Source: an uncultured Candidatus Saccharibacteria bacterium (GTDB lineage: Bacteria > Patescibacteriota > Saccharimonadia > Saccharimonadales > JALRHH01). Taken from it: a stretch of DNA of 64,000 nucleotides. This document shows, piece after piece, positions 1-64,000 of the stretch. The stretch is taken from assembly GCA_964474995.1 (NCBI GenBank), contig CAYYUY010000005.1:7816-71815 (forward strand). Reading direction: 5' to 3'. The translations under genes and the position numbers were made by a program. The notes below the pieces were generated by a model. That model searched no databases. It saw nothing but the letters and a program-made list of their open reading frames with translations, and was not told where the DNA came from. Every line of letters begins with the position of its first letter. Within the stretch, counting starts at the first letter, position 1.

Positions 1-364
1 TTTTTTTGGTTGGGGCGGTGGAGCTTGTATCAGGAACATAAACGTATGAGTGTTGCTGGGCCATTGCATTGTATTGGTCAGCTAGTGCTTTTTGTTCTTC
101 TGCTTGCTTTTTGAGTGCATCAACTTCTTGTGTCGAAGAAGTGTCTGAAGACGAACTAGCGGTTGCCATCTGAAGTCTCTCAAGGCTCGCATCTGATGTC
201 ACATCAATCAATTGCGGAGCAACGTGATTGCGTGACCTTGAAATAAGTGCTCTAGATCCAAAGCCTACGACAGAGAGTACTACTATCCCAATCGATAGAT
301 TGCGCAAAACAGCGTTTCTTCTATAGCCCTTATGTAGCCGTTCAAGATCAAGTAGTGGTTCCAT
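1..364 (-). CDS. hypothetical membrane-anchored protein, 5' part only (ORF runs off the window start)
   Basis: Manual minus-strand translation from ATG at 362-364 (MEPLLDLERLHKGYRRNAVLRNLSIGIVVLSVVGFGS...) is open with no stop down to position 1. One hydrophobic segment followed by a Ser/Thr-rich region. Absent from the ORF track because no stop codon falls in the window. Confidence 0.4.
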   Translation of the reverse strand, partial: MEPLLDLERLHKGYRRNAVLRNLSIGIVVLSVVGFGSRALISRSRNHVAPQLIDVTSDASLERLQMATASSSSDTSSTQEVDALKKQAEEQKALADQYNAMAQQHSYVYVPDTSSTAPTKK

Positions 365-528
365 ATTGTTACTAATATAACACTTCTTGGTGCATGAGAC
401 TCTGGCGGAGGTTCATGGATGAGGATAGAATTTTATACTCTGTTATTGAAAACGTTATTCCAGATTACGACGAAGATTACTTAAGGTGGCGTGATGACAA
501 ATAGCGAAATACACAGTATCTCAGTAGC

Positions 529-3519
529 TTGGACTATAATTTGAACAGAGATATATGGTTTATGACAGATAATGGTAAGAACGAAGAGAAGATACATATA
601 ATCCTACAGGAGTTTAGGGGTAATATCCGGCTGTACGAAGAACTTTGCACTCTTAATATCAAACCACTCTTAGAAAAACTTCTTGCCGATTCAGGTATTA
701 AGGCACAGGCAGTAACTGCACGAGCTAAAAGTTATAAATCGTATGAGCAAAAAATACGCACTAGATCCGAAGCTGGGCAAAAAACGAAAAAATACAATGA
801 AATAAGAGACCTGGCTGGTTGTAGGGTAATCTTCTACCAGGAAGATGATCTAGGGGCATTTATAAGCGTTGTTAGAGAGCAATTTGGAGTTGTACACGAG
901 AAGCAAGAAGTTAATGAAGATGGCTATAATGCTACTCACTTGACGGTTAAACTTAATGCCGAGCGTTCTAAACTACCCGAATATAAAAAGTTTGCCGATA
1001 TGCTTTGTGAGATACAGTTTACAACTGTATTAGCACACGCTTGGGCGGAACAAAATCACGATCTGATTTATAAAGACCAAGATCAGCTTAGAAAATTTGA
1101 TCCTCAAGGCTATGAAGCATTGGACACTGAACTTAAGGCAATTATGAAAGAACACTTAATACCGGCGACTAGACGCTTCGGTATCGTACAGAAAAAAGCG
1201 GAAAGGATTAGAGAAGGTCAGAAGATTTTTAACACAGATTATCTAAGCTCTATCCCTAGCATTGAGAATAACAATGAGATGTACGACCAGCTCAAGCTCT
1301 TGGAAAGTTACGTGAAAGAACTGAGCGAAGAGAAAACACCTGATGATGTTAATATCATTGATCTCCTAAAAAAAGCGATTGAGCAATCTAAGAAGAATAA
1401 AGTCAGACAAGATGTATCGATTTTTGGTAAAACTCCCGGGAAGAACCAACTAGACATTATTGATGTAGTCATAGACATACTTGATGTTCCATTATTAAAA
1501 TACAACCACTTTAGTGAGGTCTTTGCGATTTTCCAGGAGTTCAGCAAGCACAAAAACAAACACATCAAAGAAAAGGCCTTAAAGAGTATTGTTGACCTTG
1601 CTAAATACAACTACCACGTTATTAAGCAGGTTGATTACGCATTCCAACTTGAGCTAATAACTAAGCTTGAAAAACTACCTTTAACAATCTTGATGAACCC
1701 GGCGGAAGCAACAATAAAAATGCTTGAGGAGTTACTTGATACATCATTTGAAGGAACTAGCTTTGACCCAAAGACACAAGCTCTAACTTTGCACTCAGGA
1801 CCACTTATAGCGACTGATGATTTAAAAAATATTCGCAAAACTGCCTTAGGTATTCTCTTTAGAATGTACGAAAAAACTAAGAGCTTTGAGCTTAAAGAAC
1901 AAGTGATGAGCGCTATTCAGAATGCAACCAGATTGCCTCATACGGGCGATTGTAGTGATGAACTAGTTAAACTGCTCGAAGAAAGCGGCAGGCAGGTAAT
2001 TAATTTCTTCCACAAGAACGCTCCGGAAGCACCACTGGCTCTACTGCTTGATATGGAAGAAGAACTTATATGGTTGCGTAAAAGATTTAAGCGAGAGAAC
2101 CTTGGCAATCTTGAGCAAATGATTGATATTCTAAAAGCCAATGATGACTACCAAGTATACCGTGTTCTCGCCGGATATCCGGGAAGATTAACGATTGATC
2201 CTTCTGATCTTGAGATAGAAAAGGAGCTACGTGAAGAAAAAGCCGAAGAGTTCATTGATAGCTTTAGCCAAGACACAAAGGAATTGTGGCACAAACGTAT
2301 ACTGAACATTGCTAATAACTACGAACCGGGTGGAAGAAGACTTATTTACTTTGAAGAGTTTTTGGTCAAGCTGGGTACTAAAAAACCAGAGCTTGTTTTA
2401 GGTTTTATTAATGAGCACGAAGAAGAACTAGGTGACTATTTAAACTTCTTACTTAAAGGCGTGCTTACTACTGGGTTTAAAGACCAAGCAATAGAACTTA
2501 TTGACGGCTGGATTGAAGTGGGAAAGCATTTATCTCAAACCGTCTTTGCCGTTTGGGAATTAAGTCTTGACCAAAAAAGGCTTGAAAAAATTCTTGAAAA
2601 AGCTTTAGAAAAAAATGAAGGCTTCGCTTTAATTGCATTGCTTAGGCTGGTTTTTAAAAGTTATGCCGAACTTCCTGCTGATGTCGCAAGTAAAATCATC
2701 TTTAGCATTACTGGTTCACTTGACAGTAAAAGATACCGCCATTGGCTTGAGTTCGTCTGGTATAACAAAGAAACCCTCAATCAATTCGTTGATAGCTTAA
2801 GCGACAGTGATATAGACGTGCTACTTAGAAGCTTCATTAAAGCTGATCGGATTGATTATCACTTCAATGATGTGCTTGAAAGTATCGCAAGGAAGCACCC
2901 AAAGAAAGTAATGGAGTTCTTCAAAACCCGTGTTCTTTATAAAAAAAATAAGCGAGCTGCAAATAAAGATTACTTTAGGTACGACGCAATTCCTTACCAC
3001 TTAGATGATCTTGGTGTTGAACTCAGAAAACACCCCAAAGAAGTATTACCAGAGCTTGTCAGCTGGTTGAGTGATAAGGTTCCGCTATTGCGTTGGGAAA
3101 CTGCACACTTCTTCTCTAACCTATATCCTACATTTGAAGATCCGCTAAGTACTTATCTAGAAGAAGTTGTAGATACAAAAGATACCAAGAAGATTGAGAA
3201 TATTGTATTGCCCGTTTTGCGTGAATATAAGGGTCAAGGCTTTACCCACCCGGTATGCAAGAAGATCGTAAAGTATTACGCCGACAAATATGACAGCGAT
3301 TTATTTATTGCTCTTTCACAAACTGGCGTTGTAAGTGGCGAATACGGCTTCGTAGGGGCTTACCAAGCAAAACAAGCGGAAATAAAACCCTGGCTTGAAG
3401 ATGAAGACAGCAAGGTAAAAGCCTTTGCCGAACGATATACTGCTTGGCTTGAAAAACGTATACGTTGGGAAAAGAAACGAGCTGATGACGATAAGGCGTC
3501 ACGAGAGGCCGGACTGTAG
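529..3519 (+). CDS. large RelA/SpoT-domain (alarmone synthetase / toxSAS-type nucleotidyltransferase) protein with ~800-aa C-terminal alpha-helical repeat domain
   Basis: N-terminal ~200 aa carry the (p)ppGpp-synthetase fold motifs in order: RAKSYKSYEQKIRTR (RxKS), DLAGCRVIFY (DxxGxR), DGYNATHLTV (GYxxxH), EIQFTT (EIQxRT-like) and HAWAEQNHDLIYK (HxxYK). The remainder is helix-rich with HEAT-like repeats and no recognisable enzymatic motif. The whole ORF is visibly AT-rich relative to its neighbours. The start is uncertain: TTG at 529 or ATG at 562. Confidence 0.7.
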   Translation: MDYNLNRDIWFMTDNGKNEEKIHIILQEFRGNIRLYEELCTLNIKPLLEKLLADSGIKAQAVTARAKSYKSYEQKIRTRSEAGQKTKKYNEIRDLAGCRVIFYQEDDLGAFISVVREQFGVVHEKQEVNEDGYNATHLTVKLNAERSKLPEYKKFADMLCEIQFTTVLAHAWAEQNHDLIYKDQDQLRKFDPQGYEALDTELKAIMKEHLIPATRRFGIVQKKAERIREGQKIFNTDYLSSIPSIENNNEMYDQLKLLESYVKELSEEKTPDDVNIIDLLKKAIEQSKKNKVRQDVSIFGKTPGKNQLDIIDVVIDILDVPLLKYNHFSEVFAIFQEFSKHKNKHIKEKALKSIVDLAKYNYHVIKQVDYAFQLELITKLEKLPLTILMNPAEATIKMLEELLDTSFEGTSFDPKTQALTLHSGPLIATDDLKNIRKTALGILFRMYEKTKSFELKEQVMSAIQNATRLPHTGDCSDELVKLLEESGRQVINFFHKNAPEAPLALLLDMEEELIWLRKRFKRENLGNLEQMIDILKANDDYQVYRVLAGYPGRLTIDPSDLEIEKELREEKAEEFIDSFSQDTKELWHKRILNIANNYEPGGRRLIYFEEFLVKLGTKKPELVLGFINEHEEELGDYLNFLLKGVLTTGFKDQAIELIDGWIEVGKHLSQTVFAVWELSLDQKRLEKILEKALEKNEGFALIALLRLVFKSYAELPADVASKIIFSITGSLDSKRYRHWLEFVWYNKETLNQFVDSLSDSDIDVLLRSFIKADRIDYHFNDVLESIARKHPKKVMEFFKTRVLYKKNKRAANKDYFRYDAIPYHLDDLGVELRKHPKEVLPELVSWLSDKVPLLRWETAHFFSNLYPTFEDPLSTYLEEVVDTKDTKKIENIVLPVLREYKGQGFTHPVCKKIVKYYADKYDSDLFIALSQTGVVSGEYGFVGAYQAKQAEIKPWLEDEDSKVKAFAERYTAWLEKRIRWEKKRADDDKASREAGL

Positions 3520-3637
3520 TCGCAATGCAGGAGTGCTGGGATGATAGAACTTTTTAACAGAGGTGGTAAATAATAAAAAAGTTCCAAGCAAAAATACTTG
3601 AAACTTTAACAGATAGGAAAGTTCTATCATTTGGACT

Positions 3638-3713
3638 TGGCAGGGGTGGCCGGGTTCGAACCGACGACACCTGGTTTTGGAGACCAGTGCTCTACCAACT
3701 GAGCTACACCCCT
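3638..3713 (-). tRNA. trpT: tRNA-Trp (anticodon CCA), CCA 3' end encoded
   Basis: The reverse complement folds as a canonical 76-nt cloverleaf: AGGGGTG-TA-GCTC-AGTTGGTA-GAGC-A-CTGGT-CTCCAAA-ACCAG-GTGTC-GTCGG-TTCGAAC-CCGGC-CACCCCT-G-CCA. The anticodon loop CTCCAAA gives anticodon CCA. Confidence 0.85.
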
Positions 3714-3824
3714 TCGTCATCTACTCTCGAGAGTGGAGACTCAACAATATTACTGCAATCAGACGTTTTTGTCACCTCTGTAGACTCTTTAAAAATATCC
3801 TGCAATCTGTTATACAATGGTGTA

Positions 3825-4490
3825 ATGAGTTCTAAACTTCGGCTGACACGCCCAACACTATTTATGGTTTATGGTTACCCTGGTGCAGGCAAGACCTTTT
3901 TTGCGCGCCAATTCTGCGAGGATATCACCGCAGCACACCTGCAAGGTGAGCGGATTCGTTCAGAACTGTTTGAAGACCCCCGCTATGACAGTGAAGAAAA
4001 TGGGATCGTCACCCACCTCCTCGACTATATGACTGGCGAATTCCTGACCGCTGAAGTCAGCGTGGTGTACGATGTGAACGCCCTTCGCATGTCACAGCGC
4101 CGTGAACTGCGAGAAATGGCCCGCAAACACAAAGCAGAAGTTGTCATGTTATGGTTCCAGATTGACGCCGAAAGCGCCTTTGCACGTGCGCACAAGCGTG
4201 ATCGCCGCCGCGTTGATGACAAATACTCCGAGTCAATCGACCGCACAACTTTCCAAAGCATTGCTGGTGGCATGCAAAACCCGGGCCTCAAAGAAGAATA
4301 CGTGGTGATTAGCGGCAAACACACCTACCAGACGCAGCGTGCGTCGGTACTAAAGAAGTTGTATGATACAGGCCTCCTGGATACCAGCGCTGCCAAGGGC
4401 AACGTCGTGAAGCCTGGTCTAGTGAACTTGATCCCAAATCCTCTTGGTGGTCGCGTGGACGATACGCGTCGCAATATCTTTATTCGTTAG
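3825..4490 (+). CDS. P-loop kinase, zeta-toxin / polynucleotide-kinase-like (AAA_33-type) ATP-binding protein
   Basis: Walker A motif GYPGAGKTFFAR lies right after the proposed ATG (MSSKLRL...). An AAHLQGERIRSELF motif resembles the PNK/zeta kinase fold. The ORF-track start at 3687 overlaps the tRNA and is rejected; the first ATG after the tRNA is at 3825. Confidence 0.65.
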   Translation: MSSKLRLTRPTLFMVYGYPGAGKTFFARQFCEDITAAHLQGERIRSELFEDPRYDSEENGIVTHLLDYMTGEFLTAEVSVVYDVNALRMSQRRELREMARKHKAEVVMLWFQIDAESAFARAHKRDRRRVDDKYSESIDRTTFQSIAGGMQNPGLKEEYVVISGKHTYQTQRASVLKKLYDTGLLDTSAAKGNVVKPGLVNLIPNPLGGRVDDTRRNIFIR

Positions 4491-4510
4491 TTCCAAAAGG
4501 AAGGCTGATT

Positions 4511-5206
4511 ATGGCCATTAAGCGAGTCGAAATCGATGGTATTGGTACTGTGGCACTGATGAAGCGTCGCGGCGCTCGTAGTGTACGACTAAGCATTGCA
4601 CATAACGGTGAGGTACGAGTGAGCTTGCCAGCCTGGGCGCCGTACAAACTCGGTATTGATTTCATCAGCTCCAAACTTGAGTGGATCAAGGCACAGCAAC
4701 CGGCTGTCACTGATCTGCAGACCAAACAACGGGTGGGCAAGGCACATCACCTTGTATTTGTACGTGGCGAGGGCACCACCGTCAGTACACGCATCGTTGG
4801 CAATGAAATACGTATCCTTATGCCACCAGGTTCTGACCTGACTGACCAAGCAGTGCAAATAGCTGCCGAGAAGGCCGCTATACGTGCGCTGAAGAAAGAA
4901 GCCAAAGGTTTATTGCCCATTCGTCTGAAGCAACTGGCACAGCAGTATGGGTTTAGTTACAAATCAGTGGCTATCAAGCAACTCAAGGGCCGCTGGGGCA
5001 GTTGTACCGAGCAAAAGGACATTGTACTCAACTGTTTTCTGATGCAGCTTCCATGGCATCTGATTGACTACGTGCTCATTCACGAGCTGACACATACCGA
5101 GATCATGGCTCATGGCCCGCTGTTTTGGGAGGAAGTAGCTCGCTACACGCCAAATCTGAAAGCTGTTCGTCAAGAAATCAAAACCCACAAGCCAGTTCTG
5201 AGCTAG
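4511..5206 (+). CDS. DUF45 / YgjP-like (M48/SprT-like) zinc metallopeptidase-fold protein
   Basis: HExxH motif (IHELTHTEIMAHG) near the C-terminus. Size (~230 aa) and N-terminal beta-rich region are typical of the YgjP/DUF45 family. GGCTGA RBS-like sequence upstream. Confidence 0.7.
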   Translation: MAIKRVEIDGIGTVALMKRRGARSVRLSIAHNGEVRVSLPAWAPYKLGIDFISSKLEWIKAQQPAVTDLQTKQRVGKAHHLVFVRGEGTTVSTRIVGNEIRILMPPGSDLTDQAVQIAAEKAAIRALKKEAKGLLPIRLKQLAQQYGFSYKSVAIKQLKGRWGSCTEQKDIVLNCFLMQLPWHLIDYVLIHELTHTEIMAHGPLFWEEVARYTPNLKAVRQEIKTHKPVLS

Positions 5207-5235
5207 ATTTATCACGCTTATGGCATAATGTAGGC

Positions 5236-6348
5236 ATGTTACCGACCTCACTCAAACGTGGCGCACCCAAAAGCGCTGATATTGAGCGCGAACGCCTCAC
5301 TAGCCTTGTAAACAGCATGGCTGACGGTGTATTGGCTATCGACGAAAAGACCAAAGTAGTGCTGTCAAACGGTGCCGCCCTGAACATTCTTGATGTAAAT
5401 GGCTCGATTGTCGGCAAATCCGTTGGTCGGATCCTCAAACTTATCGACAAAAACAACCAGCCGATTGATATTCGTAGTGTCATCTTAGACACCAAAACGC
5501 AGACCACATCTCGTGACTGGCGACTGGAATACCCCGATGGTAGCACCATCAATCTGTATTCAAGTATCGCGCCTGTACGGCTTGGCTACGGCCATGAAGG
5601 TGCAGATTCACATGGATACGTGCTGTTACTCCGTGATATCACACACGAGAAGTCACTCGAGGAAGAACGTGACGAATTCATTAGTGTCGTCAGCCACGAA
5701 CTCCGTACTCCGATTGCCATTGCAGAAGGCAACATTGGCAATGCTGAATTTGTGCTCGAAAAAAATGGCAATACCGACCAGATCAAATCCGCACTCGAAC
5801 AAGCACATGCACAGGTAAACTTCCTGGCCGGACTCATAAACGACCTTTCTACATTGTCACGTGCAGAGCGCGGCAAGCTGGCACTCGAGATAGAAGACAT
5901 CAATGCACATGACTTTATGTTAGAACTTGCCAAAAACTACACGCCGGAAGCCGAAGAAAAGGGCCTTGAGCTCAAATCTGACATTGATCCACGGCTCGAA
6001 CTACTCAAATCTGGCCGCCTCTATGTCCGTGAAGTGTTACAGAACTTCATCACCAATGCTATTAAGTACACCCAGGAAGGTTCTATCACCATCGGTGCTA
6101 AGCCTCGCAAGGATGGCGTTGAATTCTTTGTCTCAGACACTGGTATCGGCATCAGCAAGGCCGACCAGGAGAAAGTATTTGATAAGTTCTTCCGCAGCGA
6201 AGATTATCGTACCCGTGAACGTAATGGTACTGGTCTTGGGCTCTACGTCACCATGAAGCTGGCACGCATGCTGCATGCAGAAATATCCGTCGAAAGTGAA
6301 CTCAACAAAGGTTCGACCTTTACGATTTTCATTCCGAATCTTGAATAG
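5236..6348 (+). CDS. soluble sensor histidine kinase (PAS - HisKA - HATPase_c)
   Basis: H-box SHELRTPIAIAEG; N/G boxes LQNFITNAIKYT, DTGIGI, GTGLGLYVTMKLARM. PAS-like region at the N-terminus. No transmembrane segment. ATG at 5236 chosen to avoid overlap with the upstream gene. Confidence 0.8.
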   Translation: MLPTSLKRGAPKSADIERERLTSLVNSMADGVLAIDEKTKVVLSNGAALNILDVNGSIVGKSVGRILKLIDKNNQPIDIRSVILDTKTQTTSRDWRLEYPDGSTINLYSSIAPVRLGYGHEGADSHGYVLLLRDITHEKSLEEERDEFISVVSHELRTPIAIAEGNIGNAEFVLEKNGNTDQIKSALEQAHAQVNFLAGLINDLSTLSRAERGKLALEIEDINAHDFMLELAKNYTPEAEEKGLELKSDIDPRLELLKSGRLYVREVLQNFITNAIKYTQEGSITIGAKPRKDGVEFFVSDTGIGISKADQEKVFDKFFRSEDYRTRERNGTGLGLYVTMKLARMLHAEISVESELNKGSTFTIFIPNLE

Positions 6349-7830
6349 TTATTTATTTGTTGGCTGGTGTGGGTAGGCATGCATGACAGGCAAGCTGATG
6401 TTGCGACCCTTCCACTGAACGGTGCCAAATTCATAGCCAAGCATTGAGGCGTTACCAGCGATAATCTCGACGATAACAGCAACAGGAAAGCTAAAGAGCG
6501 CTGTCCACGTACTACCGGGGTTTGTGGCCTGCAATATGAAGACATGCGTGATAGTCAAGCAAACGGTAGACAAAGCCGCCAGAACGGCTGCAAACACGGC
6601 ACCAGTTATAAGTCCCCAGATAACTACCGGTACCGCACCCAGTAAAATAACGACATCAAACACGGTCAGTAATAGTGCCATCTCTGGACGGCGATGAATT
6701 TGCGGATAGCAGATACGAAGTGCTGTTAACCACTGTTCAGCAGCAGACTTGGCGGTCTGAACATCAAGGTCATTGCTAGCACGCATGAAGCTATAACTAT
6801 CGTTGAGTTGGGTAAGCTCACGAGCAAAAAACGATTCTGGAATAATCTGCCTACTAACGGCGGCCATGCCACCGAGCTTTTTGAGTACCTTGCTATCAAT
6901 CAGCCAGGCCGTACTAAGTGCAGGTGGCCGGTTGAATGTCTTGCGTGGGATTGCTAACTCCCACCAATAGCGCATGGACTGCAGGAATGCACTCGCCATT
7001 GAAGCATCAAGCCGCCTGGGCAACACGCTGATCATACTTTTGTCGCGCAGTCGAAGACTCGTTACGAGTGCCCGAATAGCATTAGGGCCGAACCTGACAT
7101 CGACACCACAGAATAATATAAGTTCGCCACTAGCTTCGTCTGCAAGCCGTGCGTAGGCCTGGTTTTTGGCTAGCCAACGCTGATTTGGCTCTGTACCTTT
7201 GATATACCGCACACCGTCGTGTGCAAAGCCTTTGGTAACTTCGGATATATTGAGCTGCGAGTTATCATCGAGTACGATGACTTCAAGCTTGGGGTAATTG
7301 CTGGCAAGTACTGTTGTCAGGCAAGCCTGGAGGTCAATTGTCTCGTTGCGGGCTGGGATAGCCACGGTAACTGTTGGCAAATCTCGATCTGATAGGTATG
7401 ACGTGTCATGAACATAGCGTGATTTGCGTAAGTTCCGTACTGCCGAAAAAAGTACCACCAGCGCAGCAAGGAGTTGCAACAACCCTAATGTGAGGGGCTG
7501 AAATAAATCGCTAGCCCAGCTGATATACGTCAAACCAACAGCCAACAGCTGAACGACAGTTAGGATGAGGCCTGTTTGGCGGGTTGCTCGGAGTAGATAG
7601 GCTTCATTCATTCGGGCTTTTACAATACGTAGATAATTCACGATACGCGATATACCAATCAGAAGGATGAGTGCTGTTAGCCACGAAGGTTCAAATATAA
7701 AAGACAGTACTGATAGTCCGGGTACCAGCGAAGTCAGCAGAGAGACTACCGCTACTCGAAAACGCCACAATAGCTTGGTATAAAGCAGCCCTTCAATCAC
7801 AAATGTGACAAGCAGTAGAAACATGAGCAT
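6349..7830 (-). CDS. membrane-embedded family-2 glycosyltransferase (cellulose/hyaluronan-synthase-like topology)
   Basis: GT2 core VAIPARNETIDLQACLTTVLASNYPKLEVIVLDDNS with the DxD region, flanked by several predicted TM helices at both ends. The ORF is open to 7977, but the first ATG followed by a hydrophobic helix (MLMFLLL) is at 7830. Confidence 0.65.
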   Translation of the reverse strand: MLMFLLLVTFVIEGLLYTKLLWRFRVAVVSLLTSLVPGLSVLSFIFEPSWLTALILLIGISRIVNYLRIVKARMNEAYLLRATRQTGLILTVVQLLAVGLTYISWASDLFQPLTLGLLQLLAALVVLFSAVRNLRKSRYVHDTSYLSDRDLPTVTVAIPARNETIDLQACLTTVLASNYPKLEVIVLDDNSQLNISEVTKGFAHDGVRYIKGTEPNQRWLAKNQAYARLADEASGELILFCGVDVRFGPNAIRALVTSLRLRDKSMISVLPRRLDASMASAFLQSMRYWWELAIPRKTFNRPPALSTAWLIDSKVLKKLGGMAAVSRQIIPESFFARELTQLNDSYSFMRASNDLDVQTAKSAAEQWLTALRICYPQIHRRPEMALLLTVFDVVILLGAVPVVIWGLITGAVFAAVLAALSTVCLTITHVFILQATNPGSTWTALFSFPVAVIVEIIAGNASMLGYEFGTVQWKGRNISLPVMHAYPHQPTNK

Positions 7831-8129
7831 ATTGTCGTTAACTATACCGTATGCCTCGTCCAAATACGATCGGCTTGATGGTGCAGTCCCCGTGGCCACA
7901 TGTGCTGCACTTGAGACAGTTTGGTTTTGAGTCTGCGGAGCGCAAGGGAGTCGTACCCAAGTACGGCGACAGCGCACCGTAAGGATTCAAGGCCAAAATG
8001 GCCAAGAATCAAGCGGGTTGCGAACTCCGCTCGTAAGCAGGCTTGACGGTGCAGACACATGTGGAGTACTATTGACTTGTTCGGAACTACATATATGGTA
8101 GTTCTTTTTTAATGCCTAGGAGGCCGAAG

Positions 8130-8558
8130 GTGGCAGAGAGCAAGGATAAAAAGACAGTCCTGACTGTCAAAAAGAAGGAAACTATCCGCGAGCGCGCTGA
8201 CAAAGCGACAAACGCGGTACCAAAAAAGCGACGTCTTCGCACTGGCGCCAACGCTGCGGGTAAGCCAATTCGTAAGCTTGGTCGTATAATCGCCAAGATT
8301 TTTCGTCCACTTGGCTTTGTACTCAAGCCATTCAAGACTCGACCAGCCCGTTTCATCGGTCGCGTACTAGCATCTGTATTGCTGTTTCGCTTCTTCCGTG
8401 ACGCCTGGAAAGAGCTTCGCCAAGTTGTCTGGCCAGACCGCCGCACAACTGTTCGTCTGACATTCGCCGTCTTCATGTTCGCACTTATTTTCGGCATTAT
8501 TATTGCAATAGTAGACTTTGGTCTCGATAAAGTATTCAAAAAGGTCTTCCTGCAATAA
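8130..8558 (+). CDS. secE: preprotein translocase subunit SecE (with basic N-terminal extension)
   Basis: C-terminal SecE signature ELRQVVWPDRRTTVRLTFAVFMFALIFGIIIAIVDFGLDKV. Position immediately upstream of nusG-rplK-rplA. GTG at 8130 is preceded by AGGAGG at 8118-8123; the ORF track gives ATG 8112 in the same frame. Confidence 0.8.
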   Translation: MAESKDKKTVLTVKKKETIRERADKATNAVPKKRRLRTGANAAGKPIRKLGRIIAKIFRPLGFVLKPFKTRPARFIGRVLASVLLFRFFRDAWKELRQVVWPDRRTTVRLTFAVFMFALIFGIIIAIVDFGLDKVFKKVFLQ

Positions 8559-8607
8559 CAGGAGCCAATGATCACCCGATAATTACAATCTTTAAGGAGT
8601 TAGATAA

Positions 8608-9156
8608 ATGAGCACTAGTAAACGATATGATGCTAGCAAGCAGTGGTACGCAATCCACACCTACAGCGGCTATGAAGAAAAGGTTGCAGAATCTATCCGT
8701 CAGCGTGCAGATAGCCTCGATATGGCCGACAAGATCTTTCAGGTACTCGTACCAAAAGAAAAAATGATCGAAGTAAAGAATGGCAAGCGCAAAGTTGTCG
8801 AAAAGCGCATCTTCCAGGGCTACGTTATGGTTCAGATGAAAATGAGCGAAGATGCTTGGTACATCGTACGTAACACGCCTTCAGTTACCGGCTTTGTTGG
8901 TAGCGGTACTGATCCATCTCCAGTGGGCAACGACGAAATGGACAAGATCATGAAGCGCATGGGTCGTGAAGAACCAAAGCACAAGATCGACTTCAACATT
9001 GGCGACGTCGTCAACATTACTGATGGTCCATTCAAGGGCTTCGATGGTGCTATCAACGAAATTGACCCACAAAAGGGCAAACTCAAAGTCTTAGTCAACA
9101 TGTTCGGCCGTGAAACTCCTGTCGAGCTCGACAGCCTTCAGGTCAAACGAGTCTAG
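8608..9156 (+). CDS. nusG: transcription termination/antitermination factor NusG
   Basis: NGN domain WYAIHTYSGYEEKV and C-terminal KOW motif (GDVVNITDGPFKGFDGAINEID); conserved synteny with secE and rplK. Confidence 0.9.
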   Translation: MSTSKRYDASKQWYAIHTYSGYEEKVAESIRQRADSLDMADKIFQVLVPKEKMIEVKNGKRKVVEKRIFQGYVMVQMKMSEDAWYIVRNTPSVTGFVGSGTDPSPVGNDEMDKIMKRMGREEPKHKIDFNIGDVVNITDGPFKGFDGAINEIDPQKGKLKVLVNMFGRETPVELDSLQVKRV

Positions 9157-9178
9157 TACATACTATGAGTGCCGAATT

Positions 9179-9220
9179 CAGCTGCAATCCTGGTGAACAA
9201 CCGGAATTGCAGCTGTTTTT
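9179..9220 (+). terminator. rho-independent terminator after nusG
   Basis: Perfect 10-bp inverted repeat cagctgcaat ... attgcagctg followed by TTTTT. Confidence 0.6.
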
Positions 9221-9359
9221 GAATTGGGCAGATAATTTTGCAAAACGTGACCCTGCTCAGGCAAAAGGCTTTATCGATACAATGACTGAAATCCAAGAGC
9301 TTGATACTCTCGACATAACAGAGTAAATCTGCTATATTAGACCAGTTACGCACGACTTA

Positions 9360-9430
9360 ACACTACTGAAACGGTAGGAGAATGCTTCAGCAGCTTCAGA
9401 CTGAAGGTTCGACAATAAGGAGTACTACTT
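9360..9430 (+). promoter_or_regulatory. rplK-rplA leader with possible L1 autoregulatory hairpin
   Basis: Hairpin cttcag-cagcttcagac-ctgaag just upstream of the AGGAG RBS of rplK. Assigned only by position analogy to the L11 operon leader; no sequence match checked. Confidence 0.25.
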
Positions 9431-9859
9431 ATGGCAAAAGCTGTAAAAGCTAATTTGAAAATGAAAATCAGGGGTGGACAAGCCAGCGCGGCTCCACCAG
9501 TTGGTTCAAGCCTTGGTCAACACGGTGTCAACATGATGGATTTCATCAATCCATTCAACGAAGCCACCAAAGACCTTATGGGCCAGGATGTGACTGTTCA
9601 CATCACTATTTACGATGACCGCAGCATGGACTGGCGTGTCGTTACGATCCCTACTGATATCCGTATCTTGAACGAGCTCGGTATCAAAAAGGGTTCTGGC
9701 AAGCCAAACAGCGAAAAGATCGCCAAGAAATTGACCGATGCACAGTTGACTAAGATTGCTGAAGAAAAAGCCAAAGACATGAACACCGACAACATTCCAT
9801 CAGTCAAAAAGATGGTTGCTGGTACTGCACGCTCAATGGGCGTCGAAATCGAAGGCTAA
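9431..9859 (+). CDS. rplK: 50S ribosomal protein L11
   Basis: MAKAVKANLKMKIRGGQASAAPPVGSSLGQHGVNMMDFINPFN is the canonical L11 N-terminus; 142 aa. Confidence 0.95.
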   Translation: MAKAVKANLKMKIRGGQASAAPPVGSSLGQHGVNMMDFINPFNEATKDLMGQDVTVHITIYDDRSMDWRVVTIPTDIRILNELGIKKGSGKPNSEKIAKKLTDAQLTKIAEEKAKDMNTDNIPSVKKMVAGTARSMGVEIEG

Positions 9860-9926
9860 AAATACTCTATTAACTAGTTTGTGGAAGGGCGTTTGTCCCG
9901 TTATTACCACGAAGGAGACTACAATC

Positions 9927-10913
9927 ATGGCAAAGACCAAGACAGAGTTACTTGCCGAAGCCAAGACGCTGAAGCTTGAAGTAACTACCAAGAATACTAT
10001 TGCAGAAATCACCGCCGCTATCGAAGCTGCTGGTGCTGCACCTGTTGCAGCAGCTGAAGCTGCAGAGCCAAAGGCAACTGCCAAGGCTGGCAAGCACAGC
10101 GAAAAAGGCATCAAAGAAGCTGAAGAGAAAGCTGCAAAGCTTGCTGCCCAGAAACACCGCGATGAAGCTGAAGCTGCAGAGGCTGAAAAGCCAAAAACAC
10201 CTATCAAGCCAGCTCGCACTCGTCTTGAGCGCAAGAGCAAGGGCTATCAGAAGGCTGCTGAGTCTATCGATAAGACCAAGACTTACAACCTTACTGACGC
10301 TATCAACTTGGCCATCAAGACAAGTCCTGTGAAGTTTGACGCTAGCCTTGAGCTGCACGTCAACCTTGGCATCGACCCACGTCACGCCGACCAAAACCTC
10401 CGCGATACCATCGTTTTGCCAGCTGGTACCGGCAAAACCGTTCGTGTTGCTGTCTTTGCAGACGCTGACGACGCAGCTGCCGCCAAAAAGGCTGGTGCTG
10501 ACATCGCCGCTGGCGAAGAGTTCCTCCAGCAGCTTGAAAAGGGAATCGTTAACTTCGATATCCTTATCGTAACTCCTGCAATGATGGGTAAGCTCGGCAA
10601 ATACGCTCGTTTGCTCGGTCCAAAAGGCCTGATGCCAAACCCAAAGAGCGGAACCGTTACCAATGACGTAACCAAGGCAGTTAGCCAGGCAAAAGCTGGT
10701 CGTCTTGAGTTCCGTGTTGACTCAACTGGTATTGTCCACGTCGCTGCTGGCAAGCTCAGCTTTGGCACTGACAAGCTCGCACAGAACGTACGTGCTGTCT
10801 TTGCAAGCATCAAGAGCAACAAGCCTGCAAGTGTTAAGGGCAACTACGTGAAAGCTATCTACCTTGCAACAACGATGGGTCCATCCATCAAAGTTGACGT
10901 GAGCGAAATCTAG
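9927..10913 (+). CDS. rplA: 50S ribosomal protein L1 with ~100-aa Ala/Lys/Glu-rich N-terminal extension
   Basis: L1 core begins near YNLTDAINLAIKTSPVKFDASLELHVNLGIDPRHADQNLRDTIVLPAGTGKTVRVAVFA. It is preceded by a low-complexity AEAKTLKLEV...AEAEKPKTPIKPAR extension. ATG at 9927 follows a GAAGGAG RBS; the ORF-track start at 9816 overlaps rplK and is rejected. Confidence 0.85.
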   Translation: MAKTKTELLAEAKTLKLEVTTKNTIAEITAAIEAAGAAPVAAAEAAEPKATAKAGKHSEKGIKEAEEKAAKLAAQKHRDEAEAAEAEKPKTPIKPARTRLERKSKGYQKAAESIDKTKTYNLTDAINLAIKTSPVKFDASLELHVNLGIDPRHADQNLRDTIVLPAGTGKTVRVAVFADADDAAAAKKAGADIAAGEEFLQQLEKGIVNFDILIVTPAMMGKLGKYARLLGPKGLMPNPKSGTVTNDVTKAVSQAKAGRLEFRVDSTGIVHVAAGKLSFGTDKLAQNVRAVFASIKSNKPASVKGNYVKAIYLATTMGPSIKVDVSEI

Positions 10914-10943
10914 ATCACGAAAACTCAGTAATGAGCATTAAGC

Positions 10944-10967
10944 GGCCCGGAAACGGGTCGTTTTTTT
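10944..10967 (+). terminator. rho-independent terminator after rplA
   Basis: ggcccg-gaaa-cgggtc hairpin (one G.U pair) followed by TTTTTTT. Confidence 0.55.
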
Positions 10968-11002
10968 GTGCCCACCAAAGTGCTAGTGGTACAATTATTT
11001 AT

Positions 11003-11764
11003 ATGATATTACTCGGTATGACTGGACCAATCGGCCATGGTAAAACGACGTTTGCTGAAGCCCTTCAGAAAATCGAACCAACGGCAGTTCACCTGGAGTC
11101 TAGTTTGATCATTGCAGAGTTAGCCAATGCCTGGCAGGCAACACTCGAAGAACCAATTGATCCGTATGACATCAATGCGCTCAATGATTGGCTTCGTAAG
11201 CTGGCACCTCTCATCGAAAATATGCTACAGACACCGTGTAGCTATGACCAGTTGCGGCTCAATCCCGACCGCGTCGATGAGCACCCCATTGAATATCAGA
11301 AACTGATTCTTCATGTTGAGAATCTTCGTCGCAACTTCGAGCTGGCTCATATACAGATAGGTATTGAAAACAAAGAATCATATCGACCATTATTGCAGTG
11401 GCTTGGCGGCTACCTTGTGGCACATGTCGATAAGGGCATTTGGTATAACGAGATTATTCGTCGCGCCAAACAACACGAGCAAGAGGGCAGCAAACTGTGT
11501 ATCGTTGGTGGACTCCGATTTCCAAATGACGCGGCAATACTACGTACCGCTGGGGCAATTATCATCAAGATTTATCGTCCAGGGCATTTACAAAGTGACA
11601 TGCTCGACCCTACCGAGCGCGAACGTGAAAATATAGTCGTTGATTCCACCGTCATGAGCAATGGCACCATTGAAGATGTTGATCGTTTTGCATCTGTCTT
11701 CTTGCAAGATATCAAAAACGATAATTTGCAGGTACTCTATCAGACCACACGCTACAGTGTGTAG
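11003..11764 (+). CDS. P-loop NTPase, putative (deoxy)nucleotide/nucleoside kinase
   Basis: Walker A GMTGPIGHGKTT immediately after ATG 11003 (MILLGMTGP...). No other family-specific motif recognised. Sits upstream of the dcd/tmk-thyX module. The ORF-track start at 10931 lies inside the rplA terminator and is rejected. Confidence 0.55.
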   Translation: MILLGMTGPIGHGKTTFAEALQKIEPTAVHLESSLIIAELANAWQATLEEPIDPYDINALNDWLRKLAPLIENMLQTPCSYDQLRLNPDRVDEHPIEYQKLILHVENLRRNFELAHIQIGIENKESYRPLLQWLGGYLVAHVDKGIWYNEIIRRAKQHEQEGSKLCIVGGLRFPNDAAILRTAGAIIIKIYRPGHLQSDMLDPTERERENIVVDSTVMSNGTIEDVDRFASVFLQDIKNDNLQVLYQTTRYSV

Positions 11765-11768
11765 CTTA

Positions 11769-13445
11769 CTATTTGACCTTCATAGCGCTCGTAAGAGCTG
11801 ATATGGCACGGCTGAACCCGGGGATGCCCCCACTATAAGCCACGTAGCGATCAGACCAAGATGGGTTATATTTAGCCTTAAAGCGCCGTAACCCACTAAA
11901 TGAATAAAACCTATCACCGTTGGAATAGACGAACTGGAGGGCATTATCAATGACCGTGCGGTCGTCATCGACGTTTTCGAGGCCAGATAATGGGCATAGC
12001 CCCGCATTGAGTCGGCGGATACCTGACTCGTGCAAATTTTTTGCAAAACACATCAACAAGTAATCATTGCTGTTTCCAAGCGCAACTGTCGTACTTCGTA
12101 GTAGATCAAAATTGGCCTCATGTTTGTCGTAGCTGGGAATCTGATTGATAAATGCCTGAATTACGCCATGCTCGTCACGGAGTACCATGACAGGACATTG
12201 TTGCATATATGCCTGGCTGAAGTAGCCCAACATAAAACCTCGTTCCGCACGCCCAGGCAGCGTCAACCAGGCATCAGAAACTTCCTTGAGCCTCGTAATT
12301 ACAGGTGCAGCGTGCGGCGGCTGTAGCAGCTCGGTAGTGTAACCATATTTTGTAAACTTATTGTGTATCTGTCGGAAATATTTACTCCGCGAGCCTGTTT
12401 CGATAAATGCAGCTAGATCGATGACCGCTTCCTCACCAATCTTTTGCAAACTAAAGCCATGGTCTCGATATAACTTCTTGTACCTGCCAGATATATGTAC
12501 AAAGGCTACTTGCCAGTCATTAACTTCACAGAGCTCCACAAATCCGTCGAGTAATCTAGAAAAATCATCCCTACGCCCAAATGGGTCAGCAACAACCAAT
12601 GCCACGCCACGACGAACTTTGTATGCGAGGCCAGCTGACTTGTTATCGGTGAAGTAATAGTGCTTGTCATGTGGCCACAACTTAAAAAACTCCTCGCTAT
12701 CATTGCCGGTTTGGTCAAGCAGCCCCTGAGCAATGTCATGGTTTGCCTTATCGCCGTTATATCGTATCTGTAAGGGCCGAAAGAGTGATATCGCCACATA
12801 CGCCAGTGATGCAACACTCACCACGCTGAGCGAGTCCTGAAACAATTTTGCACGGCGCGTGTATGGTATCAGTTGATCTGCGGTTGTCAGACCTAATTGG
12901 TCGATTGTTCGATGGGCGGCGTCCTCTACACTAATTTCATGATGAAAGTCATGCATATCAAGCAATAAAAAGCCCGACGTACCGTATGCAAATGTGATAA
13001 GCAGCACTAGCACCACCGACCGCAGTGCCACCTTGAAACTCTGAATACCACCACGAACCCTAAATGCCTGTCTACGATATATCAGCGCTATGATCAAAAG
13101 CGCCGGAATAAGCACTCGACGAACAAACAGTGTTTGATCAAACGGCTCGTGCTCAGTCAACATATCAATTGTATTAAAGCAGGCTAGTGCGCTGTAAATT
13201 GCCAATGTAACCCAGTAGGCGGTTTGCTTTCGTCGGCGTAATCTCGTCGAAAGATATATAAGACTCAGGGCTGCGATAAGTGAAAAACTTAAGGTCAGGT
13301 CATTGGTGTGACGTACATGATGTCCAATGAGCCGAATGCCTAGCACATCAATAAATATCACCAACCCGTATAAGAAGACAGTTAACGACAATAACTGCAC
13401 CATGAAGTTAGGCGCGAGAATTCGCTGCGGAGAGGGTATTTTCAT
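11769..13445 (-). CDS. MprF-like aminoacyl-phosphatidylglycerol synthase (lysyl-PG synthase C-terminal domain with short N-terminal membrane anchor)
   Basis: N-terminal ~5 TM helices. C-terminal DUF2156/LPG-synthase hallmarks NQIPSYDKHEANFDLLR and YSFSGLRRFKAKYNPSW. Confidence 0.7.
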   Translation of the reverse strand: MKIPSPQRILAPNFMVQLLSLTVFLYGLVIFIDVLGIRLIGHHVRHTNDLTLSFSLIAALSLIYLSTRLRRRKQTAYWVTLAIYSALACFNTIDMLTEHEPFDQTLFVRRVLIPALLIIALIYRRQAFRVRGGIQSFKVALRSVVLVLLITFAYGTSGFLLLDMHDFHHEISVEDAAHRTIDQLGLTTADQLIPYTRRAKLFQDSLSVVSVASLAYVAISLFRPLQIRYNGDKANHDIAQGLLDQTGNDSEEFFKLWPHDKHYYFTDNKSAGLAYKVRRGVALVVADPFGRRDDFSRLLDGFVELCEVNDWQVAFVHISGRYKKLYRDHGFSLQKIGEEAVIDLAAFIETGSRSKYFRQIHNKFTKYGYTTELLQPPHAAPVITRLKEVSDAWLTLPGRAERGFMLGYFSQAYMQQCPVMVLRDEHGVIQAFINQIPSYDKHEANFDLLRSTTVALGNSNDYLLMCFAKNLHESGIRRLNAGLCPLSGLENVDDDRTVIDNALQFVYSNGDRFYSFSGLRRFKAKYNPSWSDRYVAYSGGIPGFSRAISALTSAMKVK

Positions 13446-13583
13446 TACCCTTATTGTACGCTAGTTTCATATCTGTTAACCACAACAAATTGCCCTGATA
13501 TAGTTGTAATATTTGTGCTTATGCTTGCGTCATGGTTTTGACAAACCGTACAATACATACAAATCGTAATAGAGGGAGCGATC

Positions 13584-14297
13584 GTGGGGGTCTACAGCAA
13601 CATTCAAATTCGCGAAGCGCTAGAGGAAGGGCATATTGTTTGTGTACCTTTTAATGATAAGCACGTTGCACACGCCAGCCTCGACGTAACGCTTGGCTAT
13701 TACTACTACCGAACCGGCCAGTCAAAGCGTGGTTATGTCTACAATCCATTTGATGAGCGTGATGTTCGTCGCTACTTTGGCGAAGCACAGCAAGCAGTGA
13801 TTCACCAAGATTGGGCCAATGCAAACGGTGTCGAACCACTTGCCAATATTCCACTCGATCACCCTGTCATTCCACTTCGTCCTGGTGAGCGCATCCTCGC
13901 GCACACACATGAATTCTTTGGCATCAAGCCACCTGGTGCGTATCAGGTCAAGGCACGTAGTAGCTGGGGCCGTAACGGCGTGGCTGTCTGTTTTGACGCT
14001 GGTTGGGTTGATCCAGGGTATATCAACCGCCTAACACTTGAAATCTACAACCTCAACGAGCATGAGACGGTACTCATACCTGTTGGAGAGCGTATCGCCC
14101 AAGCTGTGTTCCTGACGACAGGTGAAGTCGAAGGCAGCTACGGCAAGGGTCGTGATGGTGGTTTCAGTGGTAAATACCAACAAGGGGACAACCTTGATGA
14201 GATTATCAGTAGATGGACACCTGAAATGTTGCTTCCACGGGCTTACAAAGACGCTCGAACCCTCCCGGAGGAGATCAAAGGTTTAAAAGCACGATGA
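13584..14297 (+). CDS. dcd: dCTP deaminase family protein (Dcd-like, possibly bifunctional dCTP deaminase/dUTPase)
   Basis: GTG start preceded by AGAGGGAG. N-terminus IQIREALEEGHIVCVPFNDKHVAHASLDVTLG matches the Dcd/dUTPase-fold motif. C-terminal YGKGRDGGFSGKYQ matches the Dcd tail. Overlaps the next ORF by 4 nt (operon). Confidence 0.7.
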   Translation: MGVYSNIQIREALEEGHIVCVPFNDKHVAHASLDVTLGYYYYRTGQSKRGYVYNPFDERDVRRYFGEAQQAVIHQDWANANGVEPLANIPLDHPVIPLRPGERILAHTHEFFGIKPPGAYQVKARSSWGRNGVAVCFDAGWVDPGYINRLTLEIYNLNEHETVLIPVGERIAQAVFLTTGEVEGSYGKGRDGGFSGKYQQGDNLDEIISRWTPEMLLPRAYKDARTLPEEIKGLKAR

Positions 14298-16636
14298 GCG
14301 CAAAATCTACGCCTACCAAAGGAGTGTTCCTGGTTATTGAAGGTACTGATGGCTCCGGCAAGGGTACGCAGTTCAAGAAGCTCGTAGAACGGCTGACAAC
14401 TGAAGGCTACGACGTTGCTACCTTTGACTTTCCGCAGTATGAGCAGCCTTCAAGCTACTTTGTCCGCGAATATCTAAATGGCAACTATGGCACGGCAGAA
14501 GAAGTTGGCCCATACACTGGATCACTCTTTTACGCGCTTGATCGCTTCCAGGCTGCCAAAGAAATCCGCGCTGCAATTGATGCTGGAAAAGTTGTCATTG
14601 CCAACCGTTTCACTGGCTCTAACATGGCCCATCAAGGCACCAAGTTCAGTAACGCCGAAGAGCGTCGTGGATATTTCATCTGGCTTGATAATCTCGAGTT
14701 TCAGATGCTCAATATACCACGCCCAGATCGTTCGATTGTGCTCCGAGTTCCAGCTGCTACTGCACAGAAACTTGTTGATCAAAAAGAAACACGTAGCTAT
14801 ACCGATAAAAAGCGCGACATCCACGAAGCTGACCTGAGTCACCTGGAACGAGCAGTTGAAGTCTATGACGATCTCTGCAATCTGTTTCCGAAAGACTTCA
14901 CCCGCATTGATTGCGTTCGTGGTGATAACCTCCTCGATATCGATACTATCCACGACTTGCTCTGGAAGACACTCGAAGCCCATCTACCAGCAAAAGGTAC
15001 TACATCAACCACGACCACTACCAAGCCGGCATTGACCGAAACTGTCGTGCAGCCGTTCGTGAACAAGACTGATTATGGCTACGAGATGACTGCTGAAGGT
15101 GATGCATTTTTGCAGGATGCCGTCACTAGTACCACCGACAACGTCTATGCTTTCACCGACAAACTAAGTCCTATTACTATTGCCGCCGCCATGGCCCGTC
15201 TCAGCCGCCGAGGTGATGATATGCGCATTACAATCCTCGATGAATTTGCCGGTGCAAAAGGCAAAGATGAAAAACTTCTCCAGCGTGTCATTACTGCCTT
15301 TGGTGATGATTCCGTACAACAACTTGTTGGCCAACACGTAGTAATCGAAGGTGCTTCAAATTTGCTGACCAAAAAGCTTGAATGGGGTCGCCTGGCATCA
15401 TATCTTGAGCAATCAACGCGCTACATTTACTTTGATCAAAAAGACAAAGACGGCAAGTATAAATACTACGTGCCTGAATATTTTGACGCCAAGACCAAGC
15501 AAACATATATTACAGGCAACGACCAGATCTTTGACTTGTATTCAGATATGGTTCGCAAGCTGACCAAGCATGTGCGTGATAGCTCTAACACACCAAAAGA
15601 AGAACAAGATATGGCATGGCAAGGTGCGACGCGTGCCCAAGCCTGTGACGCCATTCGTGCTGTACTACCTGTATCTACTAAGTCTACGGTAGGTATTTAT
15701 GCCTCTGGCCAGGCATACGAAAGCCTTATCATGCACCTTCTCAGTGACGAATTGCCCGAAGCCCGCGAAACAGGGCAGAAGCTACTAGAACATGGTCGCA
15801 AGATCATTCCAGCCTTTCTGGAACGTGCCGACAAGCCTGATCGTGGTGGTGCACTGGTAGCCTACCGTGCAAACACGGCAAATGCCGTCAAGAAACTAGC
15901 TGAAGAATTACTACCTGATAACCACGCCTCTGAGACAGAACCAGTTACATTAGTTAACTTCTGGCCTCGTAACGAGCTCGACCTTGTACCAGATATGCTT
16001 TACGAACACAGCAGCCTACCACTCAAAGAGCTCCAATCAGAAACACAGAAATGGTCTATGACACAGAAAGAGCAGGTATTTAACACCTACATGGGCGAAC
16101 GCCTCAACCGTCGCCATCGACCGGGCAGGGCAGTCGAAAAAGCACATTACAGCTGGGATCTCGTCTGTGATTATGGTATTTTCCGTGATTTGCAACGCCA
16201 CCGTATGGTTGATGATCTCAACTGGCAGCTTCTGACACCACGCTATGGCTACGAAGTGCCTGAGCTCGTGGATGAAGCCAATCTGACCGATCAGTTCATT
16301 GAGTGTTTTGACCTTAGTCTCAAACTCTACAGCACCCTGCAACAAGCCGGATATGCACTCGAAGCCCAATATGCAACACTCCTTGGCCACCGTATGCGCT
16401 GGAAAATCACCTACAATGCCCGTGAAGCTTTCCACCTGCACGAACTACGCACCACGCCGCAAGGCCACCCAGGTTACCGTAAACTCGTCAAAGAAATGCA
16501 CGAAAAGCTTGCCGAGGTGCACCCACTCTTTGGTGAAGCCATGCGCTTCGTCAACAAAGGCGAAGATGAGGCACTGACTCGTTTGGCTGCCGAACGCTAC
16601 ACACAGTACAAGCTACAGCAGCTTGATAACAAATAA
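14294..16636 (+). CDS. fusion protein: thymidylate kinase (N-terminal) + tandem ThyX-like flavin-dependent thymidylate synthase domains (C-terminal)
   Basis: Residues ~1-230: FLVIEGTDGSGKGTQ P-loop and DRF motif of Tmk. Middle domain: GDDSVQQLVGQHVVIEGASNLLTKKLEWGRLASYLEQSTRY aligns with the ThyX RHRxxS...S.RY motif, with RHR replaced by WGR. Last domain: FRDLQRHRMVDDLNWQLLTPRY retains RHR, and MRWKITYNAREAFHLHELR matches the ThyX (M)NARE..H(F)..LR motif. Confidence 0.7.
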   Translation: MSAKSTPTKGVFLVIEGTDGSGKGTQFKKLVERLTTEGYDVATFDFPQYEQPSSYFVREYLNGNYGTAEEVGPYTGSLFYALDRFQAAKEIRAAIDAGKVVIANRFTGSNMAHQGTKFSNAEERRGYFIWLDNLEFQMLNIPRPDRSIVLRVPAATAQKLVDQKETRSYTDKKRDIHEADLSHLERAVEVYDDLCNLFPKDFTRIDCVRGDNLLDIDTIHDLLWKTLEAHLPAKGTTSTTTTTKPALTETVVQPFVNKTDYGYEMTAEGDAFLQDAVTSTTDNVYAFTDKLSPITIAAAMARLSRRGDDMRITILDEFAGAKGKDEKLLQRVITAFGDDSVQQLVGQHVVIEGASNLLTKKLEWGRLASYLEQSTRYIYFDQKDKDGKYKYYVPEYFDAKTKQTYITGNDQIFDLYSDMVRKLTKHVRDSSNTPKEEQDMAWQGATRAQACDAIRAVLPVSTKSTVGIYASGQAYESLIMHLLSDELPEARETGQKLLEHGRKIIPAFLERADKPDRGGALVAYRANTANAVKKLAEELLPDNHASETEPVTLVNFWPRNELDLVPDMLYEHSSLPLKELQSETQKWSMTQKEQVFNTYMGERLNRRHRPGRAVEKAHYSWDLVCDYGIFRDLQRHRMVDDLNWQLLTPRYGYEVPELVDEANLTDQFIECFDLSLKLYSTLQQAGYALEAQYATLLGHRMRWKITYNAREAFHLHELRTTPQGHPGYRKLVKEMHEKLAEVHPLFGEAMRFVNKGEDEALTRLAAERYTQYKLQQLDNK

Positions 16637-16642
16637 ATAAAA

Positions 16643-16665
16643 GGCCCTCTCACAAAGAGAGGACC
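16643..16665. terminator. hairpin between convergent genes (possible bidirectional terminator)
   Basis: ggccctctc-acaaa-gagaggacc stem-loop (one mismatch) preceded by A-rich sequence; no clean T-run on the plus strand. Confidence 0.35.
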
Positions 16666-16688
16666 TTACACATTTGCAGCGCTAGATC

Positions 16689-17303
16689 TTACAGGCCGGC
16701 GTGTCGTCGAATGGTTTTGACACCATGCGATATAGCACCAACAGTAAATTCTTGCGTGTTTACAAACAACTCCTTGAGTCCCTTGATCTGCAGAAGCTGC
16801 TCACGGCTAAACAATGGATCTTCTGCTTCGCCTGGATCATTTTGCCATACGTCGTAGTGCACTACTTCTTCATCACCTTCTTTTTCAACAGTACGCTGCG
16901 CAAATAACGTACCGATGGTTTTGTCAGGGAATACTTGTTCAAATCGATAACCAATGGTTTTATCCGGCATCTCAACCTTAGTAATCGCATCGTGGCTTGT
17001 TTCTAGAAATGACCGGCCGACAACGTCCAGTGCTGCATCACATTTTGACCGCTCAGGACGCAACGTTCTAACTCTCACCGCAAGGACATTTGTTTCTGTC
17101 ACATCTTGTTGAGGAGAGATAAGAACACTCAGAAATTCAACAGCCTTCTTAGTCTGTTCTGGATCTCTTATGTGGTTCAATCTCTCCTGAATAAATTCGG
17201 TTGCATAGTCATCGACTGGCATCGCCTGCTGCATGCTTTCAATGTATTGTTGCAAACTCTGTGCCAATTCGGCATCAAGTGCATCTGCTCGCTTCATCAT
17301 CAT
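16689..17303 (-). CDS. hypothetical protein with internal tandem repeat (PDKTIGYRFEQVF / PDKTIGTLFAQ)
   Basis: 204-aa ORF with no recognisable family motif; internal duplication visible in the translation. Confidence 0.45.
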   Translation of the reverse strand: MMMKRADALDAELAQSLQQYIESMQQAMPVDDYATEFIQERLNHIRDPEQTKKAVEFLSVLISPQQDVTETNVLAVRVRTLRPERSKCDAALDVVGRSFLETSHDAITKVEMPDKTIGYRFEQVFPDKTIGTLFAQRTVEKEGDEEVVHYDVWQNDPGEAEDPLFSREQLLQIKGLKELFVNTQEFTVGAISHGVKTIRRHAGL

Positions 17304-17518
17304 TTCAATTCTCTCAAAATTCTTGTGGTAATTGTTTTCTAAAAAAATGGACCCCTGCGTTCAGGAGTCCGGTTCATGTTTCTATCAATTGTTTTCCGTT
17401 AGAACGCGTACTCCACGTGTTGTGCCGCCATGCGAATAAAGCCGTATGGTCGGCAGATGTGCTTAGCAATAATGGTCTGTGTTGTATTCACGGCTATTGA
17501 TTTTACGCCTTATGGCGG

Positions 17519-18400
17519 TTATGTCAAGCTTCGTGTATAGATAGATTCAGTTTTAACAAGGGTGGTAATGAGTTTATTAAGGCGTCCGACACTGCCGTAG
17601 TTGACGGCCGGACAGCCCGTAAACGGACGCTCGAGGTCGGCCATAGTGCGGTTATCGGTCACTGTTGCAAGGGCTAATCTACCAGAGCGAAGAGCGGTGA
17701 GGGTGAATTTGCGAGGATCATAGTGAAGGTGCTCATAATCAATTTGAATTGATGGCTTTACGCCTGTAGTGTCCATGACATTTTTGATAATCATGTCGTT
17801 ACCATGTTTGCTATGCCTGGCAAGCCGCTGGCTAAATGCCGATGTAGAGGGCAGTAAATTATAGCTCGCTTGTAGCTGCTCATCTGTCGACATGTCGGGT
17901 AACGACTCCTTTACAACGAACGGGACGACTTCAAACACCGCTACTGACGTTGCAACACCTTCCTGCAACGCTACTTTAATCATTTCGTGACCGTCATTTA
18001 GATATCGACGATCACGCTTGGCAGGCGTCAGTCGAGGCGGATGTTTACCCCACACCAAATCGGCGTGTGTTTCCATAACACCTCCTATTTGCTGACGATA
18101 TGTTGCATCAGAAGATATGAGCCCAAAATGAGCCTGCGCATAACGGCTTACAATACGCGCCGAGAATTTTTCCCAACCCACAGGAGTGGTAAAATCAAAA
18201 TCCGATGTACTGATCCGATGAGCTGCCACAGAGTCCTCAAAAGCATCAGTCGCTTGCTCAAACAGCTGTGCCGTCATGTCAAACATCTCCTGGAACCGTG
18301 GCCCATGCGCAGGCGCGCCACCATACGCAACATATGATTGCGTTAGTTCAGACGGTTCACACCAGTTTGGTTTTGCGAAGTTTTGCATAAGTTCATACAA
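17519..18400 (-). CDS. hypothetical protein
   Basis: 293-aa ORF; no recognisable motif. Confidence 0.45.
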   Translation of the reverse strand: MYELMQNFAKPNWCEPSELTQSYVAYGGAPAHGPRFQEMFDMTAQLFEQATDAFEDSVAAHRISTSDFDFTTPVGWEKFSARIVSRYAQAHFGLISSDATYRQQIGGVMETHADLVWGKHPPRLTPAKRDRRYLNDGHEMIKVALQEGVATSVAVFEVVPFVVKESLPDMSTDEQLQASYNLLPSTSAFSQRLARHSKHGNDMIIKNVMDTTGVKPSIQIDYEHLHYDPRKFTLTALRSGRLALATVTDNRTMADLERPFTGCPAVNYGSVGRLNKLITTLVKTESIYTRSLT

Positions 18401-18636
18401 TATAATATTGCACTATTTTTGTAAAACATCAGTTGACACGTCTGGAGCCCAAGCGTATAACCAAAGCTATGATTTCAAGCGTGATGCAGCAATTCCAGAT
18501 GATTATTCTACTCAGCCTACAAGGGCTGTGCTTCAACACGGTTGGAGCCTTCCGCTAACGCGGCATAGCACAGTCCAACCCAAATAGGCTCCACCAAACG
18601 GAGTCTATTTTAATTACTACACGAAAGTTACCAGAA

Positions 18637-18954
18637 ATGTCACAACACAAACTACCAGCCAAGCAACGCCCTATACGCCGTAGTATGGAGCACCTCCATG
18701 CGCTCAGATCGAGTCATGAATATTACCAAGGTGATCTCATTGATGAGGCCGCCGAAGCTGCATTCGCAGTTGATGCAGAGATTGCTTCACAAACGCAGCG
18801 CAAGCGAGTTTCTCGTCAACTGCGTAGCGTTATACACCAGAATGTTGCCATGAGCCTTGAAGCTGAACCGGCGGTCGTAGCAGTACCTGATCGTCCGGCA
18901 GTATTTGCCGCTCTTGATAGTGCATTTCAGTCACTTGTAAAGGCGGAAGGATAG
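18637..18954 (+). CDS. hypothetical protein (105 aa)
   Basis: ORF only; 4-nt gap to the next ORF suggests a two-gene operon. Confidence 0.35.
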   Translation: MSQHKLPAKQRPIRRSMEHLHALRSSHEYYQGDLIDEAAEAAFAVDAEIASQTQRKRVSRQLRSVIHQNVAMSLEAEPAVVAVPDRPAVFAALDSAFQSLVKAEG

Positions 18955-18958
18955 CGTC

Positions 18959-19450
18959 ATGGCCGAACAATCAGTGACCACCGAGCAAGCATTTGACCTC
19001 GCATGGCAGGCAGAGATGCATCACATCGATGCTTATGTTGGCTATCCGGACGTCCAGCAAGACATCCTTGCAACGCGTGCAGCCGAATTACTTGCACCTT
19101 CAGTTGAGACCGTACAGCCAGACATACCCAAGACCATCTATTTAGCGACGAGCGAGCCCGTCATCATGCATGCAGCTCGAACGGGCAGAGAAACAGAACG
19201 CACAGACAAGATCGGCCAGATAATTGCAAAAAACCCTCAGATTCATCTCGAGGCAATGCTTGAGCAGCTATCTCAGTTACGGCTTGATCAGCGGACTGCG
19301 GCAGGGCTCGTAGTATCGATATTGCAAGGACATTTTGACGATGATTCAGAGGAAAGGCAGCTACTCGATAAGTCGTGGGACGAGGCAGTCAAAGTGCTTG
19401 ATCGCTTTCGGGGTCATGTCACCCTTGTCAAAACAACAAAAATTAGCTAA
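18959..19450 (+). CDS. hypothetical protein (163 aa)
   Basis: ORF only; acidic, helix-rich. Confidence 0.4.
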   Translation: MAEQSVTTEQAFDLAWQAEMHHIDAYVGYPDVQQDILATRAAELLAPSVETVQPDIPKTIYLATSEPVIMHAARTGRETERTDKIGQIIAKNPQIHLEAMLEQLSQLRLDQRTAAGLVVSILQGHFDDDSEERQLLDKSWDEAVKVLDRFRGHVTLVKTTKIS

Positions 19451-19660
19451 AATAGAGCCTAAGTTGCCAGAGACAGTAGCGGTCTGAAAGGACTTAAGAA
19501 TGCTACCAAGGTACAAACAATCTCTTTATCGAGCGTTTGAACGTCTTTGTGTCACAGCAAAGACGTTTTTGTTTGGCAACGACATTAGTACAAACCAAGG
19601 TCGAAGGTTTGTCGAAACAAATGGCAGTTTTACTCCGGTAAAACCGCGAAAGGGAAATTC
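19451..19660 (+). promoter_or_regulatory. rplJL leader region (candidate L10(L12)4 autoregulatory leader)
   Basis: 210-nt untranslated region with several stem-loops directly upstream of rplJ. Assigned by position only. Confidence 0.25.
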
Positions 19661-20185
19661 ATGGCTTTAACCAAAGACAAGAAGAACGAAGTTGTTGCAG
19701 AAGTTGCTGAGTTACTCGCAAATTCTAAGATGACTGTCGTTGCGGCCTACCAAGGTACTCCTGTAAAAGCACTCCAGGCACTCCGTCGTCAGGGTAATGA
19801 GAACGGCACGCAGTTGAAGGTCGTCAAGAACCGTCTAGTCATCAAGGCTATTCAGGCAAATGACACCCTCAAGGGCGCCGATACCAGCGCACTGACCGGC
19901 ATGCTCCTGTTTGCTTTCAACAGCCAAGACGAGGTAGCTCCTGCGCAAGTGCTTGCGAAGTTTGCCAAGACCCAACCAACTCTCGAATTTGTCGGTGCTA
20001 TTAGCGCTGAAGGCAAGTTCCTGAGCTCTGACGAAGTCAAAGCCCTCGCAACACTCCCAAGCAAGAACGAGCTTATCGCTCAAGTTATTGCAACATTAAC
20101 CTCACCTGTCAATGACGTCATGAGCGGCTTGTCAGGTAATTTGCACGCTTTGCTCGACGGTGTCGAAGCCAAGGCTGCAAACTAA
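19661..20185 (+). CDS. rplJ: 50S ribosomal protein L10
   Basis: MALTKDKKNEVVAEVAELLANSKMTVVAAYQGTPVKALQALRRQ is the canonical L10 N-terminus; directly followed by rplL. Confidence 0.9.
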   Translation: MALTKDKKNEVVAEVAELLANSKMTVVAAYQGTPVKALQALRRQGNENGTQLKVVKNRLVIKAIQANDTLKGADTSALTGMLLFAFNSQDEVAPAQVLAKFAKTQPTLEFVGAISAEGKFLSSDEVKALATLPSKNELIAQVIATLTSPVNDVMSGLSGNLHALLDGVEAKAAN

Positions 20186-20203
20186 CGAAAGGAACCATAA
20201 ATC

Positions 20204-20581
20204 ATGGCAACTGATCTAAAGAAATTTGCAGAACAGCTCGTAGGGCTGACTGTACTCGAAGTTAACGAACTTAAGACTATCCTTAAGGATGAATACAACA
20301 TCGAACCAGCTGCTGCAGCTGTCGCTGTTGCTGGTCCTGCTGCTGAAGCTGGTCCTGCTGCTGACGAGAAGAGCGAATACGACGTTGTTCTCAAAGACGC
20401 TGGCGCCCAGAAGGTTGCAGTTATCAAGGCTGTTAAAGACATCACCGGCCTCGGCCTCGGCGAAGCTAAGGCTCTCGTTGATGGTGTTCCAAGCACAATC
20501 CTTGAAAAAGCTAAGAAGGAAGACGCTGAAACCGCCAAGAAAACTCTTGACGAAGCTGGCGCTACTGCTGAGCTCGTTTAG
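20204..20581 (+). CDS. rplL: 50S ribosomal protein L7/L12
   Basis: [44 protein letters not shown] hinge, and C-terminal domain [54 protein letters not shown]. Confidence 0.95.
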
Positions 20582-20601
20582 TTCATACGAACTGTACGTA
20601 C

Positions 20602-20629
20602 AAAAACCGCTCCACTGAGGGCGGTTTTT
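20602..20629 (+). terminator. rho-independent terminator after rplL
   Basis: aaaaaCCGCTCcactgaGGGCGGttttt hairpin with flanking A and T runs. Confidence 0.6.
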
Positions 20630-20765
20630 GTTATCGATACGTATATTAGAATCTAAACTTAACTTGGTGAATTATCCACAGACTCATTCAAATATTTTGA
20701 CTTCTTATATATGGGCGTGATACCGTAAAGCCATAAAGTGTTCGAGAGACACTGGAAGAAAAGAA

Positions 20766-21275
20766 ATGGCAGACGTACCAGAAAAACAAATCAAACGATT
20801 AAAGAGCCTTATACAAGAGGCAGAAACTAGTTTGGCAGCAGCCAAAGAGCTTTTGCTGTCCCTCGTCGGTGAAGACGAGCTTGTTTCTAATATCGCTCAC
20901 GATGATCAACTCGGCAAAATCATCGAAGGTGTATTTGATGGCCAAAACATGGTTGGCTCAGATGCCAAAACATACCCGGTACCTGCCAACTACGCCAGCA
21001 AGTCCAAACTCGTCCAAGGTGACATCCTCAAGCTCACCATCGCTGATGATGGTACATTCCTCTACAAGCAGATCGGTCCAATCCCTCGCAAGCAAGTCGT
21101 CGGTGTCCTTATCCAGGAAAATGGTCACTACTACGTCGATGTTGCAACACACAAGTACCGCGTACTCCTCGCCAGCGTTACCTATTTCAAGGCTAAGCCA
21201 GGCGACCAAGTCAGTGTCAACCTCCCCGAAGATGACAACCACGCCGAGTGGGCTGCACTTGAAGCTGCTCTCTAG
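20766..21275 (+). CDS. hypothetical protein (169 aa)
   Basis: ORF with GAGA-rich RBS region; no recognisable motif. Confidence 0.45.
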   Translation: MADVPEKQIKRLKSLIQEAETSLAAAKELLLSLVGEDELVSNIAHDDQLGKIIEGVFDGQNMVGSDAKTYPVPANYASKSKLVQGDILKLTIADDGTFLYKQIGPIPRKQVVGVLIQENGHYYVDVATHKYRVLLASVTYFKAKPGDQVSVNLPEDDNHAEWAALEAAL

Positions 21276-21311
21276 TAGCTCTATTCCTGATAATTATCGT
21301 ACAATGTTCAT

Positions 21312-21851
21312 ATGAAAATCACGAAGCGTGACGTTTTTTCTCCAGCCAACGCCAGTAGTTTGCTTGGTCTGGCACTAACAACCTATGGATCGCTTCATAT
21401 TAACTCCTTGAGTGGTGTGCTTGTTATTGGGCTCGGACGCTTCATCGACATATTTGATGGCAAGATTGCCCGCGCTACGCACACAAGCCCGTTTGGAGCG
21501 CTTGTAGACGCCACCTGCGACAAGTTAGGGCTTGCAGTACTTATCCCAGCTGCATGGTTCGGACACGTTGCTCCGTATTGGCTTCTTGGCTATATCCTTA
21601 TTCAAAATGTTGCCAACGTAATCCTCAGTCTCTGGAATGCGGCTCGCGGCGGCAAGCCGACAGCCTCACGGTTTGGCAAACACGCACTGTTTATCCAAAA
21701 CATCAGTCTGGGTAGCTACGCGCTCGGAAATGTCCTCGATAATGAGCTTTTCAAGCTTCTTGGTCTCGTACTTGGTGTTGCTAGTATCATTTGGGCTGTT
21801 CGTGCCACTGTGGGTTATGCAAAAGATTTACCTAAAAAAGTTCGTCCGTAG
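21312..21851 (+). CDS. CDP-alcohol phosphatidyltransferase family protein (PgsA-like)
   Basis: Signature D-G-x2-A-R-x8-G-x3-G-x3-D in RFIDIFDGKIARATHTSPFGALVDATCDKL; multiple TM helices. Confidence 0.7.
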   Translation: MKITKRDVFSPANASSLLGLALTTYGSLHINSLSGVLVIGLGRFIDIFDGKIARATHTSPFGALVDATCDKLGLAVLIPAAWFGHVAPYWLLGYILIQNVANVILSLWNAARGGKPTASRFGKHALFIQNISLGSYALGNVLDNELFKLLGLVLGVASIIWAVRATVGYAKDLPKKVRP

Positions 21852-21901
21852 CAGAAATTACAGCCCCGGCGCAGCCATAACTGGTGTATGCTTAATAGGA
21901 A

Positions 21902-23395
21902 ATGGGACAGGCACTATACCGAAAGTATCGTTCGAAGTCACTGGCTGAGATCATCGGTCAAGAACATGTGACGACAACGCTCGCAAACGCACTCAAAAAG
22001 GGCAGTGTTAGTCATGCGTATCTCCTCACTGGCCCTCGAGGCGTCGGCAAGACCAGTATTGCTCGTATCCTGGCACACGAAGTGAATAAACTTCCATATA
22101 ACGACGAAGTAACACACCTCGATATTATTGAAATTGATGCCGCCAGCAACAACGGTGTTGAACACGTTCGTGATCTCCGTGAAAAGGCTTACACCACACC
22201 GTCGTCTGCCGCCTACAAGGTCTATATCATCGACGAGGTTCACATGTTATCAAAGCCAGCGTTTAATGCGTTGCTCAAGATACTCGAGGAACCACCAGCA
22301 CATGTCATATTTATTCTGGCAACCACCGAAATCCACAAACTGCCAGAAACAATTATCAGCCGAACACAGCGGTTTACATTCAAATCTGTTGATCAAACCC
22401 AAGTCGTCGCGCACCTCAAAGATATTGCAGCTTCAGAAAAGCTCACTATTAGCGACGATGCTCTAGCCTTGATTGCCCAACACGGTGGCGGTTCTTTCCG
22501 TGACAGCATTGGCCTGCTTGACCAAGTCAGTAATACTGGCAGCAAGATTGCACTCGAAGATGTCCAGCGCATGCTGGGTATTGCGCCAGAAGCGGCTCTC
22601 GCGCAGCTCGTGGACGCCATAACCTCGGGATCAACGCAGGCGATCATTCAAATTGTGTCTCAACTTCGTGGCCAAGGCTATCAAGCGACGCAGTTGGCCA
22701 AACAATTGGCTAACGTTTTTCGTACACAACTTATCGAACAAAATGGTTCACTTGACCGCGCAGTACTAACCAGAGCCCTCAAACAACTGCTCGAAATTCC
22801 AACCAACTACGATCCAGAGACTACCTTTGAGATTGTCTTGATTGAAATTGCACTCCAGATTGACACCAGCGAACAAATTGTCGTGCCCGGGCAGCCCAAG
22901 AAAGCTGTAGCTGCCAAGGTCGCAGAAGTTAAAACACCAGTAATCGAACAGCCTGTCACACGACCAAGCAAACCAAAGCCCGAAGTTGCCACCGCTGAAT
23001 CAGTGGTTATAGAAGACGTCGCGCCTGCAACTCCTCCGAAGGAACTGCAACCATTCGATGACCAACTTTGGGACCAAATACTGTCTGCCGTAAAACGCCA
23101 CCACAACACGCTGTATAGCGTCGTTCGCATGGCAGTTCCGACCATGAGTGACGATTCACTGGTCCTTTCATTCAAATTTGCATTCCACCAACGCAAAATC
23201 AACGATCCGAAGCCAAAGCAGCTTATTGCCCAAACTATTCAAGACCTAACAGGCAAGAATGTCACTGTTTCTTGTGTTGTAGACACCACTGCAAAGGCCC
23301 CAAAACAGCCTGTTCAAGCCGCAGCCAAGCCAGCTGGACAGTCAATTGATACCATAAGCAATATTTTCGGCGGCGCCGAAGTGTTAGAATCCTAA
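21902..23395 (+). CDS. dnaX: DNA polymerase III subunit gamma/tau (short form)
   Basis: YRKYRSKSLAEIIGQEHV...LLTGPRGVGKTSIARILAHEVN; clamp-loader motifs DEVHMLS and SRTQRF. Confidence 0.9.
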   Translation: MGQALYRKYRSKSLAEIIGQEHVTTTLANALKKGSVSHAYLLTGPRGVGKTSIARILAHEVNKLPYNDEVTHLDIIEIDAASNNGVEHVRDLREKAYTTPSSAAYKVYIIDEVHMLSKPAFNALLKILEEPPAHVIFILATTEIHKLPETIISRTQRFTFKSVDQTQVVAHLKDIAASEKLTISDDALALIAQHGGGSFRDSIGLLDQVSNTGSKIALEDVQRMLGIAPEAALAQLVDAITSGSTQAIIQIVSQLRGQGYQATQLAKQLANVFRTQLIEQNGSLDRAVLTRALKQLLEIPTNYDPETTFEIVLIEIALQIDTSEQIVVPGQPKKAVAAKVAEVKTPVIEQPVTRPSKPKPEVATAESVVIEDVAPATPPKELQPFDDQLWDQILSAVKRHHNTLYSVVRMAVPTMSDDSLVLSFKFAFHQRKINDPKPKQLIAQTIQDLTGKNVTVSCVVDTTAKAPKQPVQAAAKPAGQSIDTISNIFGGAEVLES

Positions 23396-23401
23396 GTAAC
23401 T

Positions 23402-24778
23402 ATGGCAGGACGGGACAACCACACGGAGGGGGCCAAGCTTCCTCCCCAGAACTTAGACGCTGAGGCCAGTCTTCTCGGTGCAGTTCTGATTGATACTGAT
23501 GCAATTGTAAAAATTGCTGACAGTGTTAGCCCAAATGACTTCTACGACGAACGTCACAAACATATTTTTGAGGCAGTCCTACACCTATACGAACGCCACA
23601 GCCCAATTGATGTGTTAACGCTGTCCGACCAACTCAGGGGCACGGGATTCCTTGATGTTATCGGTGGTCCAGCGTATCTGACCGAACTTACTAACTTTGT
23701 ACCGACCGCCACGCATGTTGAACAGTACGCTGAAATCGTGGCACAAAAATCAATGCGACGTCGCTTGATCAAGGCGTCTCAGGGTATCGTAGGCCTTGGC
23801 TATGATGAAGGTCGCACACTCCAAGAACTTATTGAAGAAGCAGAGACATCACTCTTTGAAGTCAGTCAACAGCACGTCAAACAAGACATCTCAAGCATCG
23901 AAACTATTTTGTCTGAAAGTTTTGACCGTCTCGATGAGCTCCACAAGGATAAAGGCAAACTCCGTGGTGTACCGACCGGTTTCCGTGATATGGATAACAT
24001 CCTTGCTGGACTACAGAAGTCTGACCTATTTATCCTGGCTGCTCGTCCATCAATGGGTAAGACCGCTTTTGCACTAAACTTGGCCCACAACGTGGCCGTG
24101 AAGAGCAACGAAGCTGTACTACTGTTTAGTCTCGAAATGAGTAAAGAACAGCTGGTCGACCGCATGTTGTCTATGGAATCAGGCGTTGATGCCTGGGCAC
24201 TTCGTACTGGTAACCTGACCGACACCGACTTCGAAAAGATCGGACAAGCGATGGGTACACTGTCTGAGGCCCCAATTTTCATTGATGATAGCGCCGGTAT
24301 CACCGTCAGTGATATGCGTACCAAAGCACGCCGTGAAGCACATATTCGTCCGCTTGGCCTGATCATCGTCGACTACCTGCAGCTCATGAGTGGTGGATCA
24401 CGCTTTGGTGGTGACGGCAACCGTGTACAAGAAATTTCTGAGATATCTCGTGGACTGAAGGGGATTGCTCGCGAACTCAACGTGCCAGTGATTGCGCTCA
24501 GTCAGCTGAGTCGTTCAGTCGAAAGTCGCAGCCCACAGATTCCACAACTGTCTGACCTTCGTGAATCGGGTTCAATTGAGCAAGATGCTGACGTCGTGGC
24601 GTTTATTTACCGTGAAGAGTATTACAACCCAGAATCTGAGCGAAAAAACTTGACTGATATCTTTATTAAGAAGCATCGTAACGGACCAACTGGCGCAGTC
24701 GAACTTTACTTTGACCGTGACAAACAGCGCTTCAGAAGTCTCGATACGCGCCGTAGCAGTACTCCATTCGACGAATAA
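23402..24778 (+). CDS. dnaB: replicative DNA helicase DnaB
   Basis: N-terminal PPQNLDAEASLLGAVLID; Walker A AARPSMGKTAFALN; Walker B IIVDYLQLM; RecA-like C-terminal domain. Confidence 0.9.
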   Translation: MAGRDNHTEGAKLPPQNLDAEASLLGAVLIDTDAIVKIADSVSPNDFYDERHKHIFEAVLHLYERHSPIDVLTLSDQLRGTGFLDVIGGPAYLTELTNFVPTATHVEQYAEIVAQKSMRRRLIKASQGIVGLGYDEGRTLQELIEEAETSLFEVSQQHVKQDISSIETILSESFDRLDELHKDKGKLRGVPTGFRDMDNILAGLQKSDLFILAARPSMGKTAFALNLAHNVAVKSNEAVLLFSLEMSKEQLVDRMLSMESGVDAWALRTGNLTDTDFEKIGQAMGTLSEAPIFIDDSAGITVSDMRTKARREAHIRPLGLIIVDYLQLMSGGSRFGGDGNRVQEISEISRGLKGIARELNVPVIALSQLSRSVESRSPQIPQLSDLRESGSIEQDADVVAFIYREEYYNPESERKNLTDIFIKKHRNGPTGAVELYFDRDKQRFRSLDTRRSSTPFDE

Positions 24779-24830
24779 TTCTCATTAATACTACCCACCG
24801 ACCTCGGTATACCGTATACTATTATCAATA

Positions 24831-26054
24831 ATGAGACGTTTACTAAAGCGTTCGCTTGAGACAATCGAACAATACTGGGTAGGGACACTAATGCTAGTGG
24901 GCACCATTGGTGTGGTATCAATGCCGCTGTGGTTTCGACTTGGCACGTTGACCAATGGTTTATCTATGGCCGAGATGCAACTTCGCTTGCAGGCAACTGC
25001 GCATCAGATCAGCTTGCATGGTATTTTGCATGATCCTTTTTTCCTACTCTACAAAATTGGCCTCTATATTCTACAGTTCATCCCACTGCACGGTGGGGGT
25101 AGCCTGCGTTCTATCAGTGCACTACTTGGCCTGGTTGGTATCATCGGTTTTTATTGGATCGTACGTATCTGGTATACGCGTCGTTTAGCGGTACTTTCTA
25201 CCGTGTTGTTTGCTTCAAGTTCGTGGCTGTTACACGTCGCCCGCTACGCCTCGATTGATAGCATGTACATTTTTCTGTTTGTCATTCTCGCAGCCTGGAC
25301 ATGGGTCAAGCGTGGTTCATACAACAGGCTGGCATTTGCATTTGCCCTGTTTGCAACCATACTCGGGCTCTATGTGCCGGGATTTATATGGTTCATCATC
25401 CCAGCAATTATCTGGCAGCGTAAAACCATCCGTAAGGCCTACCAAAGAATTCCATTGCCAGTCCTAATACCAGCCGTGCTTATTGGACTCGTGATGCTTG
25501 TACCGCTTATTATTGCGTTTGTTGCGCCTTCTATTCATGCATCTGCCAGCGGCAATATTCGTGAATTCTTCGGCCTCCCAAATGTCTTCCCATCGTTACG
25601 TCACTTCATTGGTAATTTCCTTAGCATTCCGCTGCAACTATTCGTCATTTCACCAGCTAGCTCACTGCTCAGTGTCGGTCGCTTGCCATTACTCGACATC
25701 TTTACCAGTGCCATGGTACTAATCGGTGCTATCCACCTTGGCTTCAACTATCGTCTCGACCGCAGTAAAATTGTGTTTAGCATCCTTATTATTGGTAGTC
25801 TGCTGATTGCACTCGGCGGCCCAGTACACATATCACTACTACTACCGTTCTTGTATCTACTCGCCGCCGAAGGGATTGGCTACTTGCTCAAGGAATGGCT
25901 CCGAATCTTCCCACGCAACCCATTTGCACGCTCAATGGGTGTTGGCGTTATCGCAGTTGCCATTATAATCTCGTGTGCATTCCAGCTTAGCAGCTACTTT
26001 GTAGCCTGGCCACACACCAACCTCGTTAAGTCATCGTTCACCCAGCACCCCTGA
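24831..26054 (+). CDS. polytopic integral membrane protein (possible GT-C-fold glycosyltransferase, PMT/ArnT-like)
   Basis: At least 10 hydrophobic helices across 407 aa; no soluble domain. The family call rests on topology only. Confidence 0.45.
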   Translation: MRRLLKRSLETIEQYWVGTLMLVGTIGVVSMPLWFRLGTLTNGLSMAEMQLRLQATAHQISLHGILHDPFFLLYKIGLYILQFIPLHGGGSLRSISALLGLVGIIGFYWIVRIWYTRRLAVLSTVLFASSSWLLHVARYASIDSMYIFLFVILAAWTWVKRGSYNRLAFAFALFATILGLYVPGFIWFIIPAIIWQRKTIRKAYQRIPLPVLIPAVLIGLVMLVPLIIAFVAPSIHASASGNIREFFGLPNVFPSLRHFIGNFLSIPLQLFVISPASSLLSVGRLPLLDIFTSAMVLIGAIHLGFNYRLDRSKIVFSILIIGSLLIALGGPVHISLLLPFLYLLAAEGIGYLLKEWLRIFPRNPFARSMGVGVIAVAIIISCAFQLSSYFVAWPHTNLVKSSFTQHP

Positions 26055-26094
26055 TGCTGTACAATTAATACCAGTCTACTAAAGGAGTTACATT

Positions 26095-26388
26095 ATGAGC
26101 CGTTTTGACCAAGCCAAGATGCTATTACAGGTAAAGAAGCTGCAGAAAGAATTGCAGAAAATGATTATTGAAGTTGAAAAGGGTGACGGCGCAGTACGTG
26201 TCGAGATCAGCGGCGACCAAAAGATCAAGAAGATCAACATTGATCCTGATTTTGTGGATCTTGATGATATCGGCATGCTTGAGCGTTGGCTCGAAGATGC
26301 TGTAAAAGAAGCCATTCAGGAAAGCCAGAAGATTGCTGCCGAGAAAATGCAGCCAATGATGGGCGCCCTCGGCAACCTCGGACTCTAA
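26095..26388 (+). CDS. ybaB: nucleoid-associated protein YbaB/EbfC
   Basis: 97 aa, MSRFDQAKMLLQVKKLQKELQKMIIEVEKGDGAVRVEISGDQKIKKINIDPDF; conserved position between dnaX/dnaB and recR. Confidence 0.85.
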   Translation: MSRFDQAKMLLQVKKLQKELQKMIIEVEKGDGAVRVEISGDQKIKKINIDPDFVDLDDIGMLERWLEDAVKEAIQESQKIAAEKMQPMMGALGNLGL

Positions 26389-26394
26389 TCTCGT

Positions 26395-27006
26395 ATGGCT
26401 GTACAGATTCTGCCACCTGCTCTCGAGGAGTTGATTACTGCGCTTGGCGCACTGCCAGGTGTTGGGCCACGTACCGCCGAACGGTATGCTTACTATCTGC
26501 TAAAAGCCGACAATAACACCGGACACCGTCTCAGTAGCGCCATATCAAACCTACATGACCGCGTCAGCTACTGCCACAAGACATTTGCGCTGATTGAGGC
26601 TGGCAAAGAACTGTCTGATCTTTATACTGACCCTTCGCGTGACAAACAGCTCGTCGCAGTCGTGGCCGAGCCATTCGACATACCAGCCCTTGAGAAAACA
26701 GGGCAGTTTAAAGGCACATATCATGTCCTTGGTGGCCTTGTATCACCAATCGACGGCATTGGGCCGCAACAACTACATATCGCCGAACTCGTGAAGCGTA
26801 TTGACGACGATAAAGTCTCTGAAATTATTCTCGCGACCAATGCCAGTGTTGAAGGCGAGTCAACAGCACTCTACATCCAGCAGCAAATTGGCGATCGCAA
26901 GGTCAAAATCACTCGTTTGGCTCGCGGTTTGTCTGTTGGTGTTGATCTAGAATATGCCGACCAAATCACGCTTGGGCGAGCACTCGAAGACCGACAGACT
27001 ATCTAG
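26395..27006 (+). CDS. recR: recombination protein RecR (zinc-finger Cys ligands apparently lost)
   Basis: HhH motif LPGVGPRTAERYAYYLL; Toprim region VVAEPFDIPALEKTGQFKGTYHVLGG. Only one Cys where the C4 finger is expected. Confidence 0.85.
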   Translation: MAVQILPPALEELITALGALPGVGPRTAERYAYYLLKADNNTGHRLSSAISNLHDRVSYCHKTFALIEAGKELSDLYTDPSRDKQLVAVVAEPFDIPALEKTGQFKGTYHVLGGLVSPIDGIGPQQLHIAELVKRIDDDKVSEIILATNASVEGESTALYIQQQIGDRKVKITRLARGLSVGVDLEYADQITLGRALEDRQTI

Positions 27007-27266
27007 TCAAACTTCGAGAAACGTTGGACTTGTTGACCGTTCCATTCAACAGTTTCTGTCCAGACTGCAAGTGGCCGAACAAATGACACCTCGGGGTGGA
27101 GCAGGGGCGTATAGACCACTGCCAAACCGTTTCCTTCTTCCATGACAACAATGTCACGGATCGTGTATTCGCCGCCCTTGTAGTGGCGCCATTTGCTGCC
27201 GGGAACGACTTGTGTCCGCGCCTCGGTAACCATTGCTTCTAATGTTTCGTAACTGAGTTTATCCAT
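27003..27266 (-). CDS. DUF1653-family small protein
   Basis: WRHYKGGEYTI motif characteristic of DUF1653; 87 aa. Confidence 0.55.
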   Translation of the reverse strand: MDKLSYETLEAMVTEARTQVVPGSKWRHYKGGEYTIRDIVVMEEGNGLAVVYTPLLHPEVSFVRPLAVWTETVEWNGQQVQRFSKFD

Positions 27267-27318
27267 ATACTTAAGTCTACCAGAGACGTTTCAGAGGTAA
27301 ACTGCTAAAATAGAGCTA

Positions 27319-28320
27319 ATGAACGACCAAATCAAAAATATTGTCGACAATGCAAAGCGGATTGTTATCCTCCAAGCCGATAATCCGGATGCCGATAGCC
27401 TGGGTAGCGCATTGGCGCTTGAGCAGATCCTTAGCAATGCTGGCAAGGACGTTTACTTGTACTGTGCAGTCGACATACCAAACTATCTTCGCTATCTATC
27501 CGGCTGGGATCGAATCAACTCCGACATACCATCACAGTTTGATGCGAGTATTATTGTCGATGCCTCAACGCTCTCACTATTTGAGCGTCTGACAGAGTCC
27601 GGTAGCCAAGGCTGGGTGGCTAGCAAACCATGTGTCGTGCTTGACCACCACAACACCACTGACAATTCCATTACATTTGCGAATGTAATTCTTAATGAAC
27701 CAGGCAAAAGCTCAACGGGTGAAGTTATCTATACACTTGCCAAAGCTCTTGATTGGCCACTTGATGATGTAGCCGGCGCATTCCTCATGACGTCTATCCT
27801 CGGTGACACCCAAGGCCTGACTAACGACCTGACCAAGCCAGAAACCTACCGCGTGATGGCTGACTTGGCCGAGCTCGGCGTCAATCGCCCCATACTTGAA
27901 GAGCAGCGCCGTGAAGCAAGCAAAATGGAACAAGTAATCTATAAATACAAAGCAACGTTGATTGATCGTACTGAGTTTCACCATGATAATCAAATCGCTA
28001 CAGTCAGTATTCCGCAGGTTGAAATCAACGAATACAGCCCACTGTATAATCCTGGACCACTTATTCAGGGTGACATGCTACAAGTAAAGGGCCTTCGCGT
28101 TGGTATCGTCTTTAAGACGTACGATGATGGTCGCGTAACTGGTATGATTCGCTGCAACCCAAATGCGCCAATTGGTGCACTAATTGCCAAGCAATTTGGT
28201 GGTGGTGGTCATGACTATGCGAGCGGTTTTAAGATCACGAGTGGAAAACCGTTCAATGAGATCAAGTCCGAGTGTATTGAGTTTGCGACGCAACTCCTCA
28301 ATAATCTTGATAAGGAATAA
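27319..28320 (+). CDS. nrnA: DHH/DHHA1 phosphoesterase (NrnA-like nanoRNase / pAp phosphatase)
   Basis: DHH motif VLDHHNTTDN; DHHA1 GGGGH motif (QFGGGGHDYASGF). Confidence 0.8.
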   Translation: MNDQIKNIVDNAKRIVILQADNPDADSLGSALALEQILSNAGKDVYLYCAVDIPNYLRYLSGWDRINSDIPSQFDASIIVDASTLSLFERLTESGSQGWVASKPCVVLDHHNTTDNSITFANVILNEPGKSSTGEVIYTLAKALDWPLDDVAGAFLMTSILGDTQGLTNDLTKPETYRVMADLAELGVNRPILEEQRREASKMEQVIYKYKATLIDRTEFHHDNQIATVSIPQVEINEYSPLYNPGPLIQGDMLQVKGLRVGIVFKTYDDGRVTGMIRCNPNAPIGALIAKQFGGGGHDYASGFKITSGKPFNEIKSECIEFATQLLNNLDKE

Positions 28321-28322
28321 TC

Positions 28323-29723
28323 ATGAAACTCTATAACACACTGACCAAACAAGTTGATATCATTCAGCCAATCCACGCCCCGCGCGTGACGGTCTACACC
28401 TGTGGCCCAACCGTTTACGACTATCCGCACGTCGGTAACTGGTTTACCTTTATTCGTTATGACCTGCTCGTACGTAGCCTCAAAGCCGGCGGCCTGCAGC
28501 CAAAATGGGTGATGAATATTACCGATGTCGGTCACCTCGTAAGCGACGCAGATGATGGCGAAGACAAACTCGAAAAAGGCGCCAAACGTGAAGGCAAAAC
28601 TGCCTGGGATGTAGCCAAACTCTACGGCGATTATTTTGTAGAAGGGCTGACGAGGCTCAATATCAGCGCACCTGACTTTTTGCCAAGAGCCACTGATCAT
28701 ATTGCAGAACAAATCGAGCTCGTCCAGACACTCGAGTCAAAAGGTTTTACCTATGTGATTGATGACGGTGTGTACTACGACACCAGTAAGTTTGAAGGCT
28801 ACGCAGCATTTGCGCGCCTTGATCTTGATGATCAACAAGCAGGCGCTCGAGTAGAACACAACCCACAGAAGCGAAATGCCAGTGACTTCGCACTCTGGAA
28901 GATCAGCCCACCCGACACTAAGCGTGATATGGAATGGGATAGCCCGTGGGGTAAAGGCTTTCCAGGCTGGCACCTTGAATGTTCAGCTATGAGCATGAAA
29001 TATCTTGGCAATACCATGGACATTCATTCTGGGGGCATTGACCACATTCCAGTACACCACACTAACGAGATCGCACAGTCAGAAGCAGCAACTGGTGAGC
29101 GCTTTGCAAATTATTGGATGCACACCAATCACATATCAGTAAACGGCGACAAAATATCAAAGTCGCTCGGCAATGGTATTACCCTTGAAGACATAGAGGC
29201 CAGAGGCTTTAGCTTAGAAGCATTTCGTCTGCACGTACTTGAAAGTCACTACCATAGCCAAAGTAAATTCAGTTGGGAAAGCCTTCAGGCTGCACAGAAT
29301 CGCTTAAGCGCGTATCAAGCAATGGCAGACCATTCTTATCAAACACACCCAGAGGGCGGCGTTACAGAGGCAGTCGTACAGGATTTGCAGACAAGAGTTC
29401 TTGGATTACTGCAAGATGACCTCAATACACCCGAGGCCCTTGCCGAACTGAGTCAATTTGAGTCACTAGTCGATAATAGTGGCGTCAATGCGACCGCCAA
29501 CAATGCATTTGCAACACTTCTACAATTCCTTGATGACGTTCTTGGATTGCAGCTTAGCAGCAGACAAAACATAACCAGTGAGCTACGAACGCTCCTGGAC
29601 AGCCGTCAAACTGCTCGTGACAGCAAAGACTGGGCAAGTTCTGACAAACTACGCGAAGAGCTATTGTCACAAGGCCTAGAAATCAAAGACACACCTCGTG
29701 GCCAAGTTTGGCATCAAGTTTAA
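28323..29723 (+). CDS. cysS: cysteine--tRNA ligase
   Basis: HIGH-type motif CGPTVYDYPHVGN; KMSKS variant KISKSLGN; zinc-binding residues; 466 aa. Confidence 0.95.
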   Translation: MKLYNTLTKQVDIIQPIHAPRVTVYTCGPTVYDYPHVGNWFTFIRYDLLVRSLKAGGLQPKWVMNITDVGHLVSDADDGEDKLEKGAKREGKTAWDVAKLYGDYFVEGLTRLNISAPDFLPRATDHIAEQIELVQTLESKGFTYVIDDGVYYDTSKFEGYAAFARLDLDDQQAGARVEHNPQKRNASDFALWKISPPDTKRDMEWDSPWGKGFPGWHLECSAMSMKYLGNTMDIHSGGIDHIPVHHTNEIAQSEAATGERFANYWMHTNHISVNGDKISKSLGNGITLEDIEARGFSLEAFRLHVLESHYHSQSKFSWESLQAAQNRLSAYQAMADHSYQTHPEGGVTEAVVQDLQTRVLGLLQDDLNTPEALAELSQFESLVDNSGVNATANNAFATLLQFLDDVLGLQLSSRQNITSELRTLLDSRQTARDSKDWASSDKLREELLSQGLEIKDTPRGQVWHQV

Positions 29724-29734
29724 CTGATCGTACT

Positions 29735-30841
29735 TTAGCTAATTTCTTGTTTGACTTCTGATGGGGTCAAAATGTTTCGCGATTCAAGATAATCAAGTAC
29801 CAAGATGCGGGCACAACCGGCTACAGGAATAGCAACCAGTCCGCCAAAGAGTCCGCCAAAACTGATACCAACTAGTACTGACGAAAACACAAGTAGCGGT
29901 GACATATTGGTAGAGTTCGACTGAATACGTGGCTGTACAACATAGTTTTCGATCTGCTGGTAGAGAATGTAGTAGGCAAGTACGATCAACGCCGTGACTG
30001 GTGACTGGAATAGTGCAACGGTACTGACAATTACTGCGCCAATGGTGTGGCCAACCATTGGAATAAGTCCACAAATGAAGATGATAACCATGAGTGCAAT
30101 CGGATAGCTGACGCCGAGGATGAATAGCACTGGCACAATGAGTACAGCAGCCAGCGCCGCCAACAGTACCTGACCGTTGACGTAGCCTTTTATAACTTTA
30201 TACATTTCCTGTGCTAACCAATCAGCATGTTCACGTTGTTTTGGACGAATGAAACGGCGCATGAACGACACCCAATGTGGACCTTCTGTCAGCATCATAA
30301 ATGTCAGTACCAGTACGGTTAACGTTGCAAAGATACTGCTACCAATGTGGCTGACCGTGCTAAATGCAGTACTGCCAATATTGCTCACCCGTGAAGAAAG
30401 CTGACTAGATAATTTATCAACTTGGCCCTGTAACTTATGCTCTCGAACAAAGTGGCCGAGTGAGCTATCATCACTTCGAATATCTTGCACTAGTTTTGGT
30501 GCATGTTCCAAAAAGTCTGATGTTTGTGTCACAAGAGGTGGCACAATACTCGCAAAGAATCCAAAGAGTAGGGCAATCACAATAAAGAATGAAGCGGCAG
30601 TTCCCAGCGTACGGTTACCACGACGTTTGCCTGGAAGTCGCTGTGATACCCAATGAACCGGTGCATTGAGTGCTAGTGCCAGAAATACAGCAGTGAATAT
30701 CAGAAGCAGCGCGTGTGCGGCCTTATCAAGTGCAGCGAGAAACAGTAATGAAACGATAACGAGCCCGACAACACGGACAACCGTTCGATTAGAAACCGTT
30801 AGCTCAATCTCGTCTGGGGTGTTTTTTCGTTTAAATATCAT
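29735..30841 (-). CDS. AI-2E family (UPF0118/PerM-like) transporter
   Basis: Eight predicted TM helices and family-typical central loop. ATG at 30841 (MIFKRKN) avoids overlap with the upstream GT4; the ORF is open to 30871. Confidence 0.7.
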   Translation of the reverse strand: MIFKRKNTPDEIELTVSNRTVVRVVGLVIVSLLFLAALDKAAHALLLIFTAVFLALALNAPVHWVSQRLPGKRRGNRTLGTAASFFIVIALLFGFFASIVPPLVTQTSDFLEHAPKLVQDIRSDDSSLGHFVREHKLQGQVDKLSSQLSSRVSNIGSTAFSTVSHIGSSIFATLTVLVLTFMMLTEGPHWVSFMRRFIRPKQREHADWLAQEMYKVIKGYVNGQVLLAALAAVLIVPVLFILGVSYPIALMVIIFICGLIPMVGHTIGAVIVSTVALFQSPVTALIVLAYYILYQQIENYVVQPRIQSNSTNMSPLLVFSSVLVGISFGGLFGGLVAIPVAGCARILVLDYLESRNILTPSEVKQEIS

Positions 30842-30848
30842 ACGGTTA

Positions 30849-31973
30849 TTATTGCACGTTCCGTCGTGCACGCAACCCCTGTTCGTAGACGGTCAACCAC
30901 TGCGCACCAACCACATTGACGTCGTAGGCCATTACGGCTGCTTGTTGCTTGGCGTGGACATCCTTACGATAATCAGGAAATTCAATCATGGTTTGTAGCT
31001 TTTCAGCAAAGTGCTGGATGTCATGTGGATCAACAATGATCTCGGGCCACTCACCGATAACACTGCGGTAACCGAGGTTATCACCGCCCATCACTACCCC
31101 GGAGCCAGCGGCCATTGCCTCAATCAGCACGATACCAAAGCTTTCACCACCGAGTGAAGGAAATACCGCGATGTCTGCTGCCTCCAGGAAGGCAGGCTTA
31201 TCAGCTTCTGAAATAAATCCGCTAAACTCAACAATATTTTTGAGTTGGTGTGACTGCACAAATGCCTTGAGTTCGGCATCAAGGGCACCTTTGCCGGCAA
31301 GTCGAACGATGAGACTCTCGCGGATATTTTCCGGCAACATCGCGAGTGCCTTGAGAAGCTCTAGTGAACCTTTTCGGGGAACCAACCTGCCAAGAAATGC
31401 AATTACGAGCTTACCGGAACGTTGAGTTGGCTTCGTACGAAAGGCCGCTACATCAACCACATTTGGCAGTACCTTGGCATGTACATGAAAGCTACTCTCC
31501 GCAAATGCACGCGCCGCATCAGACACCGCATAGATCGCATCAAATCGTTTCAATGTACTACGAAGCCATACACCAAGCGCATGTGTTGCAGCGCGTTCTA
31601 GCCGAGAAAAAGGCAAAATATGAAACGTACCGACGACTGCCGTCGTAGTCGGCGTAACCTGGATAACGCGTGCAGCCATGAAGGGACTGTAGGGCATTTG
31701 GACATGCACCACATCAAGTTCAAGCGAGTTCAACAGCTCACGCAAGCGTCGTTTTGAAGTTGGCAAGGGAATAGTCAGCTTATTGCCATTAAACTTCACC
31801 GGCAAATTGCGTGCCACACTATGCACATTTGGAATGTCAGTTCGGGTTGTTTGTCCCACGATGTAATGTACCTCGTGTCCTTGAGACGAAAGCCAGCCAC
31901 CAAGAGTCAACGCGTACTGTTGCACACCATCAGGTTTGTCGAGCGTATCGTCAAGTACAAACCCAATTTTCAT
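30849..31973 (-). CDS. GT4-family glycosyltransferase (PimA-like)
   Basis: MKIGFVLDDTLDKPDGVQQY N-terminus; C-terminal GT4 E-x7-E region FPSLGGESFGIVLIEAMAAG. Confidence 0.8.
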   Translation of the reverse strand: MKIGFVLDDTLDKPDGVQQYALTLGGWLSSQGHEVHYIVGQTTRTDIPNVHSVARNLPVKFNGNKLTIPLPTSKRRLRELLNSLELDVVHVQMPYSPFMAARVIQVTPTTTAVVGTFHILPFSRLERAATHALGVWLRSTLKRFDAIYAVSDAARAFAESSFHVHAKVLPNVVDVAAFRTKPTQRSGKLVIAFLGRLVPRKGSLELLKALAMLPENIRESLIVRLAGKGALDAELKAFVQSHQLKNIVEFSGFISEADKPAFLEAADIAVFPSLGGESFGIVLIEAMAAGSGVVMGGDNLGYRSVIGEWPEIIVDPHDIQHFAEKLQTMIEFPDYRKDVHAKQQAAVMAYDVNVVGAQWLTVYEQGLRARRNVQ

Positions 31974-32132
31974 AAGAACCTACTCTGATTTGCTTGATGG
32001 CTAAAATTCCAAGATCTGTCACTTTCAGTCGATTTTTTGTTGTCTCGTACCTCATGGGTACGCTCAACAGCCAAGAAAATTGACTGAAAATCATAACATC
32101 TTTTGGAATTCGCTTTCATCATACAGATCAGC

Positions 32133-33257
32133 CTAGGCTCTCTTGTGTTCCTTGCAGGCTTTTTTGTAGAGCTTTTCGTATTGGTCAACGATCCGCGGGT
32201 AATCAAATTGCTTGATGTAATCGAGTGACCAGTCGTTCCACGTATCACGCATACCTTTGTCGCTCAAAAAAAGTAGTAAGCGCCTCGAGAAATCGACACT
32301 GTCCTTTGGCGTCACGAGCCCAAGTGCACCACGCTCGCGCAGCACACTGGCATAGCCAGGATTGGCACCAGCTACGACTGGGCGACCGCAAGCCATTGCC
32401 TCGAGTAATACGATGCCAAAACTTTCACCGTAGACCGCAGGTGAACAAAAAACATCAGCCGACTGCATCAAGTGAATCTTATCGGCGTCTTCAATGTAGC
32501 CAAGGAATTCAACATTCTGTAACCCAAGCTCATCGGCATATTCAGTCAATTTTTTGCGGTCTGGGCCGTCACCAGCAATCAATAACTGCGCATTTGGCAT
32601 TTCTGCCTGCACCAACGCAAACGCACGAAGCAAATACTTCACACCCTTGCGCTTTTCGAGGCGGCCAATATAGAAGATGGTTGGGGCACTCAGTTTAGCG
32701 CGCGGTTTGACAGAGTATTTGGTCAGATCAATCCCGTTTGGAATGATTGTAATTTCTGCGTCGCTGAGCTGCCGTAAGTAGTCAGTCGCTGGTTCGGAGA
32801 CCGCGGTAAATACATCGATATACTTGAGAATTGACTTGGTATACGGCGTAATGACACGTTCAAGCGTCTTGCTCACACGTGTATCAGGCATCTTGGAGTG
32901 AAACGTAGCAACATTGATAGTGTTACTGCGAGTCAGAATCTGGCGACTAATAATTGGGATCCATGGCTCGTGAAAGTGTAGTAAGTCAAACTTTTGCTCT
33001 TCCAATACTTGTTCAACACGCTCACCACTGGCCGTTGCTGATACCTGTGCCGTCGTTGCAAATGGAGACTTGAAGTCAGCAGAACCACCAAGAAAGATCA
33101 TGTTGTCAGGTGTTGGGCCGTCATAACCACGTGGCTGTGGTGTGATAATTACTGCTGTATGGCCGCGTTTTTGCAGCTCAGCTTGGGTGGCCAGGATACA
33201 TTCCTGCACACCACCGCTTTTGAAAATATTGTACGGAGATACGAGACCAATTTTCAT
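32133..33257 (-). CDS. GT4-family glycosyltransferase (paralogue of the preceding gene)
   Basis: MKIGLVSPYNIFKSGGVQECILATQAELQKRGH; C-terminal CSPAVYGESFGIVLLEAMACG. Confidence 0.8.
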   Translation of the reverse strand: MKIGLVSPYNIFKSGGVQECILATQAELQKRGHTAVIITPQPRGYDGPTPDNMIFLGGSADFKSPFATTAQVSATASGERVEQVLEEQKFDLLHFHEPWIPIISRQILTRSNTINVATFHSKMPDTRVSKTLERVITPYTKSILKYIDVFTAVSEPATDYLRQLSDAEITIIPNGIDLTKYSVKPRAKLSAPTIFYIGRLEKRKGVKYLLRAFALVQAEMPNAQLLIAGDGPDRKKLTEYADELGLQNVEFLGYIEDADKIHLMQSADVFCSPAVYGESFGIVLLEAMACGRPVVAGANPGYASVLRERGALGLVTPKDSVDFSRRLLLFLSDKGMRDTWNDWSLDYIKQFDYPRIVDQYEKLYKKACKEHKRA

Positions 33258-33277
33258 ACTTGTCTCTAGTATACCAT

Positions 33278-34207
33278 CTAGAACTTCGCGAGCTGCTTGC
33301 GAATCTTCTTTGGAATAAGTGGTGCGGCCGTTTTGACGTCTGCAATAACGCTCGGTGCATGACGATCAAGCTTAGATTCGGCAGCAGTGAAGTCCGTAAA
33401 TATCACACGCATGTGCTGTTCGACATTATGCTTGTCAAAGTACTGGTCAATTTTGGTGTACACATGCCAGACGGGCAGGGCAACTTGCTTATGACAGTTA
33501 TTTACCGTTAGCATTTCGTATGTGGTGGCCATGTGCGTCCGTGGGTCATTGGCATGCCATAGGTGTACTTCGGCGTCCATCAGTAGCTTGTGTTCTTTGG
33601 CTTCTACGCCAGCAAATTTCTTCTTGGCATTGTGTGTTTTGGCATAAATTGCGCGCAAGATAGCCGGATGCAAGGCAACATTTTGGAAAAAGATCGATGG
33701 CAATTTATAGGATAGAGACTTCGAGGCAAGCTTGTAGGCAGTATGTCGGCGTTTACTAAAGCTAAAGTCATCGTAGTGCGAAAAACCGACAACACTCACG
33801 AACATATCAACCTTCTTGGCGAGTTCTGGGTAACGTTGCAGCATGCGAGTGGCAACGATGAAGCCAAATGACAGGCCGACAATGCTCACACGGCGTCGGC
33901 TATAGTGCATTTTTACGAAGGCAGCGAGGTAATCAGCCAAGTTATCAAGTGTTGGTTTTTCGCCAATTTTATAGAAGCTATCCATGCCGCCAAAACCAGG
34001 TAGATCAGGCGCCGTAACAGCTCCGTATTGGTTGAGATCTTGGATTAGTCCCCACCAACGCTCCAAACTTGAATGGTGACCATACACAAACAATATTTCA
34101 CGTCGTTTGCCAGTAGGCGCAGGCATACGAAGCATACGACCGTGCAGGCCGTTCATATAGAGCGGGATGATGTAATCACCGGGATTACGGACTTCGGTAT
34201 TAGACAT
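33278..34207 (-). CDS. alpha/beta-fold hydrolase
   Basis: Nucleophile elbow GLSFG, HGxxS-type oxyanion region (VYGHHSSLERW); 309 aa. Confidence 0.65.
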   Translation of the reverse strand: MSNTEVRNPGDYIIPLYMNGLHGRMLRMPAPTGKRREILFVYGHHSSLERWWGLIQDLNQYGAVTAPDLPGFGGMDSFYKIGEKPTLDNLADYLAAFVKMHYSRRRVSIVGLSFGFIVATRMLQRYPELAKKVDMFVSVVGFSHYDDFSFSKRRHTAYKLASKSLSYKLPSIFFQNVALHPAILRAIYAKTHNAKKKFAGVEAKEHKLLMDAEVHLWHANDPRTHMATTYEMLTVNNCHKQVALPVWHVYTKIDQYFDKHNVEQHMRVIFTDFTAAESKLDRHAPSVIADVKTAAPLIPKKIRKQLAKF

Positions 34208-34264
34208 AACGTTATATGAACTCTACGGTTTTTTTGCCTCGAGAGCAACCCCTTGAGTGTCAGG

Positions 34265-35149
34265 TTACTCGTAAAGTACGGCTTTACCGACCCAGACATA
34301 TTCCCACGGTTCTGGCTCAGGCCCTTGCTCGGACGCGCCAGCAGGGTAGCTCGGTATCCAACCAAACTGCTTGGCATGCAAGTAATTGTTGGCATTTAAC
34401 CATTTAAAGCAGCTACTAGTTCCGAAGTTACCCGTGCCGTCTTCACACCAGAAATCAACAGTATAGCCTGTGTGGTGACGCGAATAGCCTGGGACCGCTG
34501 TAACGTCCAAATTGGCTTCCACGGCGGCATCAGCCTCGCCAGCAGCAACCATATCAACTGTCACACCACGTGCCAGCAAACGTTGCATAAACAAATCTCT
34601 TTGCCACTCGGGTGAACGATATGCAGATAGTAACGCCAACGGCACATTGTCTTTGGTGGCAGCGGCTTTTATGCCTTCCCAGCCCTTAAATGCCAGGGGC
34701 TGTAACAAATCGTCGGTTTCACCTTGTAATAGTGGTTCATTCGTCTTCACGAGTGCAGTGACCGGGATGCGTGTTTGCTGAAAACCACGAGCTTCTACGA
34801 TCTTTCGGATTCGCTCATCTGCGATAAGATTGCCCGTTATCTCAGGAGGCTCTATAAATGCCTCAGTATTTGGGTATGACTGCATGACGTTACGGTACAA
34901 ATCTCTAAATTGGTTGCCAGTGAATTGTTTCGGTGTATTGAGTTTAGCGACCGGCAGCTGTATTGGGCCATCTTTAACATGATTAACACCACCACCGTCG
35001 AAACGTCGAAACACATGCTTATCAGCAGCCACGTTGAGTCCAAAAATGATGACAAAAACTGCCACGATCCCGCTTGCGACCACAAACAAACGTCGATAGG
35101 ATCGACGCTTTCGTTTTACTTGGATGTGGCGTGGTTCGATAACCCTCAT
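34265..35149 (-). CDS. VanY-like D-alanyl-D-alanine carboxypeptidase (peptidase M15B), membrane-anchored
   Basis: N-terminal TM anchor; SAYRSPEWQ, SRHHTGYTVDF (H-x6-D) and EPWEYVWVG (ExxH-like) motifs of the VanY/M15 family. Confidence 0.7.
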   Translation of the reverse strand: MRVIEPRHIQVKRKRRSYRRLFVVASGIVAVFVIIFGLNVAADKHVFRRFDGGGVNHVKDGPIQLPVAKLNTPKQFTGNQFRDLYRNVMQSYPNTEAFIEPPEITGNLIADERIRKIVEARGFQQTRIPVTALVKTNEPLLQGETDDLLQPLAFKGWEGIKAAATKDNVPLALLSAYRSPEWQRDLFMQRLLARGVTVDMVAAGEADAAVEANLDVTAVPGYSRHHTGYTVDFWCEDGTGNFGTSSCFKWLNANNYLHAKQFGWIPSYPAGASEQGPEPEPWEYVWVGKAVLYE

Positions 35150-35226
35150 AAATCATTACCAGTATACATAAAAATCCGGCCGGGCGCTCGTATTTAAGAT
35201 GTAAAATGAGTAGTATTAGGTACTGA

Positions 35227-36009
35227 TTACTTTAGGCGCATACTCAAGCCGAGCCCGCCAAACACCTCGCAGGTAAATACTGGCACGGTTACGGTGCTCA
35301 ATATTTCGTCGTAGCGGTAACCAAGCCCATTGAACTCTCGTAGCTTAGCCAGATCATTGATCCTATTCGTGATAAGCCAGCTCGCAAACGCCCCTCTGGC
35401 AATTTTGGTATGTACCGTTACAAAGGTTAGTTTACCGGTTTTCTGGCTTCTCGTTAGAAATGATGGCGTCGTGATGTGTGTTGTATCGACATACGGTGTG
35501 ATAGTTTTGCTATATTCTACGGCTGCGAGATTAATGATTGGCACCCCTTGTGGCAGTGTGGCGGCAATTACATTTCCCCAATACTTGTACGCCGTTCGGT
35601 ATGGCTCATCTGGCAATTTGTAGCCCATTTCAAACCTATAAGGAGCGATGCCATCAAGCGGACGCAGTATGCCATACAGCCCAGACAAAATTCTGAGTGT
35701 ACGATTGGCGTACTCTCGATCCTCAACTGACCATAACTGCACTTGTAGACCGCTGTAGATATCACCAAGGAAACTATCAACGGCTGGCCGCTGCAGATTC
35801 CATTGCGAAGACCATTCATCTATCTGCTTCTTGGTCTTAATGGCCAACGGCTCAGATATGGCCATTACTTTCATAATCTGGTCAGTTGTAAGTGTTTTGA
35901 GATAATTGTGTAGCTCAACAGCACACTCGAGTAGTTCAGGCTGATCGAAGTGATCACTTGTCGATGCTATTGGCCGCATCGTCTTTGAAGAATGAATCAG
36001 AATTATCAT
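35227..36009 (-). CDS. yaaA: YaaA-family (UPF0246/DUF328) peroxide-stress protein
   Basis: MIILIHSSKTM N-terminus and overall length (260 aa) match YaaA. Confidence 0.75.
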   Translation of the reverse strand: MIILIHSSKTMRPIASTSDHFDQPELLECAVELHNYLKTLTTDQIMKVMAISEPLAIKTKKQIDEWSSQWNLQRPAVDSFLGDIYSGLQVQLWSVEDREYANRTLRILSGLYGILRPLDGIAPYRFEMGYKLPDEPYRTAYKYWGNVIAATLPQGVPIINLAAVEYSKTITPYVDTTHITTPSFLTRSQKTGKLTFVTVHTKIARGAFASWLITNRINDLAKLREFNGLGYRYDEILSTVTVPVFTCEVFGGLGLSMRLK

Positions 36010-36016
36010 GAAAATC

Positions 36017-36619
36017 TTAAATCAATGTTTGCCAGTAGTACCAAAAGTGGTGGAGGATAGCCACAATAATTGCCAGATACCAGACGACGAGCACATCGCC
36101 GTGATGTACCTGCAAAAATATCCCTAGCTTCTTGAAACGAGCCGGAAGTTGTATATGACCCTCTCGGAAGTTATACAGCGTCGTGTACCAAAATATCGGG
36201 ATGGTGACAGACCAGACAACCATACAGTACGGACAAAGCGCCTGGATGCTATACACACTCTGAAAGAATAACCACGTGATGAAGCTGACGCCGAACAACG
36301 CACCGATGTTCAAGCCAATCCAGAACCAACGCTTGAATTTCGCGCCTGCCAGCATCGCCATCCCAATTGTTATAACAATTGGGAAACCTGCCAACCCAAT
36401 AATTGGGTTCGGAAAGCCAAACACCGAGCCCTGCCATGAACTCATGACGTTACCACAGCTAATGATTGGATTGATGCTACATGACGGCTTATACGCAGGA
36501 TTAGTTAGTAGATGAATTTTTTCGTACATGATTATAAATGCACAGATAAAGCCAACGATACCGCCAATTACCAGGATGTAAGGAAGTGCCTTTTGTAATG
36601 TTCGCTGTTTCTTGGCCAT
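36017..36619 (-). CDS. vitamin K epoxide reductase (VKOR) family protein
   Basis: Four-TM core with CSINPIISCGN and CPYC redox motifs. Confidence 0.75.
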   Translation of the reverse strand: MAKKQRTLQKALPYILVIGGIVGFICAFIIMYEKIHLLTNPAYKPSCSINPIISCGNVMSSWQGSVFGFPNPIIGLAGFPIVITIGMAMLAGAKFKRWFWIGLNIGALFGVSFITWLFFQSVYSIQALCPYCMVVWSVTIPIFWYTTLYNFREGHIQLPARFKKLGIFLQVHHGDVLVVWYLAIIVAILHHFWYYWQTLI

Positions 36620-36773
36620 TCACAGTATCATAGCAAAAAACCCGGTCAATACGGCCGAGTTTTACAAAATACAGGGTTGTGTGAGTGCGGGTGGGAGATA
36701 GTAAAGATATATGTCGTGACGCCAAGGCGACACGTCACATCTTCAAGATCTCACCGTACCCGCACTCTGTTGC

Positions 36774-37097
36774 TCATCCGCGTCTGCGCGCCCAAATGAT
36801 ATGGACACCGATTATGACAGCAATACTGATAGATGACATGACGAGTGCGATGTGAATTTTGCCAGGAGACATCGGACTAAGAGATTCCCCTGACTTACGA
36901 ATCGACATGACCAAGAAACTGATCGCAGTGACACCCAGAGAACTCAGTGTAGCCAATCCAATAACGCCTACGCGCTCTTTGGTTGTCCTGATTTCCCAAT
37001 TCGTGGGCTCTTGTTTATCGCGATGTAGTTTGTCTTGCTGTAGATCTCCCGCTTGGTTTGATCGAACAAACAATTCATTTCCTCTCAGAAGGGGCAT
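36774..37097 (-). CDS. small hypothetical membrane protein (start uncertain)
   Basis: ORF with two hydrophobic segments; no support other than the open frame. Confidence 0.25.
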   Translation of the reverse strand: MPLLRGNELFVRSNQAGDLQQDKLHRDKQEPTNWEIRTTKERVGVIGLATLSSLGVTAISFLVMSIRKSGESLSPMSPGKIHIALVMSSISIAVIIGVHIIWARRRG

Positions 37098-37164
37098 TAC
37101 GGACGTTCCGCAACCCGTTCTAGTATGACGAATAACTATAATTCTGAAGTGTTATTCTTCACAT

Positions 37165-37674
37165 TTACTGGGGTGGCAAGTTGCCCTTGTCGCCTGGGCA
37201 GGTAATGGAATCTATTTGGAGCGCACCATTCAATACTACGGTTGTAACAATTGTCGATTTTGTGCCGTCTGGATATTCTGCAACTGCACTGACGGTCGCC
37301 ACAGGACCAGTTGAAACCAGTAAAGCGGTAACCTTGATGGGCATAACTGTTGAACAGATAATTGGGTCAAATCCGTGTTGATAGTATTGGTCGTAGAACA
37401 CAAGATTCTTACTGCCATAACCATCTATCATTCTCGGTCTAAATTCTGGTTTGGTGTTTGGATTTATATACTGCCGATAGAAGTTACTGACTTGCTGTGT
37501 AGCCACGTCACCATCTACGTACGGGATAACGTGATGCGGTGGTGGCATAGCGGGTTCTGAACTTGGCACTATATGATATAGCGCCTGATTGGCCAAGAAT
37601 CCTACGAGGACTGCTCCTAACACGATTAGTAACGGAAGGTATTTGTACTTTGCTTTCTGAACTTTTTTAGCCAT
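37165..37674 (-). CDS. hypothetical exported/membrane-anchored protein
   Basis: MAKKVQKAKYKYLPLLIVLGAVLVGFLANQ signal-anchor; 169 aa. Confidence 0.5.
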   Translation of the reverse strand: MAKKVQKAKYKYLPLLIVLGAVLVGFLANQALYHIVPSSEPAMPPPHHVIPYVDGDVATQQVSNFYRQYINPNTKPEFRPRMIDGYGSKNLVFYDQYYQHGFDPIICSTVMPIKVTALLVSTGPVATVSAVAEYPDGTKSTIVTTVVLNGALQIDSITCPGDKGNLPPQ

Positions 37675-37744
37675 ATATCAAGCATAAGAGACATGGACTT
37701 TTACACCAAATAAAAAAGACGTAACCGCTGATCTTTTCTTGCTT

Positions 37745-37768
37745 TGGCGAGGGCGGAGGGATTCGACC
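37745..37768 (-). repeat. degenerate copy of the 3' end (T-arm plus acceptor plus CCA) of tRNA-Gln
   Basis: tggcgagggcggagggattcgacc versus tggctagggcggagggattcgaacc at 37902-37926 (one substitution, one deletion). Confidence 0.5.
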
Positions 37769-37871
37769 TTATGGGCAAAGAAAATTACTTTGCCAACATA
37801 ACTGCTTCGCAGCAAGGGCGGCCAAAGCCCACTGGGCTTTGTCGTTCAAATCCACCTCCCGAAATCAAGCA

Positions 37872-37897
37872 AAAAGCCGGTCTTTCGACCGACTCTT
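37872..37897 (-). terminator. rho-independent terminator of tRNA-Gln
   Basis: On the minus strand: GTCGGTC-GAAA-GACCGGC stem-loop followed by TTTTT, immediately 3' of the tRNA. Confidence 0.5.
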
Positions 37898-37901
37898 AGC
37901 T

Positions 37902-37976
37902 TGGCTAGGGCGGAGGGATTCGAACCCCCGAATGCCAGTACCAAAAACTGGTGCCTTACCACTTGGCGACGCCCTA
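37902..37976 (-). tRNA. glnT: tRNA-Gln (anticodon UUG), CCA encoded
   Basis: The reverse complement folds as TAGGGCG-TC-GCC-AAGTGGTAA-GGC-A-CCAGT-TTTTGGT-ACTGG-CATTC-GGGGG-TTCGAAT-CCCTC-CGCCCTA-G-CCA. U1:A72 pair and 3-bp D-stem are typical of bacterial tRNA-Gln. Confidence 0.8.
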
Positions 37977-38069
37977 ATATGTAGATGTTAATTGCATTTT
38001 ATTGTCTTGCGTGACATTTGGTACCGAGCCGGTACCTCTTAACTATTTGTTGTCACAAGCGACAACTGG

Positions 38070-38100
38070 CTGGTGCCTTACCACCCAAGCGACGCCCTAA
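38070..38100 (-). repeat. degenerate copy of the 5' half (acceptor plus D-arm plus anticodon stem) of tRNA-Gln
   Basis: ctggtgccttaccacccaagcgacgccctaa versus ctggtgccttaccacttggcgacgccctaat at 37948-37978. Confidence 0.5.
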
Positions 38101-38149
38101 TAACTTAGAATCAAGTTAACAGATAGATTTTACAGAAAAAGTGCTCATA

Positions 38150-38431
38150 TTAAAAGGGGGCTTGGCAGCGGTACATATTAATTGATGCTCCGTCATCGTC
38201 AATGTACTGATCCAAGACAAGGCCGGTGCAGTGGTCAGTTCTTGAGAGCAGGATACTCATCTTGACCATTTTACGTGCCATCAGATGCGCTACTTTCGCT
38301 TCACTCTCAGGAGATGTGGCAAGATTCATTTCAATTATAGTCTCAAGATCACGTACATCATCGAGGGTTGGTGCAATATATGGACAGTCCACGCAATGAA
38401 GTGGTATTCCTAAATCATTTCTGGCAATCAT
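38150..38431 (-). CDS. hypothetical Cys-containing small protein (CxxC...C)
   Basis: 93-aa ORF; HCVDCPYIAP motif; no family recognised. Confidence 0.4.
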   Translation of the reverse strand: MIARNDLGIPLHCVDCPYIAPTLDDVRDLETIIEMNLATSPESEAKVAHLMARKMVKMSILLSRTDHCTGLVLDQYIDDDGASINMYRCQAPF

Positions 38432-38547
38432 TTACATATTATACAACTTTTATATGTATTTGTCATGATTTAGGTTACTGAAAATGCTCATGCTCGCTCC
38501 TATTTCCGACTAAGCGTACAATAGGCCCATTACAGAGGAGAAAAGTA

Positions 38548-40007
<1,460 letters not shown>

Positions 40008-40009
40008 CA

Positions 40010-40453
40010 ATGTCCCTACATGATCACGCCATTTTTCAAGTAACTATCAAAACACTACTGCATCGTGATGGTGAGATTCTTGCACTCACAACGCAAGATG
40101 GCTATGTTGACTTTCCTGGCGGCCGTATAGATAAGTCAGAAGTGGGTTTGGCGACCACAGAGGTCTTGCATCGTGAGCTCAGCGAAGAACTGGGTAAGAC
40201 TTTGGAATTTAGTATTCAAGATATCGCTTTTATTTCCAAGAGACAGTATAACAGAGGCGATGTGGCCATAAATGTACTCGCAATCTACTACAATACTGAG
40301 TACATACGTGGTGACGTAGTACTATCAGATGAACATGCCAAGTACCGCTGGATAAAGCCGACTGAACTCTTACGAGAGTCAGAAAAGTTCATGTCGCAGG
40401 ATGAGTTTGTACAGTTTGGCCAGTACATATCGCGATCAATCACAAAGTCATAA
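40010..40453 (+). CDS. NUDIX hydrolase
   Basis: Nudix box GGRIDKSEVGLATTEVLHRELSEELG (GX5EX7REUXEEXGU). Confidence 0.8.
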   Translation: MSLHDHAIFQVTIKTLLHRDGEILALTTQDGYVDFPGGRIDKSEVGLATTEVLHRELSEELGKTLEFSIQDIAFISKRQYNRGDVAINVLAIYYNTEYIRGDVVLSDEHAKYRWIKPTELLRESEKFMSQDEFVQFGQYISRSITKS

Positions 40454-40473
40454 GCATGGTATAGTTGTAGGTA

Positions 40474-40875
40474 ATGAAGAAGACATCCCTCATCATTGCG
40501 GCCTTCGTGTTAGTTACAGGTCTCGTAGTGTTCGGGACATATGCTGTTGCAGACAAGTTCTTGGCTCGTAAGACAATTGACACTGAATGCGTGCTGTCAG
40601 GCAAAAAACATACTGCCACCATCCAAAACGGCGTCATATCACCTGCAAACACCATAGCGAAACGCTGCGACAGTCTAACGATTATCAACAAAGATACTAA
40701 GCCCCGAGAAATTGCATTTGGCCAGCATGATCGTCACGTAGTGTACGACGGTGTGACCGAGCGAATACTCAAGCAAAATGAGAGCTTCACAGTAACACTC
40801 AAAAAAACAGGCACGTTCTTGTTTCATGATCACTTACAGGACGAAACAGCCGGCACTATGACTATTCACCCCTAA
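40474..40875 (+). CDS. membrane-anchored cupredoxin-like domain protein (putative copper-binding)
   Basis: N-terminal TM anchor plus ~100-aa domain ending GTFLFHDHLQDETAGTMTI. This domain is paralogous to the C-terminus of the CyoD fusion on the opposite strand, with shared C...C, HxxH and FHDH positions. Confidence 0.5.
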   Translation: MKKTSLIIAAFVLVTGLVVFGTYAVADKFLARKTIDTECVLSGKKHTATIQNGVISPANTIAKRCDSLTIINKDTKPREIAFGQHDRHVVYDGVTERILKQNESFTVTLKKTGTFLFHDHLQDETAGTMTIHP

Positions 40876-40889
40876 CGTATTGAGTCAGC

Positions 40890-41585
40890 CTATTGCTGAG
40901 TTACTGTAAAATCGCCGGCCGTCTCTTCTTGCAAATGATCGTGGAATTTATAGGTTCCCACTTCAGAAAGCGTTATTGTCTCGTTGTGTCCGCCACGAAT
41001 GATATATTCAGTCTGACCAGCGTAGGCCGTGTGGTGGGGGTGTTCTCCAAAAGCCACTTCCTTGATATCGCTATCCTTATTACTGAACGTCAGCGTATCA
41101 CACCGCTGTGCGTCGGTATGTAGTGGGGAAACCTTGTTGTCTTTGATGGTCACCAAGTGATTGGCGTGCTGACCTTCACAAGCACCGGTCTGCTGACCAC
41201 CTATCTGAGAAATATTCTCATCATTCACGAGTGACTTCACCTGATCAGACGGCATTTTATTGTAATGCAGGTTATTGATAATGATGACTGAGCCACCAAC
41301 GACGACCAAAATGAGACCAACGGTTGCTACAAAGAAATACAAATTCCACCTTGGTTTTGGCCCACGTCCCAAGTGCAAAAAGAATGTAATCTGAATGACC
41401 ATCTGCGTGACTGCAAAGCCTAATATCATTGCCAGTAACAACGAGCTAGATGCAGTATGGTGGACAATCATATAGTAGGGTATCAGCGTAAATACTAACG
41501 ATAATATGAACCCGATAACGTACGATGCCATTGTCCCGTGCTCGTGCTGCGGCTTGTGATGGTTGTCAGGTGCTATATGGCTCAT
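40890..41585 (-). CDS. cyoD: cytochrome o ubiquinol oxidase subunit IV (CyoD) fused to a C-terminal cupredoxin-like domain
   Basis: ATG at 41585 overlaps the cyoC stop (ATGA). Three-TM CyoD core SYVIGFILSLVFTLIPYYMIV...; C-terminal ~110 aa ...GTYKFHDHLQEETAGDFTV homologous to the protein at 40474-40875. Confidence 0.7.
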   Translation of the reverse strand: MSHIAPDNHHKPQHEHGTMASYVIGFILSLVFTLIPYYMIVHHTASSSLLLAMILGFAVTQMVIQITFFLHLGRGPKPRWNLYFFVATVGLILVVVGGSVIIINNLHYNKMPSDQVKSLVNDENISQIGGQQTGACEGQHANHLVTIKDNKVSPLHTDAQRCDTLTFSNKDSDIKEVAFGEHPHHTAYAGQTEYIIRGGHNETITLSEVGTYKFHDHLQEETAGDFTVTQQ

Positions 41586-42181
41586 ACGAAGGCCCTCAAG
41601 TAGACAACTGTGAAGATAAAGATCCATACAATATCAAGGAAGTGCCAGAACAAGCTTAGTAGTGCTAGCTTACGTACGAGCGGCGCATTAAGGCCTCGTT
41701 TCATGACGAAGATCATCGTGATTGCCATCCATAAGAGTCCAGAAGTGATGTGTAGTCCATGCGTTCCAACAAGCACAAAGAATGAAGACAAGAACGCGCT
41801 GGTTTGCATGGTGTGACCTTCATGTATGAACGCGGCAAATTCTTTCAGCTCAAAGCTAAGGAAGGCGAGCCCGAGTATAAACGTCACACCAAACCATAGG
41901 AGTGTTTGGGTCTTCTGACGCTGTCTGGCGGCTATCATACCAAGCCCACACGTAAAGCTACTAGTGAGGAGAATGAGTGTCTCTGTCAGTGCCAACGGTA
42001 AGCTGAACAGTTGACGATCCGCTTCACCGCCTGCGGTGTTGCCGTGTAGTACTGCATATACTGCGAACAAGACCGAAAATATCAAAAGGTCAGTCATCAG
42101 ATACACCCAGAACCCAAACATAGTTCTGTCGTCGGCTTCAGCCTGATGGTCAGTTTTGTGAGTCATTTCGTGTGCTGTCAT
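41582..42181 (-). CDS. cyoC: cytochrome o ubiquinol oxidase subunit III
   Basis: Five-TM subunit III fold, MFGFWVYLMTDLLIFSVLFAVYAVL; operon position between cyoB and cyoD. Confidence 0.9.
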   Translation of the reverse strand: MTAHEMTHKTDHQAEADDRTMFGFWVYLMTDLLIFSVLFAVYAVLHGNTAGGEADRQLFSLPLALTETLILLTSSFTCGLGMIAARQRQKTQTLLWFGVTFILGLAFLSFELKEFAAFIHEGHTMQTSAFLSSFFVLVGTHGLHITSGLLWMAITMIFVMKRGLNAPLVRKLALLSLFWHFLDIVWIFIFTVVYLRAFV

Positions 42182-44268
42182 TTCTGTCCTGCTGTCTTTT
42201 TTCGTATCAACCCTAGACCGAAGGCGAGTACAACCTTTATAAGCTCGGTCAGGCTCATATCTTCACCAGTACCAGCGACGTGATCACGATCCAGTTCCTT
42301 GGTTTTCTTGATCCGCGCCTCTTCGAGTTTTTGTACTTCTGCAGCCGTAATCGTGTACTCAGTCTCATCGTTGAATGTACGGGCGACAAATACGGCGAGG
42401 ATACCAATCAGTGACACAACAACCATCCAGGTAATTTCCCACACAAAACCAAACCCAACAAAGAAAGCAAAAATCGCAATATATATACCCGTGGCAGTGT
42501 TCTTGGGAATATGAATATCTTCATATTCAGGTTTTTTAAGTCCTTGTTGCTTCATCTCTAAAAACGCATCACGGGTAGTGACCGTCGGGATAACGGTATA
42601 GTTATAGAACGGTGGAGGCGAGGCGGTTGACCATTCCAATGATCGTCCATCCCAGGGGTCACCTGTCGTATCACGAAGTCGGTTCTTCTGAATGAAGGTA
42701 GCTAGTATTTGTGCGAGCTGCAAGGCTACACCAATCATAATAACAATGCCACCGAGCAGCATAATTATGAATAGTGGCTGCCACCCAGTTGACGCTTCAT
42801 AGTGATCCATTCGCCTAGTTGCGCCCATAATTCCAAGCACAAACATCGGAATAAATGACATACAGAAGCCAACCATCCAGCACCAAAATGCTTGGCGGCC
42901 AATCCGCTCGTTGAGCTTAAGCCCTGTGAATTTCGGGAACCAGTAGGCGATTCCACAGAAGATACCAAACAGTACGCCACCGATGACAGTAGAATGGAAA
43001 TGCGCAACCAAGAACAAGCTATTGTGCAACTGGAAATCGGCTGGTGGTACTGCCAATATAACGCCGGTACTGCCCCCGATTGAAAATATAGATATGAATC
43101 CAAGGAACCATAGCATCGGTGTCTCAAACCGTATCCGGCCCTTATGCATGGTGGCTATCCAGGTGAACACCAACACGGACGTTGGTATAGCAATAATCAA
43201 TGTCATAACGCCAAAGAAGGCGTTGACATCTGCGCTTGCACCCATAGTAAAGAAGTGGTGTAGCCACACAGACAGCGCAAACGTAGAAACACCGATCATG
43301 CCTAGTACGTTTGATGTGTAACTCGCGATGGGTTTGCGACTAAACGTTGTAACGACCTCAGAGAACACACCAAAAGCTGGGAGGATCAACACATACACCT
43401 CAGGATGTCCCCACATCCAGATAAGGTTGGAGTACATCATAGGGTCCCCACCACCGAGGGTGGTAAAGAAGTGTGTACCAAAGTAACGATCAAAAAACAT
43501 CAGGAAAAGCGTTGCGGTCAAGAGTGGGAATATCGTTACGGCCATGAACATACTACACAGTGAACCCCAGGTAAACAACGGCATCTTCCAGAGCGTCATG
43601 CCTTTTGCGCGCATCTTTAAAATAGTCATAATGAAGTTAATGGCACCAAGTGTCGTACCAACCCCGGCAATCTGCAGACTCCATATCCAATAGTCCACTC
43701 CAACTCCCGGACTAAACTGTTTCCCTGACAGTGGCGCAATCGCCAACCAGCCTGTAGCCGCATACTCTCCACCAAAGAGGAAGAACATATTTACCATCAC
43801 CACACCACCGACATACAGCCAAAATCCCAAGGTATTCAGAAACGGTGATGCCAAGTCACGTGCGCCAATCTGTAGGGGCACGATGTAGTTAATCAGGCCA
43901 AATATAAATGCCATAGCCACAAAGAACACCATAATGTTGCCGTGAGCTGTAAAGATCTGCTGAAAGTGATCTGACGAGAGATATCCATGTGAGCTACCAG
44001 AAGAGAAAGCTTGCTGGAGCCAGATCATAATTGCGTCGAGGCCCCCACGTAGCAGCATCAGCCCACCGACGATAAAGTACATGATACCGATTTTCTTTGG
44101 GTCAACTGACGTTAGCCACTCTTTCCAGAGCCACTTCCATCGTTTTGTCTTGGTAAGATACAGAACAACCAGCAAGGCTGCTACAAAAAATGCACCCGAG
44201 CCACCAATAGTAAACCACTCGTGTGGCAGGGCATGTTTATCTAGTTTTCCGAGTAAAAATTCTTTCAT
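42178..44268 (-). CDS. cyoB: cytochrome o ubiquinol oxidase subunit I (heme-copper oxidase catalytic subunit)
   Basis: 696 aa with conserved His ligands, WFFGHPEVY-type motif (WMWGHPEVYVLILPAFGVFSEV), and quinol-oxidase-type extra helices. Confidence 0.95.
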   Translation of the reverse strand: MKEFLLGKLDKHALPHEWFTIGGSGAFFVAALLVVLYLTKTKRWKWLWKEWLTSVDPKKIGIMYFIVGGLMLLRGGLDAIMIWLQQAFSSGSSHGYLSSDHFQQIFTAHGNIMVFFVAMAFIFGLINYIVPLQIGARDLASPFLNTLGFWLYVGGVVMVNMFFLFGGEYAATGWLAIAPLSGKQFSPGVGVDYWIWSLQIAGVGTTLGAINFIMTILKMRAKGMTLWKMPLFTWGSLCSMFMAVTIFPLLTATLFLMFFDRYFGTHFFTTLGGGDPMMYSNLIWMWGHPEVYVLILPAFGVFSEVVTTFSRKPIASYTSNVLGMIGVSTFALSVWLHHFFTMGASADVNAFFGVMTLIIAIPTSVLVFTWIATMHKGRIRFETPMLWFLGFISIFSIGGSTGVILAVPPADFQLHNSLFLVAHFHSTVIGGVLFGIFCGIAYWFPKFTGLKLNERIGRQAFWCWMVGFCMSFIPMFVLGIMGATRRMDHYEASTGWQPLFIIMLLGGIVIMIGVALQLAQILATFIQKNRLRDTTGDPWDGRSLEWSTASPPPFYNYTVIPTVTTRDAFLEMKQQGLKKPEYEDIHIPKNTATGIYIAIFAFFVGFGFVWEITWMVVVSLIGILAVFVARTFNDETEYTITAAEVQKLEEARIKKTKELDRDHVAGTGEDMSLTELIKVVLAFGLGLIRKKTAGQK

Positions 44269-45173
44269 TCTTGATGTCCATGGCCTTCCATTGAGTCCAT
44301 GTATTTCATAACCACTTTATCATACAAGCCGTCATCAAATGACGAATAGAAAGCGACTGGATTGTTCTGGCTTGGCTTTACGAGATTTGCGTATGTGGCG
44401 GCATCAAGCACGTCATGGGACTGCCGCACTCCCTGGGCCCATGAATTAAAATCTTCTGTCGTACTAACGCGAGCGGTGAATTTCATTCCCGTAAAACCGG
44501 CGCCATTTAGTTCGGCTGAGCTACCACGATAGTCACCAGGTGTTTCGGCCATCAGATTCAGTCGGTTTACATGCCCGGTCATCGAATACAGCTGACCAGC
44601 AAGATTCGGAATCCAAAACGAACTCATTGGTGTTTCGTCAGCAGTGAGCTCAAATACGACTGGTGTGTCTGTAGGAATTTGGACAAAGTTTACTGTCGCA
44701 ATCTTCTGCTCAGGGTACAGGAAAACCCACTTCCAGCGCATAGACACAACTTGGATCGTAATCGGCGTTTTGCCACCAGCAATCGCTCTTTGTGGTTCTA
44801 GCTTGTGAGTAGCTGGCCACATCACCAGTCCAATTATCACCATAGTTGTAGTTGGAAGGAGCCACGTGATGGCAGTAACTCGTTTGCTGCTATGCGCACT
44901 AGGATCGTGAACTGCTTTTGTGTTCGATTCTCTGTATTTCCAAGCCGTAAAGAAAAGCAAAAATAGCGTAGGAACAACAACCGCTACTAATGTAAGTACA
45001 GTAAATACAATTAGGCTCCGTTGCTCGTGAGCAATTAACCCCCTTGAGTCGAATAATGCAATATTTTTATCATGTATCAGATACGTGATGAGCCATGCAA
45101 ATTCAGCCAATAACAGGGGTATGTACCACGCGAGCCAACCGTGACCATGTCTTTTCTTCTTTATTTCTGACAT
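44265..45173 (-). CDS. cyoA: cytochrome o ubiquinol oxidase subunit II
   Basis: Two N-terminal TM helices plus a cupredoxin-like periplasmic domain lacking the CuA Cys/His ligands (quinol-oxidase type); overlaps cyoB by 4 nt. Confidence 0.85.
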   Translation of the reverse strand: MSEIKKKRHGHGWLAWYIPLLLAEFAWLITYLIHDKNIALFDSRGLIAHEQRSLIVFTVLTLVAVVVPTLFLLFFTAWKYRESNTKAVHDPSAHSSKRVTAITWLLPTTTMVIIGLVMWPATHKLEPQRAIAGGKTPITIQVVSMRWKWVFLYPEQKIATVNFVQIPTDTPVVFELTADETPMSSFWIPNLAGQLYSMTGHVNRLNLMAETPGDYRGSSAELNGAGFTGMKFTARVSTTEDFNSWAQGVRQSHDVLDAATYANLVKPSQNNPVAFYSSFDDGLYDKVVMKYMDSMEGHGHQE

Positions 45174-45383
45174 TTATCTGTCTCCATTAGGGCATAAGCG
45201 TAATCTTAATCATAACTATACCATAGCCCACAATTGCTCGGGAATCTCAGTGCCCGTAGTAGATTCAGCATGCGGTCCAGGTCTACCCATTACTGGTGGT
45301 ATACTCATAGGAACGACTAACGTTTACTGATCGAATTCGTCATGTTCGACACCCTAATAAAGAATGGATAATGGAGTCTACTT

Positions 45384-46247
45384 GTGTCCGGAAATCTAAA
45401 AGCTTACTACATTCTCACAAAGCCGGGCATCGTGCGCGGTAACGCACTAACCGCAATCGCCGGCTATCTATTTGCCACCAAGTTCCACATGCATTTTCCT
45501 ACCTTTATCGCAATGCTAACTGGGCTAAGCATGATAATTGCATGTGGCTGTGTCTACAATAACTACCTTGACCGTGATATTGACAGCAAAATGGCCCGCA
45601 CTAAGAAACGAGGGCTAGTAACCGGCCATATCTCCGTCCGAAATGCCTTAGTGTTCGGCACTGCTTTGGGTGTGCTGGGCAGCATCATACTCGTCAAATA
45701 TACCAATGAGCTGACTGCCTACGTTGCGTTGTTCGGGCTGTGGGCATACGTTGTTCTTTATGGCTACGGGAAGCGGATGAGTGTACATGGGACGCTTATT
45801 GGTAGTATTTCGGGCGCCATACCTCCCGTTGTGGGCTACGTTGCAGCCACCAATCGTATCGACACGGCAGCAGTCTTGTTGTTCATCATTTTGGTGTCTT
45901 GGCAGATGCCACACTTCTATGCGATCGCTATGTATAGGGCTAAGGATTACGCGGCTGCCAAGATACCAGTACTCCCTGTCTCAAAAGGCATGCTGGCTGC
46001 CAAGCGACAAACGCTTGCGTATATTATCAGCTTCATCATTGCGTCACTCCTACTGACAATTTATGGCTACACAGGCTATATCTACGCCGTTATTATGACG
46101 CTGCTTGGCATACTGTGGTTCCATCGAGGTATCAAGTTGTTCAATACTGTGGACGATGAAAAATGGGGCAAAAAAATGTTCTTGTTTTCGTTGGTTATCA
46201 TTAGTGCCGCGAGCCTCATGATTCCACTCGGCACCGTTCTTCCGTAA
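45384..46247 (+). CDS. cyoE: protoheme IX farnesyltransferase (heme O synthase)
   Basis: UbiA-family motifs NNYLDRDIDSKMARTKKRG and second Asp-rich region; divergent from cyoABCD. Confidence 0.9.
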   Translation: MSGNLKAYYILTKPGIVRGNALTAIAGYLFATKFHMHFPTFIAMLTGLSMIIACGCVYNNYLDRDIDSKMARTKKRGLVTGHISVRNALVFGTALGVLGSIILVKYTNELTAYVALFGLWAYVVLYGYGKRMSVHGTLIGSISGAIPPVVGYVAATNRIDTAAVLLFIILVSWQMPHFYAIAMYRAKDYAAAKIPVLPVSKGMLAAKRQTLAYIISFIIASLLLTIYGYTGYIYAVIMTLLGILWFHRGIKLFNTVDDEKWGKKMFLFSLVIISAASLMIPLGTVLP

Positions 46248-46260
46248 GCACTCCGCAAAA

Positions 46261-46295
46261 CAAAATACCCGTCCTGACTCCCGGACGGGTATTTA
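46261..46295. terminator. bidirectional rho-independent terminator between cyoE and the glutaredoxin-like gene
   Basis: Perfect 10-bp stem atacccgtcc ... ggacgggtat flanked by AAAA and TTT. Confidence 0.55.
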
Positions 46296-46317
46296 CTTGG
46301 GTCATACTTTTTTGAAG

Positions 46318-46566
46318 CTACAGTCCCAAGATTTGCTTAAACTTTCCCTGGTCAAACCCGCTAATTTTCGTGATAGTTCCGTCGCTGGCAGTAATTACTG
46401 TAAATGGTACACCAATCATGCCATCATTGATACCCATAAACTCGTCCATAACCGCAGGGTCAACATCGGTTATCTTCTTGGTATATTCGACGCCAACTTT
46501 ATCGAGCCAATTTGTCAAGGTATGACAAGCTGCACAGATTGAGGTTGAGTAGATTGTGATTTGCAT
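46318..46566 (-). CDS. glutaredoxin/NrdH-like thioredoxin-fold protein
   Basis: 82 aa; MQITIYSTSICAACHT with CxxC active site. Length and motif fit the Grx/NrdH fold. Confidence 0.65.
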   Translation of the reverse strand: MQITIYSTSICAACHTLTNWLDKVGVEYTKKITDVDPAVMDEFMGINDGMIGVPFTVITASDGTITKISGFDQGKFKQILGL

Positions 46567-46592
46567 GAGCTATTCTTTCTTCTTACATATTT

Positions 46593-48296
46593 TTAACTAC
46601 CGAATGTGAACACATTGAGCTCGGTACCATCGGGCACGATGAGATTCAATGTCTTGCCGCTGGTGAAGGCAGGGAAAGAAACGAGTCTGTAGAGTTGCGA
46701 CTCGCCAAATGTCACGGTACTGTTTTTGACATCACTGCCGGCATTGCCGGTCGTGGATATGAGCTGATTATCAAGCAGGGCTTTAATATCACGTGATGGG
46801 CTCGAGCCACCGACCAAGTACACATCTTTGGCTGCAACTTTGATACTCAACGTGCTATTACCACGCGCAATGATCTTGTCAGACTGAACTTCCCAGGTGC
46901 CGCCAAGTGTCCACTGATTGACTGCAAGATTAGTACTCGGTGTAAATGTAGACACAGCCGCAGCGCCGAGAGCGGGACTGCCGACATAGTTACTGGCTCG
47001 CTGTCTTCCAAGATACGTCTCTGGTGTTTGGCTCGCGGTAATTGGTGCCGCTGAACTCTTAGCCGCCATGGCAGTCTTGTCTAGGTTTTTGCCATTTTCT
47101 ATGAGTAGCTGACGAATCGCTTGTTCTGATTCTTGGTATTTTCCTTCGCCCTCATGTACACGGCGGACTTTGCCATTGGCATCGATCAGGTAACTTGCGG
47201 GCCATGAACGGTTGTCATAGGCGTTCCATGTATCAAAGTCGTTATCGAGCGCAACCGGGTAGGTAATATGCTGATCGTTGACGGCTTTTTTGACATTGGC
47301 TGGTATTTTCTCAAATGCGAACTCTGGCGCATGCACGCCGATCACGACAAAACCTTGATCTTTGTAGGTGTTATACCACTGCTCCAGGTACGGATTGTTA
47401 CGAATACAGTTGATGCAACTGTATGTCCAGAAATCAATAAGCACGACTTTGCCTTTGAGCTGCTTCATAGTTTGTGGGTTACTGTTGATCCACTGATTTA
47501 GTCCAGTAAACTCCGGGGCATCATACGATGTCACATTGTACAGCTTGGAATTATCAATCTTATTTTTACTACCAGGTAGTAGTTTAGAGCTAAGCGAATC
47601 AAAGTTCAGCGGCGTGTGTGTCGATACATACGTCTGGAACTTTTTGTCATAGCCCGTAAAGATCATGACACCAACGATAATAAACAGTATGGCCACCACT
47701 CGCTGAAAGAGGCCTTTTGGATCGCTGGCAAACTTAATTCGTCCAACAAACTGCTGTCCATAAAAACCAATTGCGAGCAGCACAATACTGAGGCCGAGAA
47801 TATAGGAAATGATATAGGCCATGGCCTGTGCAAAGTTCGCAGGCAAGACCGTAGCAAGGATATATGCGTAGACGGGGCTGCAGCTCGAAAATACGGGTCC
47901 AAGGACAGCACCAGTAATAATTGGGCCGACAATGCTTTGTTTGTTCTGAAAGCTCTTGCCAAGTGCTGTCTGTGTTCGGTGTTCAATGCCCAGCTTGGCA
48001 ATGATTTTGGCATAGAGCATTGGAAATAGCGTGACGATTCCAAGAATAATAATTATGACGCCTGAGAAGTATGTAATTGAACGAGGCGGGATATTAATCA
48101 GCAGTGTTGTGGCTTTGAGCAGAAGCGTAAACAAAAGCAGGGAAACGCCAAGCGAGGCGGCAATAAGGAAGGGACGCTTCTTGTCCTTGGTGTCACCAGT
48201 TACCGATCCACCAATAATAATCGGGAGGAGTGGCAATACGCAAGGTGCGAGTACGGTGAGAATGCCAGCTATAAAAGCGCTGAAGAGTAAGAACAT
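46593..48296 (-). CDS. CcdA/DsbD-type thiol-disulfide transporter fused to a periplasmic TlpA-like thioredoxin domain and an extra C-terminal domain
   Basis: N-terminal TM domain with LAPCVLPLLP Cys pair; thioredoxin domain KGKVVLIDFWTYSCINCIRNNP; ~170-aa C-terminal beta-rich region of unknown function. Confidence 0.75.
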   Translation of the reverse strand: MFLLFSAFIAGILTVLAPCVLPLLPIIIGGSVTGDTKDKKRPFLIAASLGVSLLLFTLLLKATTLLINIPPRSITYFSGVIIIILGIVTLFPMLYAKIIAKLGIEHRTQTALGKSFQNKQSIVGPIITGAVLGPVFSSCSPVYAYILATVLPANFAQAMAYIISYILGLSIVLLAIGFYGQQFVGRIKFASDPKGLFQRVVAILFIIVGVMIFTGYDKKFQTYVSTHTPLNFDSLSSKLLPGSKNKIDNSKLYNVTSYDAPEFTGLNQWINSNPQTMKQLKGKVVLIDFWTYSCINCIRNNPYLEQWYNTYKDQGFVVIGVHAPEFAFEKIPANVKKAVNDQHITYPVALDNDFDTWNAYDNRSWPASYLIDANGKVRRVHEGEGKYQESEQAIRQLLIENGKNLDKTAMAAKSSAAPITASQTPETYLGRQRASNYVGSPALGAAAVSTFTPSTNLAVNQWTLGGTWEVQSDKIIARGNSTLSIKVAAKDVYLVGGSSPSRDIKALLDNQLISTTGNAGSDVKNSTVTFGESQLYRLVSFPAFTSGKTLNLIVPDGTELNVFTFGS

Positions 48297-48376
48297 GATG
48301 CGTATACCTCGTTAGAATTTGAATTATCGTAGCGCGGCGCCGATTTTGTCGGCGCCGCGTAGGTTGATCCGAAGAT

Positions 48377-49018
48377 CTACTGCATCAAGACAGCAGTAAT
48401 AACGTGAGTTACACCGTTGCTCGAGATGACATCAGGAGTTTGGATGGTAACTTTGTTACCCTTTGCATCCTGAATTTCTAACTGGTTATCAACCATGACA
48501 GGGGTAAGAATACCGCCCTGTACGGTTGTCAGTGTCTGACCCTTTTCGGCCATAACCTTGAGTGCTGCAGTGGTGTAGGTACCAGGCACAACGTGGTAGG
48601 TTAGGATACCAACAAGTGTGGCCTTGTTTTCTGGCTTCAGTAACGTGTCAACGGTACCTGCAGGCAAAGCTGCAAATGCATCGTTGTTTGGTGCAAAGAC
48701 AGTGAATGGACCTTCACTCTTTAGTGTGTCAACAAGTCCAGCTGCCTTAACAGCTGCCACGACAGTTGTTACGTTTTTAGCGTTGATAGCGTTGTCAACA
48801 ATGTCCTTTGTACGAACCATCTTGGCGCCACCAACGGTTACACCGTCAGATCCAGCGTCAGTTGCAACCATCTTGCTGTCAGAGCTCTTTGCAGAGTCGT
48901 CTTTCATGTTGTTGCCAATTGCATAGCCACCAGCGCCACCGACGATAACAGCAATAATGCCGATAACGAGTGCACTGGCTGTGCCTGCTTGATTAAGTTT
49001 GCTCATATAGCCTCCCAT
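48377..49018 (-). CDS. fasciclin (FAS1) domain protein, membrane-anchored
   Basis: FAS1 H1/H2 motifs FTVFAPNNDAFAALPAGTVDTLL and ILTYHVVPG. Confidence 0.8.
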   Translation of the reverse strand: MGGYMSKLNQAGTASALVIGIIAVIVGGAGGYAIGNNMKDDSAKSSDSKMVATDAGSDGVTVGGAKMVRTKDIVDNAINAKNVTTVVAAVKAAGLVDTLKSEGPFTVFAPNNDAFAALPAGTVDTLLKPENKATLVGILTYHVVPGTYTTAALKVMAEKGQTLTTVQGGILTPVMVDNQLEIQDAKGNKVTIQTPDVISSNGVTHVITAVLMQ

Positions 49019-49122
49019 TTGGGTTAGTAATAGTATTTGGCTTACTTTACTAAGTAAACTAACTATGATAGTATGCCTATGTTAAAGTTGAGTCAAGGAA
49101 ATTCTACATAATCACCAAAGAT

Positions 49123-49557
49123 ATGGATCTACGTAACATTACAACCTATCAAGCAGGTGCCGTGCAGGCATCAATGCATCGATTACTACAGAAGCAGTGC
49201 GATGACATTCTTAAGCCATTTGGCATCACCAAGATGCAGTGGCTTATTATTGGTACGGTTCTAGATGCAGGAAAAAAGGGTATCCGTATCAGTGATCTTG
49301 CAGATAAACTAGCGACCACAATCGCATACTTGACTACCAGCATTAACTTACTTGAATCACGCGGTATGCTGGTTCGAAAAGATAATGCCAGTGACAGCCG
49401 ATCCAAACTGATCACCGTCAAACCGTCTTTTGTATCTACGTGCGAGAAGATAGAAGAGACTCTACGTGACGGCCTCCGCAAAACAATTTATGCAAATATT
49501 GATCCGGCAGAATTCCGTATTTATATGAAAGTTATGTATCAGCTCAACCAAAAGTAA
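49123..49557 (+). CDS. MarR-family transcriptional regulator
   Basis: Winged HTH ISDLADKLATTIAYLTTSINLLESRGMLVRKDNASDSRSKLITV. Confidence 0.8.
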   Translation: MDLRNITTYQAGAVQASMHRLLQKQCDDILKPFGITKMQWLIIGTVLDAGKKGIRISDLADKLATTIAYLTTSINLLESRGMLVRKDNASDSRSKLITVKPSFVSTCEKIEETLRDGLRKTIYANIDPAEFRIYMKVMYQLNQK

Positions 49558-49574
49558 CTGCGAGACCTCAATAT

Positions 49575-49605
49575 AAAAAACAGCCCAGTTGCGGGCTGTT
49601 TTTTA
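49575..49605. terminator. bidirectional rho-independent terminator
   Basis: aaaaaacagccc-agttgc-gggctgtttttt between convergent genes. Confidence 0.55.
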
Positions 49606-49625
49606 TATATAAAGAGTGGATGCGC

Positions 49626-50240
49626 TTACTTTTCGCAGGCGATACCATCTCCGTCGCGATCGAGCTTGCTCTGGTATGACTTGTCTGAACGCTTGATGTT
49701 GAAGACACCGGCATCGAAGGCTTCGGTACAGTTGTCAAATGTGCGACCATTCGTGGCGTTACTCGTTGTTTGGTTAGCAACCTTTTGCTTGGCTTCATCG
49801 CTTGGGATTGCTTCTGGCTTAGTAGTAGCAGAACTTTTTTCACCATCAGCAATCGTTTGAATCGGTGAGTACTTGCCATTGGCATCAAGTTGCGGCTTGT
49901 TGGTAGCCACAAACCCGAAACCAGCGGCCCACACGAAGAACAGGGCAATCAGTGCCTTGGCATAGGGGCTCTTTTTGAAACCTTCTGGGTCATGAATATA
50001 CCAAATGATGATTGCGACAGCTGGAATAATCGGCAGTAGCACAATCCACAGAATCCAGCCGACAAGGATGCGACGGCTTACCGTCCAGTTCTGGTAGCTG
50101 TTTTTGGTGAGCGGGAAGCGTGCAAGAATCCACGTTGCACTGCGCAAAAAGAACCCTGGGTGAGCATTCTCGGCACGTTGTGCTGCAATCTTGTCGTCTT
50201 CGGTCTTTGTTTTCTTGGTCTCTACGGTCTGGTCTGCCAT
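49626..50240 (-). CDS. membrane protein with C-terminal Excalibur (extracellular calcium-binding) domain
   Basis: C-terminal DNCTEAFDAGVFNIKRSDKSYQSKLDRDGDGIACE motif; two TM helices. ATG at 50240 is preceded by GGAGGA. Confidence 0.65.
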   Translation of the reverse strand: MADQTVETKKTKTEDDKIAAQRAENAHPGFFLRSATWILARFPLTKNSYQNWTVSRRILVGWILWIVLLPIIPAVAIIIWYIHDPEGFKKSPYAKALIALFFVWAAGFGFVATNKPQLDANGKYSPIQTIADGEKSSATTKPEAIPSDEAKQKVANQTTSNATNGRTFDNCTEAFDAGVFNIKRSDKSYQSKLDRDGDGIACEK

Positions 50241-50375
50241 GTCATATTCCTCCAAATTTATGCCTGTATTATATTCCTACTACCGAAGTATTTAAACACA
50301 ACTTCTGGCACAAAATAATTATGAAGTAAGTGTACTTGTCATAATTCCTTTTAGTTGCTAAACTATTAAGTAACT

Positions 50376-50819
50376 ATGAGTAACACACGTCTTACTGCGC
50401 TACGCGCTGTCCTCGATAGCCTCGGTGGTTTCAAAAACCAGCTTTTCATTGGCTACGAATCAATCCGAAACGAGTTTGGGCTGACGCCACCACACGTCAA
50501 GATACTGATTGAGACCAATGCAAATAGCGAAGGTATAAGCCTCCGTGAAATTGCTGATAAGTTTCACGTCACACCGGGTGCTGTCACACAGTTTGTTGAT
50601 AAGTTAGTCGAGCATCATCTGATTACCAGATACGAAGATCCAACTGATCGACGCATTACACGAATCAGGGTAGCCGACGGTGCATCTCCGCAGGTAACAG
50701 CCATCATTGCGGCACACCGCAGAGTACTCGAAACAATGTTTGATAGTTTGTCCGATAGTGAACTCAATGAGCTTAGTCGATTATTACAAAAAACCAGTAC
50801 AAAAGAGGAAGAACAGTAA
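50376..50819 (+). CDS. MarR-family transcriptional regulator
   Basis: [46 protein letters not shown] winged helix; 3 nt upstream of the MFS exporter (operon). Confidence 0.8.
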
Positions 50820-50821
50820 CC

Positions 50822-52390
50822 ATGGTAGAGAAATTAAAGAAAAAACTTGCTGGATCAAAAGGCGTACAGGTAGAACACGGTCGCCAGCTCGAACATGCAG
50901 AAATTATGGTAATCATGGCAGCGCTGATGTTGGCCATGCTCCTTGCTGCACTTGATCAGACGATTGTCTCAACCGCACTCCCCAAAATTGCCAGTGACTT
51001 GCACGGTCTCGACAAGCTATCATGGGTCGCGACCGCATACCTCATCACCAGTGCCGTGGTGACACCTATATATGGAAAACTTGGTGACTTATTTGGTCGC
51101 AAAAAGATCTTCCAAACAGCAATTGTCATCTTTTTGGCTGGCTCAGTACTGTGTGGCATGGCACAGAACATGGACCAACTCGTAATCTTTCGTGCTATTC
51201 AGGGCATCGGTGGCGGTGGTCTTATAGCCTTGATTCTCGCGATCATCGGTGAAATCGTACCACCACGTCAGCGTGGTAAATACCAGGGGTATTTTGGAGC
51301 AGTCTTTGGTATCTCAAGCGTGGCGGGTCCGCTGCTTGGTGGCTTATTCACGGAGCACTTGTCATGGCGCTGGGTATTCTATATCAACCTGCCACTTGGA
51401 TTTCTCGCTATGGCAGCAATCGCGACCAGACTACACCTGCCTGCTGTACGCCGCGAGCACAAGATTGATTATGCCGGAGCAACCCTTCTGACCATTTCAG
51501 TAATCAGTCTTATCTTTGGAACTGTATGGGGCGGCGTGACCTATCCATGGGCTTCATGGCAAGTAATCGGTATATTCGCAAACAGTATTTTGTTTGCGGC
51601 ACTCTTTGCGCTGCAAGAACGACGTGCAATTGAGCCAATTATTCCTCCGAAATTGTTCAAAATTCAGACATTCAACGTATCCGTGGCCTTGTCATTCCTG
51701 GCAGGTGTCGCAATGTTTGCCAGTATTCTCTATATCCCGCTGTACCAGCAACTGGTGCGCGGTAATACACCGACGGAATCGGGTCTGCTGATGCTACCGC
51801 TTGTGTTTGGTATGTTTACCATGTCATTGGTTTCAGGTCGGCTCATCACCAAAACAGGCAAGTATCGAGTCTTTCCAATTCTTGGAACAAGCTTATTGAT
51901 AGCTGGCCTGTTCCTGTTCAGCCACCTAAGCCTCACGACAAGTCACTGGTTACTGTCGCTATGGATGGTGATCATTGGCGCGGGACTCGGTAGCTTTATG
52001 CAGATCCCAACGCTGGCAGTACAGAACGCTACACCACGAAGTGATCTCGGTACCGCTACTTCAGCGGTCACATTCTTCCGTAGTATTGGCGGTGCGCTTG
52101 GTGGTGCCGTGTTTGGTACAATCCTCAACATACGCTTCAGCCACCACCTACATGCACTTGTGCCAAACGCCACGGCCGCTGCCGATCAGGGCCTCAAGGG
52201 TGGCCTATCTCAGATACAGTCACTTGCGCCTTCGATGCAGCACAATGTACTCTTGGCATTTGTACAATCATTCCAGGATATGTTCTTACTCGCTATACCA
52301 TTTGCAGCGCTTGCGCTCATAACTGCGCTATTACTACGTGAGACTCCACTTCGAACTGGTGACTTAGAAGTTGTTGCTGTCGAAGGGTAA
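50822..52390 (+). CDS. MFS transporter, DHA2 (EmrB/QacA-like 14-TM drug:H+ antiporter) family
   Basis: 14 predicted helices; motif A-like [11 protein letters not shown]; motif C region; 522 aa. Confidence 0.85.
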
Positions 52391-52492
52391 GCATAACTAT
52401 AATAAACATCTGTAAGAATAGTTACAGTCCAACCTCAGTATGTAGTAGTACTATGAAGGTGCGTCAAAAGTAATGAGAAAGGCCAATTTATT

Positions 52493-52645
52493 ATGAAAAA
52501 AGCCAACGTACTCAAAAACCCAACACGCATTACAGATCTGAGTTTTGACGATCTGTACGAAGAGATCTCAAGTGACTGGGAGCTCAAAGCCGAACGCCTT
52601 CAAGCGCGAAGATGGCACGAGCTCAAACACAAACTGACTGCATGA
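52493..52645 (+). CDS. small hypothetical protein (50 aa)
   Basis: ATG preceded by GAGAAAGG at canonical spacing. A terminator hairpin (52664-52692) lies downstream. Too short for the ORF track. Confidence 0.3.
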   Translation: MKKANVLKNPTRITDLSFDDLYEEISSDWELKAERLQARRWHELKHKLTA

Positions 52646-52663
52646 AGACAATAATCAACATAT

Positions 52664-52692
52664 AAAAACCACCCTGGAAACGGGGTGGTTTT
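52664..52692 (+). terminator. rho-independent terminator
   Basis: aaaaaccacccc-tggaaac-ggggtggttttt. Confidence 0.6.
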
Positions 52693-52738
52693 TCATTGGC
52701 GGTACACCAGGGGCCATATATTCGGTACAATAGAGGCA

Positions 52739-55700
52739 ATGAATACGTATGAGGGTGAATACAAGAAGCTCAATACCGAGCAACGTCTAGCTGTCGATAC
52801 CATCGATGGGCCGCTACTAGTCATTGCCGGCCCTGGCACTGGCAAGACACAACTGCTCAGTGCCCGTGTAGCTCATATACTCCAAGTAACAGACACGCTG
52901 CCACAGAACATACTTTGTCTGACATTTACCGAAGTCGGGGCAGAGAATATGCGCGAGCGTCTAACGCGCTTTATCGGGCAAGCTGCCTACGATGTGCAGA
53001 TTGGTACCTATCATGCCTTTGGTGGCGATCTCATTCAGCGTTACCCAGAATACTTTATGGAATCCCGGCTTCAAAGCCCAATAGATCAACTCGGCCAGCA
53101 CCAGATCCTACAGGCACTCGTCGACAAGATGAGTTACCGCAACCCACTCAAGCAGGCGCAGCACCACCTCGGCGACTTGGTTAGCACTATTAGTGAAGTG
53201 AAGCGTGCACTCCTAACACCGGATGAATTACGAGCCATTGCCAAAGAAAACATGACGTTCATAAGTACTGCCAACAAGCAGCTACTCGAATTATTTGATG
53301 GGTTTGTTGGTACGAGCAGTTTCAAAAAGGCACACCCATACTTTGTCACGCTCTTACCAGCACTCGAGAAGCTTATTCCTACCAAAGCCACTAATCAACG
53401 TTTTGGGTCATTAGCCAGGGCAGCAGTTGGAGAACTCGAAGCCGCCCTCGAACTCGCTGAAGATATCAACAAAACTGGCCCGCTCACTACCTGGAAGAAC
53501 GCCTGGCTCAGCAAAAATAGCGATAATCAGTTCGTCATCGGTGGCGGACCCGAGAACGAACGTATGCTGGCAATTGCCGATGTCACCGAAAAGTACCAAG
53601 AGGCACTAGAAGCCCGTGGCCTCTATGATTTTGATGATATGATCCTCCGTAGCATTGTGGCTATGGAGGCCAACGATGATTTCAAATACACACTCCAAGA
53701 ACGGTACCAATATCTGTTGCTGGACGAGTTCCAAGACACCAATGCCGCACAGTTACGACTGATCACACTCCTGACAGACAATCCTGTGCACGAAGGTCGC
53801 CCAAATGTCATGGCCGTCGGTGACGATGACCAGGCAATCTATGCGTTCCAAGGTGCACAGTACTCAAACATGCTTGATTTTTACCAGTTGTACCGCGACG
53901 TTGCGGTGGTAAATCTCACCCAAAACTACCGTTCACATGCAGCAATACTCGAAACCGCCCACAACCTTGCGGGGCAGATCGATGCACGTTTACATACCAG
54001 CTTTGAAGGCATGACAAAGGACCTCGTAGCTGCAAATAGTTCATTGCCGAAAGAGGCTACTATTCATCGCACAGAGTTCCTGAGCGACGTGGCGCAGTAT
54101 GGCTGGGTCGCCAAGTCAATTAAACAACTCGTTGCCAGCGGTGCTAACCCAAGTGAAATTGCGGTACTGGCGCCACGCCACAAGTATCTCGAGCCACTCG
54201 TCGGCTATCTGAATGAAGCCGAGCTGCCAGTACGGTATGAAAAGCGTGAAAACATTCTCGAAACATCTATTATTCAGCAGCTGGTCACTATGTGCCGATT
54301 ACTGCGAGCACTCAACCGAGGACACACCACTGCTGCCAATGCGCTCTGGCCACAGGTACTGAGCTTTGCATTTTGGCAAATACCAATTAGCACTATCTGG
54401 CAGCTTTCCTGGGAAGCGAATGACAAGCGCACACAATGGAGCGCCCTAGCACTCGAGAACCAGGCTACCCGACCAGCTACGCTCCTGATGCTCACACTCG
54501 CTGCCCGCGCACCTATTGAGACTTGTGAGGCACTACTTGATCTATTGATTGGCACTGAGTCTGTGGCCACAAACGAGTTAGATCTGCCGGTCGTCAGGTC
54601 ACCGCTACGTGAATATTACACGAACCCAACACTGCAACAGGAAAACCCCGAGCTATTCTATGACACGCTGTCACATCTGACCGTACTGCGCCAAAAGCTC
54701 CGTGATCATCAGTATGCAGTCGATGAAATATTGCACCTCGATGACTTGATTGAGCTTGTAGAACTGTACGAAAGTGCAGGGGAACGCATGCTTAATACCA
54801 GTCCGTATAGTCAGGCAGCCCAAGCGGTGCAGCTAATGACAGTCTTCAAGTCCAAGGGGCTCGAGTTTGAACATGTATTTATCATTTGTTGCCAAGACGA
54901 TGTTTGGGGAAGTACCTCACGCGGTAGCGCCAATCGCTTAACACTACCTGCCAATCTTCGACCAATCCGTAAAAGCGGCACCACTGACGACGAGCGACTT
55001 CGTATTTTGTTCGTGGCGATGACTCGTGCCAAATTTGGCCTCTACCTGACCAGCTACCGTTACAATTTTGCGGGGAAGCTGACAAAATATCTCAAATATC
55101 TCAACGAACAAGAACAAACGGATGGCAGCCGAAAAGCCCTTGTGCTACCTGAGCCGAGTCAACTCATCAAGCTTGATGACAGCGAACGTCCCTCTATTGA
55201 GCTACTAACTATTGGCTGGCAAGACCGCCACACCGGTGGCTTACCTGATACGCAGTTACAACAGTTGCTTGAACAACGTATCGCCAACTATCAGCTCAGC
55301 CCAACACACCTTAACAGTTTTACAGACGTTATTTATGGTGGGCCCGAGAAGTTCTTTATGAACACTATCCTTCGGTTCCCGCAGGCCCCAACAATTAACG
55401 GACAATTCGGTAATGCCATCCATGAAACCCTCGAGTGGGTACAGCGACAAGTCAATGAGACCAGTACGTTACCATCGACTGCAGACGCGATTGATTACTT
55501 TGCCGTAGTCATGAAAAAGGCGAGCATGACGGCCGATCAGATCAAGCTCGAAATAGAACGCGGACAACATGCGCTGACGGCGTATCTTGCACAGCATGGT
55601 GCCAAATTCGTTACAGGGAACATCCCGGAGCACAACTTCAAAAATGAAGGCGTATTTGTCGGCCAAGCATTCCTGGGCGGCAAGATTGACCTGCTCGAAA

Positions 55701-56080
55701 TCGACAAACAGAACCGCACCATCACCGTCGTTGACTACAAAACGGGTTCGAGCTACAGCCGATGGAAGCCCGACGCCAAGCTGCACAAATACCGACAACA
55801 ACTCTATGCCTACAAGCTACTCATCGAGGGATCCAATCGATTTGAAGGCTACACCGTCACAGGTGGAAGGCTCGAATTCATCGAACCTGATTCAGATGGC
55901 AAAATACATTCTATCGACCTCATATTTGATACTGCTGAACTACAGCTCGTTACCAGGTTACTCCAGGCAATGTGGCAACGCGTCAAAGCCCTCGATCTCC
56001 CTGATATTTCAGGATATTCAAAAGACCTGAAGGGTATTCAGGCCTTTGAATCTGATTTGATTGATCAGTCGAAGAACTAG
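52739..56080 (+). CDS. UvrD/PcrA-type superfamily-1 helicase with C-terminal PD-(D/E)XK (RecB-like) nuclease domain (AddA-like)
   Basis: Walker A AGPGTGKTQLLSARVAHIL; DEFQDTN Walker B; helicase motifs VGDDDQAIYAFQGA and LTQNYRS. The C-terminal GKIDLLEIDK...VVDYKTG...QQLYAYKLL matches the RecB nuclease motif. ATG at 52739. Confidence 0.8.
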   Translation: MNTYEGEYKKLNTEQRLAVDTIDGPLLVIAGPGTGKTQLLSARVAHILQVTDTLPQNILCLTFTEVGAENMRERLTRFIGQAAYDVQIGTYHAFGGDLIQRYPEYFMESRLQSPIDQLGQHQILQALVDKMSYRNPLKQAQHHLGDLVSTISEVKRALLTPDELRAIAKENMTFISTANKQLLELFDGFVGTSSFKKAHPYFVTLLPALEKLIPTKATNQRFGSLARAAVGELEAALELAEDINKTGPLTTWKNAWLSKNSDNQFVIGGGPENERMLAIADVTEKYQEALEARGLYDFDDMILRSIVAMEANDDFKYTLQERYQYLLLDEFQDTNAAQLRLITLLTDNPVHEGRPNVMAVGDDDQAIYAFQGAQYSNMLDFYQLYRDVAVVNLTQNYRSHAAILETAHNLAGQIDARLHTSFEGMTKDLVAANSSLPKEATIHRTEFLSDVAQYGWVAKSIKQLVASGANPSEIAVLAPRHKYLEPLVGYLNEAELPVRYEKRENILETSIIQQLVTMCRLLRALNRGHTTAANALWPQVLSFAFWQIPISTIWQLSWEANDKRTQWSALALENQATRPATLLMLTLAARAPIETCEALLDLLIGTESVATNELDLPVVRSPLREYYTNPTLQQENPELFYDTLSHLTVLRQKLRDHQYAVDEILHLDDLIELVELYESAGERMLNTSPYSQAAQAVQLMTVFKSKGLEFEHVFIICCQDDVWGSTSRGSANRLTLPANLRPIRKSGTTDDERLRILFVAMTRAKFGLYLTSYRYNFAGKLTKYLKYLNEQEQTDGSRKALVLPEPSQLIKLDDSERPSIELLTIGWQDRHTGGLPDTQLQQLLEQRIANYQLSPTHLNSFTDVIYGGPEKFFMNTILRFPQAPTINGQFGNAIHETLEWVQRQVNETSTLPSTADAIDYFAVVMKKASMTADQIKLEIERGQHALTAYLAQHGAKFVTGNIPEHNFKNEGVFVGQAFLGGKIDLLEIDKQNRTITVVDYKTGSSYSRWKPDAKLHKYRQQLYAYKLLIEGSNRFEGYTVTGGRLEFIEPDSDGKIHSIDLIFDTAELQLVTRLLQAMWQRVKALDLPDISGYSKDLKGIQAFESDLIDQSKN

Positions 56081-56727
56081 CGCTTCTTTTTTGCGGTTCG
56101 CCTCTTGCCAGTTTCTGGAGCAAATAGATAGACGTAGACAGCCATACCAAGTGTTGCGCCAACGATTGGACCAGCTACGTATGAGAAGTTAAATGAGTTG
56201 AAACCGAGTGCAACGGCTGGGTTCAAAATACCAGCACTACCGAGGCTGGCAACAATGATACCCATCGTCAGTGATGCGCCGATGGCAACGGCTTTCTGGC
56301 CACCTTCAAACCCACGCTCGAGGGCGGCAATAATACCGAGGCCAAAGATTGCGGTACCAATCGCTTCGGCGACAATAACACGCCAGTCAACATTGGTCAG
56401 TACTGGTACTTGTGAATTGGTATGCTGGAACCATTCAGTGAGTCGCAGCGCTGCGAATGCACCGAGTAATTGCGCAGCAACGTAGCCGAGGGCTTCAATA
56501 GTCTTTGTTCGACGCTGCGTCCAGAGTGCAATCGTAACCGACGGGTTAAGGTGTGCACCTGATACAGCACCAAGGGTTAATACCGATATACCGACTACCA
56601 AACCAGCGACGACCGCTGGAAAGAATGCGAAGTCTGTCCGTGCCACAATGGCAAGCACTGAAGCTGTAAGTACAAATGTTCCAAAAAACTCAGCTGCTAA
56701 AGCAGCCGCTTTACGTTTGTCTGACAT
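56077..56727 (-). CDS. aquaporin / MIP-family channel
   Basis: Two NPA-type boxes (HLNPSVT and ILNPAVALG); six TM helices; 216 aa. Confidence 0.85.
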   Translation of the reverse strand: MSDKRKAAALAAEFFGTFVLTASVLAIVARTDFAFFPAVVAGLVVGISVLTLGAVSGAHLNPSVTIALWTQRRTKTIEALGYVAAQLLGAFAALRLTEWFQHTNSQVPVLTNVDWRVIVAEAIGTAIFGLGIIAALERGFEGGQKAVAIGASLTMGIIVASLGSAGILNPAVALGFNSFNFSYVAGPIVGATLGMAVYVYLFAPETGKRRTAKKKR

Positions 56728-56800
56728 GTTTCCCCCTCATACTGATGAGCATTAATTATGATCCCAGCATATGCCGTGGATACATAAATTGCAATGGAAA

Positions 56801-57586
56801 CTATGCTGCGGTGATATAAACAGGCAAGTCACCAGCGGTCAGCACAGCAGCTACGCCAAGTGTGTATACAAGTTCACCCAAAAAAGCTTGCTGCTTTTCA
56901 GCGAGATTATCATATTCACGATGAGCGAGCTCTTGCATACGCCATACATCGACACCAAATACCTGTACTTGTTCTTCGCTCAAACTACGGACAAGTTCTT
57001 GGTTAACCGTCATATCAGCAACAGTGTTGAGCACGATGTACATCTCATTGTGACCACTATTAAGTTCCTTGACGATCTTGCCGTTATCGATAATCTCTTC
57101 GGCGACGTCTTTACCTTTGTAGTCTTGGCCAGCAATCTGAGTCGCATAGGATTCAAAGTTCGAAAATACGGTGTCCAGACCAGTCATATCAAGACCAAGG
57201 CTGGCTATTGTTGCCTGAATTTCATCCTTGTATTCCACGGCTGCCTGGATTGATTCAGGAGCCTTATCGATTGCGCCGCAACCACAGTCTTTATTTTCGG
57301 TGTGATAACCGGTGTGAGCACCAAAATCAATTTGTTTATTCTTCAATGTTTCAATTGACTCGTGAAAGACAGACTGTAGTGAATCACCGGCAGCTTCGCC
57401 GAGGCCAATTTTCATTGCAGCAGTCATTGCAGCTGCACCGCCAAATACTTTTGCACGATCAAGAGACTTTTCGCGGATAATAATGCCCTCTGTTGTCTTC
57501 TGTATAATCTGACCAACACCCCGCCCATCGCCACAACCATCATCATCGATTCGATTGCCCTGTTTGTCGCGAGAGACAGCTATCAA
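56801..57586 (-). CDS. hypothetical Cys-rich protein (DGCGDG...CGCGA motifs); frame continues upstream through one TGA to an ATG at 57760
   Basis: 261-codon ORF from TTG 57586. The same frame is open upstream (KEEVGSEILTAVEAAIESSAIL) to a single TGA at 57650-57652. Beyond that TGA it continues to ATG 57758-57760 (MTDINMTVEIQKPDFEVTKVLENGLGHGSGGISYEA). Confidence 0.5.
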   Translation of the reverse strand: MIAVSRDKQGNRIDDDGCGDGRGVGQIIQKTTEGIIIREKSLDRAKVFGGAAAMTAAMKIGLGEAAGDSLQSVFHESIETLKNKQIDFGAHTGYHTENKDCGCGAIDKAPESIQAAVEYKDEIQATIASLGLDMTGLDTVFSNFESYATQIAGQDYKGKDVAEEIIDNGKIVKELNSGHNEMYIVLNTVADMTVNQELVRSLSEEQVQVFGVDVWRMQELAHREYDNLAEKQQAFLGELVYTLGVAAVLTAGDLPVYITAA

Positions 57587-57918
57587 TATAGCCGACGATT
57601 CAATTGCCGCCTCAACAGCAGTGAGTATTTCGCTACCAACTTCTTCTTTTCAAGCCTCATATGAGATCCCGCCGCTACCGTGACCCAGGCCATTTTCAAG
57701 CACTTTTGTTACTTCGAAGTCGGGTTTTTGAATTTCAACAGTCATATTAATATCAGTCATCGTTATATGTTCTTGTTCTACCATGTCGTTATGAGGCAAG
57801 AGTGCCCGCGCTTTATATTACATTTTATAAAATTACAAAGTGGAATAATACTCCTGCTTAGTTGCGATTGCAAGCGGATTTAACCGTGGTACACTACATG
57901 TAGCGGAGGACTATCATC

Positions 57919-58299
57919 ATGGCAGCACAACCCGAACGAGAATCCCTTACACACCACATTGTTTCTTTGCCGCTTGTTGAAACAACCAGCGAAAATACTA
58001 TCCTCGACGAAAAGGCCGCTTTGGCCGTTTTTTTTGACCTTGAACAGAATAAATCGACCGTTCCATTCCGTACGCTCAAACAAGTTGACCTGATTCAAGG
58101 TGAAGTTGCCCCCAAACTAGATAGAATCGCGGGCGAGGCAACATATGTCATTTCTGGACATGAATTACGAGGTTTACTTGCGCGAGCAGCTATTGCCGGC
58201 GCAGCCCAGGCAGTGTTTGATATCGGCAAGACAATGGGCGAAATCGACATTGTCCAAAAAATGTATGAAACCACGTCCGATACTGACACCGACATATAG
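57919..58299 (+). CDS. hypothetical protein (126 aa)
   Basis: ORF only; followed by a strong terminator. Confidence 0.4.
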   Translation: MAAQPERESLTHHIVSLPLVETTSENTILDEKAALAVFFDLEQNKSTVPFRTLKQVDLIQGEVAPKLDRIAGEATYVISGHELRGLLARAAIAGAAQAVFDIGKTMGEIDIVQKMYETTSDTDTDI

Positions 58300-58312
58300 C
58301 CCTGGAAATAGT

Positions 58313-58351
58313 AAAAGGAACTGCTCACTTGAGAGCAGTTCCTTTTATTTT
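58313..58351. terminator. bidirectional rho-independent terminator (also terminates the atp operon)
   Basis: Perfect 10-bp stem ggaactgctc ... gagcagttcc flanked by AAAA and TTTTATTTT. Confidence 0.6.
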
Positions 58352-58362
58352 ACATAGCATCT

Positions 58363-58785
58363 CTAGCGGTGTTTGTGGCGGCGCAAAGTTGCAACCTTAA
58401 GGCGAACAGACGAACGATCAATCATTGCCTGGGCTTTATCGAGCTCAACTTGGTTCTTGGCGTCAGCTTTTTGCTGCTTGGCGAGCTCAAGGGCCTTTTC
58501 GGCTTCAGCTTCAACAATCTCGTCAGCATTATCGGCTTCGTCTACCAAGATACGCAGACGCGTTGGGTCGATCTCGGCCACACCACCATTGGCGGCAAAG
58601 TATTCACGAGCCTCATTGAGGTCAGTCTTTTTGCGGCGAACAGCAATGATACCAGGAACAGCCAGGGTCACAAGTGACTCATGGCCTGGGTAGACTGCAA
58701 TGTCGCCAGAAGCCGTTGGCAAGATGACTTCGTAAACGTCGTCATCGAGCTTGAGCCCCTGGAGTGTAATAAGCTGCAGCTTCAT
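58363..58785 (-). CDS. atpC: F0F1 ATP synthase subunit epsilon
   Basis: MKLQLITLQGLKLDDDVYEVILPTASGDIAVYPGHESLVTL; last gene of the atp operon. Confidence 0.9.
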   Translation of the reverse strand: MKLQLITLQGLKLDDDVYEVILPTASGDIAVYPGHESLVTLAVPGIIAVRRKKTDLNEAREYFAANGGVAEIDPTRLRILVDEADNADEIVEAEAEKALELAKQQKADAKNQVELDKAQAMIDRSSVRLKVATLRRHKHR

Positions 58786-58792
58786 GGAAGTG

Positions 58793-60214
<1,422 letters not shown>

Positions 60215-60239
60215 TTACGTAATTCAATATGGGTATTCA

Positions 60240-61106
60240 TCATTTCATGGCCTCCGAGCCGCCAGAAATTTCGGCTAATTCTTGGGTAATTGCTGCCTGG
60301 CGGACCTTGTTCATCTCGAGCGTCAAATCATCGATCAAATCACCGGCATTGTCGGTTGCGTTCTTCATGGCGATCATACGCATACTCTGTTCTGAAGCCG
60401 CAGCGTCTAGCAAGCCTTGGAGTAGCTGTACTTCGATCAAACGGATTGTCATGATCTCCAAAACGTCTTCGGCTGAGGGCTCAAAAGCCGCTTGCTGAAT
60501 CTCGTGGCTAACCACTTCTTCGTCGAACCCAGCCGGTAGTAATTGTTGCTGACGAGCAATCTGGATAATGCTGTTCTTGTATTTGGTGTATACCAGATCA
60601 ACGCTGTCGACTTCTTCATCGGTAAAGAGCTTCAAAGCAGTCGTGACGATTGGGCGCAGCTCATTATCGGTCGGGTATTCAGGGAAGTTTTGGTACGAAC
60701 CAATCACTTCAATACCCTTGAGTCGAGCAGCAAACTGCGCACCCTTGCGACCGATAGTAATCGTCTTGGTCACAATACCGGCTGCCTTGTCTTGCTGGAC
60801 AAGCTGCGTGTAGTGCTTGAGCACATTGGCGTTGTAAGCACCGGCAAGACCACGGTCACTGGTCACCAGGATAACGAGGCGTGATTTGACTGCACGCTTA
60901 TCAAACAAGTGGTGATTGTTTGTATCAGGCATGGTGCGTAGCTGCGTCAACAGCTCGCGGGCAGCCTGACTAAATAGCTGCACGGCAAGTGTTGCTTCCT
61001 GAGCCTTGCGCATCTTGCTACCAGCCACCAATTGCATCGCCTTGGTAATCTGGCGAGTGCTCTTGACCGACTTGACGCGGCTTTTAAGTTGACGAGTTGA
61101 AGCCAT
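60240..61106 (-). CDS. atpG: F0F1 ATP synthase subunit gamma
   Basis: MASTRQLKSRVKSVKSTRQITKAMQLVAGSKMRKAQE N-terminus and conserved C-terminal helix. Confidence 0.9.
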   Translation of the reverse strand: MASTRQLKSRVKSVKSTRQITKAMQLVAGSKMRKAQEATLAVQLFSQAARELLTQLRTMPDTNNHHLFDKRAVKSRLVILVTSDRGLAGAYNANVLKHYTQLVQQDKAAGIVTKTITIGRKGAQFAARLKGIEVIGSYQNFPEYPTDNELRPIVTTALKLFTDEEVDSVDLVYTKYKNSIIQIARQQQLLPAGFDEEVVSHEIQQAAFEPSAEDVLEIMTIRLIEVQLLQGLLDAAASEQSMRMIAMKNATDNAGDLIDDLTLEMNKVRQAAITQELAEISGGSEAMK

Positions 61107-61114
61107 GGTTAGAT

Positions 61115-62638
61115 CTAGAAGCCCTTCGCGACTTTCTTAGCGGTCTTTTCGATGAGTTCTACGGTCTTTTCGGTAGGCTTGTCACCCTTGTTGAGTTCGT
61201 CGACTTCTTTCTTGGCAACATCGGCGAGTTCAGTCAGTAGAGCAGCCTGAACGTCCTTCATCTTGTCGACAGGCACGATATCAAAGATGCCGGCGTTGGC
61301 AGCAATGAGCGTTGCAGTCTGTTCCCAGACACTGAGTGGCTGGTACTGGTGCTGTTTGAGAAGTTCAGTCAAGCGCTGACCACGGTTGATAGATTGCTTG
61401 GTCTCTTCATCGAGGTCAGAACCAAACTGCGCAAACGCTGCAAGCTCACGGAACTGCGCGAGGTTCAAACGAAGTGAACCACTGACGCTTTTGACAGCCT
61501 TAGTCTGAGCAGAGCCACCGACACGAGAAACTGACAAACCAACAGAGATAGCCGGGCGGATACCTTGGTAGAACAAGTCAGTTTCGAGGAAGATCTGACC
61601 ATCAGTAATCGAAATAACGTTGGTTGGGATGTAGGCAGAAATGTCACCAGCCTGGGTTTCGATGATTGGCAGCGCAGTCAATGAACCAGCGCCGAGGTCG
61701 TCAGACAACTTGGCAGCACGCTCGAGTAAACGTGAGTGCAAGTAGAAGACATCACCTGGGTAAGCTTCGCGGCCCGGTGGGCGGCGAAGAAGGAGTGACA
61801 TCTGACGATACGCCGCAGCGTGCTTGGTCAGGTCGTCGTGAATGATCAAGGCATGACCTTTATTGTCACGGAAGTATTCACCCATAGCAGTACCGGTGTA
61901 TGGAGCCAGGAAGAGCAGTGAAGCAGGATCGGCCGGACTGGTTGCAACCACGATAGTCTGATCCATGACTCCTTCTTCTTTGAGACGTTCGACAAGTCGT
62001 GCAACCTTAGAAGATTTTTGACCAATCGCAACGTAGACGTTGATAACACCGGTCTTCTGGCGACCTTGGTTGATCATAGTGTCGATGGTAATGGCAGTTT
62101 TACCGGTCTGACGGTCACCAATGATGAGTTCACGCTGACCACGACCGATTGGCACCATGGTATCGATAGCCATCAGGCCGGTCATGAGTGGTTCATGGAC
62201 GCTTTTTCGGCTAATAACACCTGGGGCAGGACGTTCGACAAGGCCAGTAGCCTTAGACTTGATTTCGCCCTTACCATCGAGTGGGCGACCGAGTGGGTCG
62301 ACAACACGACCAAGCAGTTCAGGACCAACTGGTACTTCGAGCACTTTACCAGTTAGTTTGACCTTGGCGCCGGCTGATACGAGGCTGTCTTCGCCAAGTA
62401 GCACGGCACCGATTTCGTCTTCCATAAGGTTGAGGGCAAATGCCTCAACGGTACTGCCATCAGTACCTTCAATAGTTACGACTTGGTTGAAGCCACAAGC
62501 TTCGAGTCCGTAGATCCAAGCTACACCATCACCGATGCGGGTGACGATACCAGCTTGTTCTAGGCCCTCGCTGCTACGGAGGTCAGCAATTGCTGCCTGT
62601 AGCTCGCGCGAGAGTTCTTTGACGTTTAGTTCTGCCAT
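61115..62638 (-). CDS. atpA: F0F1 ATP synthase subunit alpha
   Basis: P-loop [10 protein letters not shown]; conserved alpha C-terminal domain. Confidence 0.95.
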
Positions 62639-62654
62639 AACGTAATAATTCCTT

Positions 62655-63041
62655 CTATGCTTTCAATGCGGTTAGCTTACTGCGTACCGATGCGTTTAGT
62701 TCGGCATTCGGTGTTTTGATAATGACGCCACCGAGCAGGCTGGGGTCAATGCTCGTACTCACCTCAACCGCGGTAGCTTTTTCTGACTGTTTGACAAACT
62801 GTGCAATAGCCTTGATAAGACCATCTGACAACTCACGGGCACTGGTCACATGCGCAAGCACAAGGCCATGATCGTTGGCCAAGTAGGCCTCGATATCACG
62901 GACAAGTAGCTCGGCCTGATTGACACGCTTGCGCTCTACGAGATAAGCAGCCACCTGCGTCAAGAGTGCAGACTGATCTGCACCCGCAAGCAGCTGCTCA
63001 GCCACGTAGCTGGCAAGTTTGCGCCGTGAGACAACCTGCAT
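62655..63041 (-). CDS. atpH: F0F1 ATP synthase subunit delta (short, C-terminal-domain-only form)
   Basis: C-terminal OSCP/delta motif [26 protein letters not shown]. Only ~128 aa, so the N-terminal OSCP helical bundle is reduced. Start overlaps the atpF stop (ATGA). Confidence 0.65.
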
Positions 63042-63589
63042 TATTTCGAAGCCTCCGCGAGAGCGTTCTCGATGAGTTTTTCGTCAGCAGCACCAGTCAT
63101 TTTCTGACCAATGATTGCTTCGGTTGCTTCGGCAATAAGTGCCTTGGTTTCTTTCTTGAGCTCGGTGCGAGCTTTTAGGATTTCCTGGTCAAGCTGTGCT
63201 TTGGCTTCAGATACAATGTGCTCAGCCTTTTTGCGGGCCTTGAGCTCTGCATCTTCAACCATGGCAACTGATTCTTTGTGTGCGGTTGCAACGATGTCAG
63301 ATGATTCTTTGCGAGCTTGCGCCAGCAATGCTTCGATCTTTTCTTCGGTGCCCTGCAACTCATCCGCAGCTTGTTTAGCCTGTTCAAGGCTATCAAGCAC
63401 CGTCTGGCGACGCGTCTCGAGCGTATCGATCAGTTTGCCGTAGACGTATTTGCGGAGCAAGACCAGTACCAATACAAATGTAATCAGCTGGAACAGGAAT
63501 GCCTTGCCATTGATACCAAGGACGCCAAGACCACCAGCTGATTCAGCCGCCGCTTCTGCGCTTCCAAATTGTAATAATACGTTGATCAC
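63041..63589 (-). CDS. atpF: F0F1 ATP synthase subunit b
   Basis: Single N-terminal TM helix, then a long charged coiled coil (AEL..AR..A..I...A); operon position between atpE and atpH. Confidence 0.75.
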   Translation of the reverse strand: MINVLLQFGSAEAAAESAGGLGVLGINGKAFLFQLITFVLVLVLLRKYVYGKLIDTLETRRQTVLDSLEQAKQAADELQGTEEKIEALLAQARKESSDIVATAHKESVAMVEDAELKARKKAEHIVSEAKAQLDQEILKARTELKKETKALIAEATEAIIGQKMTGAADEKLIENALAEASK

Positions 63590-63608
63590 TCTGTGTTATT
63601 TCCTTGGA

Positions 63609-63824
63609 CTATGAAGTGGTGAAAACAATTAGTAGTACGAAGGCCAAAACAGCGTCAACAAGACCAGCCATGATGAAGGCTGTCGAAAGCACCTTACCTT
63701 GTGCTTCTGGGTTACGACCAACTGAACGAACAGCTGAAGCACCAATCATACCAACACCGATTGCTGGACCGATTGCGCCAAATGCGATTGTTAAACCTTT
63801 GATGAGTTCTGGTGTTACTTCCAT
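63609..63824 (-). CDS. atpE: F0F1 ATP synthase subunit c
   Basis: 71-aa hairpin with GxGxGxG (GAIGPAIGVGMIGA) and the essential carboxylate in helix 2 (AFIMAGLVDAV). Confidence 0.85.
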   Translation of the reverse strand: MEVTPELIKGLTIAFGAIGPAIGVGMIGASAVRSVGRNPEAQGKVLSTAFIMAGLVDAVLAFVLLIVFTTS

Positions 63825-63866
63825 GTTATTTCTCCTATTACTTTCAACTTAACTTAATTTAAACAG

Positions 63867-64000
63867 CTATCTGGTCGCCTCTGCAACCTTTGGGGCTACA
63901 TGAGGTATCTCTTCATCGTGTTCGGCATGCTCGTCGCGCGTGGCATTTGCCATGTACACCATACTAAGCATCATGAACAGATAAGCCTGAATAACACCGA
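63867..64000 (-). CDS. atpB: F0F1 ATP synthase subunit a, C-terminal part (gene continues beyond window end)
   Basis: Manual minus-strand translation gives ...GVIQAYLFMMLSMVYMANATRDEHAEHDEEIPHVAPKVAEATR-stop. This matches the conserved C-terminal helix of subunit a, including the essential Arg region upstream. Confidence 0.65.
   Translation of the reverse strand, partial: GVIQAYLFMMLSMVYMANATRDEHAEHDEEIPHVAPKVAEATR

Follow-up and report, generated by a model that had tools for sequence, protein, structure and literature searches.

A RelA/SpoT-type synthetase fused to a long alpha-solenoid as a candidate single-chain abortive-infection protein

Introduction

Among proteins with a synthetase domain of the RelA/SpoT fold, the housekeeping enzymes RelQ and RelP stand alone at ~200-230 aa, and CapRel is ~340-370 aa long. 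The toxSAS modules FaRel, FaRel2, PhRel and PhRel2 are bicistronic or tricistronic, the antitoxin gene lying beside that of the toxin (Jimmy et al., 2020, PMC7229694). CapRel is a fused toxSAS toxin-antitoxin and sets a precedent for a tRNA-targeting synthetase acting as an immune effector (PMC9712102). In type I PANGU, the toxSAS enzyme Pag1B/GRel stays inactive until it is activated by a sensor, and the pppGpp that it then makes aborts the infection (bioRxiv 10.64898/2026.04.06.716658).

Two further systems contain helical-repeat regions. DSR2, a single-gene protein of ~1000 aa, carries an N-terminal toxic enzyme and a long C-terminal alpha-solenoid that senses phage proteins (PMC11087589, PMC11850899). 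Olokun is a validated defence system composed of the adaptin-like OloA and the nuclease OloB (bioRxiv 10.1101/2025.07.10.664194). Here, we describe a gene in a 64,000-nt stretch of DNA from an uncultured Candidatus Saccharibacteria bacterium (contig CAYYUY010000005.1; hereafter the window), whose product joins a RelA/SpoT-type head to a solenoid of a large family, and we ask how it relates to these systems.

Results

The gene and its likely start

The gene occupies an uninterrupted plus-strand open reading frame at 529-3519, which encodes 996 aa when read from a TTG start. The initial annotation had given this length, which holds for the mechanical reading frame; the protein itself is likely 985 aa long and begins at the in-frame ATG at 562. 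The same start is used by the database copy (P0001, 985 aa, 100% identical to the window protein) and by all close homologues, and DNA similarity to the closest homologues spans nt 561 to nt 3519. A promoter presumably lies within the upstream stretch, where a promoter scan found no convincing sigma-70 match above chance level.

562-3519, plus strand: coding sequence of the RelA/SpoT-solenoid protein, 985 aa, ATG 562 being the likely start
385-561, no strand: upstream intergenic stretch, a low-GC block in common with the gene (composition of L001 and of the window)

An intact synthetase head that is closest to RelQ and RelP

The N-terminal head comprises a long alpha1 helix, the catalytic core and a C-terminal helical linker (aa 181-222). 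Profile and structure comparison both place it firmly in the RelA/SpoT nucleotidyltransferase fold, as had been proposed from the sequence, and Pfam RelA_SpoT (PF04607) matches ORF residues 65-185 with an E value of 9e-14, exceeding the curated cut-off. The earlier claim that all synthetase motifs are kept is likewise borne out: each is present in the translation and is invariant or nearly so across 26 diverse heads of the family.

562-1227, plus strand: N-terminal RelA/SpoT pyrophosphokinase domain of the small-alarmone-synthetase type, aa 1-222
721-741, plus strand: R-x-K-x3-S motif (RAKSYKS), the ATP-binding motif of the fold; R54, K56 and S60 invariant in 26 heads
808-825, plus strand: D-x-x-G-x-R motif (DLAGCR), its Asp being catalytic and Mg-binding; D83, G86 and R88 invariant in 26 heads
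925-939, plus strand: acceptor-base ('G-loop') motif Y-N-A-T-H; Y122 invariant and H126 nearly so in 26 heads
1009-1026, plus strand: E-I-Q-x-T-T motif (EIQFTT), its Glu being catalytic; Q152 invariant, E150, I151 and T155 nearly so in 26 heads
1057-1074, plus strand: H-x3-Y-K motif (HDLIYK); H166, Y170 and K171 invariant in 26 heads

Judging from these patterns, the synthetase is intact and under selection, because its motifs are invariant among the 26 heads and because in all 120 pairs compared the head is better conserved than the tail (41.9% vs 27.5% identity). As the initial annotation had stated, there is no hydrolase domain: HD, TGS and ACT gave zero Pfam or NCBIfam matches in the window protein at E <= 1.

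The head had also been called toxSAS-type. The fold assignment stands, but by sequence and structure the head is nearer to RelQ/RelP than to characterised toxSAS enzymes. Its best profile matches (6fgk, 8e-11; 2be3, 1.5e-10) and its structure match 5dec (TM 0.80) all belong to RelQ/RelP; they cover the whole synthetase domain with its flanking helices and share the same catalytic motifs. Differences are found in the acceptor loop, which reads D-[DG]-Y-N-A-x-H in the family and G-Y-[RQ]-S-x-H in RelQ/Rel (alignment to 2be3, 3l9d and 5f2v), and in EIQxTT, which replaces the EIQxRT of RelQ/RelP. The product of the head may be (p)ppGpp, (pp)pApp or pyrophosphorylated tRNA, and its resemblance to RelQ/RelP slightly favours the nucleotide route over the tRNA CCA end.

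A solenoid tail with a conserved loop

The remainder of the protein is all-helical in a confident AlphaFold model (mean pLDDT 84.9), in which the interdomain geometry is uncertain (pTM 0.58). Structure matches of the tail are restricted to generic HEAT/ARM solenoids, and Pfam HEAT matches it under threshold only; the long HEAT-like region of the initial annotation is confirmed at the level of the predicted structure. An alignment of 50 members drawn from all three architectures of the tail family (see below) revealed invariant polar residues, including an Arg/Gln/Glu/Lys constellation, as well as a strongly conserved loop motif.

1234-3516, plus strand: C-terminal alpha-solenoid of ~760 aa (aa 225-985), a putative sensor or regulator (AlphaFold model; generic HEAT/ARM matches)
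3322-3372, plus strand: best-conserved part of the tail, a T-G-V-V-S-G-E-Y-G loop with a conserved Lys after it (TGVVSGEYGFVGAYQAK; conservation in 50 members)

One tail, several effectors

A profile search with the tail alone retrieved 1571 cluster representatives at 50% identity, 797 of them with E <= 1e-30. They occur sporadically in a wide range of bacterial phyla, in candidate-phyla lineages and in MAGs that carry an archaeal label. We found no published description of this tail family in the literature; it is large and so far unnamed.

The tail occurs in three architectures: fused to a RelA/SpoT head (found in all 16 members sampled from this class), fused to a DUF4365 PD-(D/E)xK nuclease (11 of 14 sampled members) or 'headless' and coupled to an upstream gene. 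Among headless members with upstream sequence available, all 18 have a same-strand upstream partner gene at a distance of -41 to +10 nt. The partner proteins contain HNH, DUF4365, PIN_12 or SIR2_2 domains or domains of unknown type, and resemble the SIR2 proteins ThsA and LmuA, ZorE and CBASS HNH effectors, and the Argonaute-associated REase. An adaptor domain of ~95 aa connects the solenoid with separately encoded partners and recurs within fused DUF4365 proteins. The idea of a sensor-effector protein, put forward in the initial annotation from this one gene, is much strengthened by the combination of the same tail with DUF4365, HNH, PIN and SIR2 effectors.

A mobile accessory gene beside tRNA-Trp

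The gene is accessory and has moved horizontally, as had been suspected from its composition. Two related genomes lack it at the syntenic locus, and DNA similarity to the homologues of 84% and 70% identity does not extend beyond the gene itself. With 39.0% GC it is the most AT-rich of the 48 genes in the window (48.6 +/- 1.9% for the 47 others, z = -5.0), in agreement with the earlier description, and across the family gene GC lies below that of the flanks in 37 of 44 loci. The accompanying claim of rare AT-rich codons holds only in part: GC3 is low (36.5% vs 49.2 +/- 3.9%, z = -3.3), but a CAI-like index is no outlier (z = -1.2).

3638-3713, minus strand: tRNA-Trp (CCA), found by ARAGORN and Rfam

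The 3' end of this tRNA faces the gene across a 118-nt gap, and at the syntenic locus of one of the two related genomes (L166) a serine-recombinase gene, part of an element at this site, overlaps the 3' end of the equivalent tRNA-Trp. These observations fit the proposed tRNA landing site, but tRNA adjacency across the family is at chance level and is thus local to the lineage of the window rather than a family trait. The tRNA-Trp marks an insertion hotspot and is no component of the system.

Variable neighbourhoods and no partner gene

Across 66 loci, no neighbour of the RelA-type gene is conserved: no family recurs in more than 7 of them, and no antitoxin or hydrolase gene accompanies it in a conserved manner. 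The recurring neighbours are generic (histidine kinase, response regulator, integrase). Individual neighbourhoods include type IIG restriction-modification, PLD-SNF2, VapBC, PemK, HigB, BrnTA, ParE and Fic genes, as well as AAA_15, Schlafen-AlbA, integrase and resolvase genes. In a qualitative reading without a background rate, restriction-modification, toxin-antitoxin, abortive-infection or mobile-element neighbours are present in most annotated contexts; none are present in the window, at L005 or at L170. Some members of the family reside on plasmids and some beside serine recombinases. A consistent housekeeping context, which the initial annotation had named as the finding that would speak for a long-form stringent factor, is not seen. 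The two other outcomes that it had listed as refuting, a head outside the RelA/SpoT fold and a composition uniform with that of native genes, did not come about either.

Comparison with described systems

The protein is neither a single-domain SAS (~200-300 aa), given its 985 aa and its second module of ~760 aa, nor a long RSH of the Rel/RelA/SpoT type, since it lacks HD, TGS and ACT domains and its tail is an alpha-solenoid. The bicistronic or tricistronic layout of toxSAS modules is absent from the 66 loci, which hold no antitoxin-like recurrent neighbour. CapRel also does not accommodate it. The small C-terminal antitoxin/sensor domain of CapRel-SJ46 (PDB 7ZTB) is missing, its place being taken by the solenoid; only the head aligns to 7ztb, over 162-179 residues, and a sequence-profile search with the head returned no CapRel at E < 10. 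PANGU resembles the protein at the level of the fold, but consists of two genes with a nucleoid-protein sensor (Pag1A), carries a DNA-mimic C-terminal domain on the enzyme and has no solenoid.

In its overall design the window protein equals DSR2. It has no SIR2 domain, however, and the solenoids show no Dsr2 match, whereas one relative (L131) pairs the solenoid with a SIR2_2 protein. With Olokun it shares the combination of a helical-repeat subunit and a toxic effector. Olokun is a 2:2 complex of OloA with the PD-(D/E)xK protein OloB, and relatives of the window gene likewise form two-gene operons of nuclease and solenoid, including one with a DUF4365 PD-(D/E)xK partner (L108); the window effector differs in being a pyrophosphokinase fused in cis rather than a nuclease subunit. 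The PADLOC OloA model weakly matches the tails of relatives (P0030, 5.3e-9; P0071, 2.3e-8; L123 solenoid, 2.7e-4), which cover only positions ~50-390 of its 596. OloA is matched by 6 of 50 members, a minority on which the link to Olokun depends; with the window protein the model returned nothing at E <= 1, and OloB matches none of the proteins scanned.

The PADLOC candidate PDC-S33, for which we found no literature, matches the head and linker (E 5.6e-13, model positions 35-270 of 349) and is also matched by 10 of 10 further members of the RelA class. It is a single-gene phage-defence candidate without a solenoid, and its C-terminal end is unmatched here. The earlier statement that the gene fits no described family needs qualifying by the PDC-S33 match of the head and the weak OloA matches of relatives' tails.

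Discussion

Given that an intact pyrophosphokinase is combined with a module that is elsewhere paired with nucleases, PIN or SIR2 proteins, the gene most likely belongs to an anti-phage sensor-effector family. We favour, with a probability of roughly 0.6, a stand-alone single-chain abortive-infection protein from a family that couples a modular solenoid to exchangeable toxic effectors. How might such a protein work? We envision that in the uninfected cell the solenoid would hold the head inactive, either by intramolecular contact or through its oligomeric state, and that binding of an infection-associated cue to the solenoid would release or activate the head. The head would then move pyrophosphate from ATP to the 3'-OH of a purine nucleotide, generating (p)ppGpp or (pp)pApp and draining ATP and GTP, or might alternatively act on the tRNA CCA end. 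Growth and phage replication would consequently halt.

Several observations count against defence. The invariant polar residues and the strongly conserved loop of the tail are unusual features for a sensor of variable phage proteins, the adaptor domain is absent from the RelA class, and the nearest relatives of the head are non-toxic. The neighbours in the window (tRNA-Trp and genes for an AAA_33 kinase, a YgjP-like peptidase and a histidine kinase) include no defence genes, and some homologues sit in plain metabolic or metal-efflux contexts.

It is conceivable that the protein is a regulated, RelQ/RelP-like synthetase in stress signalling, whose solenoid would bind a ligand or partner in the cell and so adjust (p)ppGpp synthesis. 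The profile and structure matches of the head, the lack of an accompanying antitoxin or hydrolase gene, the non-defence contexts and the invariant polar residues, which suggest a conserved ligand, would all agree with such a role. We nevertheless consider it unlikely, because HNH, PD-(D/E)xK, PIN and SIR2 proteins, to which this tail is coupled elsewhere, are toxins rather than signalling enzymes, and because the gene is accessory, low in GC, missing at the syntenic locus of relatives and sporadically distributed, with plasmid-borne and recombinase-adjacent members. That mobility might instead point to a fused toxin-antitoxin that stabilises its own mobile DNA, the solenoid serving only as a cis-antitoxin and sensing no phage. 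The single gene moves as a cassette, family members lie on plasmids or next to serine recombinases, toxin-antitoxin genes are frequent neighbours, and CapRel provides a precedent for the fusion (PMC9712102). The association of one module with five or more effector types, in fusions and in operons, is the pattern of sensor-effector immunity, however. We know of no cis-antitoxin that approaches the size of the ~760-aa solenoid, and to our knowledge the fused toxin-antitoxin proteins characterised so far are phage sensors; we accordingly regard simple addiction as quite improbable.

Two other roles appear more remote. Association with a restriction-modification-like system, in which the effector-solenoid protein would not work alone but together with a PLD-SNF2 helicase and an MmeI/Eco57I-type methyltransferase, is suggested by L002, L013 and L086/L087. 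There, the effector-solenoid gene is co-oriented with the methyltransferase gene at a distance of 8-64 nt, a PLD-SNF2 fusion lies nearby, and the proteins share only ~30% identity between loci. This arrangement is confined to 3 or 4 of ~75 loci, occurs at none of the metagenomic headless loci and is missing in the window, making an obligate subunit very doubtful. Hardly any weight goes to a toxin exported or injected into other cells, be it Tas1-like or an effector of Legionella or Rickettsiales with eukaryote-like HEAT repeats. Export of alarmone synthetases has been described (PMC12691689), and 8vx3 matches weakly by structure. The tail is similar to HEAT/ARM proteins of eukaryotes, and Legionella parisiensis, L. 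rowbothamii and MAGs of Rickettsiales carry homologues; yet the N-terminal enzyme opens directly on the synthetase alpha1 helix without a signal or trafficking domain, no adjacent immunity gene is conserved, and members of the family also occur in free-living bacteria, in lineages of candidate phyla and in archaeal-labelled MAGs.

Returning to the abortive-infection reading, we propose a broader version of it tentatively and at somewhat less than even odds. The ~760-aa solenoid might define an unrecognised and very large immune superfamily of at least 1500 clusters (50% identity), whose TGVVSGEYG-loop scaffold would detect a conserved infection cue and drive at least five unrelated plug-in effectors, fused or in operons. 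Olokun would then be a shortened offshoot, and within this class the window gene would encode the first immune protein with an alarmone synthetase or a tRNA pyrophosphokinase.

If these proposals hold true, the gene would be an entry point into a widespread and unnamed family of prokaryotic immune proteins, which would connect the poorly understood Olokun with solenoid-based sensors that are far more numerous. The family would also provide a second way after CapRel, and a structurally unrelated one, by which a RelA/SpoT-fold enzyme is wired to the sensing of infection in one polypeptide. Because five effector chemistries are found on one scaffold with few invariant residues, the trigger and the activation mechanism would be directly testable. 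Since the head is RelQ/RelP-like rather than toxSAS-like, the identity of its product would reveal how easily housekeeping alarmone chemistry can be weaponised. Finally, uncultured lineages with small genomes and MAGs labelled as archaeal carry the gene, which would bear on how these organisms defend themselves.

An intact synthetase head in a low-GC gene

The giant plus-strand open reading frame proposed in the initial annotation is real. It spans 529-3519 and comprises 996 codons from a TTG, but an in-frame ATG at 562 is the start in the identical database protein P0001 and in all close homologues, giving a product of 985 aa. The gene and its surroundings are laid out as follows:

416-505: acidic 29-codon ORF (MDEDRILYSVIENVIPDYDEDYLRWRDDK) in the low-GC spacer just 5' of the gene
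562-3519, plus strand: RelA/SpoT-solenoid gene
3638-3713, minus strand: tRNA-Trp, confirmed as adjoining; its 3' end lies 118 nt from the stop codon of the gene
3825-5206: AAA_33/zeta-toxin-like kinase and YgjP-like metallopeptidase genes, directly beyond tRNA-Trp, in an order kept in two relatives

The gene had been described as AT-rich and as using rare codons; the first part stands, the second only in part. Its GC content of 39.0% is the lowest of all, against 48.6 +/- 1.9% for the 47 other genes of the window (z = -5.0), and GC3 is likewise low (z = -3.3), whereas a CAI-like index is unremarkable (z = -1.2). The low-GC block is confined to the gene and its upstream spacer. The small ORF at 416-505 is probably not conserved, because DNA similarity to the closest homologues begins only at nt 561.

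The head bears the RelA/SpoT fold (Pfam RelA_SpoT at residues 65-185 of the ORF, E 9e-14, score 52 bits, cut-off 27), and all five synthetase motifs reported earlier are present (RAKSYKS, DLAGCR, YNATH, EIQFTT and HDLIYK). Domain searches of the window protein found no HD domain, consistent with the proposed lack of a hydrolase, and no TGS or ACT domain. Across 26 diverse heads of the family, R54, K56, S60, D83, G86, R88, Y122, Q152, H166, Y170 and K171 are invariant and E150, H126 and T155 nearly so; on this pattern the heads are predicted to be active enzymes under purifying selection. A head-only model built from 26 sequences (pLDDT 91, pTM 0.83) matches RelQ/SAS1 best (5dec, E 2e-10, TM 0.80) and also RelP (6ewz, TM 0.76); long Rel enzymes rank behind these, and CapRel (7ztb) appears only at rank 36 (E 1.9e-7). 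This ranking points to a complete small-alarmone-synthetase domain of a rather housekeeping type. The earlier designation as toxSAS-type is qualified in that the characterised toxSAS enzymes are more distant from the head than the housekeeping ones. Family heads depart from both RelQ and Rel in their acceptor loop, D-[DG]-Y-N-A-x-H, and in carrying EIQxTT in place of EIQxRT. PDC-S33, an untested single-gene defence candidate of PADLOC, matches the head at 5.6e-13.

A conserved solenoid combined with exchangeable effectors

In a full-length AlphaFold model informed by 15 homologues (mean pLDDT 84.9, pTM 0.58), aa 1-217 form an alpha/beta head and aa 225-985 an all-helical solenoid, the latter bearing two small beta-hairpins. 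A word-indexed search recovers only 15 relatives, whereas more sensitive searches reveal a large family. Scanning one genome per species for the pattern yields about 55 full-length RelA-solenoid genes, in Nitrospirota, Saccharibacteria, other Patescibacteria, Legionella, Rickettsiales, Bacillus/Gottfriedia, Paraburkholderia, Polaromonas, Pelomonas and sphingomonads, as well as in metagenome-assembled genomes labelled Promethearchaeota, Thermoplasmata, Bathyarchaeota and Methanosarcinales. With a profile of the tail only, 1.84 billion cluster representatives gave 1571 matches at E <= 1e-3, 797 of them at E <= 1e-30, and the best 162 of these tail matches fall into three architectures.

Architectures of the solenoid family, and proteins encoded beside its headless members
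RelA_SpoT head and solenoid: about 965-1010 aa; Pfam head in 16/16 sampled
DUF4365 (PD-(D/E)xK) head and solenoid: about 1030-1086 aa; Pfam head in 11/14 sampled
Headless solenoid: about 745-820 aa
Headless, partner an HNH nuclease: loci L086 and L091
Headless, partner a separate DUF4365 protein: locus L108
Headless, partner PIN_12: six loci, three of them Pfam-checked
Headless, partner SIR2_2: locus L131, ThsA-like at 1.7e-27
Headless, partner without known domain: further loci

The DUF4365 heads also match the PADLOC model for an Argonaute-associated REase. Every headless gene for which upstream sequence is available, 18 of 18 in metagenomic loci, has a same-strand partner at a distance of -41 to +10 nt. 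A split RelA head was considered for the 220-aa gene that precedes the headless P0015 and was rejected, as this gene encodes an HNH protein. The arrangement also occurs in a cultured isolate: on plasmid 9 of Legionella adelaidensis (NZ_LR134418.1; locus L171, 4412-7833), a PIN protein and an 806-aa headless solenoid, named 'hypothetical protein' in RefSeq, adjoin a site-specific integrase, the pair being inserted beside rpoD-dnaG-rpsU.

How might such different enzymes be attached to one scaffold? Eleven separate partners (HNH, DUF4365 and those without known domain) are linked by sequence similarity, and aligning the last 100 residues of each delineates a shared C-terminal adaptor of about 95 aa, possibly winged-helix-like, in proteins including those at L086 7342-8004, L091 5324-5992 and L108 5046-5990. 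Its profile also matches fused DUF4365 proteins, in the stretch that separates the nuclease from the solenoid (residues 191-282 of P0030, E 5e-18); the same comparison did not detect it in the RelA class. One conserved scaffold joined to several unrelated toxic enzymes, by fusion or within an operon, is a hallmark of prokaryotic sensor-effector immunity.

Within the tail, Q362, R425, R557, R790, E927 and K937 are invariant across all architectures, and the most conserved part of the solenoid family, in every effector class, is a loop near the C terminus:

3322-3372: TGVVSGEYG...K loop

We recognised no known catalytic or binding signature in the loop or the invariant residues; their conservation suggests a ligand site, a latch or an oligomerisation site. 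In all 120 pairs compared, identity is higher between heads than between tails (41.9% versus 27.5%), a contrast that fits an enzyme joined to a putative, faster-evolving sensor.

A mobile single-gene cassette

In two genomes with a NusG 94-95% identical to that of the window, the gene is missing but the surrounding block (AAA_33, YgjP, histidine kinase, GT2, SecE, NusG, L11, L1) is kept. DNA similarity to the two closest homologues (amino-acid identity 84% and 70%) is limited to the gene itself (nt 561-3519); a large serine recombinase follows each of them 0.6-1 kb downstream, in otherwise unrelated flanks. We conclude that the gene is a single-gene cassette that moves horizontally and occupies a variable site. 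Across 44 loci of the family, its GC content falls below that of the flanks in 37, the median difference being -5.5 points.

The tRNA-Trp site is a hotspot for insertions. At L166 (188-1787), the locus of a relative with 94% NusG identity, a 511-aa serine-recombinase gene extends into the 3' end of the orthologous tRNA-Trp and adjoins a Phage_CRI-like gene. Between this tRNA and AAA_33 are two extra genes, one for an F420 oxidoreductase and one for a 387-aa protein of unknown function. An island bounded by an att-type repeat of the tRNA-Trp 3' end was considered for the window and rejected, as no such repeat was found there. An integrase is absent from the window and from a further 1.5 kb upstream; the insert is effectively one gene. 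Nor is tRNA adjacency a family trait or a hint at the substrate, for a tRNA lies within 3 kb in only 6 of 42 loci, roughly as expected by chance. Carriage by phages was likewise discarded: IMG/VR gave one partial match and GenBank phages only short matches to the head; members are thus uncommon in viral collections.

Other genes and elements of the window have features of their own:

8112-8558: SecE, 148 aa, with the SecE domain confined to residues 93-145 after a long lysine/arginine-rich N-terminal extension
9816-10913: ribosomal protein L1, 365 aa (335-338 aa in relatives), with the Pfam L1 match starting only at residue 168, a sign of a long N-terminal extension, or else of a mis-set start, in the lineage
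14294-16636: 780-aa ORF, apparently a thymidylate synthase-kinase fusion judging from the Thymidylate_kin and Thy1 (ThyX) Pfam domains of its 779-aa counterpart at L166; a dCTP-deaminase-like gene adjoins it
19449-19580: Rfam L10_leader, above the gathering threshold, 5' of the rplJ region

Genomic contexts of the RelA class

Some RelA-type genes have plain surroundings. Others lie in a defence island (L002: PLD-SNF2 helicase, VapBC, type IIG restriction-modification enzyme, Schlafen-AlbA, PemK), next to HigB, an HTH-M78 peptidase and a DUF433/DUF5615 pair (L006), a ResIII helicase, a methyltransferase and an AAA_15 ATPase (L007), or BrnTA, ParE, Fic, a resolvase and PIN (L008/L009), or on a conjugative Sphingobium plasmid. 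No conserved neighbour was found in 66 loci, nor, when sought specifically in these, a conserved antitoxin, hydrolase or Panacea-type gene. Because a conserved neighbour is absent, the RelA-type gene is predicted to work alone or with unlinked partners.

At three independent loci (L002 2513-12892, L013 6408-15713, L086 757-10445) an MmeI/Eco57I-type N6-methyltransferase of about 1100-1170 aa is co-oriented with the effector-solenoid gene, 8-64 nt apart, and a PLD-SNF2 helicase fusion of about 1070-1094 aa belongs to the same string of genes. From one locus to another these proteins share only about 30% identity; the arrangement may represent a larger composite restriction-modification-like system.

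A candidate single-chain abortive-infection protein

We envision that the gene product is a single-chain abortive-infection protein, a reading to which we assign a probability of about 0.6. The solenoid would sense an infection cue and thereby relieve the inhibition of the pyrophosphokinase head. Once freed, the head might produce (p)ppGpp or (pp)pApp from ATP and a purine nucleotide, or else pyrophosphorylate the CCA ends of tRNAs. The nucleotide route is slightly favoured, because the head resembles RelQ and RelP and does not display a consistent basic surface, its core having a net charge of about 0 (-8 to +13 over the family). Yet tRNA-using toxSAS enzymes have been reported to lack a clear sequence signature, which tempers any reading of the substrate from charge or motifs.

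Alternatively, the protein may be a regulated stress-signalling synthetase, which we regard as unlikely, or, with slightly less probability, the addiction module of a mobile element. That it serves as a subunit of a PLD-SNF2/methyltransferase system is improbable, since that arrangement is confined to three or four loci, and an exported toxin or host-targeting effector appears more improbable still.

How does the preferred reading, a single-chain abortive-infection protein, relate to known systems? None of the PADLOC version 2 models searched covers the solenoid as such. Weak matches to OloA of the Olokun system occur among tails of all three architectures, in 6 of 50 members overall (P0030, 5.3e-9; P0071, of the RelA class, 2.3e-8; the solenoid at locus L123, 2.7e-4); the window protein did not match it in this search. 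Olokun has been reported as a 2:2 complex of the adaptin-like OloA and the PD-(D/E)xK nuclease OloB (bioRxiv 10.1101/2025.07.10.664194). The literature that we searched does not describe a RelA/SpoT-solenoid (defence) protein, this solenoid family or PDC-S33, and RefSeq names members 'RelA/SpoT domain-containing protein' or 'hypothetical protein'. The design principle is already known from CapRel, DSR2 and Olokun; the RelA/SpoT-solenoid family would follow this known principle, but on a large scale.

Follow-up and report, generated by a model that had tools for sequence, protein, structure and literature searches.

A two-gene unit in a Saccharibacteria (TM7) genome, comprising dcd and a fusion of thymidylate kinase (Tmk) with two consecutive ThyX domains, is probably a housekeeping de novo thymidylate module, organized as a translationally coupled two-gene operon. 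Judging from sequence and gene context, the fusion and dcd would be the lineage's normal route to thymidine nucleotides. Dcd would deaminate dCTP, probably releasing dUMP directly; the tandem ThyX would methylate dUMP to dTMP using FAD, NADPH, and CH2-THF; and the flexibly tethered N-terminal Tmk would phosphorylate dTMP to dTDP. A compact dCTP-to-dTDP unit had been proposed in a sequence-only reading of this DNA. The proposal gains from the conserved dcd-tmk/thyX2 synteny, from the absolute conservation of the mapped residues (231 of 231 sequences), and from motif decay accompanied by dcd loss in relatives encoding ThyA; its step from dCTP straight to dUMP is the conditional part. We infer that the fusion is catalytically active, although, as a counterpoint, it misses the NCBIfam equivalog cut-offs for thyX and dTMP kinase.

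The unit lies in a 64-kb window, which is the whole stretch of DNA analyzed. The stop codon of dcd and the start codon of the fusion overlap by 4 nt (ATGA), and our open reading frame coordinates agree with those of the sequence-only reading, which described a Dcd-like protein of 237 aa and a 780-aa frame with this overlap. The features are as follows.

13476 to 13504, plus strand: putative promoter TTAACC-17-TATAGT with a TG extension, about 80 nt 5' of dcd (consensus scan)
13584 to 14297, plus strand: dcd, GTG start, 237 aa, dCTP deaminase family
14294 to 16636, plus strand: tmk-thyX(N)-thyX(C) fusion, ATG start overlapping the dcd stop, 780 aa
14318 to 14983, plus strand: thymidylate kinase domain, aa 9 to 230 (PF02223, NF005923, PDB match)
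14984 to 15055, plus strand: Thr-rich flexible linker, aa 231 to 254, LPAKGTTSTTTTTKPALTETVVQP (pLDDT, identity)
15056 to 15847, plus strand: N-terminal ThyX, the "dUMP-loop half," aa 255 to 518 (PF02511, 60.7 bits; hhalign map)
15371 to 15424, plus strand: N-half signature KKLEWGRLASYLEQSTRY, aa 360 to 377 (motif and conservation analysis)
15848 to 16633, plus strand: C-terminal ThyX, the "flavin half," aa 519 to 780 (PF02511, 59.1 bits; hhalign)
16181 to 16204, plus strand: C-half signature FRDLQRHR, aa 630 to 637 (motif analysis)
16415 to 16450, plus strand: C-half signature NAREAFHLHELR, aa 708 to 719 (motif analysis)
16641 to 16667, no strand assigned: 11-bp G+C-rich hairpin with a T-run on the minus-strand side (consensus scan)

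A Shine-Dalgarno-like site (AGAGGGAG) is located 6 nt 5' of the dcd start. Promoter-like sites were no more numerous in the region than in shuffled sequences, which makes the scan weak evidence for the promoter. The hairpin sits between the fusion and a convergent minus-strand frame (16689 to 17303) and is likely a terminator. Using tblastn, we found no second tmk, thyX, or dcd/dut and no thyA outside the unit, and ThyA, DHFR, and dCMP deaminase were all absent, in a search that covered 64 kb; the rest of the genome may encode another thymidylate synthase, Tmk, or Dut. The sequence-only reading had likewise seen neither dut nor thyA in the window. In the core-genome synteny, the fusion lies between rplA and rplJ, with no phage or modification island, and in most Saccharibacteria loci dcd directly precedes the fusion.

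The assignment of a Tmk followed by two ThyX-like domains held up in profile comparisons. PF02223 (Thymidylate_kin) matched aa 15 to 206 with 66.1 bits (cut-off, 27). The two C-terminal domains, aligned separately to PF02511 (Thy1; cut-off, 24.8), scored 60.7 bits (aa 255 to 519) and 59.1 bits (aa 520 to 780). The kinase domain fell short of the equivalog cut-offs of NF005923 (129.8 versus 193) and TIGR00041 (62.9 versus 83.25). It has a P-loop, GTDGSGKGT (K23), as well as R84 and a basic LID, and N104-R105-F106 replaces D-R-Y. Across 230 homologues, K23, R84, and R105 do not vary; position 104 is Asn in 142 of 231 and Asp in 88. The closest PDB entry to aa 11 to 194 is Mycobacterium tuberculosis Tmk (1g3u; E = 1e-17). 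With M. tuberculosis-type Tmk (NF005923/PRK07933), the domain shares the P-loop Lys, D19 (D9-type), Y49, R84, R105, and the N109-type residue, and it retains the thymine-contacting N109-type and stacking residues. It differs from this type in its score below the equivalog cut-off, in N104 at the position of the DRY Asp, in the absence of the P-loop Arg, and in its fusion to ThyX.

The predicted model suggests that Tmk is loosely tethered to the tandem ThyX. AlphaFold gave pLDDT values below 50 for linker residues 236 to 252, and pTM fell from 0.89 for aa 255 to 780 to 0.61 when Tmk was included. Mean identity across 230 homologues is 18% in the linker versus 73 to 75% in the ThyX halves. The sequence-only reading had considered channeling from dUMP through dTMP to dTDP, but these three observations lend no support to a structured channel or to a fixed interdomain geometry like that of DHFR-TS. 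The bifunctional DHFR-TS of protozoa and plants, in which a structured junction and electrostatic channeling are documented, likewise joins enzymes for consecutive steps of thymidylate metabolism covalently. Its folds and partner enzyme (ThyA with DHFR) are unrelated to those found here, and the linker of the window fusion is predicted to be disordered.

Neither ThyX domain contains a complete RHRx7S signature, which is assembled only across both halves. The N-half keeps G337-D-D-S340, K360, R366, E372, S374, R376, Y377, and R455, which the hhalign map places at T55, the R74 position, R80, E86, S88, R90, Y91, and R147 of Thermotoga maritima ThyX. It lacks R78 and H79 (W364 and G365 here), so that W-G-R precedes S374, and it also lacks the N163/R165/R174/H178 motif. 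Conversely, the C-half keeps H608-x-P-G-R612-x-x-E615, R631, D632, R635-H636-R637, N708-A-R710, H714, R719, and H725, with T. maritima equivalents E58, R74, R78-H79-R80, N163, R165, R174, and H178. Here, the S88/R90/Y91 loop is missing (W644-Q645-x-L-T-P), and the R147 position is Y693. Thus, the complementary split described in the sequence-only reading, with WGR plus Ser/Arg-Tyr in one domain and RHR without Ser plus NARE..H..LR in the other, is real; we located the motifs quoted there at aa 363 to 377 (EWGRLASYLEQSTRY), aa 634 to 651 (QRHRMVDDLNWQLLTPRY), and aa 708 to 719. Equivalents of T. maritima S88, R90, Y91, R174, R78, E86, and R147 are all present, divided between the N-half (S374, R376, Y377, E372, and R455) and the C-half (R635 and R719).

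The halves are diverged from characterized ThyX. The NCBIfam thyX equivalog TIGR02170 gave 51.6 bits (cut-off, 87.9), and phmmer searches with the single half sequences, which are too diverged, did not find a solved ThyX. Profile methods matched the N-half to M. tuberculosis ThyX (3gwc; E = 1e-11) and the C-half to T. maritima ThyX (hhalign probability, 88.6%; E = 2.7e-6). AlphaFold2 folded aa 255 to 780 into a compact, confident tandem (pLDDT, 92.7; pTM, 0.89). The best PDB fold matches of this model were ThyX structures 2af6, 3gwc, and 1o26 (Foldseek; target-normalized TM, 0.65 to 0.75; probability, 1.00). Compared with the canonical homotetrameric ThyX/FDTS (EC 2.1.1.148; T. maritima TM0449, M. 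tuberculosis Rv2754c, and PBCV-1 A674R), the tandem has the same PF02511 fold and the same FAD, dUMP, and catalytic set (R78-H79-R80, E86, S88, R90, Y91, R147, N163, R165, R174, and H178). Canonical sites lie across subunits, and those of the tandem are expected to lie across subunit-like units; the differences are the two domains per chain, neither with a complete RHRx7S, and the fused Tmk.

Published work provides a template for the assembly of such sites. S88, R90, Y91, and R174 of ThyX are catalytic (PMC8316439, PMC11940539). In M. tuberculosis ThyX, subunit A contributes the RHR motif and R199, subunit B adds S71 and R190, and R87, S105, R107, and Y108 belong to subunit C (PMC6514825); in the PBCV-1 enzyme, one monomer provides Q75 and R182, and its partner provides S88/Q89 (PMC3498832). 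Our residue map, derived from hhalign and profile alignments, agrees with these roles. In M. tuberculosis terms, the C-half would play subunit A, with its RHR flavin motif and its R78/R174-type arginines, and may also act as subunit B through its R165-type arginine. The N-half would supply the subunit C residues, namely, the E86/S88/R90/Y91 dUMP loop and lid and the phosphate ligands K360 and R455, the latter possibly sharing the role of S374. Two invariant residues, S340 of the N-half (S71-type) and R710 of the C-half (R190-type), point to opposite arrangements for subunit B. Two fusion chains would then pair into a ThyX pseudo-tetramer in which two sites are complete and two are dead, with roughly one FAD for each chain. 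Since each copy holds only part of the residue set, the prediction is that half of the potential sites are inactive and that a pair of chains has at most two complete ones; the dimer of tandems itself is our inference.

In 231 of 231 close Saccharibacteria fusions (the query plus 230 homologues), whose overall identity is about 74%, none of the 26 mapped ThyX positions varies. The sequence-only reading regarded the arrangement as unusual. On the contrary, thousands of sequences have the tandem architecture, which is present in at least 596 species genomes, and the Tmk fusion is the norm in Saccharibacteria. The same split is found in unfused tandem ThyX proteins of about 520 to 560 aa from Acidimicrobiia, Acidobacteriota, cyanobacteria (Aphanothece, Calothrix, Richelia, and Chroococcopsis), DPANN archaea, and other CPR bacteria; it is retained at 30 to 45% identity in those of Actinomycetota, Acidobacteriota, cyanobacteria, and DPANN archaea. 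Loci L001 to L080 were retrieved by patterns from two motifs, and the conservation of those two motifs there is circular. These unfused proteins, annotated as "FAD-dependent thymidylate synthase," share the duplication and motif split at 30 to 56% identity to the query module. They differ from it in lacking Tmk and, at the Acidimicrobiia loci, an upstream dcd. In the cyanobacterial/DPANN subfamily, the N-half keeps N-G-R and has E-D-x-R in place of E-W-G-R. The two copies would stem from an ancient duplication and have since subfunctionalized. We found no solved tandem ThyX among the PDB profile and fold matches, and our literature search returned no publication describing one and no activity, cofactor, or oligomer data; tandem ThyX is apparently a large, undescribed class.

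Motif decay in relatives bears on function. Among 124 family representatives, both halves are intact in 83, both are degenerate in 35, and one is degenerate in 6. Of the 38 Tmk-fused representatives, 33 are degenerate in both halves, with the module still full-length. Three of four degenerate members examined lie less than 10 kb from ThyA and dCMP deaminase and lack an upstream dcd, and two of these three loci also carry DHFR; the degenerate member L085 still has dcd upstream. Two relatives with intact motifs (L015 and L029) are also near ThyA and DHFR. The loss of ThyX motifs together with dcd in ThyA-bearing relatives argues that the intact module is a working thymidylate synthase.

The upstream Dcd scored 107.6 bits against PF22769 (DCD; cut-off, 27) and 85.1 bits against TIGR02274, a model that spans mono- and bifunctional kinds and has an equivalog cut-off of 92.8. 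The catalytic residues R125, S126, R130, D143, and E153 are present, and they are invariant in 31 Saccharibacteria orthologues of 225 to 238 aa; we take S126, R130, and E153 to be the counterparts of the catalytic S111, R115, and E138 of Escherichia coli Dcd. The core AGWVDPG[YF] is the same as in the Bacillus halodurans enzyme. The C-terminal GRDGGFSGKYQQG is hybrid-like, combining dUTPase motif V with a Dcd tail, and its G-G-F-S-G, presumably motif V-like, is largely kept across orthologues. The closest solved relatives include 1ogh, whose record title names a bifunctional deaminase/diphosphatase, and 2qxx and 4xjc, which we assume to be bifunctional dCTP deaminase:dUTPases. With these enzymes (from Methanocaldococcus jannaschii, M. 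tuberculosis, and B. halodurans, respectively), the window Dcd shares the catalytic Ser/Arg/Glu and the motif III Asp, but it is 35 to 60 aa longer, with an insertion at about aa 45 to 90 and a tail of some 40 aa at the C terminus. By analogy, the chances are about even that it turns dCTP directly into dUMP.

If Dcd were instead monofunctional, yielding dUTP, the unit would not be a self-contained dCTP-to-dTDP route, and the pathway would need a Dut from elsewhere, none being visible in the window. We regard this as quite possible, if somewhat below an even chance. The score under the cut-off of a model covering both kinds and a genome view limited to 64 kb leave room for it; the bifunctional character of the best solved relatives, the shared core and motif V-like tail, the lack of a match to E. 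coli monofunctional Dcd among PDB hits at E <= 1e-3, and the absence of dut from the window and from those related loci that were searched using Dcd as the query speak against it. The tandem, too, could be built differently, as a stand-alone pseudo-dimer in which each chain forms one complete site and a pseudo-tetramer is not required. The compact single-chain model would suit this arrangement, as would the invariant S340 and, in the cyanobacterial/DPANN subfamily, the N-G-R (R190-type), through which the N-half could provide subunit B contacts besides those of subunit C. We nevertheless consider it unlikely: published sites draw on three subunits (PMC6514825, PMC3498832) where a two-domain chain offers two, and the R190-type position of the N-half is Q473 in the query subfamily while R710 is invariant in the C-half, which suggests that a second C-half is needed.

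Two further alternatives would deny the tandem ThyX a role in dTMP synthesis. A diverged flavin-dependent pyrimidine modifier (a PolB-like UMP methylase, a hydroxymethylase, or a dCMP-modifying enzyme) is conceivable in that the ThyX fold is known with different specificities, the fold matches include PolB (4p5b), and both the TIGR02170 cut-off and, in single-half phmmer searches, any solved ThyX are missed. PolB, a UMP/dUMP methylase of polyoxin biosynthesis, is a ThyX-fold flavoenzyme like the module; it is a single-domain homo-oligomer of secondary metabolism, whereas the window gene belongs to a core nucleotide-metabolism operon. All uracil-recognizing and catalytic ThyX residues are kept and invariant, the Tmk partner retains its thymine contacts, dcd is coupled, the catalytic motifs decay in three relatives with ThyA on the contig, and the rplA-rplJ neighborhood is core genome, all of which make a modifier very improbable. 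The phage-like hypermodification suggested in the sequence-only reading fares no better, as the phage matches are distant and annotated as thymidylate synthase. Still less credible is a tandem that has lost catalysis and merely serves Tmk as a scaffold or regulatory appendage, the apparent state in many other Saccharibacteria to judge from the Tmk-fused representatives degenerate in both halves. The query and its 230 close homologues retain every mapped catalytic and binding residue, dcd is retained upstream, and ThyA, DHFR, and dCMP deaminase were not found in the window.

ThyX is an antimicrobial target whose mechanism relies on residues of three subunits, and a covalent two-domain form offers a ready asymmetric system in which to assign roles subunit by subunit and to study half-of-sites behavior. 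We tentatively propose, at slightly less than even confidence, that tandem ThyX is an undescribed structural class in which an ancient duplication and complementary losses have produced an obligate asymmetric pseudo-heterotetramer with half of the active sites. Saccharibacteria (with the fusion to Tmk), many Actinomycetota, cyanobacteria, and DPANN archaea would use it as their thymidylate synthase, and, after displacement by ThyA/DHFR in several lineages, it would persist in Saccharibacteria as a full-length pseudoenzyme appendage, perhaps having gained a structural or regulatory function. The repeated decay beside ThyA, in two of three cases with DHFR, fits such nonhomologous displacement leaving a pseudoenzyme domain. 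The expected FAD stoichiometry and inhibitor-relevant interfaces would change for a wide range of organisms, among them cyanobacteria, Acidimicrobiia, CPR bacteria, and DPANN archaea. Current annotation is inconsistent, calling the proteins "dTMP kinase," "FAD-dependent thymidylate synthase," or "hypothetical protein," and pipelines do not separate active from decayed tandem forms. For the host-dependent Saccharibacteria, the intact unit would mean that they have kept a minimal pathway, complete in itself, leading from dCTP to dTDP.

We compared the reading frames between positions 13476 and 16667 with Pfam and located a compact two-gene unit, with the coordinates, lengths and overlap that had been proposed from the sequence alone:

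13476-13504: promoter-like site 5′ of the pair (consensus match only)
13584-14297, plus strand: dcd, GTG start, 237 aa, with AGAGGGAG 6 nt upstream of the start
14294-16636, plus strand: tmk-thyX(N)-thyX(C) fusion, 780 aa, with an ATGA overlap with dcd
16641-16667: strong hairpin directly past the fusion stop (consensus match only)

The dcd product matched PF22769 (DCD) at 107.6 bits. The 780-aa protein matched PF02223 (thymidylate kinase; 66.1 bits) over aa 15 to 206 and PF02511 (Thy1/ThyX) in two stretches. When the two C-terminal pieces were scanned separately against PF02511, whose gathering score is 24.8, aa 255 to 519 scored 60.7 bits and aa 520 to 780 scored 59.1 bits. Scores so far above chance identify both as ThyX domains, in line with the sequence-only reading, whose three quoted motifs lie at aa 363 to 377, 634 to 651 and 708 to 719. 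The Dcd, Tmk and ThyX domains all scored under their NCBIfam equivalog cut-offs; membership by those models thus fails, which is consistent with divergence of the three domains. A search of the 64-kb window found no ThyA, DHFR, dCMP deaminase, Dut, second Tmk or second ThyX, in agreement with the earlier remark that neither dut nor thyA is visible there.

To place catalytic residues, each half of the tandem module (aa 255 to 780) was put on Thermotoga maritima ThyX by profile alignment, and the N-terminal half also on Mycobacterium tuberculosis ThyX. We used what we take to be the T. maritima reference sequence, the numbering of which reproduces the published R74/R78-R80/S88/R90/Y91/R147/R174. 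The N-terminal half retains G-D-D-S340 (the T55, or M. tuberculosis S71, position), K360 (R74), R366 (R80), R455 (R147) and the series E372 (E86), S374 (S88), R376 (R90) and Y377 (Y91). In this half, W364-G365 occupy the R78-H79 position, S-G-Q stands at N163-A-R165, and the R174/H178 motif is absent. The C-terminal half retains E615 (E58), R631 (R74), R635-H636-R637 (R78-H79-R80), N708-A-R710 (N163-A-R165), H714, R719 (R174) and H725 (about H178). Here W644-Q645-x-L-T-P stands in place of the S88/R90/Y91 loop, and the R147 position holds Y693, which is invariant. In characterized enzymes, R174 serves to activate dUMP, and the carbinolamine SN2 step is aided by S88, R90 and Y91 (PMC8316439, PMC11940539). 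A single active site of M. tuberculosis ThyX is drawn from three subunits: A gives the RHR motif and R199; B gives S71 and R190; C gives R87, the Q103 backbone, S105, R107 and the lid residue Y108 (PMC6514825). In PBCV-1 ThyX, monomer A gives Q75 and R182 and monomer B gives S88/Q89 (PMC3498832). The partition in the window protein matches these published subunit roles. Judged by its residues, the C-terminal half is the putative "A-type" subunit, and possibly the "B-type" subunit as well, while the N-terminal half is the putative "C-type" subunit.

AlphaFold2, run on aa 255 to 780 with a 30-sequence alignment, gave a mean pLDDT of 92.7 and a pTM of 0.89. The model indicates that the module forms one compact unit in which the halves are confidently placed relative to each other. 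Foldseek against the PDB returned ThyX-family chains only (target-normalized TM of 0.65 to 0.75), from M. tuberculosis, T. maritima, Thermus thermophilus and PBCV-1, together with the ThyX-like methylase PolB. ThyX sites take A-, B- and C-type contributions. Should two chains pack like the ThyX tetramer, we infer that either placement of the halves would leave two complete and two dead sites, and thus roughly one FAD for each chain.

Among 231 close fusions, none of the 26 mapped ThyX positions varied, and identity was about 74% in the ThyX halves, 57% on average in the Tmk domain and 18% in the linker. An identical split was found at 30 to 56% identity, in 127 family representatives and in the 30-sequence alignment. 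Loci L001 to L080, homologous loci from other genomes, were collected by pattern searches based on two ThyX motifs, so the conservation of those two motifs there is by construction; GDDS, K360, R455, HxPGRxxE, Y693, NAR, R719 and H725 were invariant in them though not selected for. The profiles of the two halves matched each other weakly (hhalign E = 0.0036), and their homology is therefore argued via Pfam and ThyX, not directly. Single-sequence phmmer searches with each half against PDB sequences left solved ThyX unmatched, and a family profile was required. The weak likeness of the halves, and a split common to both subfamilies of the family, argue that the duplication and complementary loss are ancient.

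The sequence-only reading had considered this arrangement unusual. Of 8000 candidates that were scored, more than 5000 matched the fusion at E ≤ 1e-5, under names including Candidatus Saccharibacteria and Saccharimonadales; in existing annotations they appear as "thymidylate kinase/thymidylate synthase ThyX," "FAD-dependent thymidylate synthase" or "dTMP kinase." When aa 255 to 780 was searched with HMMER against the full set of 1.84 billion cluster representatives, 3408 matches were obtained, 697 of them below 1e-30, with lengths peaking at about 520 to 560 aa (tandem ThyX alone) and about 720 to 800 aa (Tmk fused). With each species represented by a single genome, at least 596 genomes were found to encode a relative; the fused form occurred in Saccharibacteria and one Parcubacteria-labelled MAG, and the unfused form in Acidimicrobiia, other Actinomycetota and Acidobacteriota. 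A second subfamily occurs in cultured cyanobacteria (Aphanothece hegewaldii, Calothrix, Richelia and Chroococcopsis), DPANN archaea and Buchananbacteria. A profile search meant to broaden the alignment yielded Saccharibacteria fusions only. These counts and distributions contradict the idea of rarity: tandem ThyX is a very large family, this arrangement is the form that Saccharibacteria normally encode, and the window locus is nothing out of the ordinary for its lineage. Chlamydia ThyX, at about 529 aa, may be a biochemically characterized tandem form. No PDB chain longer than 270 aa was among the matches to the family profile, which leaves the split-site tandem form without a solved structure there. 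A full-text literature search found no paper describing a tandem or Tmk-fused ThyX, and nothing on either was present in PMC2826268, PMC9931769, PMC5954106 or PMC10733785. A split-site tandem ThyX class, here fused to Tmk and with pseudoenzyme descendants, thus appears undescribed in the searchable literature.

The Dcd length of 237 aa, also taken as unusual at first, is typical of Saccharibacteria, where orthologues span 225 to 238 aa. R125, S126, R130, D143, E153 and Q173 were invariant in 31 of these orthologues. The nearest solved relatives include Bacillus halodurans 4xjc, M. tuberculosis 2qxx and Methanocaldococcus jannaschii 1ogh; the PDB title of 1ogh reads bifunctional, and we presume that 2qxx and 4xjc are too. 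The monofunctional Escherichia coli Dcd was absent among solved matches at E ≤ 1e-3. The tail carries G-R-D-G-G-F-S-G-K-Y-Q-Q-G, which we take to resemble dUTPase motif V running into the K-Y-Q-x-Q tail of Dcd. The bifunctional relatives and the tail lean toward direct formation of dUMP, for which we put the chances at about even. A defence-type dCTP deaminase was rejected on account of the translational coupling of dcd to tmk-thyX and its place in conserved core synteny (rplK-rplA ... rplJ-rplL). Among solved structures, 1g3u, the Tmk of M. tuberculosis, is the nearest to the Tmk domain (E = 1e-17). The domain retains R84, R105, the Lys of the P-loop and the thymine-contacting Asn; the Asp of the DRY motif is Asn104 in 142 of 231 homologues and D-R is kept in 88. 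Some Saccharibacteria fusions carry a classical-type Tmk at the N terminus, with no tblastn match or 23 to 30% identity to the window Tmk. Such fusions are accompanied by an extra stand-alone Tmk-like gene 5′ of dcd, as in L007 (3800-4459 and 5227-7581). Together with the N-R/D-R variation, this suggests that the kinase domain has two lineages or that it was swapped.

Several neighboring features were also recorded. A 277-aa P-loop protein (10931-11764, plus strand) matches PF21448 (phage-type deoxynucleotide monophosphate kinase) at 37.1 bits; its orthologue lies directly 5′ of dcd in several other Saccharibacteria (L001, L004, L005, L008, L023 and L028), and in the window a minus-strand MprF-like gene (11769-13445) separates the two. 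Directly downstream of the fusion and convergent with it are minus-strand ORFs of 204 aa (16689-17303) and 293 aa (17519-18400), without a Pfam match at E ≤ 0.01. Positions 1 to 4000 have a G+C content of 0.39 to 0.41, against 0.46 to 0.51 elsewhere in the window, hold a 996-aa ORF (529-3519) and end beside tRNA-Trp (3638-3713); this may be a foreign or fast-evolving surface-protein region.

Motif status was scored in 124 family representatives: both halves were intact in 83, both degenerate in 35, and only 6 had one degenerate half, counts in which fast-evolving lineages are overrepresented because representatives were clustered at 50% identity. An N-terminal extension of the size of Tmk was present in 38 representatives, and in 33 of these both halves were degenerate. 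The four degenerate fusions with retrieved loci were as follows:

L081:6001-8241 (P0192, Saccharimonadales/Patescibacteria contig): ThyA (PF00303) and dCMP deaminase within 10 kb upstream; no adjoining dcd
L083:10001-12253 (P0137): ThyA, dCMP deaminase and, nearby, DHFR (PF00186); no adjoining dcd
L084:10001-12409 (P0143): as L083
L085:10001-12175 (P0204): dcd kept; the contig stops there

Flanking synteny in the degenerate relatives is that of the window (rplK, rplA and the MprF-like gene, then rplJ and rplL). Catalytic motifs of both halves are lost in many Saccharibacteria/Patescibacteria fusions, and the degenerate fusions still have the module at full length, with W-Q-x-L-T-P-R-Y and the counterpart of Y693 in place. 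The degenerate ThyX looks like a pseudoenzyme domain left on Tmk after non-homologous displacement. Two loci, L015 and L029, have fully intact motifs, yet carry ThyA and DHFR a few kilobases upstream (L015:518-1351 and 3984-4472; L029:3315-4621) and no dcd; they may be intermediates in a swap of ThyX for ThyA.

The sequence-only reading had raised a diverged, phage-like pyrimidine-hypermodifying enzyme as one possibility. This is unlikely, as phage matches were limited to distant proteins annotated as thymidylate synthase, and a phage affiliation was rejected on the same 23 to 25% identical proteins of Microcystis and Tunturiibacter phages. The matches (NC_008562.1:15711-16688, Microcystis phage Ma-LMM01, and PP885688.1:46807-47979) cover residues of about 139 to 512 of the tandem module, crossing the junction rather than following one half. 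The other proposal was a compact dCTP-to-dTDP pathway with channelling. In the mechanism that we put forward, Dcd would convert dCTP to dUMP, possibly via dUTP with an unseen Dut, the tandem ThyX would convert dUMP to dTMP, and the tethered Tmk would form dTDP. The conserved residues and the decay alongside ThyA largely bear out the pathway; the channelling part was not supported. The full-length AlphaFold2 model had a pLDDT of 83.2 and a pTM of 0.61, with residues 236 to 252 under a pLDDT of 50, so that Tmk is predicted to be flexibly tethered and the model lends no support to a structured channel. Most plausibly, the fusion serves to keep the enzymes close together and expressed 1:1, and not to channel in the strict sense. 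On the simplest reading, the intact module would be a working thymidylate synthase fed by Dcd, and where a ThyA/DHFR/dCMP-deaminase route is gained, both ThyX halves would lose constraint together and dcd would be lost.
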